Below, piece by piece: positions 1 through 64,000 of a stretch of DNA of 64,000 nucleotides; within the stretch, counting starts at the first letter, position 1; every line of letters starts with the position of its first letter. Where the stretch lies: contig JBDRCO010000003.1 in the NCBI GenBank assembly GCA_043821645.1, positions 224,001 to 288,000 of the forward strand, written 5' to 3'. The DNA is from Pseudomonadota bacterium. GTDB lineage: Bacteria; Myxococcota; JACRCW01; JAFGSX01. Made by a program: the position numbers and the translations under genes. Below the pieces are notes generated by a model. The model did not search any database. It saw only the letters and a list, made by a program, of their open reading frames with translations, and was not told where the DNA came from.

Positions 1-59
1 TCCTCGACGAGCTAGGGCGGCTCGGCATCGTGTGTCAGGAGACGCGGAGAGTGGTCTGA

Positions 60-1586
60 TCAGGAAGCACGCACCTCGTCTCGAAGGACAGCCTTGAGGA
101 TCTTCCCTGCGGCATTGCGCGGCAGGGCGGGCTTGAAGCGGATCTCCTTGGGTAGCTTGAAGCGCGCGATCTTGTCCTGGCACAGCGCCATGAGCTCGTC
201 GGCCGAGGTGGTTGTTCCTGGGCGCAGGGCCACGAAGGCCACCGGCACCTCGCCCCACTTGGGATCCGGCTTGCCCACGACGCTGACCTCGAGCACCGTC
301 GGGTGCTGTTCAAGCACGCGCTCGATCTCGGCCGGAAAGATGTTCTCGCCCCCCGAGATGATCATGTCCTTCTTGCGGTCCACCAGGGTCAAGAAGCCGT
401 CGGCGTCGAGAGAGCCGATGTCCCCGGAGTGGAACCAGCCTCCTTTCAACGCATCGGCGGTCTGCTCGGGACGGTTCCAGTAGCCCTTCATGACGTTGGG
501 GCCGCGCACCAGGACCTCACCTGTCTGGCCAGCAGGCAGTGGCTTCCCATCGTCGTCGGCGATGCGAATGTCAACGTAGAGACAGGGCCGCCCTGCCGTG
601 CCCGCCTTCTTCAAACACTCGCCCGGTCCCATGCCCGTGGCGCCCGGCGATGTCTCGGTCAGACCGTAGCCCTGGCGGAACTCGAGTCCTCGCTCGTGAT
701 ACTGCTGGATCAGGGGCAAGGGCAGGGGCGCGCCGCCCGAGATGAAGGCCTGAATGGACGACAGGTCCGTGCTGGCGAAGCGCGGGTGGTCGTACAGCAT
801 CTGGTACACAGCCGGGACCGCCACCATGCCCGTGACGCGCTCGCGCTCGAAGGTGCTCAGGGTCTCCTCAACGTCAAATTTCTGCGGCAGGATCACCGTG
901 GCCCCGACGTGGATCATGGGTGTGACCGAGCCGTTGAGCCCGCCGACGTGGAACAGGGGCAGGATCACGTAGGCCACGGTGTCTGGCTGCACACCCAGGG
1001 CCCAGCCGTTGACCGACTGCCAGAAGCAGTTGGCGTGGGTGAGCATCACCCCCTTGGGATCGCCGGTGGTACCGGCGGTGTACATGATGAGATGCACGTC
1101 GTCGCCACCAACGTCGGGATCCACGGCGTCGACGTCCTCACCTGAGGCCACCAGTTTTTCATAGGCCGAGGCGCCGCCTGCCTCGTCCACTTCTGCCAGC
1201 AGGCTCAAGCTTGCGCAACGCTTCTGCAGTTGCTCCACCGTGCTTGCGAAGCCGCGATGGGACACCAGACCTCGCGCCTGGCAATCGTCGAGGATGAACC
1301 GAAGTTCGTCCGCGCCCAGGCGCCAGTTCAGAGGCACCGCGATGGCACCCATGGCCGATAGCGCGAACACCACCTCGATGTATTCGATACCGTTGAGCAG
1401 GTACAGACCCACACGATCGCCGCGCTGGATGCCGCGCGCCTTGAGGGCGCTGGCCAGGCGGTTCATGCGCTGCTGAAGCTGGGCATAGGTGCTGCTCCTG
1501 CCGCCAGACCTCAGGGCGATCTTTTCTCTGTAGATGAGCGCGTTCTTGCGCACCCAGTGGCCGATGTTGACATCGAGCAGAGCCAT
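60..1586 (-). CDS. Long-chain acyl-CoA synthetase / AMP-binding enzyme (FadD/MenE-like)
   Basis: AMP-binding motifs IMYTAGTTGDPKG, QGYGLTET, GWFHSGD, DRKKDMIISGGENI, LPRNAAGK. Confidence 0.9.
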   Translation of the reverse strand: MALLDVNIGHWVRKNALIYREKIALRSGGRSSTYAQLQQRMNRLASALKARGIQRGDRVGLYLLNGIEYIEVVFALSAMGAIAVPLNWRLGADELRFILDDCQARGLVSHRGFASTVEQLQKRCASLSLLAEVDEAGGASAYEKLVASGEDVDAVDPDVGGDDVHLIMYTAGTTGDPKGVMLTHANCFWQSVNGWALGVQPDTVAYVILPLFHVGGLNGSVTPMIHVGATVILPQKFDVEETLSTFERERVTGMVAVPAVYQMLYDHPRFASTDLSSIQAFISGGAPLPLPLIQQYHERGLEFRQGYGLTETSPGATGMGPGECLKKAGTAGRPCLYVDIRIADDDGKPLPAGQTGEVLVRGPNVMKGYWNRPEQTADALKGGWFHSGDIGSLDADGFLTLVDRKKDMIISGGENIFPAEIERVLEQHPTVLEVSVVGKPDPKWGEVPVAFVALRPGTTTSADELMALCQDKIARFKLPKEIRFKPALPRNAAGKILKAVLRDEVRAS

Positions 1587-1712
1587 GGCGAACCCCTGTG
1601 GAAGTGACCGCGTTGGCGCACTCTAGCACGCAGCCCGTTCTCCAGGATCCTGGCGGCGCCGCTCGACGCGCGCATCAACTCAGGCTAACGATCTGCAGTG
1701 CGAGGGGCGATC

Positions 1713-2381
1713 ATGCTGCGCGAGATCATCACCTTCAGCCTGATGTGCTTCTCGGCGGTGTTCTTTGTCGTGGACCCCTTCGCTGCCGTGCCCATGTTCC
1801 TGGCCATGACGCCGCACGACAGTGCCGACAAGCGGCGCCGCATGGCCTTGCGCGCGGCCCTCGCGGCGGGAGTCCTGCTCACCGCCTTCGCCTTGGTCGG
1901 GGCATTGATCTTCAAGGCCCTGGGCATCACCATCGGCGCCTTCAAGATCGCGGGCGGTATCCTGCTGCTGCTCATGGCCATCGACATGCTGCGCACGCGG
2001 ACGTCGCCGACGCGCATCACCGAGGGCGAGGTGCAGGACGGCGCCGAGAAGGACGACATCGCCATCGTGCCCCTGGCCATGCCCATGCTCGCGGGGCCCG
2101 GCTCCATTGCCACCGTGATTGTTCTCATGGGCCGCGCCCGGGCCGAGGCCTGGTGGCAGGTGATCCCGGTCCTGGCAGCCATCCTGCTCACGGCGCTGCT
2201 CAGCTACCTGGTGCTGCTCGGTGCGGCTCGTGTGGACCGCGTCCTGGGCCGCACGGGCATGAACATCCTCAGCCGCGTGGCAGGCCTGCTGCTGGCCGCC
2301 ATCGCCGTGCAGTTCATGCTCGACGGGCTGGTGGATGGATTGGGGGCTGTGCTCGTGGCCCCGCGGGCGGCGCCTGGTTGA
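1713..2381 (+). CDS. MarC family integral membrane protein
   Basis: About six hydrophobic helices; FFVVDPF, AFKIAGGILL, IAIVPLAMPMLAGPGSIATVI, RVAGLLLAAIAVQF are MarC/YhgN motifs. Start placed at ATG 1713. Confidence 0.9.
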   Translation: MLREIITFSLMCFSAVFFVVDPFAAVPMFLAMTPHDSADKRRRMALRAALAAGVLLTAFALVGALIFKALGITIGAFKIAGGILLLLMAIDMLRTRTSPTRITEGEVQDGAEKDDIAIVPLAMPMLAGPGSIATVIVLMGRARAEAWWQVIPVLAAILLTALLSYLVLLGAARVDRVLGRTGMNILSRVAGLLLAAIAVQFMLDGLVDGLGAVLVAPRAAPG

Positions 2382-2393
2382 GGTTGCGCCCGT

Positions 2394-3785
2394 TCACCCC
2401 ACGTTATCGTGCGTGCGTACCCTGAACCGGACGTGCAGCGTGTCCTCCGCCAGCGCCCGGCAGCGCTCCAAGTAGGCCGCATCGAACTCGGGCAGGCCGA
2501 CGACGCTGGCCGTGACCTCGAGTCCGGCATCACGCGCCGTGGTGATGAACTCCTGCACCGCCCCGAAGGCGCTCTCGCCCAGTTTCGAGGGACACAGCCT
2601 CGCATAGGTCTCGGCGTCAGCGGCGTTGAGGCTCACACTCACCGCATCGACCAGGCCCTTCAGTTCGGCGGCCACGTTGCGCTGGTAGATGCGATTGGCC
2701 AGGCCATCGGTGTCCAGCCGCACGCGCTTGCCCTGGGTCTTGAGCCAGGCCGCGAGTTCCTTGACCACCTCGAGGCGCAGGGTCGACTCGCCGAGGCCCA
2801 CGAACACCACCTCGGCATAGGAGGCGAGGTCGCCGCACGAGGCCTTGATCTCGCCGACGGTCGGCGCGCGGTCCAGCTTGAGGGCATGGCCCTGGACCAC
2901 GTAGCGCTCGCGCTGCTTGGGACAGAAGGTGCAGGCCAGGGTACAGGCGTTGGTGATGTTCAGGTACAGATTGCCGCGGATGGCGTAGGCGATGCGCGGG
3001 CGCAGGCCCTCGTCGTCGATGGGCAAACCGAGGCGCCGGATCGCGGTGCGTGCCGTGGTCCGGTGCACGTCCTGCAACTGGTGTCCCGTGGCCCGGGCGA
3101 TGAAGGCTGCGGTCTGTGCAACGAAGGCGGGCTCGTTGCGCTGACCACGATAGGGAACAGGCGCGAGGTAGGGCGCGTCGGTCTCGATCATCAGGCAGTC
3201 CATGGGCAGGGACCGAACCAGGTCGACCAGCTCACCAGGCTTCTTGTAGGTCACGATGCCGGGGATCGAGAGGCTCAGGTCCAGCTCCAGCATCAGCCGG
3301 GCATATGCCACCGTGCTCGAGAAGCAGTGCATCACGCCGCCGCGCGGCCCTAGCCCCACCTCGCGCAGGATGCCCAGGCAGTCGTCCTCGGCCTCGCGCA
3401 TGTGAATGACGACGGGGAGGTTCCGCTCACGGGCGAGGTTGAGCTGCTCGGCAAAGCGCGCCCGCTGGGTCTTGCGCGGGCTCAGATCGTAGTGGTAGTC
3501 GAGCCCGATCTCGCCGATGGCCACCACGCACGCGTCGGTGGCCAGCTCTGTCAGGCGCTGCAGGTAGTCCCCGGGCGCCTCCCGGGCGTCGTGGGGGTGC
3601 ACGCCCACGGTGGCAAAGATTCCGTCGTGCTCGCGGGCGATCTCCAGGGCGCGCTGGCTCGACGCCAGGTCGGCGCCGATGGTGATCATGTGGGTCACTC
3701 CGGCGGCCCGGGCACGGGCGATCACGGCCTCGCGATCGGCCGCGAATTCCGCGTGATCCAGGTGGCAATGGGAATCGATGATCAT
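2394..3785 (-). CDS. tatD: TatD-family nuclease fused to C-terminal radical SAM domain
   Basis: TatD motifs IDSHCH, GVHPH, GEIGLDY, IHMREA, HCFS, ETDAPYL, then YLNITNACTLACTFC (CX3CX2C). Start placed at MIIDSHCH; the upstream ORF extension runs into a MITE. Confidence 0.88.
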   Translation of the reverse strand: MIIDSHCHLDHAEFAADREAVIARARAAGVTHMITIGADLASSQRALEIAREHDGIFATVGVHPHDAREAPGDYLQRLTELATDACVVAIGEIGLDYHYDLSPRKTQRARFAEQLNLARERNLPVVIHMREAEDDCLGILREVGLGPRGGVMHCFSSTVAYARLMLELDLSLSIPGIVTYKKPGELVDLVRSLPMDCLMIETDAPYLAPVPYRGQRNEPAFVAQTAAFIARATGHQLQDVHRTTARTAIRRLGLPIDDEGLRPRIAYAIRGNLYLNITNACTLACTFCPKQRERYVVQGHALKLDRAPTVGEIKASCGDLASYAEVVFVGLGESTLRLEVVKELAAWLKTQGKRVRLDTDGLANRIYQRNVAAELKGLVDAVSVSLNAADAETYARLCPSKLGESAFGAVQEFITTARDAGLEVTASVVGLPEFDAAYLERCRALAEDTLHVRFRVRTHDNVG

Positions 3786-3835
3786 GTTGATGTCGTCGTC
3801 ACGGCAGCCTGTGCCGGTGCCGGCCGGGAGTGCAC

Positions 3836-4016
3836 CTAGGAGCCTGTCGAAAAAATCCTCCGGCTGCGGCGTCGGATCCTCTTGCTGCGACCAATGTGCT
3901 CGCTCGCTCCTCCTGCGACGCACCGCAAGTGCGTCTCGTCGTCACTCGCTGCGCTCATCGCTCTCGCTTCGGTCTCCACCGCCTCGCTTCGTTGTTTTTT
4001 CCCGACAGGCACCTAG
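3836..4016. mobile_element. Putative MITE (non-autonomous, IS5/IS1182-like ends) between metG and tatD
   Basis: CTAG at both ends (3836-3839, 4013-4016); imperfect terminal inverted repeats GAGCCTGTCGAAAAAA / TTTTTTCCCGACAGGCAC; internal hairpin GACGCAC-CGCAA-GTGCGTC (3917-3935). Confidence 0.7.
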
Positions 4017-6109
4017 CGGATGCGATCCCCGGGCTCCGCGCCGGGTACCTCGACCACGTGCAGGTTCTTCTCGTCCTCACCAGCGGCCAGCACCATGCCC
4101 TCGCTCAGTCCGAAACGCATCTTGCGCGGCGCCAGATTGGCGACCACGGCAACGATCTTGCCCTGCAGGGTCTCGGGCGAGACGCTGTGGCGGATACCGG
4201 CGAATATCTGGCGCGGCTTGTCTTCACCCACATCGACCTCGAGGCGCAGCAGCTTGTCGGCACCCTCGACCAGCTCTGCCTTGAGCACGCGTCCCGCGCG
4301 CAGTTCCACGTTCATGAACTGGTCGTACTGGATCATCGCCGGAGTCCCGGTCTCCCCCTTGGCCGCGGCCTCTGGTTTGGGGCCCTTGGCTGAGGGGGAG
4401 GTCTTCTTCTCGACGGCGGCTGGACCGGCTGCGGCGCTGGCTGCCACGGCGACCTGGCCGTCGACCGCCTGGTTCTCCTCGGCGCTGGCGGTGATCACGG
4501 CCTCGACCTGCGAACGCTCGATGCGCTCGAACAGGCGCTGGTAAGCACCAACGGTGTGGTTCTCGAGGTCGAACCGCGCGTCGTCAAAGGTCATCGCCGG
4601 GATCTGCAGCATGCTCTCGACCGTCGCCACCATGCCAGGAAGCACGGGCTTGAGCAGGGCCATGACGAGCTTTCCCGCGTTGATGGCGAAGGTGATGACG
4701 TCCCGCGCACGCTCGGGGTCCTCCTTGATCACCTGAAAGGGCTTTTCGTCCTGCAGGACCTTGTTGCCGATGTCCGCGATCTCGTTGACGAGCCGGATGG
4801 CGCGGGTGAACTCGAAGCGCAGGTAGGCGTCGCGCACCTCGGGCACCCGGGCCTCGATCTCCTCGATCAGCGGACGCAGGTCCGAGGGGATCACACCCAG
4901 CCGGCCCTCGAAGCGCTTGTGCGCGAACTGCACGCTGCGGCTGAGCAGGTTGACAATGCGGTTCATCAGGTCGGCGTTGACCCTGTTGACGAAGTCCTCG
5001 ACGTTGAGGTCGATGTCCTCGATGCCAGAAGTCAGCTTGGCCGCCAGGTAGTAGCGCAGGGCCTGCGGGTCCACGAAGCGCAGGTAGGTTCGCGCGTTGA
5101 TGAAGGTGCCTCGGCTCTTGCTCAACTTCTCGCCGTTGGCAGTGAGCATGCCGTGGACATGGACCCGCGTTGGCAGGTTGTAGCCCGAGGCCATCAGCAT
5201 GGCCGGCCAGAACAGGGTGTGAAAGTACACGATGTCCTTGCCGATGATATGCACCACCCGGGTCTCGGGATCGCGCCACCAGCGGTCGATGGACTGGCCG
5301 GTCTGCTGGCACCAGCGCCAGGTGTTGCTGATGTAGCCTACGGGCGCGTCGAGCCAGACGTAGAAGTACTTGTCGTCCTCACCGGGGATCTTGAAGCCGA
5401 AGTAGGGACCGTCGCGGCTGATGTCCCAGTCCTTGAGCCCGTCCTCGAGCCAGCGGTCCACGTAATTGCGCACGTCCAGCTGCAGGTGCTCGCCGCTGTG
5501 GCCCCACTCGCGCAGGGGCTCGGCGTAGGCGCTCAGGGTCACGAAGTAGTGCTTGGACGAGCGCAGCTCGGGTGGATTGTGGCACAGGGCACAGTGCGGA
5601 TCCTTGAGGTCCGACGGACTGTAGGTCGTGGAGCAGCTCTCGCACACGTCGCCATACTGATCCGCCGTGCCGCACTTGGGACAGCTGCCACGCACGTAGC
5701 GGTCGGGCAGGAAGCGCTTGCACGCTGCACAGTACATCTGCTCGACGTCGCGGGTCTGGATGTGCCCCGCCTTCTGCAGCGCGGTGTAGATCGCGGTGGC
5801 GACGGAGGCGTTCTCGTCACAGTGGGTTGAGCCGTAAAAGTCGAAGCCGATGTCGAACTGCCTGAAATCCTCGGTGTGGCGCTGGTACCAGCCTGCCACG
5901 AAATCCTCGGGCCTCAGGCCCTGGGCCTCGGCCTTGATCTGGATGGGCGTGCCATGCGTGTCGTCGGCGCAGATGTGCGCCACCTCATGCCCCAGCAGGC
6001 GCAGGGAGCGCACGTAGATATCGGTCTGGATGTGTTCGACCAGGTGCCCCAGGTGAATGTCACCATTGGCGTAGGGCAGGGCGCTGGTGACCACGTATCG
6101 GTGTGGCAT
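4013..6109 (-). CDS. metG: Methionine--tRNA ligase
   Basis: TSALPYANGDIHLGH (HIGH), Zn-knuckle CXXC pairs, YVWLDAP, KLSKSRG (KMSKS), C-terminal tRNA-binding OB domain (NLAPRKMRFGLSEGM). Confidence 0.97.
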   Translation of the reverse strand: MPHRYVVTSALPYANGDIHLGHLVEHIQTDIYVRSLRLLGHEVAHICADDTHGTPIQIKAEAQGLRPEDFVAGWYQRHTEDFRQFDIGFDFYGSTHCDENASVATAIYTALQKAGHIQTRDVEQMYCAACKRFLPDRYVRGSCPKCGTADQYGDVCESCSTTYSPSDLKDPHCALCHNPPELRSSKHYFVTLSAYAEPLREWGHSGEHLQLDVRNYVDRWLEDGLKDWDISRDGPYFGFKIPGEDDKYFYVWLDAPVGYISNTWRWCQQTGQSIDRWWRDPETRVVHIIGKDIVYFHTLFWPAMLMASGYNLPTRVHVHGMLTANGEKLSKSRGTFINARTYLRFVDPQALRYYLAAKLTSGIEDIDLNVEDFVNRVNADLMNRIVNLLSRSVQFAHKRFEGRLGVIPSDLRPLIEEIEARVPEVRDAYLRFEFTRAIRLVNEIADIGNKVLQDEKPFQVIKEDPERARDVITFAINAGKLVMALLKPVLPGMVATVESMLQIPAMTFDDARFDLENHTVGAYQRLFERIERSQVEAVITASAEENQAVDGQVAVAASAAAGPAAVEKKTSPSAKGPKPEAAAKGETGTPAMIQYDQFMNVELRAGRVLKAELVEGADKLLRLEVDVGEDKPRQIFAGIRHSVSPETLQGKIVAVVANLAPRKMRFGLSEGMVLAAGEDEKNLHVVEVPGAEPGDRIR

Positions 6110-6118
6110 CGCGACCTC

Positions 6119-7570
6119 TCAGCTTTGTGAAGTGCTTGGTTCGGCGGATGGCTCTCCACCACCTTCACCGCCACCCTCTCCCCCGCGGGGCTTGCGGCGC
6201 CGTCGGCGACGCCGACGTTTGCGGGGGGCTGCACCGCTGGGGTCACCGCTCTCGCTGGACACGGTCTCCACGCCCGTGTCTTCGCCCACGGTCTCGTCCA
6301 GATCCTCGTCCGAGCTGGGTGCCGGTGCTGCTGCCGCCGCTGGTCGAGGTGGCGGAGGCGCCGCCTGGACCTCTGTCCCGGGAGCACCGGGGGCAGTGGG
6401 GTCCGCTTCGCGACCTGGTTCCGGCCGTCCCTCTCCGCCGCCACGCCGACGACCCCGTCGTGAGCGGCGGGCGCCCTCGCGCGGTGCAGCATCGGCCGCT
6501 AGAGCCTCCCCATCAGGCGCGGGCGCGGGTGCGGGCCTCTGTGCCGGTCGGGCCGAGGGAGCTCGCGGCGCTGACACTGGCGCGCTTGCCGGGGCGCGGT
6601 TCGCCATCTTGTGACCGGGACAGTCGCCGTCGCAGCCCTGGCACAGTTCCGCGCGCGTGAACTCCTTCATGCCGCTTTCGAGCGATACGCGCACATTTCC
6701 ACGGAGCACATCGACGTCGCGGACGCGGCCTTCACCCGAGGGGGTCTGGATGCGCTTGCCGACCTTGGGCAAACCTACACGCAGTTCCTTGTAAATCTCT
6801 TCCTCGTAGTTGAGGCAGCACAGCAGCCTGCCACAGACCCCTGACACCTTTTGCGGGTTCAGGGCCAGCCCCTGGTCCTTGGCCATGCGAATCGACACCG
6901 GGGCGAAGCGCTGTATCCACGAGCAGCAGCACAGCTCGCGTCCACACATGCCGAGGCCACCCACCAGCTTGGCCTGGTCCCGTACCCCGATCTGGCGCAT
7001 CTCGATACGGGCGTGAAATCGCCTGGCCAGCTCCCTCACCAGGTTCCGGAAGTCGACGCGCTCCTCGCTGGCGAAGTGGAAGGTGAGGCGGGCGCCGCCC
7101 TGTCCGATCTCCACCCGCACCAGCTTCATCGGGAGCTTGTATTCGCGGACCTTCTCCTGGCAAAAGGCAAAGGTCTCCTGCTCCTGCTTGTTCCCCTTGT
7201 CGAGCGAGGCCTGGGAATCCTGGATGCGCCGGATCACGCGCCGGAGCCGGCGCGGGTCCACCTGCTTGACCTGGGCGCGGGTGAGCACGGTGGCGGGGCG
7301 CGGATCGCGAGCGGTCTCCACCAGCACACGGTCCCCCGGCTCCAGCACCAGGCCGATACAGTCGACATCGCGGGGCGCGTCACCGATGGCGAAGCCGACC
7401 CCCACCACGGTGCGGCTCACCAGCCTGGAGCCCGGTCGGTCCGCGGGTGGTGCCTCGGCGGCTGGCAGCTCGACGGCTGGCTCGGCTCCACTGCCCGCCG
7501 CCACACCTGTGGTCTCCGCTTCGTCGACGACAATGGGATCGATGTCGCCGCCCCTCTCGCTGGCGGTCAT
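6119..7570 (-). CDS. PSP1/RicT (YaaT)-family Fe-S protein with long low-complexity tails
   Basis: ERVDFRNLVRELARRFHARIEMRQIGVRD, GMCGRELCC, MAKDQGLALNPQKVSGVCGRLLCCLNYE; usual position upstream of metG. Confidence 0.9.
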   Translation of the reverse strand: MTASERGGDIDPIVVDEAETTGVAAGSGAEPAVELPAAEAPPADRPGSRLVSRTVVGVGFAIGDAPRDVDCIGLVLEPGDRVLVETARDPRPATVLTRAQVKQVDPRRLRRVIRRIQDSQASLDKGNKQEQETFAFCQEKVREYKLPMKLVRVEIGQGGARLTFHFASEERVDFRNLVRELARRFHARIEMRQIGVRDQAKLVGGLGMCGRELCCCSWIQRFAPVSIRMAKDQGLALNPQKVSGVCGRLLCCLNYEEEIYKELRVGLPKVGKRIQTPSGEGRVRDVDVLRGNVRVSLESGMKEFTRAELCQGCDGDCPGHKMANRAPASAPVSAPRAPSARPAQRPAPAPAPDGEALAADAAPREGARRSRRGRRRGGGEGRPEPGREADPTAPGAPGTEVQAAPPPPRPAAAAAPAPSSDEDLDETVGEDTGVETVSSESGDPSGAAPRKRRRRRRRRKPRGGEGGGEGGGEPSAEPSTSQS

Positions 7571-7893
7571 GATTCATGCTCGCTGCGCGCCGGTCCGCGT
7601 GGTCTGGACCGCACCGAAGGACGGTGCGCGATCTGCAGCCGCAATCCTGGCGCGCTCTGGCCCGGACGGAAACTTCCGGGGTGACCTCGAGTGCTCGCGA
7701 CCTCGTCGCGAAAGAAACAGCATAGGTCGCAACAGGATGCGGCTCAAGTGGCAAGCCGAGGTCGACGCCCGGAGTGCGTCTTTCGAGCTGCACTGTCGGT
7801 GCGAGGAGCCGCCACGACAGTTCACAGCAGGTCTTGCCACAGCCTGTCTCGGGTTGTCGGACGGGGACGAGGCCCGGTTCACCGCGCATGGCC

Positions 7894-7921
7894 TTGACAC
7901 GGTCGCGCTCTCACATAAATA
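7894..7921 (+). promoter_or_regulatory. Putative sigma70-type promoter for the J-domain gene
   Basis: TTGACA-N16-TAAATA about 70 bp upstream of ATG 7990. Confidence 0.4.
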
Positions 7922-7989
7922 TGGGCTCGTCATGCCCGGAGAGTTCAGGCACGGGGGGACCTGTCCACGAGAGACAAGGACGGGAAGGG

Positions 7990-9240
7990 ATGGTTTCCGG
8001 CGTTCTCAAGTCCGTCGCGGACCCCGATGAGATCCCCAGGCCCGTGGAGGGCGTGGATGTGACCCGCTTTGACCTCACGGCCGAGGAGGGTTTCGTGTAC
8101 TCGCGCATCGACGGCCACACGCCGGTGCGCTCCCTTCCGATGATGACGGCCTTGCCCGAGGCCTCGGTGGCGCGTGCCCTGCAGCGCCTGCGCGTCCTTG
8201 GGGCGGTGGTCCTGAGCACCGTGGGCGGTAACGGCACTTCGCAGTCGGCAGCACGCCCCCGCAAGCAGGATGAGCCCTTCGAGGGCATGGTCTTCAACCT
8301 CGTGGACCTTGCCGAGCAGGTGGATCTCGCCGAGGAGCAGAAGAAGCGCATCCTTTTCGTCGAGGCCAAGCTCACGAGCTGGAATCACTTCGAGCTGCTC
8401 GGGCTTGGACGTGGGTCGACCCAGGCCGACGTGCGAAAGGCCTACTTCAAGGCCAGCAAGGAATTCCACCCGGACGCGTATTTCCGCAAGAACCTGGGCA
8501 GTTACGGCCATCGTATCGAGACGATCTTCAAGGCCATGAAGATCAGCTACGACCTGCTCAGCAACGACGAGACCCGAGAGGCCTACGAGAAAAGCATCGT
8601 ATGGACGATGACGCCCGAAGAGGAGCGGGTCATCGTCGACAAGGTGAAGCGCAAGGCACGCGAGGGCCGGCGTGAGATCCTGCTGCGTGAGCGGCGACTC
8701 AAGAACAACCCAATGGTCGAGCGCATCAAGCGCGCGAACGTGCTGTACCAGGCGGGGATCGAGGCCATCCGGGCCGAGAAATGGATCGAGGCAGCGAATC
8801 ACCTGCGCCTGGCCATCACCTTCCATCCGATGCATCGGCCCTACCACGAGCTCTACTCGGAAGCGTCGTCGCGCGCCAAGCACATCCGCGCCCAGAACAT
8901 CGTCCGCACCATGAACGCATTGCTCGAGGCCGGAGAGAATGACGCCCTCATCGAACTCATCGATGAGCTGATGCATGTGGGTGAGGACAGGGCGGATCTG
9001 CTGGCCGAGGGCGCGGAGATCGTGCTCAGGTCCGGAGCCGTGAGGCGGGCCTTTGAACTGGCGCAGCGGGCGGTCGCCACCCGTGAGCATGACAAGCACG
9101 CCCTGCTGGCCCTTGCCCACGCTGCGGAGCGTGCCGAGAAGTGGAGCGTGGCCACCCGGAGCGTCGAGAAGCTGCTGGTGCAGGACGCCAGCAACGGGAG
9201 CTACAAGGACTGGCTCAAGAAGCTACGGAAGCACCTCTGA
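7990..9240 (+). CDS. J-domain (DnaJ-like) co-chaperone with N-terminal winged-helix-like domain and C-terminal TPR-like repeats
   Basis: HFELLGL...VRKAYFKASKEFHPD (intact HPD), helical TPR-like C-terminus; start at ATG 7990 after GGAAGG. Confidence 0.82.
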   Translation: MVSGVLKSVADPDEIPRPVEGVDVTRFDLTAEEGFVYSRIDGHTPVRSLPMMTALPEASVARALQRLRVLGAVVLSTVGGNGTSQSAARPRKQDEPFEGMVFNLVDLAEQVDLAEEQKKRILFVEAKLTSWNHFELLGLGRGSTQADVRKAYFKASKEFHPDAYFRKNLGSYGHRIETIFKAMKISYDLLSNDETREAYEKSIVWTMTPEEERVIVDKVKRKAREGRREILLRERRLKNNPMVERIKRANVLYQAGIEAIRAEKWIEAANHLRLAITFHPMHRPYHELYSEASSRAKHIRAQNIVRTMNALLEAGENDALIELIDELMHVGEDRADLLAEGAEIVLRSGAVRRAFELAQRAVATREHDKHALLALAHAAERAEKWSVATRSVEKLLVQDASNGSYKDWLKKLRKHL

Positions 9241-9394
9241 CCCGTGCCCCAAGGGGTTCGCGGAAATCGAACAGTCGGTTGCTTCACCCGTGCTTCATGG
9301 CTAATGTGGACGCGACAACGACCCGGAATCTGATCCGAGCCCTCGCGCAGCTTGCGCGACGTGGCCACACCCTCTGGGGGGGTACAAGTCGATC

Positions 9395-11221
<1,827 letters not shown>

Positions 11222-11316
11222 GGCAGGAGTTGGGGCGCGCAGCGCGGGCATGGGTCGTCGGGACCTGCCCGCCATGGCAGAGGGTCTGGGAGACAACCTC
11301 GGAGGGATGGTCAGGC

Positions 11317-13371
11317 GTGAGCGACGCGCACGAAGCACGCATTTGCGAGCTCCTCGAAAAGGGGCTGCAGCACTACGGGATGGGTGAACCAACCCGGGCC
11401 CTCGCGATCTGGAGCGAGGTCCTGTCGCTGGATCCCGCCAACATCCGCGCTGCCGAATACATCAAGTTCGTGGGAGAGAGCTTGCAGGACGTCGCCGGGC
11501 CCGGGACGGCTGTGGAACCCACGGCGGCAAAGGTTGCCCCGGCTCCAGGTGGCGTCGTGGCGGACCCTTCGGCGGCGCCTCCCGCAGAATCCCCCACGGG
11601 TCCACTGCTTGTGGGCGATGAGGCTCCGGCCGTCGTCGTAGCACCGGATGTTGCCGAGCAACACGCCGAGCCTGCCGTGCCCACTCGCCCTGCGGTGGCG
11701 GTTGAACCCACCACCCCGGAGGACAACCACACAGCCGAGATCGCGGTGCCGGATCATGGCTCGAAACCCGCCATGATGGCGACGGTTCCAGAGACCACAG
11801 CGGAGACCCAGGCGGCTCTCATCGACGACCCACTGGCCGTGTCCTGGGGTGACCTGGTGGCGCCCCCGCCGCCGGAGCCGGTGGTGTTGGATGAGACGGT
11901 CGATATCGAGCTCTCGGATGAGGTGGTGGGACCGGACCCAGGCGTCGTGGCCGAGGCCGCTGCCGAGGTGATGGCTGACGCGGTGGCGGTGACCGAGCCT
12001 CCCTCCGCTTCGGTTGACCAGATCGCGGCTGTGGATGGCGGTCCGGAAGCGTCGGCCAGTACTGGCCACCCGGCACAGGATGCAGCACAGGACGTGAGCG
12101 CCTCGCCGAGCACAGAACTGCCCCCGCAACCCGCTGAATTCGCCGCGCCCTCGCCCGAGGCAAGTGAGAACCCCTCCACGCCCCTTGCCCCCGAGGCATC
12201 TTTGGACCCAGCCAGCGAGCAAGCCACGCTGGATGCGCCTGCGATTGCTGGCATCGCCGCGGCGACTCCGGCGGACGAGGATGATCTACCCGACGTCGAG
12301 GTCGAGATCGAGGAGTTACAGGAGCGATCCACTCCAGACAGCGATGCGAGCACAGACCAGGATCTGGCCTCGCCCGTCGCCATCGAGGAGGAAGGGCGTG
12401 CGGACCCGGCAGCTCCGAGCGTCAGCCCGGAAGAGAGCGCCGCGCCCGGGCTCGCGTCGAGTCTTTCCACAGTGGAATCGGTCACGCCGGACATCCCGAC
12501 GCCAGCGCTCGCTGGATACACCGACGTCGCACCCTTGCCTGTCACGCCGGACGCCCCCGCCCTGGAACTTATGCCACCGGTCGTCAGCCCCATCGTCGGG
12601 GATTGGGGTTCGGCCTTCGAGCAGGTTCCGAGTGACCAGTTCCAGACCTTTGGCGACATGCTCACCTCGTCCGCTGCGTCGAGTCCCGACGAGAATGCTC
12701 CCGTCGTGCGGGAGAGTCTGTCTTCGCCGCTGCCGCCGGCCGAGGAGGTGGTGGCTCTCCCGGCCGGAGCACCCGCCGAGCTGCGGGAAGAGGTGTCCGA
12801 GACAGAAGCCCCTGCCGGGGTCTCCGATCCCTGGGATGAGGGGCCGTCGCTGTCCGAACCTGTTCACGTGAAGAGTGCGAACCGGGAGTTCCTGGATCCG
12901 TCCAGCGGCGAGCACTCGATCGAGGAGCACTCGCAGCCCAGTGAACCCGGCCTCATTGATGAGCCCATTTCCACCGCCGACGCAGACGCGTCCGAGTGCG
13001 AGCGGCTCATGCAGGGTGCCCGGGACATGTTCGATCTCGGAGATTTCTCGGGCTCGCTCGAGCTGGTCGAGAAGGTGCTCGAGATCGACGCCGAGAACGC
13101 TGAGGCCCGGGACTATCTCAGCCGCAACCAGGGCACTTTGCTCAAGATGTACGAGTCCAAGATCGGGTCCTTCTCCCAGGTGCCGCGGGTGACCATCCCT
13201 CCCGACGAGGTGATCTGGCTCAACCTGCACCATCGTGCCGGGTTCCTGCTAGCCCAGATCGACGGCAGCATGACCTTCGAGGACCTGCTCTCCCTGTCGG
13301 CCATGTCCAAGCTCGAGACCTGCAAGATCCTCGTCAAGCTCATCAGCGAGGGAGTGATCACCGCGTCCTGA
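11317..13371 (+). CDS. Hypothetical protein: N-terminal TPR, long acidic Pro/Ala-rich linker, C-terminal TPR plus winged-helix-like domain
   Basis: Long ORF; TPR-like ends (ALAIWSEVLSLDPAN, SLELVEKVLEIDAEN) and C-terminal GFLLAQIDG motif. Start uncertain (GTG 11317). Confidence 0.7.
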   Translation: MSDAHEARICELLEKGLQHYGMGEPTRALAIWSEVLSLDPANIRAAEYIKFVGESLQDVAGPGTAVEPTAAKVAPAPGGVVADPSAAPPAESPTGPLLVGDEAPAVVVAPDVAEQHAEPAVPTRPAVAVEPTTPEDNHTAEIAVPDHGSKPAMMATVPETTAETQAALIDDPLAVSWGDLVAPPPPEPVVLDETVDIELSDEVVGPDPGVVAEAAAEVMADAVAVTEPPSASVDQIAAVDGGPEASASTGHPAQDAAQDVSASPSTELPPQPAEFAAPSPEASENPSTPLAPEASLDPASEQATLDAPAIAGIAAATPADEDDLPDVEVEIEELQERSTPDSDASTDQDLASPVAIEEEGRADPAAPSVSPEESAAPGLASSLSTVESVTPDIPTPALAGYTDVAPLPVTPDAPALELMPPVVSPIVGDWGSAFEQVPSDQFQTFGDMLTSSAASSPDENAPVVRESLSSPLPPAEEVVALPAGAPAELREEVSETEAPAGVSDPWDEGPSLSEPVHVKSANREFLDPSSGEHSIEEHSQPSEPGLIDEPISTADADASECERLMQGARDMFDLGDFSGSLELVEKVLEIDAENAEARDYLSRNQGTLLKMYESKIGSFSQVPRVTIPPDEVIWLNLHHRAGFLLAQIDGSMTFEDLLSLSAMSKLETCKILVKLISEGVITAS

Positions 13372-13450
13372 ATGCCGGCGTCATTCCGGGCTCGAGGGCC
13401 GTCTGCGGTGCAGCGGACCCGGGACTGAACACCGGATCGCTTCCAGGATC

Positions 13451-16400
13451 TCAGAACGCTTCATCGGGCCCGATGTCCGGTCCGGCGCCCATGGGCCTGG
13501 GTTGGCCATCGATGTCCAGCAGCGACACCGTGATGGGATCCGCCGCGTCGACGGCAGGGGACAGCGCACTGGTCAGGTGCCCCGAGCTGTCGATCCCGAC
13601 GTCGTCCACCGCGGATAGGTTCCTGAATCGCGAGCGCAGGCTCGACAGGGCCACGTCGTCGTCCGCCAGGGCCAGCCCCAGCTGGGTCATCAGGGTTCGC
13701 CCGCCGGGTGCGAACATCACATGGTGCAGGGCCAGCCACTGATCTGGACCCTCGGACACCTCGAGGGCCGCCGCGGCCTGGGCGATCTTGACGATGGAAT
13801 TGCGCAGCTCCCCGGTGGCTCCGTCGCCAAGGACCACTGTCCCCCGGCTTGCCCCGGATGCGGCGAGGTAACTGCTGTTGATGCGCACCGGGCTGGTGGC
13901 GTGCACGGCCTGGGCGTCGACCTGGCCAGAAGCGCGGATCACGGACGTGACGATCAAGCCCTGGCATGATCGGAGGGCCAGGCCCGTGGCCAGGGACGCG
14001 CTCACTGTGAGCCGGGTGCGCTCGAGCTGAACCGAGGCCGGCTCCTCCGTCATCCCCTGGCAGCTGACGGCCTGGGCGACGCCCAGCTCGGCGTCTGCTT
14101 CGACGACGACCTGGGAGGTGCCCAGCCGGACATCCACCACGTCCTGCAGCTGGATCCCGGTGCTGTTCTGGGGTGCGCTCACGCGCAGGTCCGCGAGCTC
14201 CACATCCAGCCACTGGCTGCCACGCAATGCGAGCCCCGTGGCATCCACCGCACCCACGACCTGCAGGGTGCCGGCCACGGCGAGGGTTGCACTGTCCGAC
14301 CCCATCGTCGGCGAGCTCAGATCCACCAGCCAGCCGTCGACGATGCCCCAGCTCGATGCGGCGACCACGAACAGGTCGACCAGCTCCAGCTCACTGCTCT
14401 GGAGCCCGACCAGCTGCGCACCGATCGCCCGCCCGACCGCCGCCGCATGCAGCGAGACCCCATGCAGGGATGCTTGGGCGCTGTCGATGGAGAGCGCCAC
14501 CGCCGTGGCGGCCTGGCCATCAGCACTGGCGCGAAGGCTGGCATCGGTCAGGGTGATGTCGCCTCCGGCAACCTCCAGGGCCACCAGGTCCGCGGTTGGG
14601 CTCTCGGCGCCACCCACCAGCTCACCCGACAGGCGCGCGTTCACGGCGAAGAACAAAGAAACAGCCACTCCCCGGCCCTCGGCCCTGATCTTGCGAGGAC
14701 CCCGCACGCTGCTGTCCGAGGTCAGAGTGGGCTGGCACTTGTGACAGCGAAGTGTCACCGCGAGGTCTGCCTGGATCAGCTCTCCATCATCGAGGGCGAG
14801 GGTGCTGGATTCGATCAGGAGTTCGCTGCGAACGACATCCAGGCCCGTGACGTCGCGGGCGGCCTCGAGCTGGTCCCCGGGGCCAAGGGATGCGCGCTCG
14901 AGGACCAGCTTGCCATCTGCCGAGCGAACACCGAAGACCAGCGGGGCTCGCCCCAGCTCGATGCGGCTGTCCTGGAGGAGCACATCGCTCGAGGGCCCCG
15001 CATCCAGGGTCGTGCTCAGGTTGTTCGCGATTCCACCCCGCAGCACGCAGTCGCGGATCTCGACGCGGTGTCCCTCTCCGACGTCGACGGTCCAGGACTC
15101 CTCTGCCAGGGTCGGCCCGGTGGCCTCGACCCCGATCAGACGGGTACGTGGGCCCATCACCAGCAACCTGCGGCGCGGCACCACGGCGGTGGCAGCCAGG
15201 GCATGGATGCGGATCTGCGCCAGGCTAGATCCACTCTCCAGACTCACAGCGTCGATGCCAGGGACACCCAGGGCGGTGACGGCCGCGCCATCCTGCGTGT
15301 AGTCCCCGTCGTCAAAGACCCAACCACCACTCAGTCGAACATTGGCGGGAACACGCAGCGCCTGTGCCGCGGCGTGATTGCCTGCGGCGAGCCGAAGCTC
15401 GCCAAAACCGAAGCGCTGCACCTGAACCAGCCCTTGCCCGGGTGTCCGGGCAGGTCGAGCGGGGCTGCCGTCACCATCGTCAAGACCGCGAGCCGGATCC
15501 ACATAAGGGCCAGCCACCTCGACATGAACGGTCGCCAGATCACTGCTGCAGGCCTGTTCCGCATCGCAGACAGTGAGCTGGAAGTGCAGCGTCGTCGGCG
15601 TGGCCGGCGCCATGAAGCTGGCAAGACCGCCGCCAAGGTCCTGCAGCTCGACCGCGGGCTCCAGCGGCGGGAGCTGCTCCCACAGGGAACTTGCGATGCG
15701 CCCACTATCGGGGTCGTCGCTGCGACTCCCATCCAAGCGCACCGCGGATCCGGGCAGAGCCCAGTGTTCGCCACCTGCCTGCGCCACGGGTGGCTGGTTC
15801 TGGGCGAGGGGATCGACGGTGATCACGACGACGTCCGGGTTGGATGCGGCCACACCGTCATCGACCACCAAGGCGAAGGCCAGGATGACAGCCTGGGCCG
15901 GAGCATCAAAGGTGCAGACGGCATCGTGGCAGGCCAGGCTGACTGCCGGACCCTGCACCTGCCACCAGCGGTGGTCGTGGAGGACCGTGCCATCGGGATC
16001 GTGGGAGCGGGTGGCTGCGAGGGCCACCCGACGGTCCGGGCGAACACTTCGGTCGGGACCGGCGTCTGCGACCGGCGCCCTGTTGCCGATGCCTGCGGTC
16101 ACCTGGATGACGGCGACGGCAGGCGCCAGGTGCCGGCCTTCCTGCTCCTGGTCCAGGCGAAATGCCAGCCCCTGGGGCCGTCGCGGTGCCACGAACACGA
16201 CGCTGCCATCGGCTTGCTCGTTCCAGGTCACAGCATCCCCTCGGATCTGGCGCAGAGCAAGCAGGCCTGCGCTGGGGTCCGCGGGCGTTGATGGTCTCAG
16301 CACCACTGTCGCGCCGGGCTCCACGAAGGGCGGCGCGGCAAGTTCGGGGGCCGCTCCGGTCTCGACGATCTCTTCACGGCGATCGACCACCACAAAATCC

Positions 16401-17092
16401 GGCTCGGACCACAGGCCGTTGGCGTCCTGCACCTCGAGGGCGAACACCGCGGCGTCCGTCGTCGGCCCCAGGTGCAGGGACGTGCGCAGCGCCGACGCGT
16501 CCTCCAGGGTTGCGGTGCCCCCGATCACCTGCGTCCAGCGCGCCGTCTGCAGCGCAGCATCCAGGCCGGTACTGCGCGAGGCATCGAGGACGACGCTGTC
16601 GTCGGTGGTCACGAGATCGCCGGAGGCCACTGCGAGCGGCGCCTGCAGCGGATCTCCATCCACCACCACGATCCGTGTGCTGTCCGTGCCGAGCAAGGCA
16701 TCGCCGCGAAGCTCGAGTCCGAACACCAGGGCGTCCGCCCGCGGCGGAGCAGAGAGCCGTACCAGCGCGCTCACCGCGGAGTCGAGGGTCACGCGTTCGC
16801 CCTCCCGCTGTCGCCACAGCCGGTCCCGCACCTCGGCAGACCCCAGCACGCGGCTGCAGCGTCCGTCGAGGGAGACGGGCAGTGCTCGGGTCACCACCAT
16901 GTCGGGGCCCGCGCAGGCCAGGAGCTCGGTCAGCTCCGCGGGCTCCGGCGGCTGTTTCGGGATCACCGTCGCGTCGCTCAGATCAAAATCGCAGCCCAAA
17001 AGCAGGGCTGCGCTGATCACGGGGCACAACCAGGCACGCTGACGCACCATGCGCGCTAGAAGGGGAACCACACGGGAAACAACAGGTCGCAT
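13451..17092 (-). CDS. Large surface lipoprotein with PKD/K319L-like Ig repeats and a right-handed beta-helix C-terminal region
   Basis: Lipobox LLLGC; repeats AGPD..V...V.LDG..S.DPDG...W.Q..GP.V.L; YVDPARG.DDGDGSPARP beta-helix cap; C-terminal DIDGQPRP...PDIGPDE. Confidence 0.75.
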   Translation of the reverse strand: MRPVVSRVVPLLARMVRQRAWLCPVISAALLLGCDFDLSDATVIPKQPPEPAELTELLACAGPDMVVTRALPVSLDGRCSRVLGSAEVRDRLWRQREGERVTLDSAVSALVRLSAPPRADALVFGLELRGDALLGTDSTRIVVVDGDPLQAPLAVASGDLVTTDDSVVLDASRSTGLDAALQTARWTQVIGGTATLEDASALRTSLHLGPTTDAAVFALEVQDANGLWSEPDFVVVDRREEIVETGAAPELAAPPFVEPGATVVLRPSTPADPSAGLLALRQIRGDAVTWNEQADGSVVFVAPRRPQGLAFRLDQEQEGRHLAPAVAVIQVTAGIGNRAPVADAGPDRSVRPDRRVALAATRSHDPDGTVLHDHRWWQVQGPAVSLACHDAVCTFDAPAQAVILAFALVVDDGVAASNPDVVVITVDPLAQNQPPVAQAGGEHWALPGSAVRLDGSRSDDPDSGRIASSLWEQLPPLEPAVELQDLGGGLASFMAPATPTTLHFQLTVCDAEQACSSDLATVHVEVAGPYVDPARGLDDGDGSPARPARTPGQGLVQVQRFGFGELRLAAGNHAAAQALRVPANVRLSGGWVFDDGDYTQDGAAVTALGVPGIDAVSLESGSSLAQIRIHALAATAVVPRRRLLVMGPRTRLIGVEATGPTLAEESWTVDVGEGHRVEIRDCVLRGGIANNLSTTLDAGPSSDVLLQDSRIELGRAPLVFGVRSADGKLVLERASLGPGDQLEAARDVTGLDVVRSELLIESSTLALDDGELIQADLAVTLRCHKCQPTLTSDSSVRGPRKIRAEGRGVAVSLFFAVNARLSGELVGGAESPTADLVALEVAGGDITLTDASLRASADGQAATAVALSIDSAQASLHGVSLHAAAVGRAIGAQLVGLQSSELELVDLFVVAASSWGIVDGWLVDLSSPTMGSDSATLAVAGTLQVVGAVDATGLALRGSQWLDVELADLRVSAPQNSTGIQLQDVVDVRLGTSQVVVEADAELGVAQAVSCQGMTEEPASVQLERTRLTVSASLATGLALRSCQGLIVTSVIRASGQVDAQAVHATSPVRINSSYLAASGASRGTVVLGDGATGELRNSIVKIAQAAAALEVSEGPDQWLALHHVMFAPGGRTLMTQLGLALADDDVALSSLRSRFRNLSAVDDVGIDSSGHLTSALSPAVDAADPITVSLLDIDGQPRPMGAGPDIGPDEAF

Positions 17093-17139
17093 GTCACCGC
17101 CAGATCATGGGCACCTGGGAGTATACCATCCGACGATGC

Positions 17140-18168
17140 TCAGCTGTCCGGGATGCTGCCGTCCGGTGCGATGGGAGTGTTGGTGTACAACGTGGGATCG
17201 ACAAAGCGGCCATGCATGGACACGGCGTAGTGCAGGTGAGGTCCGGTCGAGCGTCCGGTGTTGCCGACGGTCCCGATGGGCATCCTGTCATCGAGGACGG
17301 TGCCGGCGCTGACGAACAGGTGTGCCATGTGCGCGTAGTGCGTGCGGACGCCGTTGGCATGCTCCAGCACGACGTAGTTGCCATAACCTCCACTCCAGGC
17401 GGCGAATACGACCACGCCCGAGGCGGCTGCGTAGACGGGCGTCTCCGGTGACGAGACCAGATCGACACCGGAGTGGAACCTGAAGCGTCCGTTGACCGGA
17501 TCGCGCCTGTAGCCAAAGGGGCTCGAGGGCATCACGGTCTTCAGTGGCCACATCAGCATCAGGCCGTCGATATCCCGGGGGCTGACCGAACCCAGCGTGT
17601 AGGTGTCGTGGGTGGCGTGCAGCTCGCGCACCCGCTGATCGATCTTCTCCAGGATCTCGATGTAGTCGACCGTGAGTTCGTGGGGCAGGTCGGTGAAGCG
17701 CTGGCGATCGCGGTCCATCTCGACCTCGAGCGTGACCCGGGCGCGCACCAGAGCGCCGAGATCGCTGGCACTCGGCTGGAGGTCCAGGGACTGGTCGATG
17801 GAGCCAAAGGCCTGCTGCCACTGCTCGAGCACCCCGGGCGGAGGAATGTCTCCTGCGGGGACGCTGTTTCCGGCCCGGCCAGCCACCAGTTGCATCAGGT
17901 TGCGATCCAGCCGCCGACCCATCTCGGCCGCTTTTTTCTTCGGTGCCCGCGCGGCCTTGCGCTCGCTGTCCTGCTCGAAGGCGCGGACGCGCTCGGCCAC
18001 CGAGCCCACGTAGTTCTCGTCGGCGGCAGCGGAGTGCAGGACCTGCGTCGTGGTCTCGCCAGGTGCTGGATCGTCCTCCCAGGTGCGTTGCGGGGGGCGC
18101 AGCTCCGGGCCGCTGGCACAGGCCACCACAGCACCGAGCAGCAGCATGACAGCCCAGTTCCAGCGCAT
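17140..18168 (-). CDS. M23-family metallopeptidase lipoprotein
   Basis: SSPFGYRRDP, HSGVDL, VYAAASG, GYGNYV, HYAHM, GNTGRSTGPHLHY; signal peptide MRWNWAVMLLLGAVVAC. Confidence 0.88.
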   Translation of the reverse strand: MRWNWAVMLLLGAVVACASGPELRPPQRTWEDDPAPGETTTQVLHSAAADENYVGSVAERVRAFEQDSERKAARAPKKKAAEMGRRLDRNLMQLVAGRAGNSVPAGDIPPPGVLEQWQQAFGSIDQSLDLQPSASDLGALVRARVTLEVEMDRDRQRFTDLPHELTVDYIEILEKIDQRVRELHATHDTYTLGSVSPRDIDGLMLMWPLKTVMPSSPFGYRRDPVNGRFRFHSGVDLVSSPETPVYAAASGVVVFAAWSGGYGNYVVLEHANGVRTHYAHMAHLFVSAGTVLDDRMPIGTVGNTGRSTGPHLHYAVSMHGRFVDPTLYTNTPIAPDGSIPDS

Positions 18169-18375
18169 GGATTCATTGTAGACGCAGCCAGCTGGCCACT
18201 CAACGAAATGGCCCGGAGTGGTCCCGGTCCGGGGTGCTCTGGTGAGCTGTTTGTGGCCACCGAGAAGGGCTCCGGCGGGGGCGTCGCTGCCGGCCGGTTT
18301 GACAGCGAGGGATGCCCGCGTGTACGTAATCCTCATAGAGAATGAATGCACCGACCCGGATTCCTGGAGGATGAC

Positions 18376-21300
18376 ATGACCCGGCGCTCCCTGACCCTGC
18401 TGTGGACTGTGGCCTTGGCCGGTCTCTCGTTCGCGCGCTGCGACTGCGAGGACCCCAACCTGGCCAAGATCCCCAAGCCAGAAATCCAGGTCATCGACGT
18501 GGAGACGGGTCGCATCAATGACCAGGCGGTGGCCGAGAGCGGGGCCTTCGTCGTCGACTTCGGTGCGGTGGACATCGGCCAGCAGGCGATCCGGACCCTG
18601 CGCGTGCTCAACAGCGGCACGGGTCAGCTTCACGTCACGGCGTTCCGCCTGGTCGAGGAAGGCCTGGACGAGACCCTGTGTGACGGGCTCAAGCGCGGCT
18701 TCGGCTTCGTCGCCCAGGACGAGCGCGCGACGCCCATGAACATCGACCCGACCAAGTCCCGGGATGTGCGCATCAGCTTCACGCCGCCAGCCGCTGGACC
18801 GCACTGTCTGGGCCTTCTGATCCAGAGCGATGACGAGAACGAGAAGGAGGTCCTCGTCTACCTGACGGGTCAGGGTTCGGGGGGCCGTCTGTGCACGACA
18901 CCTTACGGCGTCACGCGTCTCGACTTCGGTCCGGTCTTCGTAGGCGAGAGCTCCACCGAAACCCTGCAGTTCGAGAACTGTGGCAACCGCGCCATCTCCC
19001 TCACCGGGATCAGCATCGACACCAACCCCGACGACGTGTTCGCCCTGGTGACGCTGCCGACCCTGCCCCTGTCTATGGAGCCCGGCGCGAGCTTCAGCAT
19101 GGATCTGAGTTTCTCACCGGAGATGGTGCGCGAGTACCGCGCCTCGCTGGCCGGGCTGCTCAAGCTGGTCACCGGCGCACCCTATCCATCCGAGCAGTTC
19201 GTGGCGCTCGAGGGGACAGGTGCCGAGCGACCCCGCTGCAAGATCACCAGCGTCCCCCTCACCGTCAATTTCGGAGCAGTGGCGGGCAACGCGGGCCAGG
19301 TCGATCGCACCCTGCTGCTCAAGAACAACGGCGAGTGCCACTGCGAGATCTCGGCACTGAGCGACGTCGTGATGGATGCGCAGGCGAGTGTCGACGCCGG
19401 AACCTTCTCGCTGGTCAATAGCCCTGCGCTGCCCTTCTTTCTCCAGGGCACGGATCCCACGGCCGACGGCTGCTCGAGCACGGGCAACCCCACCAGCTCC
19501 ACGCAGCAGCTGACCGTGCGCTACACGCTTCCCAACCGCACCACCGCGGCGGTGGAACGCGGCCACTTCGACGTCACCAGCACCGATCCCGTCAACAGCC
19601 CGCTCACGGTCTTCATCGAGGCCAACGGTGGTGGCGTGCCGCACTGTCAGGTCAAGATCTCCCCCGAGGCACCGGACCAGGTGCAGCCCGGCGGCGGCAT
19701 GTTCGAGTTCGTGACCAAGACCCTGCTCAACCGCTGGGGTCTGGTGCGCTTCGGTAACGTCAACCTGCACTTCGAACGCTTCCAGCCCATCACCGTCGAG
19801 AACATCGGCAACTACGACTGCGTGGTCAAGGAGATCAAGTGGCGGCAGTCCTGGACGACCACCAACGAGTTTGGCTTTGCCGACGAGAACCAGCAGCGCA
19901 TGACCTTGCCGGCGCAGGTCAACCGGCGCCTGACCCCTGGGCAGATCGCGACCTGGTACGCGGTCTTCAAGCCCACCCATGCCTACAGCAGCACCTTGCC
20001 GATCCCGGACATGCGCTGCCTCAGCGGTGGCTACTGCGCGGCGTTGACCAGCTCGATGCAGAGCGAAACCTGCTTCACCCAGCCCTGCCAGTGGGGCAAT
20101 GGCGTGGATATCGTCACCGGCGACGGCAGCGATCCCCTCACCCAGGACACCGTCACCGACCAGTCGGCGCTGACCCTCCATACGCCCGGCACCTTCTCGG
20201 TGGGCTTCATGGGCAAGCCCACCACGCCTGCCATCGACGTCATACCGGCCGAGATCGACTTCGGCATGATCACCGTCGGCTGTGGCAGTGAGGAACGGAC
20301 CATCAAGGTCTACAACACTGGAAATGGCGACCTGGTGATCACCCGCCTCGAGATCTCGCCGACCGCCAATCCCGACGAGTTCCGCATCACCGCGGCCCTG
20401 GTGCCTCCGAACTACACGCTGCAGCCTGGTGGGACGCCCATGCCCATCAATGTTCGGTTCTTGCCGCGGCGCGAGGGTGTGCATCGCGCGGACCTGATCA
20501 TCTACGCGCTCGAGGGCACCACCGAGGTGCCCATGTTCACCGTGCCACTGCAAGGGGAGGGCACGCTGGAGACGCACCAGACCGATGTGTTCCGCCAGCT
20601 CTTCGACCCCCTCGTCGACGTGCTGTGGGTGGTGGACGACTCGGGATCCATGAGCACAGAGCAGGACATCCTGGGTCAGAACTTCCCGTCGTTCTTCACC
20701 CAGACCAGCATCAACAACGTCGACTACCACATCGCGGTGACGACGACGCTCACCCGCGACACCTGCGTGCCGGACTTCACCAACCCCAACGACTCCTGTG
20801 CCGGTACCCCGCCGCACCCCAAGGCGGGCTTTTACACGTCGTGCAACGGCAACGACAAGTGGATCACGACCGCCACGAGCAACCCGGAGCAGCAGTTCTC
20901 GTGCAACGTCAAGGTGTCGGATTCGGGCAACGTCAACCCTGATAGACCGACCTCGGACAGCGCCGAGGGAGGCCTGATGGCCGCACGCCTGTTCCTGTCA
21001 CCACCCAACATCGACGACGCCAACGCGAACCTGAACTTCCTGCGCGACGACGCCAAGCTGTACGTGATCATGGTCAGCGACGAGGAAGACCAGTCCGATG
21101 GGCCGACCGACCTGTACGTGGACTTTTTCCGCAACCTCAAGGGTTTCCGCAATGCCGGCCTGATCAACGTGTCGGCCATCGCCGGCGACGTTCCTGGCGG
21201 CTGCGGCGATACCAGCGGGCAGGGCAGCGGGGCCGGAGCCGAGGCCGGCGCACGCTACAAGGACGTGGTCGACGCCATGGGAGGGCTATTCCACAGCATT

Positions 21301-21621
21301 TGCTCCTCCGACTGGTCGAGCATGCTGTCGAGCCTGGCCTTCGACTCCTTCGGCCTCAAGATCCAGTTCTTCCTCACCCGGGGTGCGGCCAGTGCGGCCG
21401 ACATCGAGGTCTGCGTGTCCAGCCAGGACCTCACGGGCCACACCGGAGCCTGCTCCGCGCGCGGTGGCACCGTGGTGGCCCTGACCAGCGAGGGTGCGGC
21501 CAACGGCTGGTGGTACGACGCGGGTAGCAACTCGGTGGTGTTCAACGCTGGCAGCGTGCCACCACGCGGGCAGTGGATCCGCGTGGACTACGATACCGCC
21601 TGTCTGCCCCTTCAGCCCTGA
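18376..21621 (+). CDS. Cys-rich surface lipoprotein with five choice-of-anchor D/ASH-like Ig repeats and a C-terminal vWA domain
   Basis: Signal peptide ending FARCDC; five (D/N/R)FG.V..G......N.G repeats; MIDAS VDVLWVVDDSGSM and VSDEEDQS. Confidence 0.8.
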   Translation: MTRRSLTLLWTVALAGLSFARCDCEDPNLAKIPKPEIQVIDVETGRINDQAVAESGAFVVDFGAVDIGQQAIRTLRVLNSGTGQLHVTAFRLVEEGLDETLCDGLKRGFGFVAQDERATPMNIDPTKSRDVRISFTPPAAGPHCLGLLIQSDDENEKEVLVYLTGQGSGGRLCTTPYGVTRLDFGPVFVGESSTETLQFENCGNRAISLTGISIDTNPDDVFALVTLPTLPLSMEPGASFSMDLSFSPEMVREYRASLAGLLKLVTGAPYPSEQFVALEGTGAERPRCKITSVPLTVNFGAVAGNAGQVDRTLLLKNNGECHCEISALSDVVMDAQASVDAGTFSLVNSPALPFFLQGTDPTADGCSSTGNPTSSTQQLTVRYTLPNRTTAAVERGHFDVTSTDPVNSPLTVFIEANGGGVPHCQVKISPEAPDQVQPGGGMFEFVTKTLLNRWGLVRFGNVNLHFERFQPITVENIGNYDCVVKEIKWRQSWTTTNEFGFADENQQRMTLPAQVNRRLTPGQIATWYAVFKPTHAYSSTLPIPDMRCLSGGYCAALTSSMQSETCFTQPCQWGNGVDIVTGDGSDPLTQDTVTDQSALTLHTPGTFSVGFMGKPTTPAIDVIPAEIDFGMITVGCGSEERTIKVYNTGNGDLVITRLEISPTANPDEFRITAALVPPNYTLQPGGTPMPINVRFLPRREGVHRADLIIYALEGTTEVPMFTVPLQGEGTLETHQTDVFRQLFDPLVDVLWVVDDSGSMSTEQDILGQNFPSFFTQTSINNVDYHIAVTTTLTRDTCVPDFTNPNDSCAGTPPHPKAGFYTSCNGNDKWITTATSNPEQQFSCNVKVSDSGNVNPDRPTSDSAEGGLMAARLFLSPPNIDDANANLNFLRDDAKLYVIMVSDEEDQSDGPTDLYVDFFRNLKGFRNAGLINVSAIAGDVPGGCGDTSGQGSGAGAEAGARYKDVVDAMGGLFHSICSSDWSSMLSSLAFDSFGLKIQFFLTRGAASAADIEVCVSSQDLTGHTGACSARGGTVVALTSEGAANGWWYDAGSNSVVFNAGSVPPRGQWIRVDYDTACLPLQP

Positions 21622-21725
21622 GCTCCGAGCGGCTAAAAAATTGATTTGCATCTCACCGGTGCGACAATGGAGCCGGTGGACGGCACCCTGCGCTCGCAGT
21701 CGCCAGTCCACGCCAGGAGGAGCCC

Positions 21726-21881
21726 ATGAGCACCCGTCACGATCGCGACATCGTCTTCGAGAGCCTCAAGATGTTTGACCGCCCCGAGGAGGAACTGCGC
21801 CGCCGCTGCCTGGATGCCGACGAGGACGTGGACTATCTCGTCGAGAAGCTGTTCTCGACGTCCTTCGACTCCAAGGCGTGA
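21726..21881 (+). CDS. Small hypothetical protein (51 aa), below the ORF-track cutoff
   Basis: AGGAGG RBS, then MSTRHDRDIVFESLKMFDRPEEELRRRCLDADEDVDYLVEKLFSTSFDSKA*; GC3-rich codons; fills the intergenic gap. Confidence 0.65.
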   Translation: MSTRHDRDIVFESLKMFDRPEEELRRRCLDADEDVDYLVEKLFSTSFDSKA

Positions 21882-21894
21882 CTCCCGCTCGGGT

Positions 21895-22521
21895 TCAGCG
21901 GACCGCATCCAGGGGCGTGATGCGCAGGTTGTCGAAGCGGATCTGCGCTGCCCAGTTGTTGAACGCGAACCTGTTGTTGTCAGGGCCGTACAGGCCCTCG
22001 GGGTCGTCGCGCTCGAGGTACTTCTCCCCGTCGAGGAACTGGGTGATCACGTTGCCCTGGCGCACGATGCGCCACTGGTAGGTGTGCCCGGATGTGAGGC
22101 CGGCGCGGCGCTTGTAGGGCACGCTGTCGAAGGGAACCTGATCCAGCTCGTGCTCGCGCTGCCGGGCGATGATCGAGGCCGAGTTGTTCCAGCCGCCGTT
22201 GATGATGATGTAGCCTGACTCGTGGGAACGCCCGTCGCCGAAGAGCTCGCACTTGAGGTCGACCGCCGGTGAGCTGCTGGTGGCGTCGAAGCGAATCTCG
22301 ACATCGCGAGGCATGGCCCAGTCCAGCCACAGCGCCACGTTCTGATCGCCCGTGGTGACCAGGGCACCATCCCGGACCTTCCAGGACCCGCCCTGAAAGT
22401 TCCAGTGGGGACCCAGCTGACCCGCGCTGAAGTCGTCGGCGAAGGGCTCGCTGCTCGCCTCCGAACTCGCCTTGCAGGCCAGCAGTGTCAGCAAAAGGGC
22501 AGATGCAATGAGCAGGCGCAT
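21895..22521 (-). CDS. Lipoprotein with concanavalin-A/LamG-like beta-sandwich (DUF1080-like)
   Basis: Lipobox TLLAC; FADDFS...W....GSWKVRDG start and IRFDNLRI end typical of this fold. Confidence 0.6.
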   Translation of the reverse strand: MRLLIASALLLTLLACKASSEASSEPFADDFSAGQLGPHWNFQGGSWKVRDGALVTTGDQNVALWLDWAMPRDVEIRFDATSSSPAVDLKCELFGDGRSHESGYIIINGGWNNSASIIARQREHELDQVPFDSVPYKRRAGLTSGHTYQWRIVRQGNVITQFLDGEKYLERDDPEGLYGPDNNRFAFNNWAAQIRFDNLRITPLDAVR

Positions 22522-22595
22522 GGGGGGCCTCACCTCGTGGACAAGCTCGGTCCCATAGCATAGGCTGCGCCGCTCTCACAACCGGGTGGCGTGGC

Positions 22596-23498
22596 GTGGC
22601 AGACGAAAAGCTTTGGACCGTGCGCGATGTGCTCGACGCGGCGCGCGACTTCCTGGGCAAGCGTGGGGTCGACAATCCCCGGCTCGATGCGGAGCTCTTG
22701 CTCGCCCATGGCCTGGGTGTGCGCCGAATCGATCTGTACCTGCAGTTCGACCGGCCCCTGGGTGACGAGGAGCGCGCCATCTTCCGGCTGTTGTTGCGAC
22801 GGCGGGGAGAGCGGGAACCCGTCGCTTACCTGACCGGGCATCGGGAGTTCTTCGGCTTCCCCTTCGAGGTCAGTCCCGAGGTGTTGATCCCTCGGCCAGA
22901 AACCGAGCTGCTGGTCGAGCTCGTGCTCCGGCACGCGCCGCAGGACCTGCGAATGCTCGACCTGTGCACAGGGTCCGGCTGCGTGGCCATCGCGGTGCTG
23001 GCCCAGCGCAGCCTGGCGCGAGCCGTGGCAGTGGACATCTCGCCCGGAGCCCTGCAGGTCGCCCGTCGGAATGCTCAGGTCAACGGGGTTGCCGAGCGCC
23101 TGCAGCTTGTGCGCGGGGACCTGGCCGAGGCGCTGCGTGGCCCGCTGGACGTGGTGGTGGCCAACCCGCCCTACGTCACCGAGGACGAGTGGCCGTCCCT
23201 GGCGCCGGAGATCCGGCAGCACGAACCACGCCTGGCCCTGACCTCGGCCCAGGGTGGCCTGGCCCACAGCCGGCGCATCGCGGCGTGGCTGGCCAGGCAT
23301 CTGAGCCCCACGGGGATGGCTGCCGTGGAGTGTGCGGACAGCCGCGGACCTGCCACCCGCGAGGTGTTCGCGGAGGTTCTTGGAGATCGCTTCCCGGTCG
23401 TGCTCGAGCGCGACCTGGCGGGGCTGGATCGCGTGGTGCGGGTAGGGCCTGTGGCCGACCCTGGATCATCGACGGGGAGCGCCGAAGACAGCGCTTGA
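22596..23498 (+). CDS. prmC: Release factor glutamine methyltransferase
   Basis: RRRGEREPVAYLTG, VLIPRPETELLV, LDLCTGSGC, ANPPY. Confidence 0.95.
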   Translation: MADEKLWTVRDVLDAARDFLGKRGVDNPRLDAELLLAHGLGVRRIDLYLQFDRPLGDEERAIFRLLLRRRGEREPVAYLTGHREFFGFPFEVSPEVLIPRPETELLVELVLRHAPQDLRMLDLCTGSGCVAIAVLAQRSLARAVAVDISPGALQVARRNAQVNGVAERLQLVRGDLAEALRGPLDVVVANPPYVTEDEWPSLAPEIRQHEPRLALTSAQGGLAHSRRIAAWLARHLSPTGMAAVECADSRGPATREVFAEVLGDRFPVVLERDLAGLDRVVRVGPVADPGSSTGSAEDSA

Positions 23499-23561
23499 CA
23501 AGGCGGCCTGACAGTCCGATACGGCCATGCTCCTGCGAGGGGCGAGCTGGAGTGGAGGCGG

Positions 23562-25418
23562 ATGCCGATCTCCGATCAGGCAATTCGAGAGATCCGGGAC
23601 CGCGCCGACATCGTCCAGGTCATCGGCCGCACGGTCTCCCTCAAGCAGCGCGGCAAGAACCACATCGGCCTGTGTCCCTTTCACCAGGAAAAGACCCCCT
23701 CGTTCAACGTCTCGCCCGAGCGCGGCAGTTTCTACTGCTTCGGCTGTCATGCCAGCGGGGACGTGTTTGCCTTCGTGCAACGCACCGAGGGCAAGAACTT
23801 CCCCGAGGCCGTACGGGAACTGGCATCCCAGGTGGGTATCGTGCTCGAGGAACGCGCCGAGAGCCCCGAGGAGAAGGCGGCCCGGGAAAAGAGGCAGCGC
23901 CTGCTCGAGGTGCTGCAGGCCGTGCAGGATCTCTACCATGGCGCCCTGGCTGCACCCGGGGGGCAGGCCGCGCGGACCTACCTCGCGGGCCGCGATATCG
24001 ACACGGAACTCATCGAGCGCTTCGGCATTGGCTTCGGCGGCGCCGGGCGGGATCTCCGGCGCCTCGGGCCGCTCGAGGGTATCCAGGACGACGAGCTCGA
24101 GGAGGTGGGGGTGGTGGCGCGCAGCGAGCGTGGCGACTACCATCGCTTCGGCGAGCGCATCACCTTTCCGATCCGCGATCCCCAGGGTCGCGTGGTGGGT
24201 GTGGGAGCCCGGGTCTTTGGGCGGTTCGACGACGGCAAGCGCGCCAAGTACATCAACTCGCCCGAGGGCCCGCTGTTTCACAAGAGCGACCTGCTGTACG
24301 GCTTGCACGAGGCGCGGCCGAAGCTTGGCCGCGGGGGCACCGCGGTGCTTGTCGAGGGTTATCTCGACGTCATCAGCCTGGCCAAGATCGGGCTGCCCAC
24401 CGCCGTCGCTCCCTGCGGCACTGCGCTCACGCGCAACCAGGCTCGCCTGCTGCGTCGCCACGCGGCGAAGGCCGTGCTGTGTTTCGACGGCGACGAAGCC
24501 GGACAGAAGGCAGCGCGACGTGCTCTACCCCTGCTGCTCGAGCAGCAGATCGAGACCCACCTGGCCGTGCTGCCTTCTGCCGAGGATCCCGACAGCATGG
24601 CGCGACGGAACGCGGAACAGCTACAGACCCTGGTCGACAAGGCGCCCCTGGCCCTCGAGCACATCATCGCCGAGGCCGCGGGGCAGGCCGGGGCCACGGT
24701 CGAGGGCCGCCTGCGGGCCGTGGATACCCTGCGCGAACCCTTGCTGGCCATGCCCGAGAGTCTGGCGCGGGATCTCTTTATCGAGCGCGCGGCCCAGGCC
24801 CTGGCCATCGAGATCGGCGCCCTGCGCCGGGAACTCTCTCGCCATGGCCGGACGGATCCGGCGCCCAGGGCCGTCGAGCCTCCGCTGGACAGCCCTGTCG
24901 TCGAGGCAGAGCCTCGCCCCGAGCGCATCCACCAGCAGGAGCGCCAGATCGTGCGCTTGTTTCTCGAGTGGCCAAACCTGCTCGAGGAGGAGGCGGCCGC
25001 GCACCTGCCGCAGATGCTGCGCTCGCCATCGGTTCGACAGTTCCTGGACGAGAGCCTGCAGCAGGTCCAGGTTTCGGGCTCCTCGCCCGCCCTTGACACC
25101 TTGGTTGGCCTGCTGTCGCATCCCGTGTTACGTGAGGTCGCGGCCGAGGTCATCCAGGGGCAAAGGGTGTACGGCGAGGCACAGGCGCGGGAGGCGCTCG
25201 AGGAGACCTGTGACAATCTGTGGCGCACGCGAGCGCGCACGGAGACCGAGTTGTTGATGCGTGAGCTGCGAGGTATCGAGAGCGATCCCGCGCAGCTGAC
25301 GACGCAGATGGAGCTGTTGCAGAAGATCAGGGACCTCAATGCGCAGCTGCAAAGGGGTTGTCCCTGGATCATGAAGCAGAGTGATGGCGGTCAGGAGCTG
25401 GAGCAGCCGGGCCACTGA
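23562..25418 (+). CDS. dnaG: DNA primase
   Basis: CHC2 Zn finger [11 protein letters not shown]...[36 protein letters not shown]. Confidence 0.97.
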
Positions 25419-25477
25419 GATCAAGAAGGTTCCCCGCGCGCCGACGTGTCGGGATGACGAGAGGACGAGACAAGCAC

Positions 25478-27691
<2,214 letters not shown>

Positions 27692-27901
27692 CGTCGAGAA
27701 GGCGTGACGGCGAGGGAAACCGGAGAGAAGGCACGCAGGAGGAGAAGACAGGGCCCAGACGGAGCGAGAGGCGCAAGGAACGGCAGCCACCTGGGAGCGA
27801 AGCGACGAGGTGGACCGTGATGGCGCTGGTTGGGTGGGGGCCCCGGCGAATTCACTTCGTCGGGGGAGGGCCTGCCCGACAGGCCCTCGGAAAGAACGAG
27901 C

Positions 27902-27973
27902 GGGCCCATAGCTCAGCGGTAGAGCCGTCGGCTCATAACCGATAGGTCCCAGGTTCGAATCCTGGTGGGCCCA
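27902..27973 (+). tRNA. tRNA with CAU anticodon, most likely tRNA-Ile2 (lysidine-modified)
   Basis: Acceptor stem GGGCCCA/TGGGCCC, D-arm AGCTCAGCGGTAGAGC, anticodon loop CTCATAA, T-loop GGTTCGAATCC; CCA not encoded; position after rpoD resembles ileX. Confidence 0.92.
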
Positions 27974-28010
27974 GTGGAGAGAATCCGACGCCACGACGGT
28001 GCCGGAACAC

Positions 28011-28775
28011 ATGTCGGAGGATGGGACATTGCGTGACCAGCTGATATTGCTCTACGAGCTGCAACAACTCGACCACAGGATTCGTGACTGCGAGATCCGC
28101 CTCAGGGGCATCCCGCTGGAAGCCGCTGCGACCAAGGAGAGCCTGGACAAGAGCCAGGGATCGCTCACCGAGTTGCTGGCGCGGCAGGATGTCAACGAGA
28201 GCGAGCGCCGGGCCATGGAACGCGACCTGGCCGCAGACCGCGAGAAGCTACGCAAGTGGGAAGCGCGCCTCAACGACATCCGCAACAGCCGTGAGTTCGC
28301 CGCCCTGTCCCGCGAGATCGAGGGACTCAAGCGGCAGAACCGCGACACCGAGGAGAAGATCCTCGAGCACATGCAGCAGGGCGAGGAGATCGCCAAGCAG
28401 GTCGCGACGCTGTCGACCCAGGTCGATCAGCACGCCACGACCTACCACGAACTCCACCTGGCGGCGGATGACCAGAGCATCCAGGTGCGCGCGGAGATGG
28501 AGCAGATCGGCAGCGCCCGGGGTTCCATCACCAGCCGGCTGCAGGCACCGATCCTCAAGAAGTACGAGTTCATTCGCCAGCGCCGGGACGGCATCGGTCT
28601 GGTGGTGCTCGCAGACGGTACCTGCCAGGGCTGCCACATGCAGCTTCCGCCGCAGATGTACAACGAGCTGCAGCGCGGCGATCGTCTCGAGGTCTGCCCG
28701 AGCTGCCAGCGCATCCTGTTTTACGAGCAGCTGGCCCAGCGCACCACCGAGGACCAGGCTGGCATCCAGCCCTAG
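28011..28775 (+). CDS. Coiled-coil C4-type zinc-ribbon protein (DUF164/CT398/HP0958-like)
   Basis: LQQLD N-terminus, long coiled coil, REFAALSREI, CQGCHM...CPSCQRILF. Confidence 0.88.
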   Translation: MSEDGTLRDQLILLYELQQLDHRIRDCEIRLRGIPLEAAATKESLDKSQGSLTELLARQDVNESERRAMERDLAADREKLRKWEARLNDIRNSREFAALSREIEGLKRQNRDTEEKILEHMQQGEEIAKQVATLSTQVDQHATTYHELHLAADDQSIQVRAEMEQIGSARGSITSRLQAPILKKYEFIRQRRDGIGLVVLADGTCQGCHMQLPPQMYNELQRGDRLEVCPSCQRILFYEQLAQRTTEDQAGIQP

Positions 28776-28837
28776 ACCCGCTGCTGCGTCGAGCGAGCAG
28801 AACCCTACCCTGGCTCAGGATTCTCGGACTTCGACGT

Positions 28838-28854
28838 GGCAAGCCCGTCTTGCC
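28838..28854. terminator. Possible terminator hairpin between convergent genes
   Basis: GGCAAG-CCCGT-CTTGCC followed by CTTCT. Confidence 0.3.
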
Positions 28855-28870
28855 CTTCTGGTCTCCCCGC

Positions 28871-30520
28871 TCAGTCCCGCAGGATCACGCCGCTGTCATC
28901 GAGGAGATCGCCGGTGATGGCGCGCCGCTTCCAGCGTGCCAGGCGCAGGTCGGCCTCTGCGCGTTGCAAGGAGAGCTCGGCCTGGCGGAGCCGTTCCTGC
29001 GCGTCGAGGAGTTCGAAGGCGGTTCCCAGTCCCAGGTGATAGCGCTCGGTCTCGACGTCGACGTTGCGTGCGGCGAGGTCGCGCGACACCCGGCTCACCT
29101 GGATGCGCTTGTGCGCCAGGCGCGCCTCGTCGAGGGCACGGGCGAGGTCCATGCGAACCTGTGCTTCGGCCTCGTCACGGGCAAGGCTCGCGCGGTGCAT
29201 GGACAGCCTTGCTTCCTCGACGCGCTGCCCGGCCTCGCGGTTTTCCAGCGGCATGGCGAAGAGCATACCCGCGTGCCAGTTGAAGCCCTCGCGTGCCCCG
29301 AACAGGCCCTGCCACACCGCGAGGCCATTGCGGTCCTGAGACACCAGTCCGAGGCCCGCGGAGGCGTCGAGACGGGGCAACAGGCGGTCCTGGGCAGCCA
29401 GCAGCGCGAACCGGGCCTCGTCGACGGAGAGCCGGGCCGCGAGCAGCCCCGGGTTGCGGGCCAGGGCGCGCGCCAGCAGCGCCTCGGTGTCGGGTGCCTG
29501 TGTGTCGCGCTCGTCGAGGAGCAAGGGATGAAGCGGCTGCGCTCCGGGGAGGATGGGCAAACCCAGGGCGCGCCGCAGCTGGACATCCAGGTCGTAGATG
29601 GAGCGCTCGGCGGCAAGCGCCGCCTCCTCTCGCTGGGCCACGGTCTGCTGGATCTGCAGCTCTGCCACCGGTGCCTGCTGTCCCGCCTCGATGCGTGCGC
29701 GCGTGATCTCGAGCTCGTCCCGCGCCAGGTCGCGGGCTGCCAGCCGCAGGGTGCGATCGATCCGGGCCAGGGCCAGCTCACTGGCCAGGGTGTTGACCTG
29801 GAGCAGGACCTCGCTCGCGACCGCGCGCTGCCTCGTCTGCTCGCGGAGGACCGCCACCGAGGCCGAGCGGTCCGCGGCGTCGTTGACGTCGGAACTGCGT
29901 CCGCGCAGCAAGGGCTGCACGACGCTGATGTCGGTGTTGACACCGAACAGATCGATGGACGATGGGCCAGGAGTCTCGGTGCTGCGAAGTTCGATGGGAA
30001 AGGTGATGTCCGGGGTGCCGGGGCCAATGGCCTCTCCCGGGATGGTCAGCAGCAACGACGAGGGCAGGGCTCGGTAGCTGTATAAGGGATACTCGTACCA
30101 GGCCTCGGTGGCGCGCAGCCGCAGCTCGGTCCCGGTGCGCAGGCGACGCGAGAGCTGGATGTAGGCCTCGATGCTGGTCCTGGGTTGCAGGTCCTCGGGC
30201 CGCAGGGGATTGGCGCTCAAGGTCTGGGTGATGCTGCTGCCGGAATCGAGGACCCAGTCAAAGGGGGCGCCTGACCCTTGCCGGCGGGCCCGCGCTTGGT
30301 CGAGCGAGACCGCGCTGTCGCGCAGACGGGGGTTGCCCTCGATGGCGGCGCGAAGCAAGGCGCCGTGATCGTACACCGGGCCACCGAGGTCCTCGCTAGG
30401 CTGCACGGGGTCCCCGGTGCCCTGGGCTGTCGCCAGACCAGGAGCGAATCCCAGCCACAGTATGCAGACAGCCCCGAGGGACTGCGCCCGACGTCGCAGC
30501 ACGGGGAACCGGGTGCCCAT
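28871..30520 (-). CDS. TolC-family outer-membrane efflux protein
   Basis: Signal peptide; two OEP-like repeats (AIEGNPRL...QPLLRG; ALARNPGL...LLPRLD...MPLEN...ERYHLGLGTAFELLDAQ). Confidence 0.85.
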   Translation of the reverse strand: MGTRFPVLRRRAQSLGAVCILWLGFAPGLATAQGTGDPVQPSEDLGGPVYDHGALLRAAIEGNPRLRDSAVSLDQARARRQGSGAPFDWVLDSGSSITQTLSANPLRPEDLQPRTSIEAYIQLSRRLRTGTELRLRATEAWYEYPLYSYRALPSSLLLTIPGEAIGPGTPDITFPIELRSTETPGPSSIDLFGVNTDISVVQPLLRGRSSDVNDAADRSASVAVLREQTRQRAVASEVLLQVNTLASELALARIDRTLRLAARDLARDELEITRARIEAGQQAPVAELQIQQTVAQREEAALAAERSIYDLDVQLRRALGLPILPGAQPLHPLLLDERDTQAPDTEALLARALARNPGLLAARLSVDEARFALLAAQDRLLPRLDASAGLGLVSQDRNGLAVWQGLFGAREGFNWHAGMLFAMPLENREAGQRVEEARLSMHRASLARDEAEAQVRMDLARALDEARLAHKRIQVSRVSRDLAARNVDVETERYHLGLGTAFELLDAQERLRQAELSLQRAEADLRLARWKRRAITGDLLDDSGVILRD

Positions 30521-30601
30521 GGCTTCAGTGTACGCACTGGCTGGGGTCGCCGCAGCAGCAAAACAGCAGTCCGCTTGTCGTCGAGCGGCGGGCTCCGTAT
30601 C

Positions 30602-32287
30602 ATGCGCGCCATGCTGTCTGGTGCCCCACTCCTTGCGCTGTCCCTGCTGGTGGCACTGGAACCTGTGCTCGTCGACACCGCCGACCTGTATGGCCACCGC
30701 CTGCTCCTGGGCCGCGACGGCAGCCCGCGCGTTGCCCTGGGCGTGGATAGCGGGCGCGACAGTGTGACCCTGGAGTCTGGCGCGGGTCTGCGGCTGACGG
30801 GACGCAGAGCAGCAGGTCAAGAAGCGGTGAGCGTGGACCTTCCGCCCCGGGCACGTTTTCTCCGCACCGGTGGTCGGGAGGCGAGGCAACGCTATGCCGT
30901 GGCTGTGGCCGCCCTCGAGGGTGCCGAGCGCTCGCAGCGCCACGACGAGGTCGCTCGCTGGCGGGCCCGGGGAGAGCGCGCCAGCGCGCGCGATGTGGGG
31001 CTGGTGTTTGGCCTGTCGGGAGTGCTCATCGACAATCGCGCCACTCTGGTGCTGGTACGCAACGGCGCCTCGCGCCACCAGGCCGAGCAGGCCGCCCGGG
31101 AACTTCACGATCGAGACGGCGTGGCCACCAGCGTGGTTCCCCTGGTGCAGACCTTGCCGGAGCTGCAGCTCGAGGTGCGCGCCGGCGAGAGTACCCTGCG
31201 CTTCATCGGCACAATCAACGTGGTGGCCCGGGATGGCGGAGAGATTTCTGTCGACGGCATCTCCGAGGGCCCGAAGAAGAAGATCGGATCGCGGACCTAC
31301 CCCGGGGCCATCGCCCTGGCTCCCGATGCCAGTGGGCGGATCGCGGTGGTCAACCTGACCGCTGTCGACGAAATCCTCAAGGGGGTGGTGCCATCGGAGA
31401 TGTTCGGCAGCGCGCCTCTCGAGGCACTCAAGGCCCAGGCCGTGACCGCGCGTGGGGCTGTGTTTGCCAAGCTGGGCCGACGTCACTTCGCGGATCCCTA
31501 CGTGCTGTGCAACACCGAGCACTGCCAGGTCTACGGTGGATCCCGGGCACACCACCCTGCCGCCAGCCGCGCCGTCGACGAGACCCGGGGTGAACTCATG
31601 TTTCTGGCCGGCCAGCTGGTGGACTCGGTGTACTCCTCGACCTGCGGCGGTCACACCGAGGATGCCGAGGTGGCCTGGGACATGCCCCCCAAGGGCGCCT
31701 TGCGTGGCCGTCGCGACGGTCCGAGTGCCGCCGATGACCTGGCCCGGCGGGTGGCGCCCTTCGAGGACGGAGTGGGCGATGCCAGCCTCGACGGCGAGGC
31801 CACGGATCTGTCCAACGAGCAACACTTGCGCCAGTTCCTGGCTGAGCCGCCCACTTCGTATTGTGCGAGGTCCACCAGGGTGCGAGCGGACAAGCTGCGC
31901 TGGACGCGCCGCATCGCCAGCGACGAGATGGACCGTCTGCTGTTCAAGTACGGGGTCGGTCACGTCCAGGCCATCGAGGTCCAGGGCCGTGGGGTGTCAG
32001 GGCGCGTGCGCGGGGTTCGCATCGTCGGGGATCAGCAGCGCGTGGTGATCCAGCGCGAGTGGCCAGTGCGGCAGGCCCTGGGTCTGCTCAACTCCGGTGC
32101 CTTCGTCGTCGACGAGGAGCGCGATGCCAAGGGCGTGCTCACCGCCTTCTTGTTCCGGGGCATGGGATGGGGGCATGGCGTGGGCATGTGCCAGATCGGC
32201 GCCATTGGCATGGCCGAGGCGGGCCAGAACTACCGCGCCATTCTCGAGCACTACTACAACGGGGCACAGGTCCGGTCTTTGTATTGA
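30602..32287 (+). CDS. SpoIID/LytB-domain protein (lytic transglycosylase-like)
   Basis: LKGVVPSEM, EALKAQAVTAR, HCQVYGG, YSSTCGGHTE, GWGHGVGMCQIGA...ILEHYY. Confidence 0.9.
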   Translation: MRAMLSGAPLLALSLLVALEPVLVDTADLYGHRLLLGRDGSPRVALGVDSGRDSVTLESGAGLRLTGRRAAGQEAVSVDLPPRARFLRTGGREARQRYAVAVAALEGAERSQRHDEVARWRARGERASARDVGLVFGLSGVLIDNRATLVLVRNGASRHQAEQAARELHDRDGVATSVVPLVQTLPELQLEVRAGESTLRFIGTINVVARDGGEISVDGISEGPKKKIGSRTYPGAIALAPDASGRIAVVNLTAVDEILKGVVPSEMFGSAPLEALKAQAVTARGAVFAKLGRRHFADPYVLCNTEHCQVYGGSRAHHPAASRAVDETRGELMFLAGQLVDSVYSSTCGGHTEDAEVAWDMPPKGALRGRRDGPSAADDLARRVAPFEDGVGDASLDGEATDLSNEQHLRQFLAEPPTSYCARSTRVRADKLRWTRRIASDEMDRLLFKYGVGHVQAIEVQGRGVSGRVRGVRIVGDQQRVVIQREWPVRQALGLLNSGAFVVDEERDAKGVLTAFLFRGMGWGHGVGMCQIGAIGMAEAGQNYRAILEHYYNGAQVRSLY

Positions 32288-32328
32288 GCGACCTGGCAGG
32301 TCCCGTCGGGCTTCACCCCGCCAGCAGG

Positions 32329-33213
32329 TCACGGCGGGGGTTGCACGACGGCCCAGCTCGAGAATTCACGAATCAGCTCGGCGCCTGCTCCCTGGGTCGC
32401 GTCGCTGGCCAGCTCGGAGATCTCATCTGGCGAGGCGCGGCCGCTGACGCTCGCGGCGGCGGTGACCTGGGTCGACAGGCGCATGGTGCGCTGGGGGAGC
32501 TCCGCCACGGTCAGGTGGCACTGCACGTCGACGCGACTCTCCCCTCCGTCGACACGCTCGGTCACGCTGCGTACCTGGGCGATGAGCTGGTAACGGCGCC
32601 GGAGTGCGCCCAGGGCCATGGCGCGTTCCTTGAGCCCCTCGTCCAGGCCCCGGCGCAGCGCCACGTCGAGCCCCTTGTGGCCACTGTTCGAGCTGTCGGT
32701 GACCGTCCCGATCTCGGCTGTCCCGGAGCTCCCCTCGCTGCGCTGGCGCAGGCCCTGGGTTCCCTTGAGCACGCGCTGGGCGAGGCGTGCCCGGCGCCGT
32801 ACCATGTCGTCCTCGTCGCGAAGTGCACGCTCGATCGCAGGCAGGGCGGCGGGGTCCCCCATGGCCATGAGTGCGTCACAGGCCGCAGCGCGCACCAGGG
32901 CATCTTCATCCTTGAGCAGGCCCTCGATGGCAGGTCTGGTCGAGGGATCTCGCAATTCCGCCAGCGCAGCGGCGGCCTGGATGCGCACCTTGAAGCGGGG
33001 GTCCGCGAGCAGTTGCACGAGACGTTCACGCGAGGCCGCGGCGAGCACCTGGCTGCCGAGCACGAGGACCAGACCGAGCACGACGACGGCACGCCACCGT
33101 CCAGGGATCTGGTCCCACCATCGCGAGCTGCTGGCGCCTTGCTCTGTCACCGCATCAATGTCGCGCGAGGCGCTGGCCCACGCAAGCGCGAAGCATGCCC
33201 TTTTCGCGACCAC
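32329..33213 (-). CDS. Exported HEAT-repeat protein
   Basis: N-terminal hydrophobic segment; repeats DPRFKVRIQAAAAL, DEDALVRAAACDAL, DEDDMVRRRA; start uncertain. Confidence 0.7.
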   Translation of the reverse strand: MVAKRACFALAWASASRDIDAVTEQGASSSRWWDQIPGRWRAVVVLGLVLVLGSQVLAAASRERLVQLLADPRFKVRIQAAAALAELRDPSTRPAIEGLLKDEDALVRAAACDALMAMGDPAALPAIERALRDEDDMVRRRARLAQRVLKGTQGLRQRSEGSSGTAEIGTVTDSSNSGHKGLDVALRRGLDEGLKERAMALGALRRRYQLIAQVRSVTERVDGGESRVDVQCHLTVAELPQRTMRLSTQVTAAASVSGRASPDEISELASDATQGAGAELIREFSSWAVVQPPP

Positions 33214-33276
33214 AGGTGCGCGCTAGGCTGCAGCTGGCGCAGCGTCTCTCCCGGCTGCGACCAAGCCGAGAGGTGA

Positions 33277-34848
33277 GTGGTGGGCCAGATTCTTCGCGAC
33301 CAGACCGAGGACCTGCAGCGACGCATTGCCAAGATCCAGCAGATGGGTGGCGCGGAGGCGGTGGCCAAGCAGCACGGCCGCGGCAAGCAGACTGCCCGCG
33401 AGCGCGTCGATGCGCTGTTCGACGCCGGCAGCTTCGTCGAACTCATGATTCACGGACGCTCGCAGTCGACCTCGCCCATGATGGCGGGCAAGGAGACTCC
33501 CGCCGATGGCGTGATCTGTGGTCATGGGCTGGTCGACGGGCGGCGGGCCGCAGTCATCGCCTACGACTTCACCGTCATGGCCGGTTCCATTGGCCAGGTC
33601 ACCGAACTCAAGTGTCAGCGGCTGCGCTCCATGGCCATCGAGGAGCGCATGCCTGTCATCTGGTTGCTGGACTCCGCGGGTGCGCGGGTGCAGGAAGTAG
33701 CCACGGCCTTCTTCGCCGGCAGCGGGCAGATGTTCTACGACCAGGTCGTGATGTCGGGCCTGGTTCCCCAGGTCGCCGCGATGATGGGACCCTGCGCCGC
33801 TGGCACGGCCTACGTTCCCGGGCTCGCGGATTTCGTACCCATGGTCAAGGGCACCAGCTCGATGGCGCTGGCAGGACCGCACCTGGTCAAGGCTGCGACC
33901 GGCGCGGACTACACCTCCGAGGAACTCGGCGGCAGCAAGCTTCACACCCGCGAGTCGGGGGTCGCAGACCTCGAGGTCGCCGACGACTCTGCCATGATGG
34001 ACGTCGTCAAGCGCTTCTTGTCGTTCTTCCCCTCGCACTGCGACGAGCCTCCACCGCGGCGGCCCTGTGCGGATCCCGTGGAGCGCGCACCCGACGAACT
34101 GCTGGACCTGGTGCCGGACAACCCGCGGGCGCCCATGGACATGCGGCGTGTCATCGAGCTGGTGGTGGACCAGGTCGACGGGCAGGCAGATCTTCTCGAG
34201 CTCAAGCCCAAGTGGGGCAAGGCCATCCTCACCACCCTGGCGCGTCTGGACGGCCAGCCCGTGGGTCTGGTGGCCTCGAACAGCAGCCACATGGGTGGCA
34301 TCCTGACCAATGATCCTGCGGACAAGGCCGCGCGTTTCATCAACCTGTGCGACGCCTTCGGCGTGCCCCTGATCTTCCTGCAGGACGTGCCAGGCTTCAT
34401 GGTCGGCCCCAAGACCGAGAAGGAGGGCATCATCCGCCACGGCGCCAAGATGCTGTACGCGGTCAGCCGGGCCAGCGTGCCCAAGCTCACGGTGGTGGTG
34501 CGCAAGGGCTACGGCGCGGGCTACTACGTGATGTGTGGCAAGGGCTACAGACCCGACCTCATCGTGGCCTGGCCCGGAGCCGAGGTCAGCGTCATGGGGC
34601 CCGAGGGCGCGGTCAACATCGCCTTTCGCAAGCAGATCGAGGCCAGCGACGATCCCGATGCCACCCGGGCGGCCCTGGTCGCGCAGTTTAGGGACATGAT
34701 CAATCCCTACGAGCCGGCGAGCTGGACCTTTCTGGACGACGTCATTGACCCGCGTCGCACGCGGCAGGTGCTGATCCAGGGCTTGCGCATGGCCGCGCAC
34801 AAGCGGACCGAGTGGCCCGCCCGCCGCCATGGCGTCATGCCTGTGTGA
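33277..34848 (+). CDS. Acyl-CoA carboxylase carboxyltransferase (beta) subunit
   Basis: GKQTARERV, DFTVMAGS, DSAGARVQE, GPCAAGTAY, DVPGFMVG, RKGYGAGY, DDVIDPRRTR. Confidence 0.92.
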   Translation: MVGQILRDQTEDLQRRIAKIQQMGGAEAVAKQHGRGKQTARERVDALFDAGSFVELMIHGRSQSTSPMMAGKETPADGVICGHGLVDGRRAAVIAYDFTVMAGSIGQVTELKCQRLRSMAIEERMPVIWLLDSAGARVQEVATAFFAGSGQMFYDQVVMSGLVPQVAAMMGPCAAGTAYVPGLADFVPMVKGTSSMALAGPHLVKAATGADYTSEELGGSKLHTRESGVADLEVADDSAMMDVVKRFLSFFPSHCDEPPPRRPCADPVERAPDELLDLVPDNPRAPMDMRRVIELVVDQVDGQADLLELKPKWGKAILTTLARLDGQPVGLVASNSSHMGGILTNDPADKAARFINLCDAFGVPLIFLQDVPGFMVGPKTEKEGIIRHGAKMLYAVSRASVPKLTVVVRKGYGAGYYVMCGKGYRPDLIVAWPGAEVSVMGPEGAVNIAFRKQIEASDDPDATRAALVAQFRDMINPYEPASWTFLDDVIDPRRTRQVLIQGLRMAAHKRTEWPARRHGVMPV

Positions 34849-34873
34849 GAAATCGATCGAAACGGGAGCCGTC

Positions 34874-35188
34874 ATGAAACACGCGATCTTCTCGACCCTC
34901 CTGGGCCTTGCCCTGCTCGGCCTCGCAGCCTGCGCCGCGGAGCTCGGCGATTCCTGCGGACCCGGTGTGAGCTGCCCCTCGGGGGCCGTGTGCCGCGACA
35001 ACCTGTACCTCGAGGACCTGTGCAAGGAGGGTGTGGTGCCGGTCGAGGGCAGTGGCCCGGATGCGTACTGCACGGTGATGTGCGAGACCTCCGCGGACTG
35101 CAGCGAGCTGCCGAACAGCGACGGTTGTCTGCACGATCCTCGCAGCAATCGCCTGCTGTGCAAGCCGGACTGCAGTGCCTACAAGTGA
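34874..35188 (+). CDS. Small Cys-rich lipoprotein
   Basis: Lipobox GLAAC, eleven Cys in the mature part including YCTVMCETSADC; RBS GGGAG. Confidence 0.75.
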   Translation: MKHAIFSTLLGLALLGLAACAAELGDSCGPGVSCPSGAVCRDNLYLEDLCKEGVVPVEGSGPDAYCTVMCETSADCSELPNSDGCLHDPRSNRLLCKPDCSAYK

Positions 35189-35213
35189 CCCCTTCGCGCA
35201 CCGAGGAACACCC

Positions 35214-36086
<873 letters not shown>

Positions 36087-36090
36087 GCGC

Positions 36091-36543
36091 TCAGCACCCG
36101 GAACGCACAGGCGCCGGCGTCGAGCCACCACTGCAGCCCGACGACACCGGGCGGGAGCTGCTCGAGGAGCTGCTGGTGCGCCGCGGCGCTGTGCGGGGCC
36201 TGGGAACCTTGCCCTCAGCCACGGCGTCGAGCAGGCGAACACCCAGGGGCGACAGGCGCTGGGCCTCCCCGTAGCCGATCTCGCCATCCTGGTTGGCGTC
36301 GATGCGGGCCACGGTGGCCCCGACGGTCTCGAGCGCCTTCTTCATCTTGTTGACCGAGGCGTAGCGCTGGGCGGCGGCGCTGCATCCCGTCGTCACCGAG
36401 CCGTCTTTTGCCACCGCGGCCAGAAAGGGATCCTCGATCTCGTCCTTCTTGATCTTGGTGCGGCCGTCCGCCAGCTTCTCGAGTTGCTTCTTGTAGGCCT
36501 CGATGCCCTTCATGGCGGCGTCCGTGCGAACTCTGTTGCTCAT
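36091..36543 (-). CDS. Hypothetical protein, candidate radical SAM substrate/RiPP precursor (EF-hand-like motif, Ser-rich tail with SGC motifs)
   Basis: RBS GGAGG; begins 11 bp after the rSAM stop; DANQDGEIGYGE; C-terminus TSSSSSSSRPVSSGCSGGSTPAPVRSGC*. Confidence 0.7.
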   Translation of the reverse strand: MSNRVRTDAAMKGIEAYKKQLEKLADGRTKIKKDEIEDPFLAAVAKDGSVTTGCSAAAQRYASVNKMKKALETVGATVARIDANQDGEIGYGEAQRLSPLGVRLLDAVAEGKVPRPRTAPRRTSSSSSSSRPVSSGCSGGSTPAPVRSGC

Positions 36544-36554
36544 GATCCCTCCGG

Positions 36555-37898
36555 TTAAAAGGTCGATACCTCGACGCTGTTGAGAACGCCTGAATCCCTG
36601 ACAGATGCCGATACCCCGGCACCCGGCCGGGCTGGCAGTCGATCACACCAGCTATCCGCGGCGCCGATGCAGCCGTGCGCGTCGAGCGCGCGGACGCGGC
36701 AGCCACCGCGGCAGATCTCGAGACGATCGCAGTGCGCGCACTCGTCTGGCGCCTGCAGTGCGCGCAGGGCCTTGAACGACGCACCCTCGCGCCACAGCTG
36801 CAGCAGGCTGTGCTCGCGCAGTGTGCCCGCTGCATGGCCCGCAGGAAGGTTGAGACAGGGTGTGACCACACCCGAGGGGGTCACACCGGCGACGATGCGT
36901 CCGGCCACACAGCCGAAGCCTTCGAAGTCCGGAGCTGTGCGCTCGTCGGGGTGAGGCGCGTCCAGGATCAGATCGCTTCCGGCCGCTGCGGCTCGCGCCT
37001 GCTCGACGGCCAGGACAAAGGACGCCCGATCACAGCTCAGCGCGTTCCCGTCGCGCAATGCCTCGCCCGCGGGATAGGCCGGCCGCAGCAGCAGGACCCG
37101 CGCTCCCTCGTGGTGCGCCAGGGCCACCATCTCGCCGACCCGGGAGCGGTTGAGCGGCGTGACCGTGAAGGAGATCGCGAAACCCGGTGCGTAGTGTCGG
37201 CGAAGCAGCTGCAAGCCACGCAAGGTCCTGTCGAAACTGCCCGCGCCGCGCATGCTGTCATTGGTAATTGCGTCGGGACCGTCGAGGCTCACCGCCAGGC
37301 CTGCCGGCTGGACCTCGGCGAGCCGCGACAGGATCTCGACCTGCAGCCGCGAGCCGTTGGTGTGCACGAAGCAGTCGATGCCCCGCTGCCGGGCATGGCC
37401 TACCACCTCGACGAGCTCGGGACGGAGGAAGGGCTCGCCGCCTCCCAGCACCAGCTTGAGGCAGCCGATGTGCGCCAGCTCGTCGACCAGTGCCAGCAAT
37501 TCGGGCAACGACAGCTCGTCGTTCGCCCGCCGGCCGCTGCTCGAGTAGCAGTGGCTGCACGAGAAGTTGCAGGCCTGGGTCAGACCCAGGTGCAGCACCA
37601 GCGGCGCCGCGGCCGCGCCGTCCAGCGGTTCGAGCTCCACCAGGTCCGCGTCGAGGGTCGAGGCCGGATCGATCGCGGTGAGTTCTCCGACTCTCGTGGC
37701 CGCCAGCGCTGTCCGTTCGGGGCCACAGGCCCGGGCCAGCACGGGGAGGACCTGGTGCAGGGGCCGGTGCCGGTTCTCGACAAGGGCGAAGCATTCGGCC
37801 GCGTCCAGGGCATGGTACTGGTGCGCAGCGCGGTCGTAGAGCAGACCGCGGGTCCCCTCGATGCGCAGCGCATGGCGTGGCACGGCGGCTGGGCTCAA
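36555..37898 (-). CDS. Radical SAM/SPASM-domain peptide-maturase-like enzyme with probable N-terminal RRE
   Basis: CNFSCSHC (CX3CX2C), GGGEPF, HTNG, VSLDG; SPASM CVAG...GVVTPC and CAHC-X5-C-RGG-C...DSWC; TTG start after AGGAG. Confidence 0.88.
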   Translation of the reverse strand: MSPAAVPRHALRIEGTRGLLYDRAAHQYHALDAAECFALVENRHRPLHQVLPVLARACGPERTALAATRVGELTAIDPASTLDADLVELEPLDGAAAAPLVLHLGLTQACNFSCSHCYSSSGRRANDELSLPELLALVDELAHIGCLKLVLGGGEPFLRPELVEVVGHARQRGIDCFVHTNGSRLQVEILSRLAEVQPAGLAVSLDGPDAITNDSMRGAGSFDRTLRGLQLLRRHYAPGFAISFTVTPLNRSRVGEMVALAHHEGARVLLLRPAYPAGEALRDGNALSCDRASFVLAVEQARAAAAGSDLILDAPHPDERTAPDFEGFGCVAGRIVAGVTPSGVVTPCLNLPAGHAAGTLREHSLLQLWREGASFKALRALQAPDECAHCDRLEICRGGCRVRALDAHGCIGAADSWCDRLPARPGAGVSASVRDSGVLNSVEVSTF

Positions 37899-37976
37899 GA
37901 GGCGCTCCTGGTGAAGGCGAACCGGTCCATAATATATTGTCCGCGCCCTAGATTTGGCCTCCCGGCGCCCGGCTGC

Positions 37977-39656
37977 TCAATGCCGGTTCTTGGGCCGGCG
38001 CCGGCGGCGTCGCTTCTTCTTTTTCTTCTTCTTCTTGACGCCCTGGTCTCGACTGCTCGCGTCGAGCTGTTCCGGGGCGGGGGGAGCGGCATCGCCGGAG
38101 CCTGCAGGCACGCCACTGTCGACGGGCAGGCCGGCGTCGACAGGCAGGGGGGCACCAGCGTCCGCGTCGTCTGCGTCGGAAACCAGCCCGGGCAGAGGGC
38201 CCACATCGAGGACCAGCGAGCCCACGGCGAGCACGACCAGGACCCCGCCCAGGAAGGCCACGATACGGGGCCAGCGCCGCTCGCGGACCCGCGTGCCGTG
38301 CAGGGTGCCGGGTGGTGCGTCAAGCCTTGGCGGATGTGTGGCGCCGGCCAGCGATGAGTCCTCACCTGGTTGCCACAGGGGTCTCTCGCCGGTGGGCTGT
38401 GCACCCTCGAGGCGCGAGCCGTCGAGGTGGCGCAGCGCCACGTGCACGCCCGAGGCCTGCAGGTTGGTGACGATGTTGGTGGCGCGGTGGTGAATGTTGC
38501 TGACCTCGCGCCAGTGGGTCGGCGGCGTGAAGCCCGTGACCATCGTGCTCGACGAGGCCTCCTCGGGGGCGTCCATCTCCAGGGTGCCGCCATGGCCCGC
38601 CACGGCCATCGCCGGAGGGGGCAGGGGGGCGGCCGCCGGCAGGCTCTGGGGACCGCTCAGGCTCTCGACCCACACCCTCAGGGAGTCCGTCTCCTTGGGA
38701 TAGAGCTGATTCATGAACGCGGCCACGTGTCGCGACGTCACGGCCGGACCGCTGTCGCTGATGAAGCGCTCGAGGGCCTGCCGCAGCTCGTCGGCACTGC
38801 GATAGCGCTGGTCGCGATCGCGCGCGAGGCAGCGCAGGCAGATGGCCTCGAGGCCGGCGGGGATCTGCGCATTGTACGACCGCGGTGGTCGAGGTTCGCT
38901 GCGCATCATCTGTTCGATGAGCTGGTCGGTCGAGCGCACCGAGTAGGGAAACTGCGCCGTCAGGAACAGGTACAGCGTGACCCCCAGGGCGTACAGGTCG
39001 GCGCGTGCGTCCAGCGCCTCGCCGCGGATGGCCTCGGGTGCCAGGTAGTTGAGCTTGCCCTTGACCACGCCATGCTGGGTGGTGTCAGGCGTCATGCGCG
39101 CCTTGGCCACCCCGAAGTCCACGACCTTGACCCGGCCGTCGAAGCACACGATCACGTTCTCCGGGCTCATGTCCCGGTGCACCAGTCGCAGTGGCTGACC
39201 CTGGGCATCGGTGAGAATGTGGGCGTGGTGGAGACCGGCCGCGGTGTCGGCGACGATGCGCGCCAGCACCGTGTGCGGGACCCAGAAGCCGCCGGTGTCA
39301 CAGGTCTTGCCCACAGCGAGCAGGGTCTTGCCGTTGAGAAACTCCATGGCCAGCAGCAGCTCGCCCTCGGTGCGCGCCAGCTCGTGCACGTCCACCACGC
39401 TGCCGTGATGGATCATCGACGCCAGCTGTGCCTCGTTGACGAACATGGTCTCGAAGCGCGGATCCGCCAGCAGGTGTGGCCGCACACGCTTGAGGACCAC
39501 CACCTGATCCGTGGGTGGCCGCTCGAGATCGCGCGCCAGGTAGACCTCGGCCATGCCACCCTCGGCCAGCAGGCCCAGGACCCTGTAGTGCAGCAGGACC
39601 TGGCCTGGCAGGAGAGGCACGGTACTTGTCAGGTCGGTGGTCATGGTCGATGCCAT
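37977..39656 (-). CDS. Membrane-anchored Hanks-type Ser/Thr protein kinase
   Basis: GGMAEVY, VVLK, HRDMSPEN, DFGVAK, GKLNYLAPE, DLYALG; single TM helix near the C-terminus; polybasic tail. Confidence 0.93.
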   Translation of the reverse strand: MASTMTTDLTSTVPLLPGQVLLHYRVLGLLAEGGMAEVYLARDLERPPTDQVVVLKRVRPHLLADPRFETMFVNEAQLASMIHHGSVVDVHELARTEGELLLAMEFLNGKTLLAVGKTCDTGGFWVPHTVLARIVADTAAGLHHAHILTDAQGQPLRLVHRDMSPENVIVCFDGRVKVVDFGVAKARMTPDTTQHGVVKGKLNYLAPEAIRGEALDARADLYALGVTLYLFLTAQFPYSVRSTDQLIEQMMRSEPRPPRSYNAQIPAGLEAICLRCLARDRDQRYRSADELRQALERFISDSGPAVTSRHVAAFMNQLYPKETDSLRVWVESLSGPQSLPAAAPLPPPAMAVAGHGGTLEMDAPEEASSSTMVTGFTPPTHWREVSNIHHRATNIVTNLQASGVHVALRHLDGSRLEGAQPTGERPLWQPGEDSSLAGATHPPRLDAPPGTLHGTRVRERRWPRIVAFLGGVLVVLAVGSLVLDVGPLPGLVSDADDADAGAPLPVDAGLPVDSGVPAGSGDAAPPAPEQLDASSRDQGVKKKKKKKKRRRRRRPKNRH

Positions 39657-39756
39657 GCTACTAGAGCCTGGCCACCACACAAGAGGGGCGCGGTGGGGCT
39701 TGACGCGTCGGGCCGCTCCGGGTCATATGCGGTCGCAGAGACCGTCGAGGGCCCGC

Positions 39757-40296
39757 ATGTCGACCGAGCAGCAGACCATCCGCGACTTCATCGATACCGC
39801 GCGCAACGTGACGGCCGAGTCCTTCGAGAAGCGCTATCTCCACCCCTTCTTGCTCGGGCGCGAGGTGCTCGAGGAGGAGTTCAGCTTCGCCACGGCCATC
39901 GCCACCGTCGACGAGATGGAAAGGGGTGACCGGCAGACCGGCCTGCGCATCCGGGACTGGGTGTTGCCGGTGCAGCGGCCCGAGGGGGCCAGCAAGGTCG
40001 GCAGCCTGCGCGTGTTCGTGGGACGGGCCTCGAACAACGATCTGAGCATCCCCCATCCGACGGTGAGCAAGCTGCACGCTTATTTCACCCTGGAAGGCAG
40101 CCGCTGGTGGATCGTCGACGTGGGATCCTCCAACGGCACCACGGTCAATGGCATGAAGGCTCCCGCACGCGCCAAGACTGCCGTCTACGACAAGGATGTG
40201 GTGGTGTTCGGCCGCTGTGCCTTTTCGTTCCTGTTGCCGCGCAGCCTCTACGAGCTGGTCGCGAGCATGGCCAGTGCCATCCAGCCCACGGACTGA
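39757..40296 (+). CDS. FHA-domain protein
   Basis: VGRASNNDLSIPHPTVSKLHA, DVGSSNGT. Confidence 0.9.
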   Translation: MSTEQQTIRDFIDTARNVTAESFEKRYLHPFLLGREVLEEEFSFATAIATVDEMERGDRQTGLRIRDWVLPVQRPEGASKVGSLRVFVGRASNNDLSIPHPTVSKLHAYFTLEGSRWWIVDVGSSNGTTVNGMKAPARAKTAVYDKDVVVFGRCAFSFLLPRSLYELVASMASAIQPTD

Positions 40297-40299
40297 GCG

Positions 40300-40839
40300 A
40301 TGAGCCAGGGTAACGAGCCCTTGCGGCTCATGAGTCTGCTGGAACTCGCGCGCAAGGCTACCCCTGACGTGTTTGCTGTGCGCCTGGGTGGCGGACCCGT
40401 GCTGGTGCGTCAACAGCCCGCGGAGGAGGACGAGGACGGGTGGTCCTTCAACACCGCGTCCCGTCTGACCGCGGTGGTGGACACGGCGCCTGGTCGCGAG
40501 CTCGTGCTGCACAGTGATGATCTCGTGCACGTGGTGCGCAAGGCCCACGTGGGCGCGGCCTTTGCCCGCACCATTCTCATAGGTCGGGCAGACTCCAATG
40601 ACATCCGGCTGCCACATCCCAGCGTGTCCAAGCTCCACGCTCGAATCCAGCGCGATCCTCAGGACCGCTACCTGCTGTCGGATGCAGCGTCCCAGAACGG
40701 GACCCAGGTCGAGGGTCGCCGACTGGAAGCGGACGAGTCCGTGGAACTCACCGAGGGTGCCTGGATTCGGATGGGGGACCTCAGCATGTGCTACCTCACC
40801 CTGGACCGCTTTTACGAGGTCGTCCGGCGCATCCACTGA
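40300..40839 (+). CDS. FHA-domain protein (paralogue of the preceding gene)
   Basis: IGRADSNDIRLPHPSVSKLHA, DAASQNGT. Confidence 0.9.
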   Translation: MSQGNEPLRLMSLLELARKATPDVFAVRLGGGPVLVRQQPAEEDEDGWSFNTASRLTAVVDTAPGRELVLHSDDLVHVVRKAHVGAAFARTILIGRADSNDIRLPHPSVSKLHARIQRDPQDRYLLSDAASQNGTQVEGRRLEADESVELTEGAWIRMGDLSMCYLTLDRFYEVVRRIH

Positions 40840-41017
40840 CGGTTTGCGGATCGATCTGTCGAGATCAATTCGAGAATGTGCGGTAACTCTTGTGGTGTTC
40901 GAGTTTTTTTCTACCACCCGGCGCAATCCCGTCGTCACAGTGCCGCAGAACTGTCCGCCAGCGCAGATCCCGGTATAAAAAAACACAAAGCCATCTCGTG
41001 GGGTTGCGGTCTTGGGC

Positions 41018-41046
41018 TTGACTGAATCCGTGCCTCCCTCTATCAA
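41018..41046 (+). promoter_or_regulatory. Putative sigma70-type promoter of nrdJ
   Basis: TTGACT-N17-TATCAA downstream of an A/T-rich tract. Confidence 0.4.
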
Positions 41047-41322
41047 CACCAGACGCTAAGAGAAGACACGACGACGGAACGGCGCTCGGAGGGGGAGGTC
41101 AGTCATCGCAGGGGCATCGAGAGAACGGGGCGCTGCTTCCTCGAACTCGATTCCGTTCCGGTCGCGTGACAGCTCGAGCACATCTAATTAAATCGTGGAT
41201 TCGCAACGCAGCGGGCAGGGCGAATTCCTGTCGTGGTGTGGGCTCTTTGAGGCGAATCCGCGGAGCAGGACGTGAATCCGAATCCAGCTGACAAGGCGAA
41301 TCCAGAAACCGGTGAGGCGACG

Positions 41323-44169
41323 ATGCTGCAGATCCAGGAGCAGGGCAGGGTGAGCACCAGCAACAAGGAGCGCAAGGGGCAGGTCAGCCGGGGCACCCAG
41401 GTGCCGGACAGCAGCGTGGTGCAGGCACGCGGCTCGGCGCTGACCGTGCCCAGGCGATGGGTTGCCCAGGGCCAGGATCCCTACTCCATGGTCGAATGGG
41501 AGCAGCGCTCGGCCCGCCTGAGCGACAGTGATGGCAAGGTCATCTTCGAGCAGGAGGGTATCGATGTGCCCGTGGCCTGGTCGCAGACCGCCACCAACAT
41601 CGTGGTGCAGAAGTACTTCCGGGGAGCTATCGGCAGCCCGCAGCGCGAGAACAGCGTGCGCCAGCTGGTGGGGCGGGTTGTCGACACCATCACGCGCTGG
41701 GGTCGCGTGGGCGGCTACTTTGCCAGTGACGAGGACGCGCTGAGCTTCCACGACGAACTCGCGCACCTGCTGGTGACCCAGCGCGCATCCTTCAACTCAC
41801 CGGTGTGGTTCAACGTCGGTGTCGAGGAGCACCCGCAATGCTCCGCCTGCTTCATCAACAGCGTGCAGGATTCGATGAGCTCCATCCTCACGCTGGCACA
41901 CACCGAGGGCATGCTTTTCAAGTACGGGAGCGGCACCGGGAGCAATCTATCCTCGCTGCGCTCGTCGCGTGAGCAGCTCGTGGGCGGTGGTCTGGCGTCG
42001 GGACCGGTATCCTTCATGCGCGGCTTCGATGCCTTCGCCGGGGTCATCAAGAGCGGTGGCAAGACCCGGCGCGCCGCCAAGATGGTGATCCTCAACGCCG
42101 ACCACCCGGATGTCCGCGACTTTGCCACCTGCAAGGCGCGCGAAGAGCGCAAGGCCTGGGCACTGATCGACGCCGGTTATGACGGCTCTTTTGGTGGCGA
42201 GGCCTACGCCAGTGTGTTCTTTCAAAACGCCAATCACTCGGTGCGGGTCACCGATGCGTTCATGGAAGCCGTGACCGACGACGCGGACTGGGACACCCAT
42301 GCGGTGGTCGACGGCAGGCCTGTCGAGACCTTCAAGGCGCGCGCCCTGTGGCGCGAGATCATCGAGGCGGCCCACCAGTGTGGCGACCCCGGCCTGCAGT
42401 TCGACACCACCATCAACCTCTGGCACACCTGCAAGACCTCGGGGCGCATCAACGCCAGCAACCCCTGCTCCGAGTACATGTTCCTGGACGACTCGGCCTG
42501 TAACCTGGCCTCGCTCAACCTGATGAAGTTCCGCAACGCGAGCGGAGAGTTCGACGCCGAAGGCTTCCGTCACGCGGTGAGCCTGTTCATCCTGGCGCAG
42601 GAGATCCTGTGCGAGAACGCCAGCTACCCGACACCGGCCATTGGCCGCAACAGCCACGACTACAGGCCACTGGGGTTGGGCTTCGCCAACCTGGGGGCGC
42701 TGCTGATGGCCCAGGGCTTGCCCTATGACTCCGACGGTGGCCGCGCCCAGGCCGCTGCCATCACCGCCCTGATGACGGGCCAGTCCTACGCCACCAGCGC
42801 AGAGCTGGCGCGGGCCCGGGGTCCCTTTGCGATGTTCGTCAAGAACCGCAAGCCCTTCATCGAGGTCGTGCGCATGCACCGGCACGCGGTCGAGGGCATC
42901 GACGTGGCTCATGTGCCCGCTCCCCTGCTGTCGGCGGCGCGTCGGGCCTGGGACGAGGCGGTCGAGGGCGGCGAGGCTCATGGGCTGCGCAATTCTCAGG
43001 TCACGGTGCTGGCGCCCACCGGCACCATCGGCTTCATGATGGACTGCGACACCACCGGCATCGAACCCGACATCGCGCTGGTCAAGTACAAGAAGCTGGT
43101 GGGCGGCGGACAGCTCAAGATCGTCAACCACAGCATCCCCGAGACCCTGCAGCGCCTGGGCTATGACGCCGAGACCTGCGGCCGCATCCTCGCCTTTGTC
43201 GAGGAGAGCGGCACGGTCGAGGGCTGCCCGGAGCTCCAGGCCGAGCACCTGCCCGCGTTCGACTGCGCTTTCCGGCCCGCCAAGGGGACGCGCAGCATCG
43301 AGCCGCTGGGTCACGTGCGCATGATGGGGGCGGTGCAGCCCTTCCTGTCTGGCGCCATTTCCAAGACCGTCAACCTGCCCAACGACGCCACCATCGAGAG
43401 CATCGGCGAGATCTACCAGCAGGCCTGGAGACTGGGTCTCAAGTCCATCGCCATCTACCGCGATGGATCCAAGCGCATGCAGCCCGTATCCACCGGCAAG
43501 GACGAGAAGAAGGTCGTCGCCCCGGCCGCCGTCCACGACGAGAACGTGTTCAAGGCCTTGCGCCAGCGCCTGCCCGACGAGCGGCTGGCGGTGACCCACA
43601 AGTTCTCCATCGGCGGTCACGAGGGCTACATGACCGTGGGCCTGTACGAGAGCGGCAACCCGGGTGAGCTCTTCGTCACCATGAGCAAGGAAGGTTCGAC
43701 CATCTCCGGCTTCATGGATGGCTTCGCCACCGCCGTGTCGCTGGCCCTGCAATACGGCGTGCCGCTCAAGGTCCTGATCGACAAGTTCAGCCATGCCCGC
43801 TTCGAGCCCTCGGGCTTCACGGGCAATCCGCACATCCCCTTTGCCAAGAGCATCACCGACTACATCTTCAGGTGGATGGGGCTCAAGTTCCTGCCTCCGG
43901 GGGAGCGGCCCTTTGACCCCACACAGGGGCAGGGTGACCTGTTCGCCAGCCCACCCGAGGACAGCGACCTGGCCGAGGAGAAGAAGAAGAGGCGCGAGAG
44001 CGACACGAGCTTCAAGCCCGACGCCATGGCCGCCCTGCACAAGCGCGAGGAAGAGATCTTCGCCACCCAGGCCGATGCGCCACCGTGCTCCGAGTGTGGT
44101 TCGATCATGGTGCGCTCGGGCGCTTGCTACAAGTGCCTCAACTGCGGCTCGTCGTCGGGTTGCAGCTGA
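41323..44169 (+). CDS. nrdJ: Vitamin B12-dependent (class II) ribonucleotide reductase with C-terminal TSCPD/Zn-ribbon region
   Basis: FNSPVWFN, QCSACFI, GGKTRRAAKM, ASNPCSEY, ACNLASLNL, APTGTI, GAISKTVN, YRDGSK, C-terminal CSECG...CLNCGSSSGCS; no intein seen. Confidence 0.96.
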   Translation: MLQIQEQGRVSTSNKERKGQVSRGTQVPDSSVVQARGSALTVPRRWVAQGQDPYSMVEWEQRSARLSDSDGKVIFEQEGIDVPVAWSQTATNIVVQKYFRGAIGSPQRENSVRQLVGRVVDTITRWGRVGGYFASDEDALSFHDELAHLLVTQRASFNSPVWFNVGVEEHPQCSACFINSVQDSMSSILTLAHTEGMLFKYGSGTGSNLSSLRSSREQLVGGGLASGPVSFMRGFDAFAGVIKSGGKTRRAAKMVILNADHPDVRDFATCKAREERKAWALIDAGYDGSFGGEAYASVFFQNANHSVRVTDAFMEAVTDDADWDTHAVVDGRPVETFKARALWREIIEAAHQCGDPGLQFDTTINLWHTCKTSGRINASNPCSEYMFLDDSACNLASLNLMKFRNASGEFDAEGFRHAVSLFILAQEILCENASYPTPAIGRNSHDYRPLGLGFANLGALLMAQGLPYDSDGGRAQAAAITALMTGQSYATSAELARARGPFAMFVKNRKPFIEVVRMHRHAVEGIDVAHVPAPLLSAARRAWDEAVEGGEAHGLRNSQVTVLAPTGTIGFMMDCDTTGIEPDIALVKYKKLVGGGQLKIVNHSIPETLQRLGYDAETCGRILAFVEESGTVEGCPELQAEHLPAFDCAFRPAKGTRSIEPLGHVRMMGAVQPFLSGAISKTVNLPNDATIESIGEIYQQAWRLGLKSIAIYRDGSKRMQPVSTGKDEKKVVAPAAVHDENVFKALRQRLPDERLAVTHKFSIGGHEGYMTVGLYESGNPGELFVTMSKEGSTISGFMDGFATAVSLALQYGVPLKVLIDKFSHARFEPSGFTGNPHIPFAKSITDYIFRWMGLKFLPPGERPFDPTQGQGDLFASPPEDSDLAEEKKKRRESDTSFKPDAMAALHKREEEIFATQADAPPCSECGSIMVRSGACYKCLNCGSSSGCS

Positions 44170-44313
44170 GATCGCGCTGGTATCTTTCGGCTCATTTCCC
44201 CACTCCATCCGTGGCATAACGAACTGTGTTCTCGCTCGCCCACGCGTCGTGGCTGGCCAGGCTGGCTGCGCGCTGCCAGAAACGAGCGCCCTTGACACCC
44301 GGGGTTTGGGAGT

Positions 44314-45870
44314 GTGATGCCCATGCTGAGAAAGCTCTCACCGTTCTTGTTCCTGACTGTCGTCCTTGGGGTCGGCTGCTTGCCGGTGACGAACCAGGAC
44401 GCCGGGGTCGAGGCCGGCCACGACGCCGGCACCCTGGCGCCGGTCTGGATTCACATTTTTCACACCGCCGACGAGCACGGCTGGCTGCAGCCCAGCGTGA
44501 GCAGCGACGGCGTGTACATCGCGGGCGGGGTCGCCAATCTCGTCGCCACCTGGAGGGATTCCTTTGGATTCGATCCCTCGCGCGATCTGCTGCTCAGCGG
44601 CGGCGACAACTGGGTTGGCTCGGCCATCTCCACCTGGTTTGACGGTGAACCCGCCGTCGCGGCCCTCAATGCCATGGGCTACCGGGCCTCCGCGGCCGGC
44701 AACCACGAGTTCGACAAGGGGACCGAACTTTTTTCCGCGCGCAGTGCCCAGGCTGCCTACCCCTACCTGGGAGCCAACGTGCTCCAGCGCAGCAGCGGCC
44801 AGATCCCGGATTTCCTGCAGCCCTGGGTGCTGCTCGAAAGCAGCGGCGTGCGAGTCGGTGTCCTGGGTCTGGCACTCCAGAACACAGCCACGGCGGTCAA
44901 CCCCATCCAGGTCGCCGACCTGGAGTTCATCGACCCGGTCGAGACCGTCGACAGGGTGGTCCCGGACCTCCGCGCCGCCGGAGCCCAGGTCGTGGTGCTG
45001 CTGACCCACGAGTGCAGCAGCCGCGTCGCCGAAATCCTGGGCGCCATCAACGTCAAGGTGGACCTGGCCTTCGCGGCTCACTGCCACCAGCTCGATATCG
45101 CCGAGTTTCAGGGCATCCCCATCGTTTCGAGTGGACGTTTCTGGCGGGCCTTCAGCGTGTCGCACCTGCGCGTCGATACCGCCAGCGGCGAGGTCCTCGA
45201 AAGGCGCGTCTCGACCGGTGAACTGGTCTTCACGAGCGATTCGCCCAATCCGGTCGAGCCCGATCCGGGATTGTCCAGCCTTGTCGAGGGCTGGCAGCAG
45301 CAGCTTGACGACGTGCTTGCCGAGCAGGTCGGCTACACGACCAGCGGCATCGCCCAGGGCAGCGCGACGCAGACAAACTGGGTCACCGATGCCTGGCGCT
45401 GGGCGTTCCCGCAGGCGCAGGTCGCCTTGCAGAACGTCGGTGGCCTGCGGCAGGCCCTGGCACCCGGTCCCATCACCCGGGCCGACATCGTTGGCATGAT
45501 GCCCTTCGACAACCTCATCTACGAGGTCCGCATCACGGGTGCCGAGCTGCAACAGAATCTGCTTGCTGGCCTGGCCTATTCCGCGAGTGCGCGCCCCGCC
45601 GTCTCGGGCCTGAGCTACGCGCAGAACGGCGACCAGCTCGACGTCACCCTGGATTCGGGAGCCGCCCTCGACCCCGTGGCCAGCTACCGCGTGCTGGTCA
45701 ATGACTTCATGTACAACGGTGGCGGCGGATACCTGTTTGCCACCCAGGACCCCGATCCCCTCGACACTGCACAGAACTATCGACAGCCACTGCTCGACTG
45801 GTGCCTGGCGCACCCCAGCGATGCGGCCTCGCCGGTGGAGAGCCACCTCGACCCGGTGCCTCGGGGATAG
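44314..45870 (+). CDS. Bifunctional metallophosphatase/5'-nucleotidase lipoprotein
   Basis: Lipobox GVGC; HTADEHG, GGDNW, GNHEFD, THE, AHCH, NVGGLR, MPFDN. Confidence 0.88.
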   Translation: MMPMLRKLSPFLFLTVVLGVGCLPVTNQDAGVEAGHDAGTLAPVWIHIFHTADEHGWLQPSVSSDGVYIAGGVANLVATWRDSFGFDPSRDLLLSGGDNWVGSAISTWFDGEPAVAALNAMGYRASAAGNHEFDKGTELFSARSAQAAYPYLGANVLQRSSGQIPDFLQPWVLLESSGVRVGVLGLALQNTATAVNPIQVADLEFIDPVETVDRVVPDLRAAGAQVVVLLTHECSSRVAEILGAINVKVDLAFAAHCHQLDIAEFQGIPIVSSGRFWRAFSVSHLRVDTASGEVLERRVSTGELVFTSDSPNPVEPDPGLSSLVEGWQQQLDDVLAEQVGYTTSGIAQGSATQTNWVTDAWRWAFPQAQVALQNVGGLRQALAPGPITRADIVGMMPFDNLIYEVRITGAELQQNLLAGLAYSASARPAVSGLSYAQNGDQLDVTLDSGAALDPVASYRVLVNDFMYNGGGGYLFATQDPDPLDTAQNYRQPLLDWCLAHPSDAASPVESHLDPVPRG

Positions 45871-46119
45871 AGCCCGGCCAGCGCGCGAATCGTGGAGCCG
45901 ATGGCGGTTCTCTCCGCCGCTACAGAGGCGGCGGGTGCCTGGGGGATTCTTGATCGCCTGCGCGGCGAGGTGGTATGACAGCACGCACGGCGGTCGTTGT
46001 TGAAGGGGTGGCAGAGGTACTGGAGAACAGGTTCTGAGGGCTGGGGCCGACGTCAAGAACGCGGGAGTGAGGACGCAGCACAACGAATGCCTGCGCGTCT
46101 CTCGACTCCGGGAAACCAG

Positions 46120-46707
46120 ATGAACAAGAGCACGATTCTCATTGTGGTCGCATTTCTTCTCGCCCTGGCTTCACTGGGGGCGGCCTACATGTACAGGACC
46201 TCGCGCAGTGAGCTCCTCGCGCAGGTGCAGCACAACGCAGAGCAGCTGGAGACCGCGCAGCAACAGCTCAAGGCAGCCAGCGAGAAGAATGCGGAGAATG
46301 AAAAGGCGCTGCTGGCGACGACAGAGAAGATGCAGAACATGTCAAAGGAACTCCAAACGGCCAACCAGTTCATCGAGGAGCAAAAAGAGAAAAACAGGGT
46401 CCACATCGCTCGTTGTGAGCTCAAGACCATCGCCAAGACCCTGGCGAAGGTGAAGAACTTGAGTGAAAGAAACCCTGGCAGATACGAGCTGACCGATATC
46501 CTGAACTTCATCGCCCACGGCACGCCGGCCCAGGGCGAGGATGGTGCACGCAAGGATATCGTGTACCAGGGCTCCTGTTTCATCCCGCCTGGAACGGTGA
46601 CGAAGATCAATGAGATACCGATAGAGAACGCAGACGACATTGCCAAGAGCATGAAATCTGCCGAGGAAATCGTCATCCAGGTGGAGACGCCACAGGAGAA
46701 TGGCTGA
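46120..46707 (+). CDS. Hypothetical membrane-anchored coiled-coil protein, possible degenerate PDZ-like C-terminus
   Basis: N-terminal TM, Gln/Glu/Lys coiled coil, GTVTKINEIPIENADDI; visibly more A-rich than flanking genes. Confidence 0.6.
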   Translation: MNKSTILIVVAFLLALASLGAAYMYRTSRSELLAQVQHNAEQLETAQQQLKAASEKNAENEKALLATTEKMQNMSKELQTANQFIEEQKEKNRVHIARCELKTIAKTLAKVKNLSERNPGRYELTDILNFIAHGTPAQGEDGARKDIVYQGSCFIPPGTVTKINEIPIENADDIAKSMKSAEEIVIQVETPQENG

Positions 46708-47026
46708 ACCTAAAGCTGATCCATTGTTCTTTTAAGCACTCGAAGCAAAGCCAGCCTCAGCGCGGGAATCACTGCGAAGACCCCTGGACCGAACTCCTGC
46801 GCGTTGCTCGGCATGTGATACGAAAGCGCTTTGATTCGACCCTGTTTTGGGGCCCCGCCTTCACCGCCGCGTCTTTTCCTGCTGCAGGGTCCCGCACCCT
46901 GGAATCAAAGAGTGCCGACCTTGGGCTCGTCAGTCACCTGGGATCTTGATGCCCAGGCTCCGCATCGTTGCGGATGGTGCGGGGCCAGTCGTCGCCGCGA
47001 TGGGGTGCGACGGCCGAAGGAATCGT

Positions 47027-47470
47027 CTACTCAAGACCCGCCGCGGCGATCTCGGCAGCGAAGGCCTTGCCGAGCTCGCTGTCGAGCTCGTGCGTGCAGG
47101 TAGCCAGAAAGACCTCGTCGCTGTCCTGGAAGGCACGCTCCATGCGCTCGGCGGCGCGCTGCACCTTGGAGGCGGTGGGTGCGGGGTCCAGCCGGGCCTT
47201 CTCGGCGGCGACCACCAGCTGGTTGCGGAAGAACAGGCAGCGGGCGTGGCTGGCGGCCAGCTCCTCGCTGCCACAGACCAGGGCGCGGTCGGCGCGGGTC
47301 TCGTCGAGCATCTGCAACAGCTGGGCGGCGGGCATCACGCCGGGCCCGGTGGCGTCACCGAGCTTGCGGTAGTGCCCGGCGTAGACCGCGATTGAGGTGC
47401 AGGCGCCCAGGGTCGCGACGGCGGCGGCACTCGCCAGCAGCGCCAGGGGTCTGCACCACCGCGGGCTCAT
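47027..47470 (-). CDS. Hypothetical lipoprotein (last gene of the LpoB operon)
   Basis: MSPRWCRPLALLASAAAVATLGAC lipobox; ATGA overlap with the upstream gene. Confidence 0.65.
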   Translation of the reverse strand: MSPRWCRPLALLASAAAVATLGACTSIAVYAGHYRKLGDATGPGVMPAAQLLQMLDETRADRALVCGSEELAASHARCLFFRNQLVVAAEKARLDPAPTASKVQRAAERMERAFQDSDEVFLATCTHELDSELGKAFAAEIAAAGLE

Positions 47471-49179
47471 GCACCACCCTCGCCCGGTCGTGCCAGGGCT
47501 GCGGCGGCCGCGGGTGCCAGCAGCAACTCGCCGGACTCGAACAGGTTGTGCACGTAGCGATCGTCGGCGCTGGGGTTGACCGCGGCGCCGGCGAGCCAGG
47601 CGGCGCCGGCCACGACGGCGCCTAGCACGGCGATGGACAGCACCACCAGGCCGATGACGACGCACAGCTCGCCGTCTCCGCCACTGCAGCCGCCAAGGAT
47701 CTCGGCGCCGAGCTGGAACAGGATCCAGGCGGTCCAGGCGGTGACCGCACTGACGTTCTCGGCGCCGGACTTGAACTGGGCGCGGCCGGCCAGCACCCGC
47801 TCGAAGCGCCGGCCCACCACCGAGGTGGCCTGGTACGAGGAGGACCACAGCTCCACACCGGCCAGCTGCTGCGGGGTGGTCTGTGCCGGGGCCTGCCCCG
47901 GGCGGCACAGTACCGCGATCAGCCCGTTGTCCGGGGTCGAGTGCAGCCCACAGCCGGGCAGCGGCAGGGTGACAGGGCGGCGGCGGATCTCGGCGGCGAC
48001 GCTGCCGTCCTCGCCGGGACGGATCACCGCCACTTCGCTGTACTCGCCCTCCTGCTCGACAGTGGGGCCCTTGCCGCTGAAGCGCAGCACCACCACGTCG
48101 CGCAGCAGCTCGGCCTCGATCTGTGCCACCAGCGCGTCGGCGTCGCCGAGCGCCCGGGTCAATCGCTGCGCCGGGTGCTCGTCACCGCCTGGGTGGGTCA
48201 GCACCACCCGCATCGCCGCGTCCAGGCGCATGAGTTCGGGCAGCAGCAAGGTCTCGGCCTGGGCGAGGATCCGATCCGGCGTGCCGTAGCCCGGTGCCAG
48301 CCGCTCCACCCGCTCCAGCAGGGCCTGCACCTGCTCGTTCTGCAGCGCCTCGTCGAGGGTACCCAGGTAGCGCTGGGCCTCCTCGGCGGCTGCTCGCACC
48401 AGGTCCTCGCTGCTGCGCGCCTGGGGCCGATTGATCAGTACTGCCGGCAGCGCTTGCTCGAACAACAACGCGGCCAGTCGGGTGGCGATTGACTCGCCAC
48501 GTGGCAGCGCCAGCTGGGCGCGGTGCAGCAGGTCGAGGGCGGGCTCCAGGCCCAGCATCAGCCGGGTCGACAGCAGCAAGCCGGTGCGCGCCCGCTCGAC
48601 GTCGGTCGCCGCGCCCTTGCTCTGCTGAGCGCAGCGCAGCAGCAGGGCGTAGACCAGCGGCGCGTCGGTGCCAAACGGGAACGGCTGCCAGCGGGCGTCG
48701 AGGAACTCGGCCGAGCGCAGCGTCGGCACGGCCATGTCGCAGCGCCCCTGGGCCATGTCCAGCAGGGCCAGCAGGGTGGTCGACAGCACCCGCTCGTGCG
48801 GCCGGCCGCGGTAGGGCTTGTCGGCGTCGGCGCTGAAGGCGACGTTGAGGTTGGCCGGGTCGCTGAGGTCCTCGAAGCTGGCGTGGGCAGCCTCGAGCAG
48901 GGCACGGGCGTCGTCCTGCGCCGCCGCCGCGGGCAGGGCGCTCCGTAGTAGGGTGTAGCTCTGCTCCAGCGCCAGCAGGGTGGCGTTGGTCGGATCCTCC
49001 TGCATGCGCTGCTCGATCTCGGCGCGCTCGCTGCGCACACCGCGCCGGCTGCGCTCGAGCAGGTTCTGGGTGCTGTGCGGACAGCCGACGACGACGAGCT
49101 GGGCCGTCAGCAGGCCGAGCAGCGCCGCTTTTACCAGGGTCCCCGGCAGGGTGGGGGGCCGTCGCATCGATCGGGCCAT
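47467..49179 (-). CDS. COG3014-like TPR lipoprotein with C-terminal hydrophobic hairpin
   Basis: Lipobox VVVGC, YRGRPHERVL motif, helical repeats, hydrophobic hairpin followed by ADDRY; located in an lpoB operon. Confidence 0.6.
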   Translation of the reverse strand: MARSMRRPPTLPGTLVKAALLGLLTAQLVVVGCPHSTQNLLERSRRGVRSERAEIEQRMQEDPTNATLLALEQSYTLLRSALPAAAAQDDARALLEAAHASFEDLSDPANLNVAFSADADKPYRGRPHERVLSTTLLALLDMAQGRCDMAVPTLRSAEFLDARWQPFPFGTDAPLVYALLLRCAQQSKGAATDVERARTGLLLSTRLMLGLEPALDLLHRAQLALPRGESIATRLAALLFEQALPAVLINRPQARSSEDLVRAAAEEAQRYLGTLDEALQNEQVQALLERVERLAPGYGTPDRILAQAETLLLPELMRLDAAMRVVLTHPGGDEHPAQRLTRALGDADALVAQIEAELLRDVVVLRFSGKGPTVEQEGEYSEVAVIRPGEDGSVAAEIRRRPVTLPLPGCGLHSTPDNGLIAVLCRPGQAPAQTTPQQLAGVELWSSSYQATSVVGRRFERVLAGRAQFKSGAENVSAVTAWTAWILFQLGAEILGGCSGGDGELCVVIGLVVLSIAVLGAVVAGAAWLAGAAVNPSADDRYVHNLFESGELLLAPAAAAALARPGEGGA

Positions 49180-49185
49180 GGCCCC

Positions 49186-49893
49186 CTACGGCTGCTGCGC
49201 CAGGCGCTGAAGGCTCTGCATCACCAGAGAGTGGACCAGCGGCCGTAGCGACACCGCGCCGACGTTGGGCCGGCTGGCCAGCGCCAGCAGCGCGCCGTCC
49301 GAGGTGCGGATCACCCGGCCGACATACAGCGCACCGGCCAGGCCCTCGCCGGTCTGCAGCGAGATCAGCAGCTCAACTCCCGAGGGGGTGAGCTGGTTGA
49401 AGCTGGCCACGCTGTTGCTGTCGGCGGCGTTCTGCTCGGCCGCCATGATCTTGGCGGCGTCGGCCATGCTCACCTCCTTGAGGGTGATGCCGGCGTCGAG
49501 CAGGGCGGCGACCGTCGTCTGCAGCATCTCAGCCTCGGCGGCTGGGGTGGGCCGCACCGCCCAGGGCCGCGAGGCCTCGGGGACCACCCGGGTCTGGTCG
49601 TAGGGGATGCCGGCGATCTGACCGCTGGTGTAGGCCGCGCCCGCGGGCCGGGCCAGGGGCAGCTGGTAGTAGGCACCGATGACGCCGAAGCTGGGCTTGC
49701 CGGCGCGCTCGTTGAGCTGCCGCAGGCTGTCCACGGAGATGCCGTCCGGGGCCGCGATCACCTCATGCTTGGCGATGGTCGGGGCGACCGGCTTGCGGGA
49801 CTGCTCGTCGGGCAGGGGCGCGGTCTGCACCCGGCCCGGACCACAGGCCACGGCGCCGAGCATCACGATCAGAAGGCTCGCTCGCAGGAACAT
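49186..49893 (-). CDS. Hypothetical lipoprotein (possibly CsgG/TolB-N-like fold)
   Basis: Lipobox GAVAC; C-terminal GVELLISL...RVIRTSDGALLA pattern. Confidence 0.55.
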   Translation of the reverse strand: MFLRASLLIVMLGAVACGPGRVQTAPLPDEQSRKPVAPTIAKHEVIAAPDGISVDSLRQLNERAGKPSFGVIGAYYQLPLARPAGAAYTSGQIAGIPYDQTRVVPEASRPWAVRPTPAAEAEMLQTTVAALLDAGITLKEVSMADAAKIMAAEQNAADSNSVASFNQLTPSGVELLISLQTGEGLAGALYVGRVIRTSDGALLALASRPNVGAVSLRPLVHSLVMQSLQRLAQQP

Positions 49894-49983
49894 GGCAACC
49901 TCATGCGGGGGGCGCGCCCCCTTGTCTCACCGTCAACCACCGGGCCGCCAGGCGACGACCTCGCTCCGACACCGCGCCGCGCC

Positions 49984-50391
49984 TCAGCGCTGCCGCAACA
50001 GCAGCCGCACCTTGGCGCCGGGCTGGTACACCCCGGGCATGTCCCAGACGGTCTCCTGGCGCGGCTCGAGGGGCACGTCCTGGTAGTTGGTCATGTCCAG
50101 CCGGGCGCCGTTGGCGTCGAGGATCTCGATGGCGATCTGCGCCGCCACCGTGGCACCGGTGCGGTTGTGCAGGGTGACCTCGATGCGGCCGCCGTCGCGC
50201 TGCTCGATGTCGACCCGCAGGACCTCGATCTCAGCGCAGACCGTGCCGCGCGGGCAGTGCACCTCGCCCCACTCGAAGTTCTGGGTCACCGGATTGTCGA
50301 CGGCCTGCTCGATGCTGGTGCGGGCGTAGCGCGCCTGGGCGCAGCCCAGCATGGTCGCTGCCACGAACAGAGAGCCAAGGATTCTCAACAT
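49984..50391 (-). CDS. YcfL/DUF1425-like lipoprotein
   Basis: Lipobox TMLGC; beta-rich VTLHNRT...EILDANGARL...VPLEPRQE; adjacent to lpoB. Confidence 0.6.
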   Translation of the reverse strand: MLRILGSLFVAATMLGCAQARYARTSIEQAVDNPVTQNFEWGEVHCPRGTVCAEIEVLRVDIEQRDGGRIEVTLHNRTGATVAAQIAIEILDANGARLDMTNYQDVPLEPRQETVWDMPGVYQPGAKVRLLLRQR

Positions 50392-50408
50392 GAATGGACC
50401 CCGTGCGG

Positions 50409-51029
50409 TTACTGGTAGACGACGCCCGTCGAGCCGGCCTTCTTGGTCTCGTAGTCGCCGACCCACAGGATGCCGCCGGTCTCGGCCTCGATGAGCTGGA
50501 AGGTGTAGACGATGTAGTCGCTGTTGCCCTCGCGAGTGGCCTTGGACAGCGCGCGCATCTCGCCCTTGAGCAGGTAGTCGGCGCCGGCCATGGCGGCGGT
50601 GCTATTGCCCGTGTCGTACATGCCGGCGCGTTTCTTCTCGCGCTCGGCTATCACCTCCTGCTCGCTGTCGCGGGCCAGGAACATGAAGCGCCCGCGGGCG
50701 TTGTTGACCAGCTCCTTGACCAGCTTGTTCTGCAGCAGCTTGGGATCGACCCGGAACCGGGTCTGGTTGTCGATCGGCAGTACAGCGATGCGCGGCGTGG
50801 CGCCGCCCTCGGGCCAGCGGATGCCGGCGATCTCCCGCGACATGCGCTCGGCGATGGTGCGGATGTCACCGGACTCGGTGCCGGTGCCGCCCAGCGCGTC
50901 GTCCGCATCGGGGTCCAGGACCTTGGTCTTGCCCTGGGAGGTGGTGTAGCAGGCGGTCGAGGACAGCAGCAGTGCGCCGATCGTGGCGGCACTGGCCATC
51001 CAGGGGATACGGTGGATCCGGGTGCGCAT
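50409..51029 (-). CDS. lpoB: Penicillin-binding protein activator LpoB-family lipoprotein
   Basis: Lipobox STAC; DIRTIAERM, IAVLPIDNQT, GADYLLKGEM, FQLIEAETGGILW. Confidence 0.75.
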   Translation of the reverse strand: MRTRIHRIPWMASAATIGALLLSSTACYTTSQGKTKVLDPDADDALGGTGTESGDIRTIAERMSREIAGIRWPEGGATPRIAVLPIDNQTRFRVDPKLLQNKLVKELVNNARGRFMFLARDSEQEVIAEREKKRAGMYDTGNSTAAMAGADYLLKGEMRALSKATREGNSDYIVYTFQLIEAETGGILWVGDYETKKAGSTGVVYQ

Positions 51030-51080
51030 GAACCACTCCTCGCGTCATGTGTCTGCCAGACGCCTTGGGGCGATGGTTAT

Positions 51081-51545
51081 TCAAGATGTCGGCAGTGACA
51101 AGCGTGCTCGGACCGGATCTCTCCGAGATCGTTGACGTGGCGAGAAACACTCCAGAAGCTTTTCGGTCAGCAGGCGGTGCTCGCCGTCGCTGATCGCCCG
51201 CGATGCCAGCAGGCCAAGAAAGGCGCGCTCGGGGTCGCGATTGAACGCGAACTTCTGCAGCTTGGTGCCGCGGGCAAGCACCCAGCTGCCGAAGAACATC
51301 GCCTTCGCAGCGTCTCGTAGTGTCCACGGTCCGCCGGGATCTGGCAGGTCCGCGTTCGGCCACAGGCCCATGGTGTAGAAGTGAGGGGCTTTCTGCCAGG
51401 CATCCCCAGCCGAGCTTGAAGCCCACGCGCTTGGCAAAGATGTCGTCGGTGTACTGGTGCACGCGCTGGAAAATGAGATGGTCGAGAACGAACCAGCTGA
51501 ACACCAGGCGGAGCGTCGGCAGGGTCTGCTCGGCGACGACTCTCG
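51081..51545 (-). pseudogene. Frameshifted gene remnant of unknown function
   Basis: Coding-like frame VVAEQTLPTLRLVFSWFVLDHLIFQRVHQYTDDIFAKRVGFKLGW switches near 51405 (GGGG run) to DAWQKAPHFYTMGLWPNADLPDPGGPW...; no good start codon. Confidence 0.4.
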
Positions 51546-51621
51546 CAAGACAGGGAGGCCGCGCCGTCGACCGGCGTGTTGACCCTGAACTGCGGACGCT
51601 GCTAGCCTCCCTCGCACCCCG

Positions 51622-52389
51622 ATGACAAGACCGAGCCAGGGCTTCTCGATACTCATTCCGGCATACCAAGCCGAGGCCACCCTGCCACTGGTGCTGCAGC
51701 GGATCGCCGACGAGGTGTGGCAGCGGGTGACCACCGTCTGGATCGTGGACGATGCCAGCCGCGATGGCACGGCCGAGCAGATCCGCACCCACGCCAGGCA
51801 GCAACCCAAGATCGAAGGCGTCTTCCTGCCTCGCAACCTGGGCTATGGCGGTGCCTGCAAGCAGGCGCTGCGGCGCATCCGCGCGCAGCCGGTCGAGCAT
51901 GCGGTGTGTGTGCACGCCGATGGCCAGTATGCGCCGGAGGAACTTCCTCGGCTGCTGTCGACGCTGGCCGGGCGAGACCTCGATGTTCTGCAGGGTTCGC
52001 GCCTGGCGTCGGGGACCGCTCTGTCCGGCGGCATGCCCATTTACAAGTACCTGGCTGGCCGCGCGCTGACCGCCATCGGCAACACCGTGCTCGGCCTGCA
52101 GATGACCGACTACCACAGTGGTTACATGGTCTACGGGAGACGAGCGCTCGACCTCGTCCCATTCGACCGTCTGTCCAACAGCTTTGACTTCGACCTCGAG
52201 GTGATCGCGGCTGCACGCGCGCTTGGGCTGTCCATCGGCGAGGCGCCCATACCGACGCGCTACAGCGACGAGGTCTCGCACCTTCGCGTCATCCCGTATG
52301 GACTGCGCGTGTTGCGCGTACACTGGCGCTACGCCGGTGGATACTACCGCCGGATGCTGCAACAACCACCTGGAGGAGCATCGGTATGA
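51622..52389 (+). CDS. Glycosyltransferase family 2 (DPM1-like)
   Basis: ILIPAYQAE, VDDASRDGT, NLGYGGA, HADGQY, GSR, TDYHSGY, FDFDLEV. Confidence 0.92.
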   Translation: MTRPSQGFSILIPAYQAEATLPLVLQRIADEVWQRVTTVWIVDDASRDGTAEQIRTHARQQPKIEGVFLPRNLGYGGACKQALRRIRAQPVEHAVCVHADGQYAPEELPRLLSTLAGRDLDVLQGSRLASGTALSGGMPIYKYLAGRALTAIGNTVLGLQMTDYHSGYMVYGRRALDLVPFDRLSNSFDFDLEVIAAARALGLSIGEAPIPTRYSDEVSHLRVIPYGLRVLRVHWRYAGGYYRRMLQQPPGGASV

Positions 52390-53780
52390 CCGCCCGCGTG
52401 CTACTTGTCGCACCGCCCAGCGTTCAACTCGCCTATGCCGGCCTCAAGAAGGCCAGCATCGCCCGCGTGCACCCGCCGTTGTCGTTGCCGATGCTGGCGG
52501 CTCGGGTGCGCGACCGGGCGACCGTCCGCATCCTGGACCTCAACGTCGAGCCACAGCCGCAGCTCGCGCTGGCCAGCGCGCTCGAGTCATTTCGACCGAC
52601 GCACGTGGGCGTGACCGGAGTGACCCCGCTGTACCCGTCCATGCTGGAGATCCTGCGCACCGTCAGGCGCATTGACCCGGCGATCGTGACCATCGCAGGC
52701 GGCCCGTTTGTCTCGGCCCTGCCCGAGGAAGTCGTCGCCACCACCCTGGTCGACTGCGTCGTGATCGGCGAGGGCGAGGAGACCTTCGCCGAGCTGCTCG
52801 AGCGACCACTCGCCGAGGTGCGCGGCATCTGCTACCTGGCGGACGGCGCACCGCGGCGAACCGCCGTCCGGCCGCCCATCGAAGACCTCGACCGCCTCCC
52901 CCTGCCGGCCTGGGATCTGTACGACCTGAGTCGCTACCGTGCGCCAGTGGTGGTCGAGCGTCATCCTCCGGCCGCGCTGGTCGAGACCACGCGCGGTTGC
53001 CCGCACAGCTGTGTCTGGTGCTCGAAGATCCCGTTCGGCTCGACATTCCGCGTCAAGTCGCCGGAACGGGTGGTCGAGGAGTTCCTGTATCTGAAGCGCA
53101 TCGGGTTTCGCGAGGCACATGTCGAGGACGATGGCTTTTCCGAGAACCTCAAGCACGCCAAGGAGGTCTGCCGCGCCCTCATCGCTGCGCGCATCGACCT
53201 GCCCTGGAACCTGCTCAACGGCATCCGCGTCGATCGTTTCGACGATGAGCTGGCCGGGCTCCTCGCGGCTGCGGGGTGCTACCAGTGTGGATTTGGCATC
53301 GAGACCGGCAACGACGCTGTGCGTGGCGAAGCTGGCAAGCGCGTGGTGGGCAGCGACATCCGGCGAGCCCTCGACATCGCCCGGCGCCACGGTCTGGAGT
53401 CCATGGGCTACTTCATCATGGGATTGCCCAACGAGACCGAGGCCTCGCTGCGGGAGACCATCGAGTTCATGTGCAGCCTCCCGCTCGACTACGTCAAGAT
53501 CTCGACCTTTGTGCCCTTTCCGGGGTCGCGCATCTTTACTGAACTCGAGCAGGCCGGCCGCATCCTGACCCGCGACTGGGGCCTCTACCTCCATCACGAT
53601 GTCCAGCACGAGGTCTTCAGACACGAGGTGCTGACGAAGGCGGTCCTGGCCCGTTACTATCGAGAAGCCTATCGCCGCTTCTACCTGAGGCCGCCCTACA
53701 TGCTGCGCCAGCTTGCGAAAGGTATTCGCAAAGGCATGCTGCGGCGCATGGCCGCAGACTTCATAGCGACCAAGTGGTAG
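52386..53780 (+). CDS. Cobalamin-binding radical SAM protein (class B methyltransferase-like)
   Basis: N-terminal B12-binding domain (HPPLSL, GGPFVSALPEE, IGEGEET), TRGCPHSCVWC, GIETGN, FIMGLPNET, PFPGS. Confidence 0.9.
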   Translation: MTARVLLVAPPSVQLAYAGLKKASIARVHPPLSLPMLAARVRDRATVRILDLNVEPQPQLALASALESFRPTHVGVTGVTPLYPSMLEILRTVRRIDPAIVTIAGGPFVSALPEEVVATTLVDCVVIGEGEETFAELLERPLAEVRGICYLADGAPRRTAVRPPIEDLDRLPLPAWDLYDLSRYRAPVVVERHPPAALVETTRGCPHSCVWCSKIPFGSTFRVKSPERVVEEFLYLKRIGFREAHVEDDGFSENLKHAKEVCRALIAARIDLPWNLLNGIRVDRFDDELAGLLAAAGCYQCGFGIETGNDAVRGEAGKRVVGSDIRRALDIARRHGLESMGYFIMGLPNETEASLRETIEFMCSLPLDYVKISTFVPFPGSRIFTELEQAGRILTRDWGLYLHHDVQHEVFRHEVLTKAVLARYYREAYRRFYLRPPYMLRQLAKGIRKGMLRRMAADFIATKW

Positions 53781-53924
53781 CGCAGTACCGCATCGCGGTT
53801 GCGCTCTCGTCGTGGCGCCCTGGCGGGACCGTCTGGCAACATTGACCGGTGGCACCAGCAGTCGCTATTCTGGCGCGTCTTTCGTGTCGTTGACGTGGAG
53901 ACCGGGATCGCGCGGAGGGAGTCG

Positions 53925-54926
53925 ATGGTGGGCAGGAGGATCTTGATCACCGGCGGCCTCGGCTTCATCGGATCCTACCTCGCCGAGCACTTTCTCGAGA
54001 ACGGCGACCGTGTGACGATCGTCGACTCGCTCGTCTCTAACGTTGTCGAACCGGCGTTTTTCGACGTCAAGTATCCAGAAGTCCACATCGTCCAGTCCTC
54101 GGTCGCCGATCACTTTGCCACCACACCGGACCTGACCGGCTACGACCTGTTCATTCACGCGGCCAGCCTGGTTGGCCCGGCCAGCCTGATCGACGACGCT
54201 GGATCCATCGGCTCGGACATCGTGCTGTCGACGGCGTGCATCATCGAGCAGTGCCGGAAGGCGGACATCCCCCTGCTCCACTTCTCGTCGGCCGAGGTGT
54301 ATGGCCGCAGCGGGGTACTCGATGAGGCGCACGAGATCCGCGTGCCGCCTTACTACAACGCGCGCATTGAGTACGCGCTGGCCAAGCTGACCAGCGAGGC
54401 CATGATCAGCAACAGTCAGCACCGAGGGCTGCGCGCGATCGTGATCCGGCCGTTCAACGTGGCGGGTCCTCGGCAAAGCCGGGCGGGCGGATTCGTGCTG
54501 CCCACCTTCGTGCAGCAGGCGCTGGGCGGCAGGCCGCTCACGGTGTTCGGCAGTGGCCAGCAGACACGCGCCTTCCTCGGTATCGATGATCTGGTCCAGT
54601 TCGTGGCGCAGCGAATCGACAACTGGCCGGCCGAACCCTTCACGATCTACAACGTCGGCAACCCCGACAACGCGACCACCATACAGGCGCTGGCCGAGCG
54701 TGTGATCCGCTTGCTCGGCAGCCGGTCGACCCTCGTCCAGGTCGATCCCAAATCGGTCTATGGCCCACTCTACTTCGAGGCCGAGAGCTTCGAGAAGGTA
54801 CCGGCCATCGGCAAGGCGAGAGCACTGGGCTGGGAGCCCCGGCAGACTCTCGATGACACCATCCGGCAGTGCGCTGCCTACTACAGGGACCACCGCGATC
54901 CGCGAGGGCGCGATGCTCGCACCTAG
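53925..54926 (+). CDS. NAD-dependent nucleotide-sugar epimerase/dehydratase
   Basis: ILITGGLGFIGS, SSAEVYG, YALAK (YxxxK), RPFNVAGPRQ, GSGQQTRAF. Confidence 0.9.
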   Translation: MVGRRILITGGLGFIGSYLAEHFLENGDRVTIVDSLVSNVVEPAFFDVKYPEVHIVQSSVADHFATTPDLTGYDLFIHAASLVGPASLIDDAGSIGSDIVLSTACIIEQCRKADIPLLHFSSAEVYGRSGVLDEAHEIRVPPYYNARIEYALAKLTSEAMISNSQHRGLRAIVIRPFNVAGPRQSRAGGFVLPTFVQQALGGRPLTVFGSGQQTRAFLGIDDLVQFVAQRIDNWPAEPFTIYNVGNPDNATTIQALAERVIRLLGSRSTLVQVDPKSVYGPLYFEAESFEKVPAIGKARALGWEPRQTLDDTIRQCAAYYRDHRDPRGRDART

Positions 54927-55608
54927 GCCGATCCGCAGCGCGCTGGTGATCGCGCCGCATGCGGACGACGAGGCGATCGGTGCGGGGGGCCTGATCGCGC
55001 GGCTGACGGCGGCCGGCGTGCCGGTCACGGTTCTCTTCGCAGTCGTCGACGGTTTTCATCACCACGGGCTTGAGCAGCCTTCGACCCTGGAGCAGCGTCA
55101 GCAGGAGATCGCGGCAGCAGCTGCCATCCTGTCCTTCGAGTACGAGGTGGCCTACCTGGGCCGCGACTTGATCGAGAAGCTGGATACGGTGCCCCAGCGT
55201 GAGCTGGTCGATCTGTTCGAGGCCAAGCTCGATCAGGTCCGGCCGGACCTGCTGCTTCTGCCGCACGGCGTCGACTACGACCAGGATCATCGTGCTTGCT
55301 TCCAGGCCGCTTTCGCTGCGGCCCGACCCATCCCGGAGACGCTGGGCAAGTTCTTTCCACGACGGGTCCTGACCTACGAGAGCCCCAAGCTGGGCTGGTC
55401 CGAGCAGCCGTTCCAGCCGTCCATGTACTGGGAGATCTCGGATCAGCTCGAGACCAAGTGCAGGGCGATCGCTGCATATCAGACACAGCTGCGGTCTGCC
55501 CCACACATCCGCAGCCTGGACAGCATCCGCGATCTCGCGCGCATGCGTGGTCGCGAGGCTGGCGTCGTGAGTGCCGAGGCCTTCTCGCTGCTGCGCTGGG
55601 TCGACTGA
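54913..55608 (+). CDS. PIG-L/LmbE-family N-deacetylase
   Basis: APHADDEAIGAGG, DYDQDH, K..AIAAYQTQ, AEAF. Confidence 0.88.
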   Translation: MLAPRPIRSALVIAPHADDEAIGAGGLIARLTAAGVPVTVLFAVVDGFHHHGLEQPSTLEQRQQEIAAAAAILSFEYEVAYLGRDLIEKLDTVPQRELVDLFEAKLDQVRPDLLLLPHGVDYDQDHRACFQAAFAAARPIPETLGKFFPRRVLTYESPKLGWSEQPFQPSMYWEISDQLETKCRAIAAYQTQLRSAPHIRSLDSIRDLARMRGREAGVVSAEAFSLLRWVD

Positions 55609-55663
55609 GGGCGCCACCCGCGATCGGGCCTGGCGCAGCGCGCACTCCTGAATCGGAGCACCC

Positions 55664-57310
55664 TCACTTCTGTAGCGTGGACTCCGGCATGGGCTCGGTG
55701 CGGTCGTGGTAGGGCTGCAGCGTCGGGGGGCCCTGGTACTCCGGCGGCGGAACGAGCCACCAGATCTGGCGGTCCCCGAAATATGCGATGAGCTCGGCGT
55801 TGCGCTCGGCGCCCATGTCCCGCGCCCACACCACCGCAGACGCGTCGATGTCCGGTGCGTTGTAGACCCACTCCCGGTGGACGCTGTGACCCCCTGGGTA
55901 GTGAACGATGATCAGGTGCCGGCCTGATGCCGCCAGGTGCTGCTCGATGCGCTGCCGTTCGTGGCACCACGAGCGGGAGGCGAGCTGTGGCTCCCGGCCA
56001 GCCTCCAGCGCACGTCCTGCTCCGACGAAGAGGCAGGCCAGGGCTACCAGCAGCGGGATCCCGCGGCGTGCCAGCCGGCGCGTCACTTGCACGCTGGCAA
56101 GTAGCCGCACCGTGGCGACCAGGAGCAGCAGTGTCGCCGCCACAAAGGGCGAGAAGTGACGGATCTCGTGCCAGGGCGGCATCATCTGGGCGACGAAGCC
56201 CACCCCAAACGATGCCAGGGCCAGGCGCAGGCGCCGGAACCGCACCAGGAGCGGGATCAGCAAAAGCACGACAGGGCCGAGCGGCGCAAAGTAATAGGAG
56301 ACCGATCCGGTCCAGACATCGAGCAGGCGCCTGTGGATGTAGTAGGGGATTTCACGCGCGCTATGCAGCTGCGGCGTGGGCACGAAGTTGACGTTTGCCA
56401 TCTTCTGGAACACATCGTGTCGGAACTCGACCGGACGCGACTTGCCACCCACCCCGAGGAGATCGAGCAACGGCATGCTGCGAGCCATGTAGGTCTTGGC
56501 GTAGGCGCTGTAAGGAAGCTCGAACACGGAGCCTGTGATGCGCAGGTTGCTCCACAGGAGGAACGACAGCCCGAGACCCACGCTCAGCGCGATGGGGAGG
56601 GTGGCGCGCAGTACTCGACGCACCCGCACCGGCGGTGCCAGCCGAACCCCCCAGGCGACCAGCGCGATTGCGACCGGTAGGCTCGCTGCCAGCCCCTCGT
56701 AGGGCCGGGTGTTGGCCAAGATGGCCAGACCGGCACCAAGCAACAGACCGTCGCGCAGGCGATCACGACGACGCAGCCAGCCCAGGCCTCCAAGCAGGAG
56801 CGCGCTCCCCAGCCCCGCCACCGACGGGCCCCAGTAGGTCTCCGTCCAGTCACCCCAGGTCCCCAGGCAGAACAGGGTGATCAGGCCACCGAACAACGCC
56901 CAGCGTGGGCTGGTCCAGGCCAGCAGCATCCAGTACAGCGCTGCGATCATCAGGGCGCTCGCGATCCACACCCCCACGATCGGCTGGCCGGTGAGCGTGA
57001 TGCCGAGCGCCATGGCCAGGCTCTGGCCAGGCGGCTTCGCGCTTGCGTAGGTCGGTTGCGAGAGCACGTAGATGGTCTCGAAGTGCTGCCACAGAGGGTG
57101 CGGTGGGTTGCTTAGCCGTCCCTGCGCGAGGGTCTGCGCGCCGAACAGCAGGCCGTACTCGTCATGCACGGACGGGACCGGGACGCCGTAGGGGATGAGG
57201 GCGGCCGCGCTCACTGCCAGCGATGAGAGTGCGAGCGCGAGCATGCATGCTCGACGTCGCGCGGCCAGGTGGCCCCAGGTGCGCCAGATGGTCTTCACCG
57301 CACGGTCCAA
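55664..57310 (-). CDS. Polytopic membrane protein, probable GT-C-fold glycosyltransferase
   Basis: Many TM helices; VHDEY acidic motif after TM1, GRLSNPPHP, ANTRPYEG, EWVYNAPDID. Confidence 0.65.
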   Translation of the reverse strand: MDRAVKTIWRTWGHLAARRRACMLALALSSLAVSAAALIPYGVPVPSVHDEYGLLFGAQTLAQGRLSNPPHPLWQHFETIYVLSQPTYASAKPPGQSLAMALGITLTGQPIVGVWIASALMIAALYWMLLAWTSPRWALFGGLITLFCLGTWGDWTETYWGPSVAGLGSALLLGGLGWLRRRDRLRDGLLLGAGLAILANTRPYEGLAASLPVAIALVAWGVRLAPPVRVRRVLRATLPIALSVGLGLSFLLWSNLRITGSVFELPYSAYAKTYMARSMPLLDLLGVGGKSRPVEFRHDVFQKMANVNFVPTPQLHSAREIPYYIHRRLLDVWTGSVSYYFAPLGPVVLLLIPLLVRFRRLRLALASFGVGFVAQMMPPWHEIRHFSPFVAATLLLLVATVRLLASVQVTRRLARRGIPLLVALACLFVGAGRALEAGREPQLASRSWCHERQRIEQHLAASGRHLIIVHYPGGHSVHREWVYNAPDIDASAVVWARDMGAERNAELIAYFGDRQIWWLVPPPEYQGPPTLQPYHDRTEPMPESTLQK

Positions 57311-57354
57311 CGGGCCCCCTTGGTCTGCCTGCGCCCGGTGCCGACCGTCGCCAC

Positions 57355-57476
57355 TCAGCTCCAGGGCAGCGCGCCCAGCAGCCGCAGTAACAGGCCCTTG
57401 TGCGCATGCAGACGATGCTCTGCCAGTTTGTAGACCGCGGACCAGCGGTCGTCCATCGCCTCGTCCAGCACCTTTG
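57355..57476 (-). pseudogene. 3' fragment of an ornithine/aspartate carbamoyltransferase-family gene truncated by IS3
   Basis: Reads KVLDEAMDDRWSAVYKLAEHRLHAHKGLLLRLLGALPWS*, matching the OTCase C-terminal AENRLHAQKA motif; abuts the IS3 inverted repeat. Confidence 0.6.
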
Positions 57477-57760
57477 TGGGCTTGCCCCGATTCAGTGGAC
57501 AGTATTTCTACGCTGCTCGCTTCAACTCCAGTCCTGGATTCTCATACTTCACTGCGCTCGCATTGCGGTTCGACGCGTCGGGTCGATCGCAGCTGCAGGT
57601 GTTCGCGATGTCATCGGCGATCGCGCACTCGCGGAACGACGCGTGGCCCACGCGCCTCGGTAGCAGATCTCATCCTTGAGCGTCGACAGGCAGCTCTCGG
57701 CCACCGCGTTGTCCCGGCAGTTGCCCTTGTGGCTCATGCATCGAAGTCCAGCACCAACTC
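57477..57760 (-). mobile_element. IS3-family insertion sequence remnant (right end plus degraded integrase C-terminus)
   Basis: Terminal TGGGCTTGCCCCGATTCAGTGGACA resembles IS3-family IRs; minus-strand MSHKGNCRDNAVAESCLSTLKDE matches the IS3 OrfB motif S..GNC.DNA.AESF...LK.E. Confidence 0.8.
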
Positions 57761-57948
57761 CTCGGACGGCGCCGCGCAGCAGAGGTGATGGCGCCTCCGT
57801 CAAAGAAGACTCCGACGCGGTGACGTCAGCTCGTGGCGAGGAACGAGCGGTCCGGGGTCGCTTTCATCGGGGCTGGTCTCTGTGTCGGTGACCAAGAAAA
57901 TCAGTGACGACGTGATGGTCCGCCCTCCCTGGTCATGATCGATGCAGG

Positions 57949-59367
57949 TTAGAGGTCGAAATACAGCTCGTACTCGTAGGGGTGCGGACGCACGTGCACG
58001 GCGTCCACCTCCAGGGTGCGCTTCATCTTGAGGTAGCTGTCGATGAGTTCGCCGTCGAACACGCCGCCGGCGGTCAAGAACGCCCGGTCCGCATCCAGGG
58101 CGGCCAGCGCGTCCTCGAAGCGCATGGGCACGTCCTTGAGCTTGGCCTGCTCCTCGGCGGGTAAAGCGTAGGCATTGGCGTCGATGGGACCGAAGCCCAT
58201 GGCGCTTGGATCCATCTTTTTCTGCACGCCCTCGAGTCCGGCCATGAGCTGGGCCGCGATGATCAGATAGGGATTCGCCGTGGCGTCGGGCATACGGTAC
58301 TCGACCCGGGCTTCGCGCTCGTTGACCGCGTAGGCGGGGATGCGCAGCGCGCTGGAGCGGTTGCTCAGGCCGAAGAACAACTTGACCGGTGCCGCCAGGT
58401 TGGGGGCGAAGCGCCGGTACGAATTGGTGCTGGCGTTGCCTATGGCCATGAGCGCTGGCGTGTGCTGCAGCAGACCGCTCAGGTACTGCAGCGCCAGGGT
58501 GTTGAGGCCGCCGTAGCCGTCACCAAAGAACAGGGATTTTTCGCCGCTGCTCAGGTACTGGTGGAAGTGCATGCCACTGCCCGCGTGCCCGTGGAAGGGT
58601 TTGGGCATGAAGGTCACCAGCTTGCCCAGCTCGAGGGCGGTGTTCTTGATCAAGTACTTCATCAGCAGCATCGAGTCGGCGGTGCGCACCGGGGTGTCGA
58701 ACAGCAGCTCGATCTCGACCTGGCCAGGCGTGCCCAGCTCGTGGTGGTGGTACTTGACCTTGATGCCAGCCTCCTCGATGCGCTGGACCATCCGCTCGCG
58801 GACCTCGGTGTAGCGGTCGAGAGGCGCGTCGGCCTGGCCGATCTTCTCGAAGCCGGACACTCGGTACAGCGAATCCTCGGCTTCGCCCCAGCCCAGACCG
58901 TTGGCCTGCACGCTGAAGTAGGACTCGCCGGGGCTGGTGCCGTAGCTGGCACCATCGAGCACGTAGAATTCGAGCTCGGGCATGAACAGCGCGTGACCGC
59001 CAAGCTTGAGCGAGGCCAGGTGCTGCTCGGCCTTCTGGCAGATGTAGCGCGGGTCCCTGGGGTAGCGGTTGCCCTGGTTGTCGAGCATGTCGCAGATGAA
59101 GGCCAGGGTGGGGCGGGCGTGGAAGGGATCGATGAAGCCGGTGGCGACGTCGGGGCGCACCTTCATGTCGCCCTGCTCGACCGTGCGGAACCCGGGATAG
59201 GGCGACAGCGAGATGCCCGTGCCCTCGCTGAACACGCGCTCACTGATGGTGGCGGCGGAGTAGGTCATGCGCCGCCAGCGCCCCTGCAGGTCCACCACCT
59301 TGAGCTCGACCTGCTCGATGCCCTCGCTGCGGATGTACTCGAACACGTCCTGGATGCTCGCGAACAT
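57949..59367 (-). CDS. glnA: Type I glutamine synthetase
   Basis: PELEFY, HHHELGTPGQVEI, TFMPKP, GSGMHFHQ, NSYRRF, SNRSSALRIP, EYRMPDATANPY. Confidence 0.95.
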   Translation of the reverse strand: MFASIQDVFEYIRSEGIEQVELKVVDLQGRWRRMTYSAATISERVFSEGTGISLSPYPGFRTVEQGDMKVRPDVATGFIDPFHARPTLAFICDMLDNQGNRYPRDPRYICQKAEQHLASLKLGGHALFMPELEFYVLDGASYGTSPGESYFSVQANGLGWGEAEDSLYRVSGFEKIGQADAPLDRYTEVRERMVQRIEEAGIKVKYHHHELGTPGQVEIELLFDTPVRTADSMLLMKYLIKNTALELGKLVTFMPKPFHGHAGSGMHFHQYLSSGEKSLFFGDGYGGLNTLALQYLSGLLQHTPALMAIGNASTNSYRRFAPNLAAPVKLFFGLSNRSSALRIPAYAVNEREARVEYRMPDATANPYLIIAAQLMAGLEGVQKKMDPSAMGFGPIDANAYALPAEEQAKLKDVPMRFEDALAALDADRAFLTAGGVFDGELIDSYLKMKRTLEVDAVHVRPHPYEYELYFDL

Positions 59368-59451
59368 GCCTCACTCCTGTGTTCTCGGGACGAATGCCCG
59401 GATGCGGGACACACCGCTGCCGCGTTGCAGGGGTGGCTCGCGTGGCGCCGG

Positions 59452-59480
59452 ATTATGGGTGCGAACAGGGGGTGAGGCAA
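59452..59480 (-). promoter_or_regulatory. Putative sigma70-type promoter of glnA
   Basis: Minus strand TTGCCT-N17-CATAAT about 85 bp upstream of the ATG; RBS AGGAG. Confidence 0.5.
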
Positions 59481-59498
59481 GCTGCTGCGCGGCCGGGC

Positions 59499-59825
59499 TC
59501 AGGACTCGACGTCGCCGAGTTCTCCGCGCTGCGCGCGTGCGATCCACTCGCGGATCTCGCGCTCCACCACGTTGAGGGCGCGTGACCGGAAGGGCCTGAG
59601 CAGCAAGGGCACGTCCATGTCGATCTCGACGGAGCGGGGGGTGAGCTTGAAGCCCCCTCTCACGGTGGAGCCCAGCGCCGAGAACGCGATCTCGGCCCTG
59701 TCGTCGCCGTTCCAGGACAGGCGCGGGTTGTATTCTGCGAAACGCTCGACATAGCTTCCGAGGGCGTGGCGGATCACACGGCGGGCAAGCTGCAGCTCGA
59801 GGCCGTGGTGGACGCTGTGCTTCAT
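59499..59825 (-). CDS. Polyhydroxyalkanoic acid system (PHA_gran_rgn)-like small protein
   Basis: MKHSVHHGL...W.GD.RAEIAF...V.G...VEIDMDVPLLLRPFR pattern. Confidence 0.6.
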   Translation of the reverse strand: MKHSVHHGLELQLARRVIRHALGSYVERFAEYNPRLSWNGDDRAEIAFSALGSTVRGGFKLTPRSVEIDMDVPLLLRPFRSRALNVVEREIREWIARAQRGELGDVES

Positions 59826-59909
59826 GGCCCACAAAATAGCTGGCCTGACGGGCACCGCCAGGATTTTTTCGCACGCGCTGTGTTGTGAAGGCTGGTGTAA
59901 ACTCCTGCC

Positions 59910-60353
59910 ATGCTGCGCTCCATCCTTGGCTGGCTGCTGCTCGCCATCGGTCTCGTGGGCTTCGCTGTAGAGTGCGATCATCTGATCTCCGGCACCGGTG
60001 ACGGACCTGTCCTGGGTTTTGTGCTGGCTGGCATCTTCGCGGCTGGTGGCACGGCCCTGCTGGGTTCGATTCGTCGGCGCAAACGCCTGCGACAGGAACC
60101 GAGCGCACTGGCTGTGCCGACCGCCGAGTCGCTCGAACCGGCCATCTTCAGGCTGGCGCGGGATCGCAGCGGTCGCATCTCCGCGGGCGAGGTGTCGGCA
60201 GAATTCAGCGTCAGCTTTGACCTGGCACACCAGGCGCTGGAGCGCCTTGCCCTGCGCGAGGCCTGTCAGGTGATGGTCAATGAGGCAGGTGCCACCCTGT
60301 ATCGTTTTGCCGAGTTCGAGGGAGTGGACGGCAAGCGCGATCTCCTCGAGTAG
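59910..60353 (+). CDS. Hypothetical membrane protein (2 TM plus HTH-like C-terminus)
   Basis: Two TM helices, then IFRLARDRSGRISAGEV...A..ALERL...G..LYRF. Confidence 0.6.
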   Translation: MLRSILGWLLLAIGLVGFAVECDHLISGTGDGPVLGFVLAGIFAAGGTALLGSIRRRKRLRQEPSALAVPTAESLEPAIFRLARDRSGRISAGEVSAEFSVSFDLAHQALERLALREACQVMVNEAGATLYRFAEFEGVDGKRDLLE

Positions 60354-60448
60354 CCGCTGCGCCGCATGCTGACGCGTCCCCGCGTCCGCGCTACATCCCT
60401 CTCACGTTCAGTGCTTGGGTTCCGCGCACCCGCGCCAGCGAGGATTTC

Positions 60449-63133
60449 ATGTTCTTCGAGCAGTTCAAGCAGCAGCTTCCTGACGCCGATCCGCTGGAGA
60501 CCAAGGAGTGGGTCGACTCCCTCGACGAGGTGGTGCAGCGCGGTGGCAAGACCCGCGCCCAGTACCTGCTGTACAAGATGCTCAAGCGCGCGCGCATGCT
60601 GCACCTGGACATGCCGCCGACGACGCAGACGCGCTACGTCAACACCATCAGCCCCGAGCAGGAACCGGCCTTTCCCGGAGACGAGGACCTGGAGCGCCGT
60701 ATCCGACGCCTGGTGCGCTGGAACGCGGTCGCCATGGTGCACCGCGCCAATGTGCGCCACGCCGGCCTGGGGGGGCATCTGTCGTCCTACGCCTCGGCAG
60801 CCAGCCTGTACGAGGTCGGCTTCAACCACTTCTTTCGCGGACCCGCCGCCGAGGGTGGGGGTGACCACGTCTATTTTCAGGGCCACTCGGCACCCGGGAT
60901 CTACGCCCGGGCCTTTCTCGAGGGCCGATTGAGCGAGGACCAGCTCGACCACTTCCGTCGCGAGAGTGGTGGTCACGGCCTGTCGAGTTATCCGCACCCG
61001 CGCCTGCTCCCCGATTTCTGGGAGTTTCCCACCGTATCCATGGGGCTGGCGAGCCTCAACGCCATCTATCGCGCACGCTTTTTGCGCTACGTGAACGGCC
61101 GAGGCCTGGCCGACACATCAAGGAGACGGGTCTGGGCCTTTCTTGGTGACGGCGAGATGGACGAGCCCGAGTCCCTGAGTGCCCTGTCCCTGGCTGCCCG
61201 CGAGGGACTGGATAACCTGATCTTCGTCGTCAACTGTAACCTCCAGCGCCTGGACGGCCCGGTGCGCGGCAACGGCAAGATCATCCAGGAACTCGAGAGC
61301 ATCTTCCGCGGCGCGGGCTGGCACGTGCTCAAGGTGCTGTGGGGTCGTGAGTGGGATCCCCTGCTGGCCCAGGACGTCGACGGCGCGCTGGTACACAAGA
61401 TGAACGAGACCCTGGATGGCGACTGGCAGCACTATGCGGTCGAGAGTGGGGCCTACATTCGCGAGAACTTCTTCGGTCCGGATCCGCGCCTGCAACAGCT
61501 CGTGGCCGGGCATTCCGACGACGACCTGGTGCGGCTGCGCCGCGGTGGTCACGACTACCGCAAACTCTACGCGGCCTACAAGGTGGCGGTGGAGCTCGAG
61601 GGCAAACCCGTGGTGATCCTGGCCCAGACCGTCAAGGGCTGGACCCTGGGTGGCGACGTCGAGGGGCGCAACGTCACCCACCAGATCAAGAAGCTCAGTG
61701 AGCAGGAGCTGCGTGTGTTCCGCGACCGCCTGCAGCTTCCCATCCCCGACGACAAGATCCAGCAGGCACCGTATTTTCACCCGGGCCCCGAGAGCGAGGA
61801 GATGCAGTACCTGCTCGAGCGGCGACGCGTGCTCGGAGGCCCCGTCCCGTCGCGCCGGGTGGTGCAGGTTCCGCTGAGCTTGCCCGCAGCGCCGCTGTAC
61901 GCGGAGTTCCAGCAGGGGACTGGCGACAAGCTCGAAGTCTCGACGACCATGGCCGCGGTGCGACTGCTGCGCAAGCTGATGAAGGACCGCGTGCTGGGCC
62001 CCCACATCGTACCCATCATCCCCGACGAGGCGCGGACCTTTGGCATGGATCCGCTGTTCAGCGAGTTCAAGATCTACAGCCCCGTGGGCCAGCGCTACAC
62101 GCCGGTGGACGCCGAATTTCTGATCTCATACCGCGAGGCCAGCGACGGGCAGATCCTGCAGGAGGGCATCAACGAGGCGGGCGGCCTGGCCTCGTTCACG
62201 GCAGCGGGCACCAGCCACAGCAGCCTGGGCGTGCCCATGGTTCCCTTTTTTCTCTTCTACTCCATGTTCGGCTTTCAGCGCGTAGCGGACCTGATCTGGG
62301 CCTTCGCCGATGCCCGCGGACGCGGCTTCCTGCTCGGCGGCACCGCAGGCCGTACCACCCTGAACGGGGAGGGATTGCAGCACCAGGATGGCCACTCCTT
62401 GCTCTTCGCCTCCACCGTTCCCTCCTGTCTGGCCTATGACCCGGCCTTTGCCTACGAGGTCGCGGTCATCGTCGAGGACGGCTTGCGGCGCATGTTCGAG
62501 CACGGCGAGGACGTCTTTTACTACCTGACCCTGTACAACGAAGCGCACACCATGCCGGCCATGCCCGAGGGCAGTCGCGATGGCATCCTCCGGGGGCTGT
62601 ACCGGGTTCAGCCGGGCAGGGGCGACGGCACGCACCGGGTGCAGTTGCTCGGTTCGGGCCCCCTGCTGCGCGAGGCCCTGCGGGCCCAGGCCATCCTCGC
62701 GGACAGGTTCGACGTGACCGCGGACGTGTGGAGCGCGACCTCTTACGGCGAGCTCCGGCGGGACGCCCTGAGCTGCGAGCGCCACAATCGCTTGCAGCCG
62801 AGCACGGCGCCGCGCGTGCCCTTCGTGACACAGCAGCTTCTCGAGACCGCGGGACCTGTGGTGGCCGTCAGCGACAACATCCGCAGCGTGCCCGACCTGA
62901 TCGCGCGCTGGGTCCCCCGGACCTTCGTGACCCTGGGTACCGATGGTTTCGGCCGCTCGGATACCCGCGAGGCCCTGCGTCGCTTCTACGAGGTCGACGC
63001 CGAGCACATCACCCTGGCCGCGCTGTCGGCCCTGGCCCGCGAAGGAAGCCTGCGTGTCGAGACAGTGTCCGAGGCTCTGGCTACACTGGAACTCGACCCG
63101 TCCGTCGAGGACCCGTTCCACTCGACGCGCTAG
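60449..63133 (+). CDS. aceE: Pyruvate dehydrogenase E1 component (homodimeric type)
   Basis: DADPLETKEW, GGHLSSYAS, YFQGHSAPGIYARAF, FPTVSMGL, GDGEMDEPES, NCNLQRLDGPVRGNGKIIQELE, GRTTLNGEGLQHQDG, LGTDGFGRSDTRE. Confidence 0.97.
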   Translation: MFFEQFKQQLPDADPLETKEWVDSLDEVVQRGGKTRAQYLLYKMLKRARMLHLDMPPTTQTRYVNTISPEQEPAFPGDEDLERRIRRLVRWNAVAMVHRANVRHAGLGGHLSSYASAASLYEVGFNHFFRGPAAEGGGDHVYFQGHSAPGIYARAFLEGRLSEDQLDHFRRESGGHGLSSYPHPRLLPDFWEFPTVSMGLASLNAIYRARFLRYVNGRGLADTSRRRVWAFLGDGEMDEPESLSALSLAAREGLDNLIFVVNCNLQRLDGPVRGNGKIIQELESIFRGAGWHVLKVLWGREWDPLLAQDVDGALVHKMNETLDGDWQHYAVESGAYIRENFFGPDPRLQQLVAGHSDDDLVRLRRGGHDYRKLYAAYKVAVELEGKPVVILAQTVKGWTLGGDVEGRNVTHQIKKLSEQELRVFRDRLQLPIPDDKIQQAPYFHPGPESEEMQYLLERRRVLGGPVPSRRVVQVPLSLPAAPLYAEFQQGTGDKLEVSTTMAAVRLLRKLMKDRVLGPHIVPIIPDEARTFGMDPLFSEFKIYSPVGQRYTPVDAEFLISYREASDGQILQEGINEAGGLASFTAAGTSHSSLGVPMVPFFLFYSMFGFQRVADLIWAFADARGRGFLLGGTAGRTTLNGEGLQHQDGHSLLFASTVPSCLAYDPAFAYEVAVIVEDGLRRMFEHGEDVFYYLTLYNEAHTMPAMPEGSRDGILRGLYRVQPGRGDGTHRVQLLGSGPLLREALRAQAILADRFDVTADVWSATSYGELRRDALSCERHNRLQPSTAPRVPFVTQQLLETAGPVVAVSDNIRSVPDLIARWVPRTFVTLGTDGFGRSDTREALRRFYEVDAEHITLAALSALAREGSLRVETVSEALATLELDPSVEDPFHSTR

Positions 63134-63179
63134 CATCGGGAAAAATTTTGCTAGATTGTGGGTCCTGACCGGAGGATCC

Positions 63180-63509
63180 ATGGCCCGCTGCGCGAACTGC
63201 CATCAGCACATTCACTACGGGCGTTACTGGTGGAGCCTGCTCGGCAACGCCGGGCGCAATGCGCGCTCACGACCCAAGATCTCGCCCATCATCACCTGTG
63301 GCCACTGCGGTCAGGACAACCTGCAGCAGGTCAAATTCGTGGCCCTGCAGTTCCTGCTGCTGGTGCTCGGCGTGTTCGTCCTGCTCGTCGAGGCCGGGGA
63401 CGAGCTGCGCGAGCGGCCCTTCTTGATCGCGTACTTCCTGGGCCTGTATCTGGTGGTCGAGTTTCTGTGGTGGACCCTCGTGGCCAGACTCAAGAAACTC
63501 GGCGAGTGA
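63180..63509 (+). CDS. Small membrane protein with two CXXC motifs (Zn-ribbon plus 2 TM)
   Basis: RBS GGAGG; MARCANC...ITCGHCG followed by two hydrophobic helices. Confidence 0.65.
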   Translation: MARCANCHQHIHYGRYWWSLLGNAGRNARSRPKISPIITCGHCGQDNLQQVKFVALQFLLLVLGVFVLLVEAGDELRERPFLIAYFLGLYLVVEFLWWTLVARLKKLGE

Positions 63510-63519
63510 CGACGGACCG

Positions 63520-64000
63520 CTACCAGCGCCAGGGCCGCAGCGGGGCCCAGGCCTCACCGGCAAAGGGTCCAGCTTCCAGCTCGTCCCAGTAGCTGCGATC
63601 CTGCAGGTAGGTGTAGGCAAACAGCACCGTGCCAGGCGCACCCGCCGCGCGGGTGGCCTCAACCTGATTCGTGATCTCGTCGAAGCTCGTGTAATTGGCC
63701 TCGATGCCCGCCAGCACCTGGCGGCCCGGGTTGTTGTCGACGTGGTCGGCGATCAGGGTGGCGAAGTCGAGGCGCTGGCCCAGCGGGTCGGTGAGCGGCC
63801 AGTAAATCATGGGCACGATGGCATCGATGTAGCGGCCCGCGGTCCACGCTCGCGAGTCCTGGTAGTAGTCCACCACACCCTGCGACACCGAGGACCAGCC
63901 CCAGATGTTGCGATAAATCCCCCACACCGCAGCGGACAGCGTGGCCGAGGGTCGCACACCCAGCAGCACCTCGAAGATGTCTCGCACCGTGGCGTTGACC
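63520..64000 (-). CDS. C-terminal part of a glycosyl hydrolase-like 10 (GHL10/DUF187) protein; continues beyond the window
   Basis: LSAAVWG, YYQDSRAW...YIDAIVPMIYW, G.VLFAY. Confidence 0.7.
   Translation of the reverse strand, partial: VNATVRDIFEVLLGVRPSATLSAAVWGIYRNIWGWSSVSQGVVDYYQDSRAWTAGRYIDAIVPMIYWPLTDPLGQRLDFATLIADHVDNNPGRQVLAGIEANYTSFDEITNQVEATRAAGAPGTVLFAYTYLQDRSYWDELEAGPFAGEAWAPLRPWRW

Follow-up and report, generated by a model that had tools for sequence, protein, structure and literature searches.

The 64,000-nt stretch of DNA analysed here (the window) carries on its minus strand a 447-amino acid radical SAM/SPASM gene followed, after a spacer of 11 nt, by a gene encoding a 150-amino acid protein, referred to below as the partner (Table 1). 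The original prediction had described a tight two-gene arrangement with a ribosome-binding site for each gene, and this is what the locus presents: an AGGAG sequence (37905-37909) lies 6 nt upstream of the enzyme's TTG start codon, and the spacer supplies GGAGG for the partner gene. The same prediction had pointed to an AT-rich, promoter-like patch upstream of the pair. The patch is present (ATAATATATTGT on the plus strand), but it stays a mere candidate -10 element, because a consensus scan of 35800-38300 returned no sigma-70-type promoter. A terminator scan over that interval found no minus-strand terminator, and no Rfam RNA family matched 35900-38200 at E <= 1. One 209-nt contig from a metatranscriptome run matches 36533-36741 exactly, with almost all of its length in the 3' end of the enzyme gene and only 11 nt in the partner gene; since DNA carry-over is possible, this contig proves neither transcription nor co-transcription of the two genes.

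Table 1. Features of the radical SAM/SPASM enzyme gene and its partner gene, in window coordinates.
Feature	Coordinates	Strand	Basis
Radical SAM/SPASM enzyme gene, 447 aa, TTG start	36555..37898	-	ORF and Pfam
Partner (putative precursor) gene, 150 aa, ATG start, Form B	36091..36543	-	ORF and homologues
11-nt spacer with GGAGG, ribosome-binding site of the partner gene	36544..36554	-	
AT-rich patch, candidate -10 region, some 30 nt ahead of the TTG start codon	37929..37940	-	Sequence
Enzyme N-terminal domain, residues 8-95, candidate RRE (peptide-binding domain)	37614..37877	-	Conserved across 40 homologues
Enzyme CX3CX2C motif (C110/C114/C117), SAM-binding 4Fe-4S cluster	37548..37571	-	Invariant in 40/40 aligned sequences
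Enzyme SPASM domain, seven invariant cysteines from C330 to C418	36645..36911	-	Pfam and alignment
Partner, T-G-C site 1 (T52-G53-C54), within the helical domain	36382..36390	-	C54 invariant in alignments A1 and A4
Partner, EF-hand-type loop DANQDGEIGYGE, residues 82-93	36265..36300	-	Canonical loop pattern
Partner, helix RLSPLGVRLLDAVAEG, residues 96-111, candidate recognition sequence	36211..36258	-	Post hoc pattern
Partner, low-complexity Arg/Pro/Ser tail, S-G-C at residues 135-137 and C-terminal S-G-C at 148-150	36094..36207	-	Sequence and alignment

Pfam assigns the enzyme a Radical_SAM domain (PF04055; residues 106-258, E 2.5e-25, 90 bits against a cut-off of 29.5) and a SPASM domain (PF13186; residues 330-391, E 1.4e-06, 28.9 bits against a cut-off of 21.5), and makes no assignment to residues 1-105. 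The seven-cysteine SPASM pattern CX9-15GX4C...CX2CX5CX3C...C denotes two auxiliary clusters, and the enzyme carries it in full with the spacing C330-X12-G343-X4-C348, C387-X2-C390-X5-C396-X3-C400 and C418. Full-length homologues number about 60, at 45-65% identity, and in an alignment of 40 of them these seven cysteines and the three of the CX3CX2C motif, both predicted from the sequence at the outset, are all invariant.

Its class is established, and in no named family does the enzyme reach the cut-off. The top NCBIfam match is MftC (TIGR03962; 175.5 bits, E 1.6e-51, cut-off 265), and the models for StsB (NF045574) and CrpC (TIGR04463) reach 111.8 and 28 bits against cut-offs of 625 and 525, respectively. 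NirJ, NirJ2 and AhbC/D give 145.5, 137.3, 113.7 and 99 bits, mostly through the radical SAM core and against cut-offs of 500-650, and no tetrapyrrole genes are conserved beside the enzyme orthologues. We also rejected an assignment as anSME, for which the PDB match is confined to the core, with 62.5 bits spread over two segments, of which query residues 107-263 score highest. The target of anSME is C/S-X-P/A-X-R in a sulfatase; C-X-P-X-R is absent from the partner sequence, and no sulfatase gene is conserved near the orthologues. A reading as a defence system was likewise set aside, the sole PADLOC hit being a generic radical SAM core cross-match to viperins over residues 104-227. The closest solved relative in a full-length PDB profile search is the sactisynthase SkfB (E 5.4e-35), aligned from the RRE onward. 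Mapped with PMC10288494, the proximity residues of the catalytic site are Y118, G152, H179, S204, L349 and N350, and two of the six match those of StsB, two those of SkfB and one that of CteB; read in order, they spell Y-G-H-S-L-N in the window enzyme and Y-T-I-S-K-L in StsB.

The RRE fold is a winged helix with a three-stranded sheet and three helices, and the N-terminal extension of the enzyme had been predicted to be a PqqD-like domain of this type. Full-length profile alignments place query residues 8-105 on SkfB residues 17-116, and the query from residue 5 on SuiB from residue 26; the RRE of SkfB is described as spanning residues 12-105 (PMC6231123). Furthermore, PqqD clusters account for 25 of 30 Atlas feature matches of the domain at 0.90, with TM scores (by query) of 0.53-0.66 to PqqD-type clusters, the stand-alone chaperones among them lying at 0.53-0.59. 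The sequence models do not follow suit: the PqqD Pfam model PF05402 matched neither the window domain (E <= 10) nor any of 12 orthologous N-terminal domains, comparing it by hhalign with 15 PqqD domains of related genomes gave a probability of 2%, and the isolated domain retrieved no RRE from the PDB in a profile search, only chance-level rows at E >= 0.07. The full-length alignments to SkfB and SuiB and the Atlas look-alikes hint at a PqqD-like RRE, less strongly than the original prediction had it, and we treat the domain as a candidate.

The three cysteines of the partner, C54 (TGC), C137 (SGC) and C150 (SGC, the last residue), all lie in (S/T)-G-C motifs, and downstream of the EF-hand-type loop the protein passes through an Arg/Pro linker and a Ser run into the tail SSGCSGGSTPAPVRSGC, as had been read from the sequence originally. 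As a chance baseline we took every open frame of 60 amino acids or more in the six reading frames of the source genome (63,081 frames), in which 1.66% of cysteines fall in [ST]GC. Only six frames have [ST]GC at their end and two or more such motifs in the last 120 residues, and the five other than the partner are Cys-rich, with many cysteines outside the motif. The placement of (S/T)GC in the partner is thus more than chance. A dN/dS of 0.29 against the L002 orthologue over 112 codons was counted as support for coding.

Homologues of the partner come in two forms. Form A comprises disordered-looking, highly basic peptides of 75-131 amino acids without a domain, which make up about half of the partners, and Form B, to which the window partner belongs, has an N-terminal helical domain with an EF-hand-type loop. 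The motif is conserved in both, as anticipated: Thr or Ser stands at -2 of 155 of the 163 cysteines (91/91 in Form A, 64/72 in Form B), Gly at -1 of 144 (87/91 and 57/72), and 40 of the 45 proteins end exactly in Cys (21/22 and 19/23). Each partner carries one to six Thr/Ser-Gly-Cys motifs, and at the non-terminal cysteines of Form A a Gly also follows at +1 in 65 of 70 cases. The tails of the two forms align with each other (hhalign probability 95.4%, E 1.8e-8) and are by this measure homologous. The original claim that the partner is unlike known precursors agrees with searches of curated precursor families in Pfam and NCBIfam, which returned nothing for the window partner at E <= 1 and only chance-level rows (E >= 2) for eight others. 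No partner has a signal peptide, the maximum 19-residue hydropathy being 1.23.

The EF-hand loop pattern, defined as the 12 residues D-x-[DNS]-x-[DNS]-G-x-[ILV]-x3-[ED], occurs at a rate of 0.0017 per 150 amino acids in the genome frames, and it fits the window partner and 18 of the 23 Form B partners. The best matches in a PDB profile search are EF-hand proteins (lanmodulin, E 5.3e-4), and the Pfam models EF-hand_5/_1/_6 match four of eight partners, all under the gathering score, the window protein being without a match. Atlas TM scores reach only 0.35-0.37, and the loop in the window partner is single, not paired. A folded, possibly Ca-binding leader had originally been proposed; the candidate EF-hand domain is not essential to the system, since about half of the partners lack it. 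The sole element besides the cysteines that appears common to both forms is the helix at residues 96-111: a post hoc regular expression, [LVM]S-x5/6-[LF] plus one further set residue, fits 18 of the 22 partners in Form A and all but one of the 23 in Form B, and the helix may serve in recognition. That the LS...LL helix of the short partners is homologous to the EF-hand exit helix was considered but not supported, as hhalign left the helix unaligned and the likeness is a post hoc pattern only.

Across other Myxococcota genomes and metagenomes, a partner homologue adjoins the enzyme gene in 18 of 21 orthologous loci (12/14 on genome contigs, 6/7 on metagenome contigs), in agreement with the original expectation of such a neighbour, and in 11 other loci the two genes either overlap, by up to 14 nt, or lie no more than 15 nt apart. 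All-against-all clustering of the genes at 15 loci revealed only two in common, the enzyme (15/15) and the partner (13/15, window included). This places the enzyme apart from Ahb/NirJ and sulfatase genes, and likewise the pair has neither a protease nor a transporter as a conserved neighbour; both points follow the original prediction. In a sample of 401 genomes from the phylum, the enzyme occurs in 14 and the partner in 12 (5 and 7), all among those 14, with none in the 387 genomes lacking the enzyme. Positive controls recovered the partner in 4/4 and 5/5 genomes, and each of these nine has one strong match, adjoining the enzyme gene; one of them, G361, also has a weak match (E 5.8e-4). In a tree, the 19 enzymes with a linked partner fall into a single clade (support 100/100) that leaves out three partner-less enzymes; the corresponding three loci, a distant clade, count against the explanation that we favour below. 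A convergent (S/G)-Y-G neighbour in the partner-less clade was tried as a diverged Form B partner and found no support (hhalign 0.7%). The pairing of enzyme and partner is not due to chance, and the two genes constitute a conserved, unnamed two-gene unit of myxobacteria, the product of which is probably a chemically modified peptide or protein. No Pfam or NCBIfam model names the partner, a literature search found no description of the family, and the motif strings STGCG and VSTGC had no occurrences among the matches listed.

The distribution of the two forms bears on the possibility that the partner has an accessory function, acting for instance as Ca-sensing regulator, chaperone or cluster donor, with the substrate of the enzyme encoded elsewhere. 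The folded-looking helical domain and loop of Form B would suit such a role, as would the distant enzyme clade that works without a partner of this kind. However, Form A lacks the domain altogether, the Cys motif and the C-terminal Cys are conserved across both forms whereas the domain is not, and each of the nine control genomes has its single strong partner match beside the enzyme gene. We regard this alternative as quite improbable.

The genomic context likewise bears on an MftC-like reaction, in which oxidative decarboxylation of the terminal Cys, perhaps followed by a crosslink, would start the synthesis of a small cofactor or signal, and the internal motifs would serve as additional cores that cleavage sets free. 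MftC being the best NCBIfam match and 40 of the 45 partners ending in Cys speak for this reading. Against it, the MftC score falls short of the model's cut-off, none of 151 sampled genomes of the phylum has a true MftC over that cut-off, and neither an MftB/D/E/F-like gene nor a peptidase gene is a conserved neighbour of the pair. Furthermore, the motif is also conserved internally, where decarboxylation is impossible, and StsB, which is MftC-like overall yet a sactisynthase (PMC10288494), shows that the reaction cannot be read from an overall resemblance to MftC. An MftC-like role is, in our estimate, very improbable.

RRE-bearing radical SAM/SPASM enzymes rank among the chief sources of new peptide chemistry, with reactions that are unpredictable from overall similarity. 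We consider it quite probable that the two genes form a self-contained, RiPP-like maturase/precursor cassette in which the enzyme modifies the Cys of each (S/T)-G-C. The enzyme would bind the 150-amino acid partner via the candidate RRE and the LS...LL helix, and would use the 5'-deoxyadenosyl radical to modify C54, C137 and the C-terminal C150. Because the linkers vary in length and composition and the last Cys ends the chain, the modification should be local to each motif. The most likely product would be a small thioether ring joining the Cys sulfur to Thr/Ser at -2 or to the alpha-carbon of a flanking Gly, with the thiol bound to an auxiliary cluster in the manner of sacti- and ranthisynthases. 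The modified protein probably stays in the cell.

This local thioether is the chemistry that we favour, less firmly than the original prediction did, since the motif suits at least one other chemistry as well. The sub-cut-off scores for all thioether families tested and the proximity residues, at most two of six shared, count against it, as does the literature, in which we found no precedent for a radical thioether between positions i and i-2. The serious rival is that the same pair oxidises Gly-Cys to a 5-thio-oxazole, as SbtM does, which would yield a multi-site binder of soft metals such as copper, a radical SAM equivalent of the bufferins and oxazolins that MNIO enzymes make. SbtM is a SPASM enzyme acting on Gly-Cys/Sec within GGUG, a site that T-G-C-G resembles, and its modification is reported to sit in the Gly-Cys(Sec) unit and to use the Gly carbonyl (PMC9204691). 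The near-invariant Gly at -1 and the frequent Gly at +1 recall that site, and by our own reasoning on the SbtM reaction no residue is needed after the Cys, so a C-terminal Cys would be suited; in these respects the motif fits a thio-oxazole at least as well as a thioether. The window enzyme also aligns to the SbtM model (TIGR04082) over residues 102-402, but the 81.4 bits obtained are far under the cut-off of 350 and below the scores for MftC, GeoRSP, StsB and PqqE. Moreover, SbtM is the sole radical SAM example that we found in the literature, whereas many Cys-directed RRE-SPASM enzymes form thioethers, and a thio-oxazole leaves the strict Thr/Ser at -2 unexplained. The SbtM precursors described contain selenocysteine, come from Geobacter and Desulfobacteria strains (PMC9204691), and have no Thr/Ser at -2.

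The comparison with MNIO systems, made by description only, is similarly two-sided. The Buf_EGKCG and oxazolin precursors have repeated short Cys-Gly motifs, and in Buf_EGKCG|EF-hand_5 precursors repeated Cys motifs and variable linkers are combined with an EF-hand fusion, as in Form B (PMC12452194). The precursors described there are, however, modified by a DUF692/MNIO enzyme and not by a radical SAM enzyme; Buf1, Buf2 and Buf_EGKCG are classed with signal-peptide-bearing precursors, unlike the partners, and the EF-hand chimaeras have a predicted transmembrane helix (PMC12452194). Altogether we hold the thio-oxazole to be unlikely, if worth serious attention. A broader and more speculative proposal, which we also think rather doubtful, is that of a new class restricted to Myxococcota, in which every (S/T)-G-C would become a thio-oxazole or another local heterocycle or ring, recognition would proceed through an internal helix flanked by sites and not through an N-terminal leader, and the product would be polycationic, intracellular and metal- or nucleic-acid-binding, the window form being coupled to a Ca-type EF-hand switch, as a radical SAM counterpart of the bufferins. 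Were the product indeed a basic protein bearing thio-oxazoles or thioethers and kept in the cell, RiPP-type tailoring would reach into the cytoplasmic proteins of predatory bacteria from soil and groundwater.

Returning to the local thioether, characterised systems offer partial parallels. SkfB (PDB 6EFN), as described, has its RRE N-terminal to the radical SAM core and acts on a Cys of a co-encoded peptide (PMC6231123), but it has a Twitch domain with one auxiliary cluster where the window enzyme has a full SPASM domain, and its precursor SkfA is unrelated to the partner. StsB and the window enzyme share MftC as their top named-family score, and each is paired with a Cys-bearing peptide; in BlaA, a StsB-related substrate, the reported sactionine acceptors are Gly residues (PMC10288494). 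A further parallel is CrpC/CrpA of Methanococcus voltae, in which an RRE, radical SAM and SPASM enzyme installs thioethers on a larger, neighbour-encoded protein with a C-terminal repeated Cys motif, and the N-terminal part of CrpA is reported to aid engagement by CrpC (PMC13692751). CrpA, as described, has C-X-X-Q/D in 17-residue repeats with the acceptor after the Cys, whereas in the partner the motif is (S/T)-G-C, the linkers vary and a Cys ends the chain. NxxcB, likened here by description only, forms a local thioether with the acceptor upstream of the Cys in a short motif, but that acceptor is Asn at -3 and the cluster is streptococcal and linked to quorum sensing (PMC9389541). Beside these, the present locus is a clear-cut unit of two genes; its target, Thr/Ser-Gly-Cys, is very simple and strictly conserved, and its putative substrates range from 75-amino acid peptides up to domain-bearing proteins, with one enzyme and sites on both sides of an internal helix.

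Scanning genome contigs for the 447-aa radical SAM/SPASM enzyme identified orthologues at 14 loci, full-length and 43-65% identical, every one of them in a Myxococcota MAG; the partner gene is present at 12 of the 14. The partner lies downstream on the same strand at 11 of these loci (at one of them, L008, it runs off the contig end) and upstream, overlapping the enzyme gene, at one (L011). A metagenome scan contributed seven additional loci, six of them with the partner, so that the original prediction that enzyme homologues have such a neighbour was borne out at 18 of 21 orthologous loci. The two genes overlap by up to 14 nt or are separated by up to 15 nt (11 loci measured), and a 4-nt ATGA-type overlap occurs at six loci. 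All-against-all clustering of open frames at 15 loci returned only the enzyme (15/15) and the partner (13/15) as common to the loci; the other widespread clusters (two in 15/15 loci, one in 10) overlie the enzyme gene on its opposite strand and were taken as its alternative-frame shadows, the remaining shared genes are common to three closely syntenic loci only, and no conserved protease or exporter was detected beside the cassette.

The same association is seen in a 401-genome sample of the phylum, in which the enzyme occurs in 14 genomes. Form A partners (short and basic) were found in seven genomes and Form B partners (with a helical domain and an EF-hand-type loop, as in the window) in five, all 12 within the 14 enzyme-bearing genomes, and neither form was found in the other 387; these counts span related genomes and are not independent. 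In each genome the two partner searches scored the top 8 to 12 candidates, and in positive controls they recovered the partner in 4/4 and 5/5 genomes known to carry it. The two partner-less, enzyme-bearing genomes (97% and 93% complete) gave no match with either partner profile.

A maximum-likelihood phylogeny of 22 enzymes places the 19 partner-linked ones in one clade (100/100) and the three partner-less ones in a separate one (100/100, branch length 1.46). Of the ten Form A-linked enzymes, nine fall in one clade (98/95) that is embedded in Form B-linked enzymes which, given the midpoint root, suggests that the short form was derived through domain loss. Each partner-less enzyme has a convergent homologous neighbour (L013:5363-6277(-), L014:5332-6579(-) and L101:3809-5158(-); 39-51% identity over 199-300 aa) that belongs to no Pfam family and bears (S/G)-Y-G motifs: the L013 neighbour has NTGYG twice and ends in DGYGS, that of L014 has SNSYGQ internally, and that of L101 has ASSYGS and ASYGV and ends in SSSYGS. 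NTGYG resembles STGCG with Tyr replacing Cys; hhalign between these neighbours and Form B partners was not significant (0.7%). At three syntenic Archangiaceae/Myxococcaceae loci (L003:5656-6790, L012:5612-7468 and L015:5629-7611), the next gene after the cassette encodes a small protein whose N-terminus is hydrophobic and resembles a signal peptide and which contains (H/N)VNSP repeats. Past it comes a conserved 286-289-aa protein, and at L012 and L015 an extra open frame, also conserved and some 205-228 aa long, separates the two. Being common to those three loci only, these genes probably reflect local synteny.

The 150-aa partner matched no Pfam or NCBIfam family and is single-copy in its own genome. 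Among 5.8 billion proteins, a word-based search returned three relatives. A profile search run exhaustively over 1.84 billion representatives gave 78 matches at E <= 0.001; roughly 25 belong to the family, the remainder being multi-EF-hand proteins that match the loop region only. Form A was uncovered by reading the DNA beside enzyme orthologues, and its profile retrieved 23 proteins, most nameless and otherwise named only 'hypothetical protein'. Its members (75-131 aa; pI 10.5-12; net charge +16 to +23) are rich in T, G, S, K, P and A, and consist of two x-S/A-T-G-C-G sites, a G-W-K element, a (L/V)S..(R)....L(L/E)KA element, one to three further sites and a terminal R-T-G-C. Form B members present an N-terminal helical domain with a single T-G-C site within it, a canonical EF-hand-type loop (18 of 23 members), a conserved LSPLAARLL helix, and a tail of one to five sites with (S/T)-G-C at the end. 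The tails of both forms align with an hhalign probability of 95.4%, all partners lack signal peptides and hydrophobic segments, and dN/dS is 0.29 for the window partner gene compared with its orthologue at L002. Among larger relatives, P0003 and P0004 carry an insert of about 65-70 aa ahead of the Cys tail, and P0136 is lengthened by an acidic extension, also long, with SSGC at its end. In P0131 (517 aa; C-terminal end TYGLGS) and P0146 (366 aa) the N-terminal domain is repeated and the terminal Cys is absent.

The predicted conservation of the (S/T)GC motifs is upheld by cysteine counts in both forms. Thr or Ser occupies position -2 at 91/91 Form A cysteines and Gly position -1 at 87/91, and 21 of 22 proteins end in Cys, the sole exception being a partial record. 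The corresponding Form B values are 64/72, 57/72 and 19 of 23, with Cys among the last four residues of three further proteins; the background rate, in the open frames of the window's own genome, is 1.66% of Cys in [ST]GC. An RRE-like radical SAM/SPASM enzyme is strictly coupled to a protein family in which only the (S/T)-G-C sites and the C-terminal Cys are universal. Systems of this kind, a radical SAM/SPASM maturase plus precursor, are already known; new, as far as our searches show, are the precursor family, its motif, its obligatory C-terminal Cys, the sites flanking the sole other conserved element and the optional EF-hand-type domain. Neither Pfam nor NCBIfam release 20 holds a model covering the partner, and no description was found among 8.1 million papers in PMC or 0.36 million preprints (supplementary tables and subscription journals outside); the enzyme cluster may have been listed earlier elsewhere (the PMC10288494 compendium comprises 15,000 enzymes).

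Pfam places Radical_SAM at residues 106-258 and SPASM at 330-391 of the enzyme, and no domain on residues 1-105. The anticipated CX3CX2C and complete seven-Cys SPASM motifs are invariant in an alignment of 40 homologues, in which the N-terminal 95 residues are also conserved. All NCBIfam models score below their cut-offs (bits vs cut-off: MftC, 175.5 vs 265; NirJ2, 145.5 vs 500; AhbD, 137.3 vs 500; GeoRSP, 115.5 vs 400; StsB, 111.8 vs 625; PqqE, 108.8 vs 381; SbtM, 81.4 vs 350), as does TIGR04463 of the CrpC family (28 vs 525). The top match of the family profile among solved structures is SkfB (5.4e-35), in an alignment that starts at enzyme position 8 and thus passes through the SkfB RRE, given as residues 12-105 in PMC6231123; SuiB aligns from position 5 and CteB from position 48. 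With the N-terminal domain alone, the PqqD Pfam model had no match in 12/12 orthologues, no RRE was among the PDB matches, and hhalign against 15 PqqD domains from related genomes gave a probability of 2%. As a lead only, PqqD clusters make up 25 of 30 ESM Atlas feature matches (score 0.90), with TM 0.53-0.66 (by query) to PqqD-type clusters. Taken together, these results mark the domain as RRE-like with moderate confidence; the call of the proposed PqqD-like RRE is weak, being favoured by the SkfB/SuiB alignments and Atlas likeness but not by sequence comparisons of the isolated domain. The window's own genome contains three PqqD-family domains besides, one of them immediately preceding another radical SAM gene on contig C87, and two more MftC-like radical SAM/SPASM genes of about 145 bits (C87:182436-183031, C101:3655-4647, C138:12654-13643, C99:2252-2449 and C3:8648-8821), suggesting several further candidate peptide-modifying clusters there.

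At the six catalytic-site proximity positions defined in section 7 of PMC10288494, the enzyme family reads Y-G-H-S-L-N (Y118, G152, H179, S204, L349 and N350), four being invariant and two nearly so among the 40 homologues. StsB (Y-T-I-S-K-L) and SkfB (Y-T-F-S-Q-L) have two of the six in common with it, and CteB (F-F-T-S-H-Q) and PqqE (S-S-I-S-H-A) one. The predicted active-site lining is unlike that of these four mapped enzymes, which leaves room for new chemistry.

We infer that the partner is the substrate of the enzyme and its cysteines the targets. Since the linkers are free in length and sequence and nothing follows the last Cys, modification would be local to each (S/T)-G-C site, with no downstream acceptor required. 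About one half of this enzyme/substrate reading goes to a small thioether linking Cys with a flanking Gly or with the Thr/Ser at -2. In PMC6231123, PMC10288494, PMC9389541 and PMC13692751, nearly all characterised Cys-directed RRE-SPASM enzymes make thioethers (SkfB, CteB, StsB, NxxcB and, on a protein substrate, CrpC); the NxxcB acceptor lies upstream of Cys (PMC9389541), and in BlaA, a substrate treated in the StsB paper, the acceptors are Gly alpha-carbons (PMC10288494). About one quarter goes to a thio-oxazole formed from the Gly-Cys unit, as described for SbtM at Gly-Cys/Sec within GGUG (PMC9204691), which would account for Gly being nearly invariant at -1 and for Cys being tolerated at the C-terminus. 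It has a parallel in EGKCG repeat proteins modified by MNIO enzymes, some of which carry EF-hand fusions (PMC12452194). Other chemistry takes the rest. With no conserved protease or exporter and no partner signal peptides, the modified protein is expected to stay in the cell, where metal binding, or polyanion binding through the basic chain, are possible roles.

Features of the cassette and its surroundings in the window
Feature	Position	Strand	Remarks
Gene 1, enzyme, 447 aa	36555..37898	-	TTG start; AGGAG 6 nt upstream
Gene 2, partner, 150 aa	36091..36543	-	ATG start, 11 nt past gene 1 stop
Spacer gene 1/gene 2, 11 nt		-	Contains GGAGG
AT-rich dodecamer	37929-37940		Sequence reading
Ser/Thr kinase gene	37977..39680	-	Upstream of gene 1
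BKACE gene and carboxyltransferase gene			Downstream of cassette, convergent

In the window, ORF and sequence reading confirmed the two-gene minus-strand arrangement with its 11-nt gap. The dodecamer of the supposed AT-rich promoter-like patch is present, but a consensus scan around the cassette yielded neither a sigma-70-type promoter nor a minus-strand terminator. The kinase gene, which is not kept beside the cassette at other loci, stops 78 nt before the enzyme start codon and encodes a C-terminal stretch of eight Lys and six Arg, KKKKKKKKRRRRRRPKNRH (37977-38040, -). Two neighbouring FHA-domain genes (39637-40839, +) are divergent from it, a common signalling arrangement in this phylum. 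Expression data consist of a single RNA-library contig on the 3' end of the enzyme gene, which is no proof of expression. Contigs of two DNA sequencing runs from separate studies, one labelled groundwater, which may be the sample that the window came from, and the other labelled biofilm, match the cassette (36091-37987) at no less than 99% identity.
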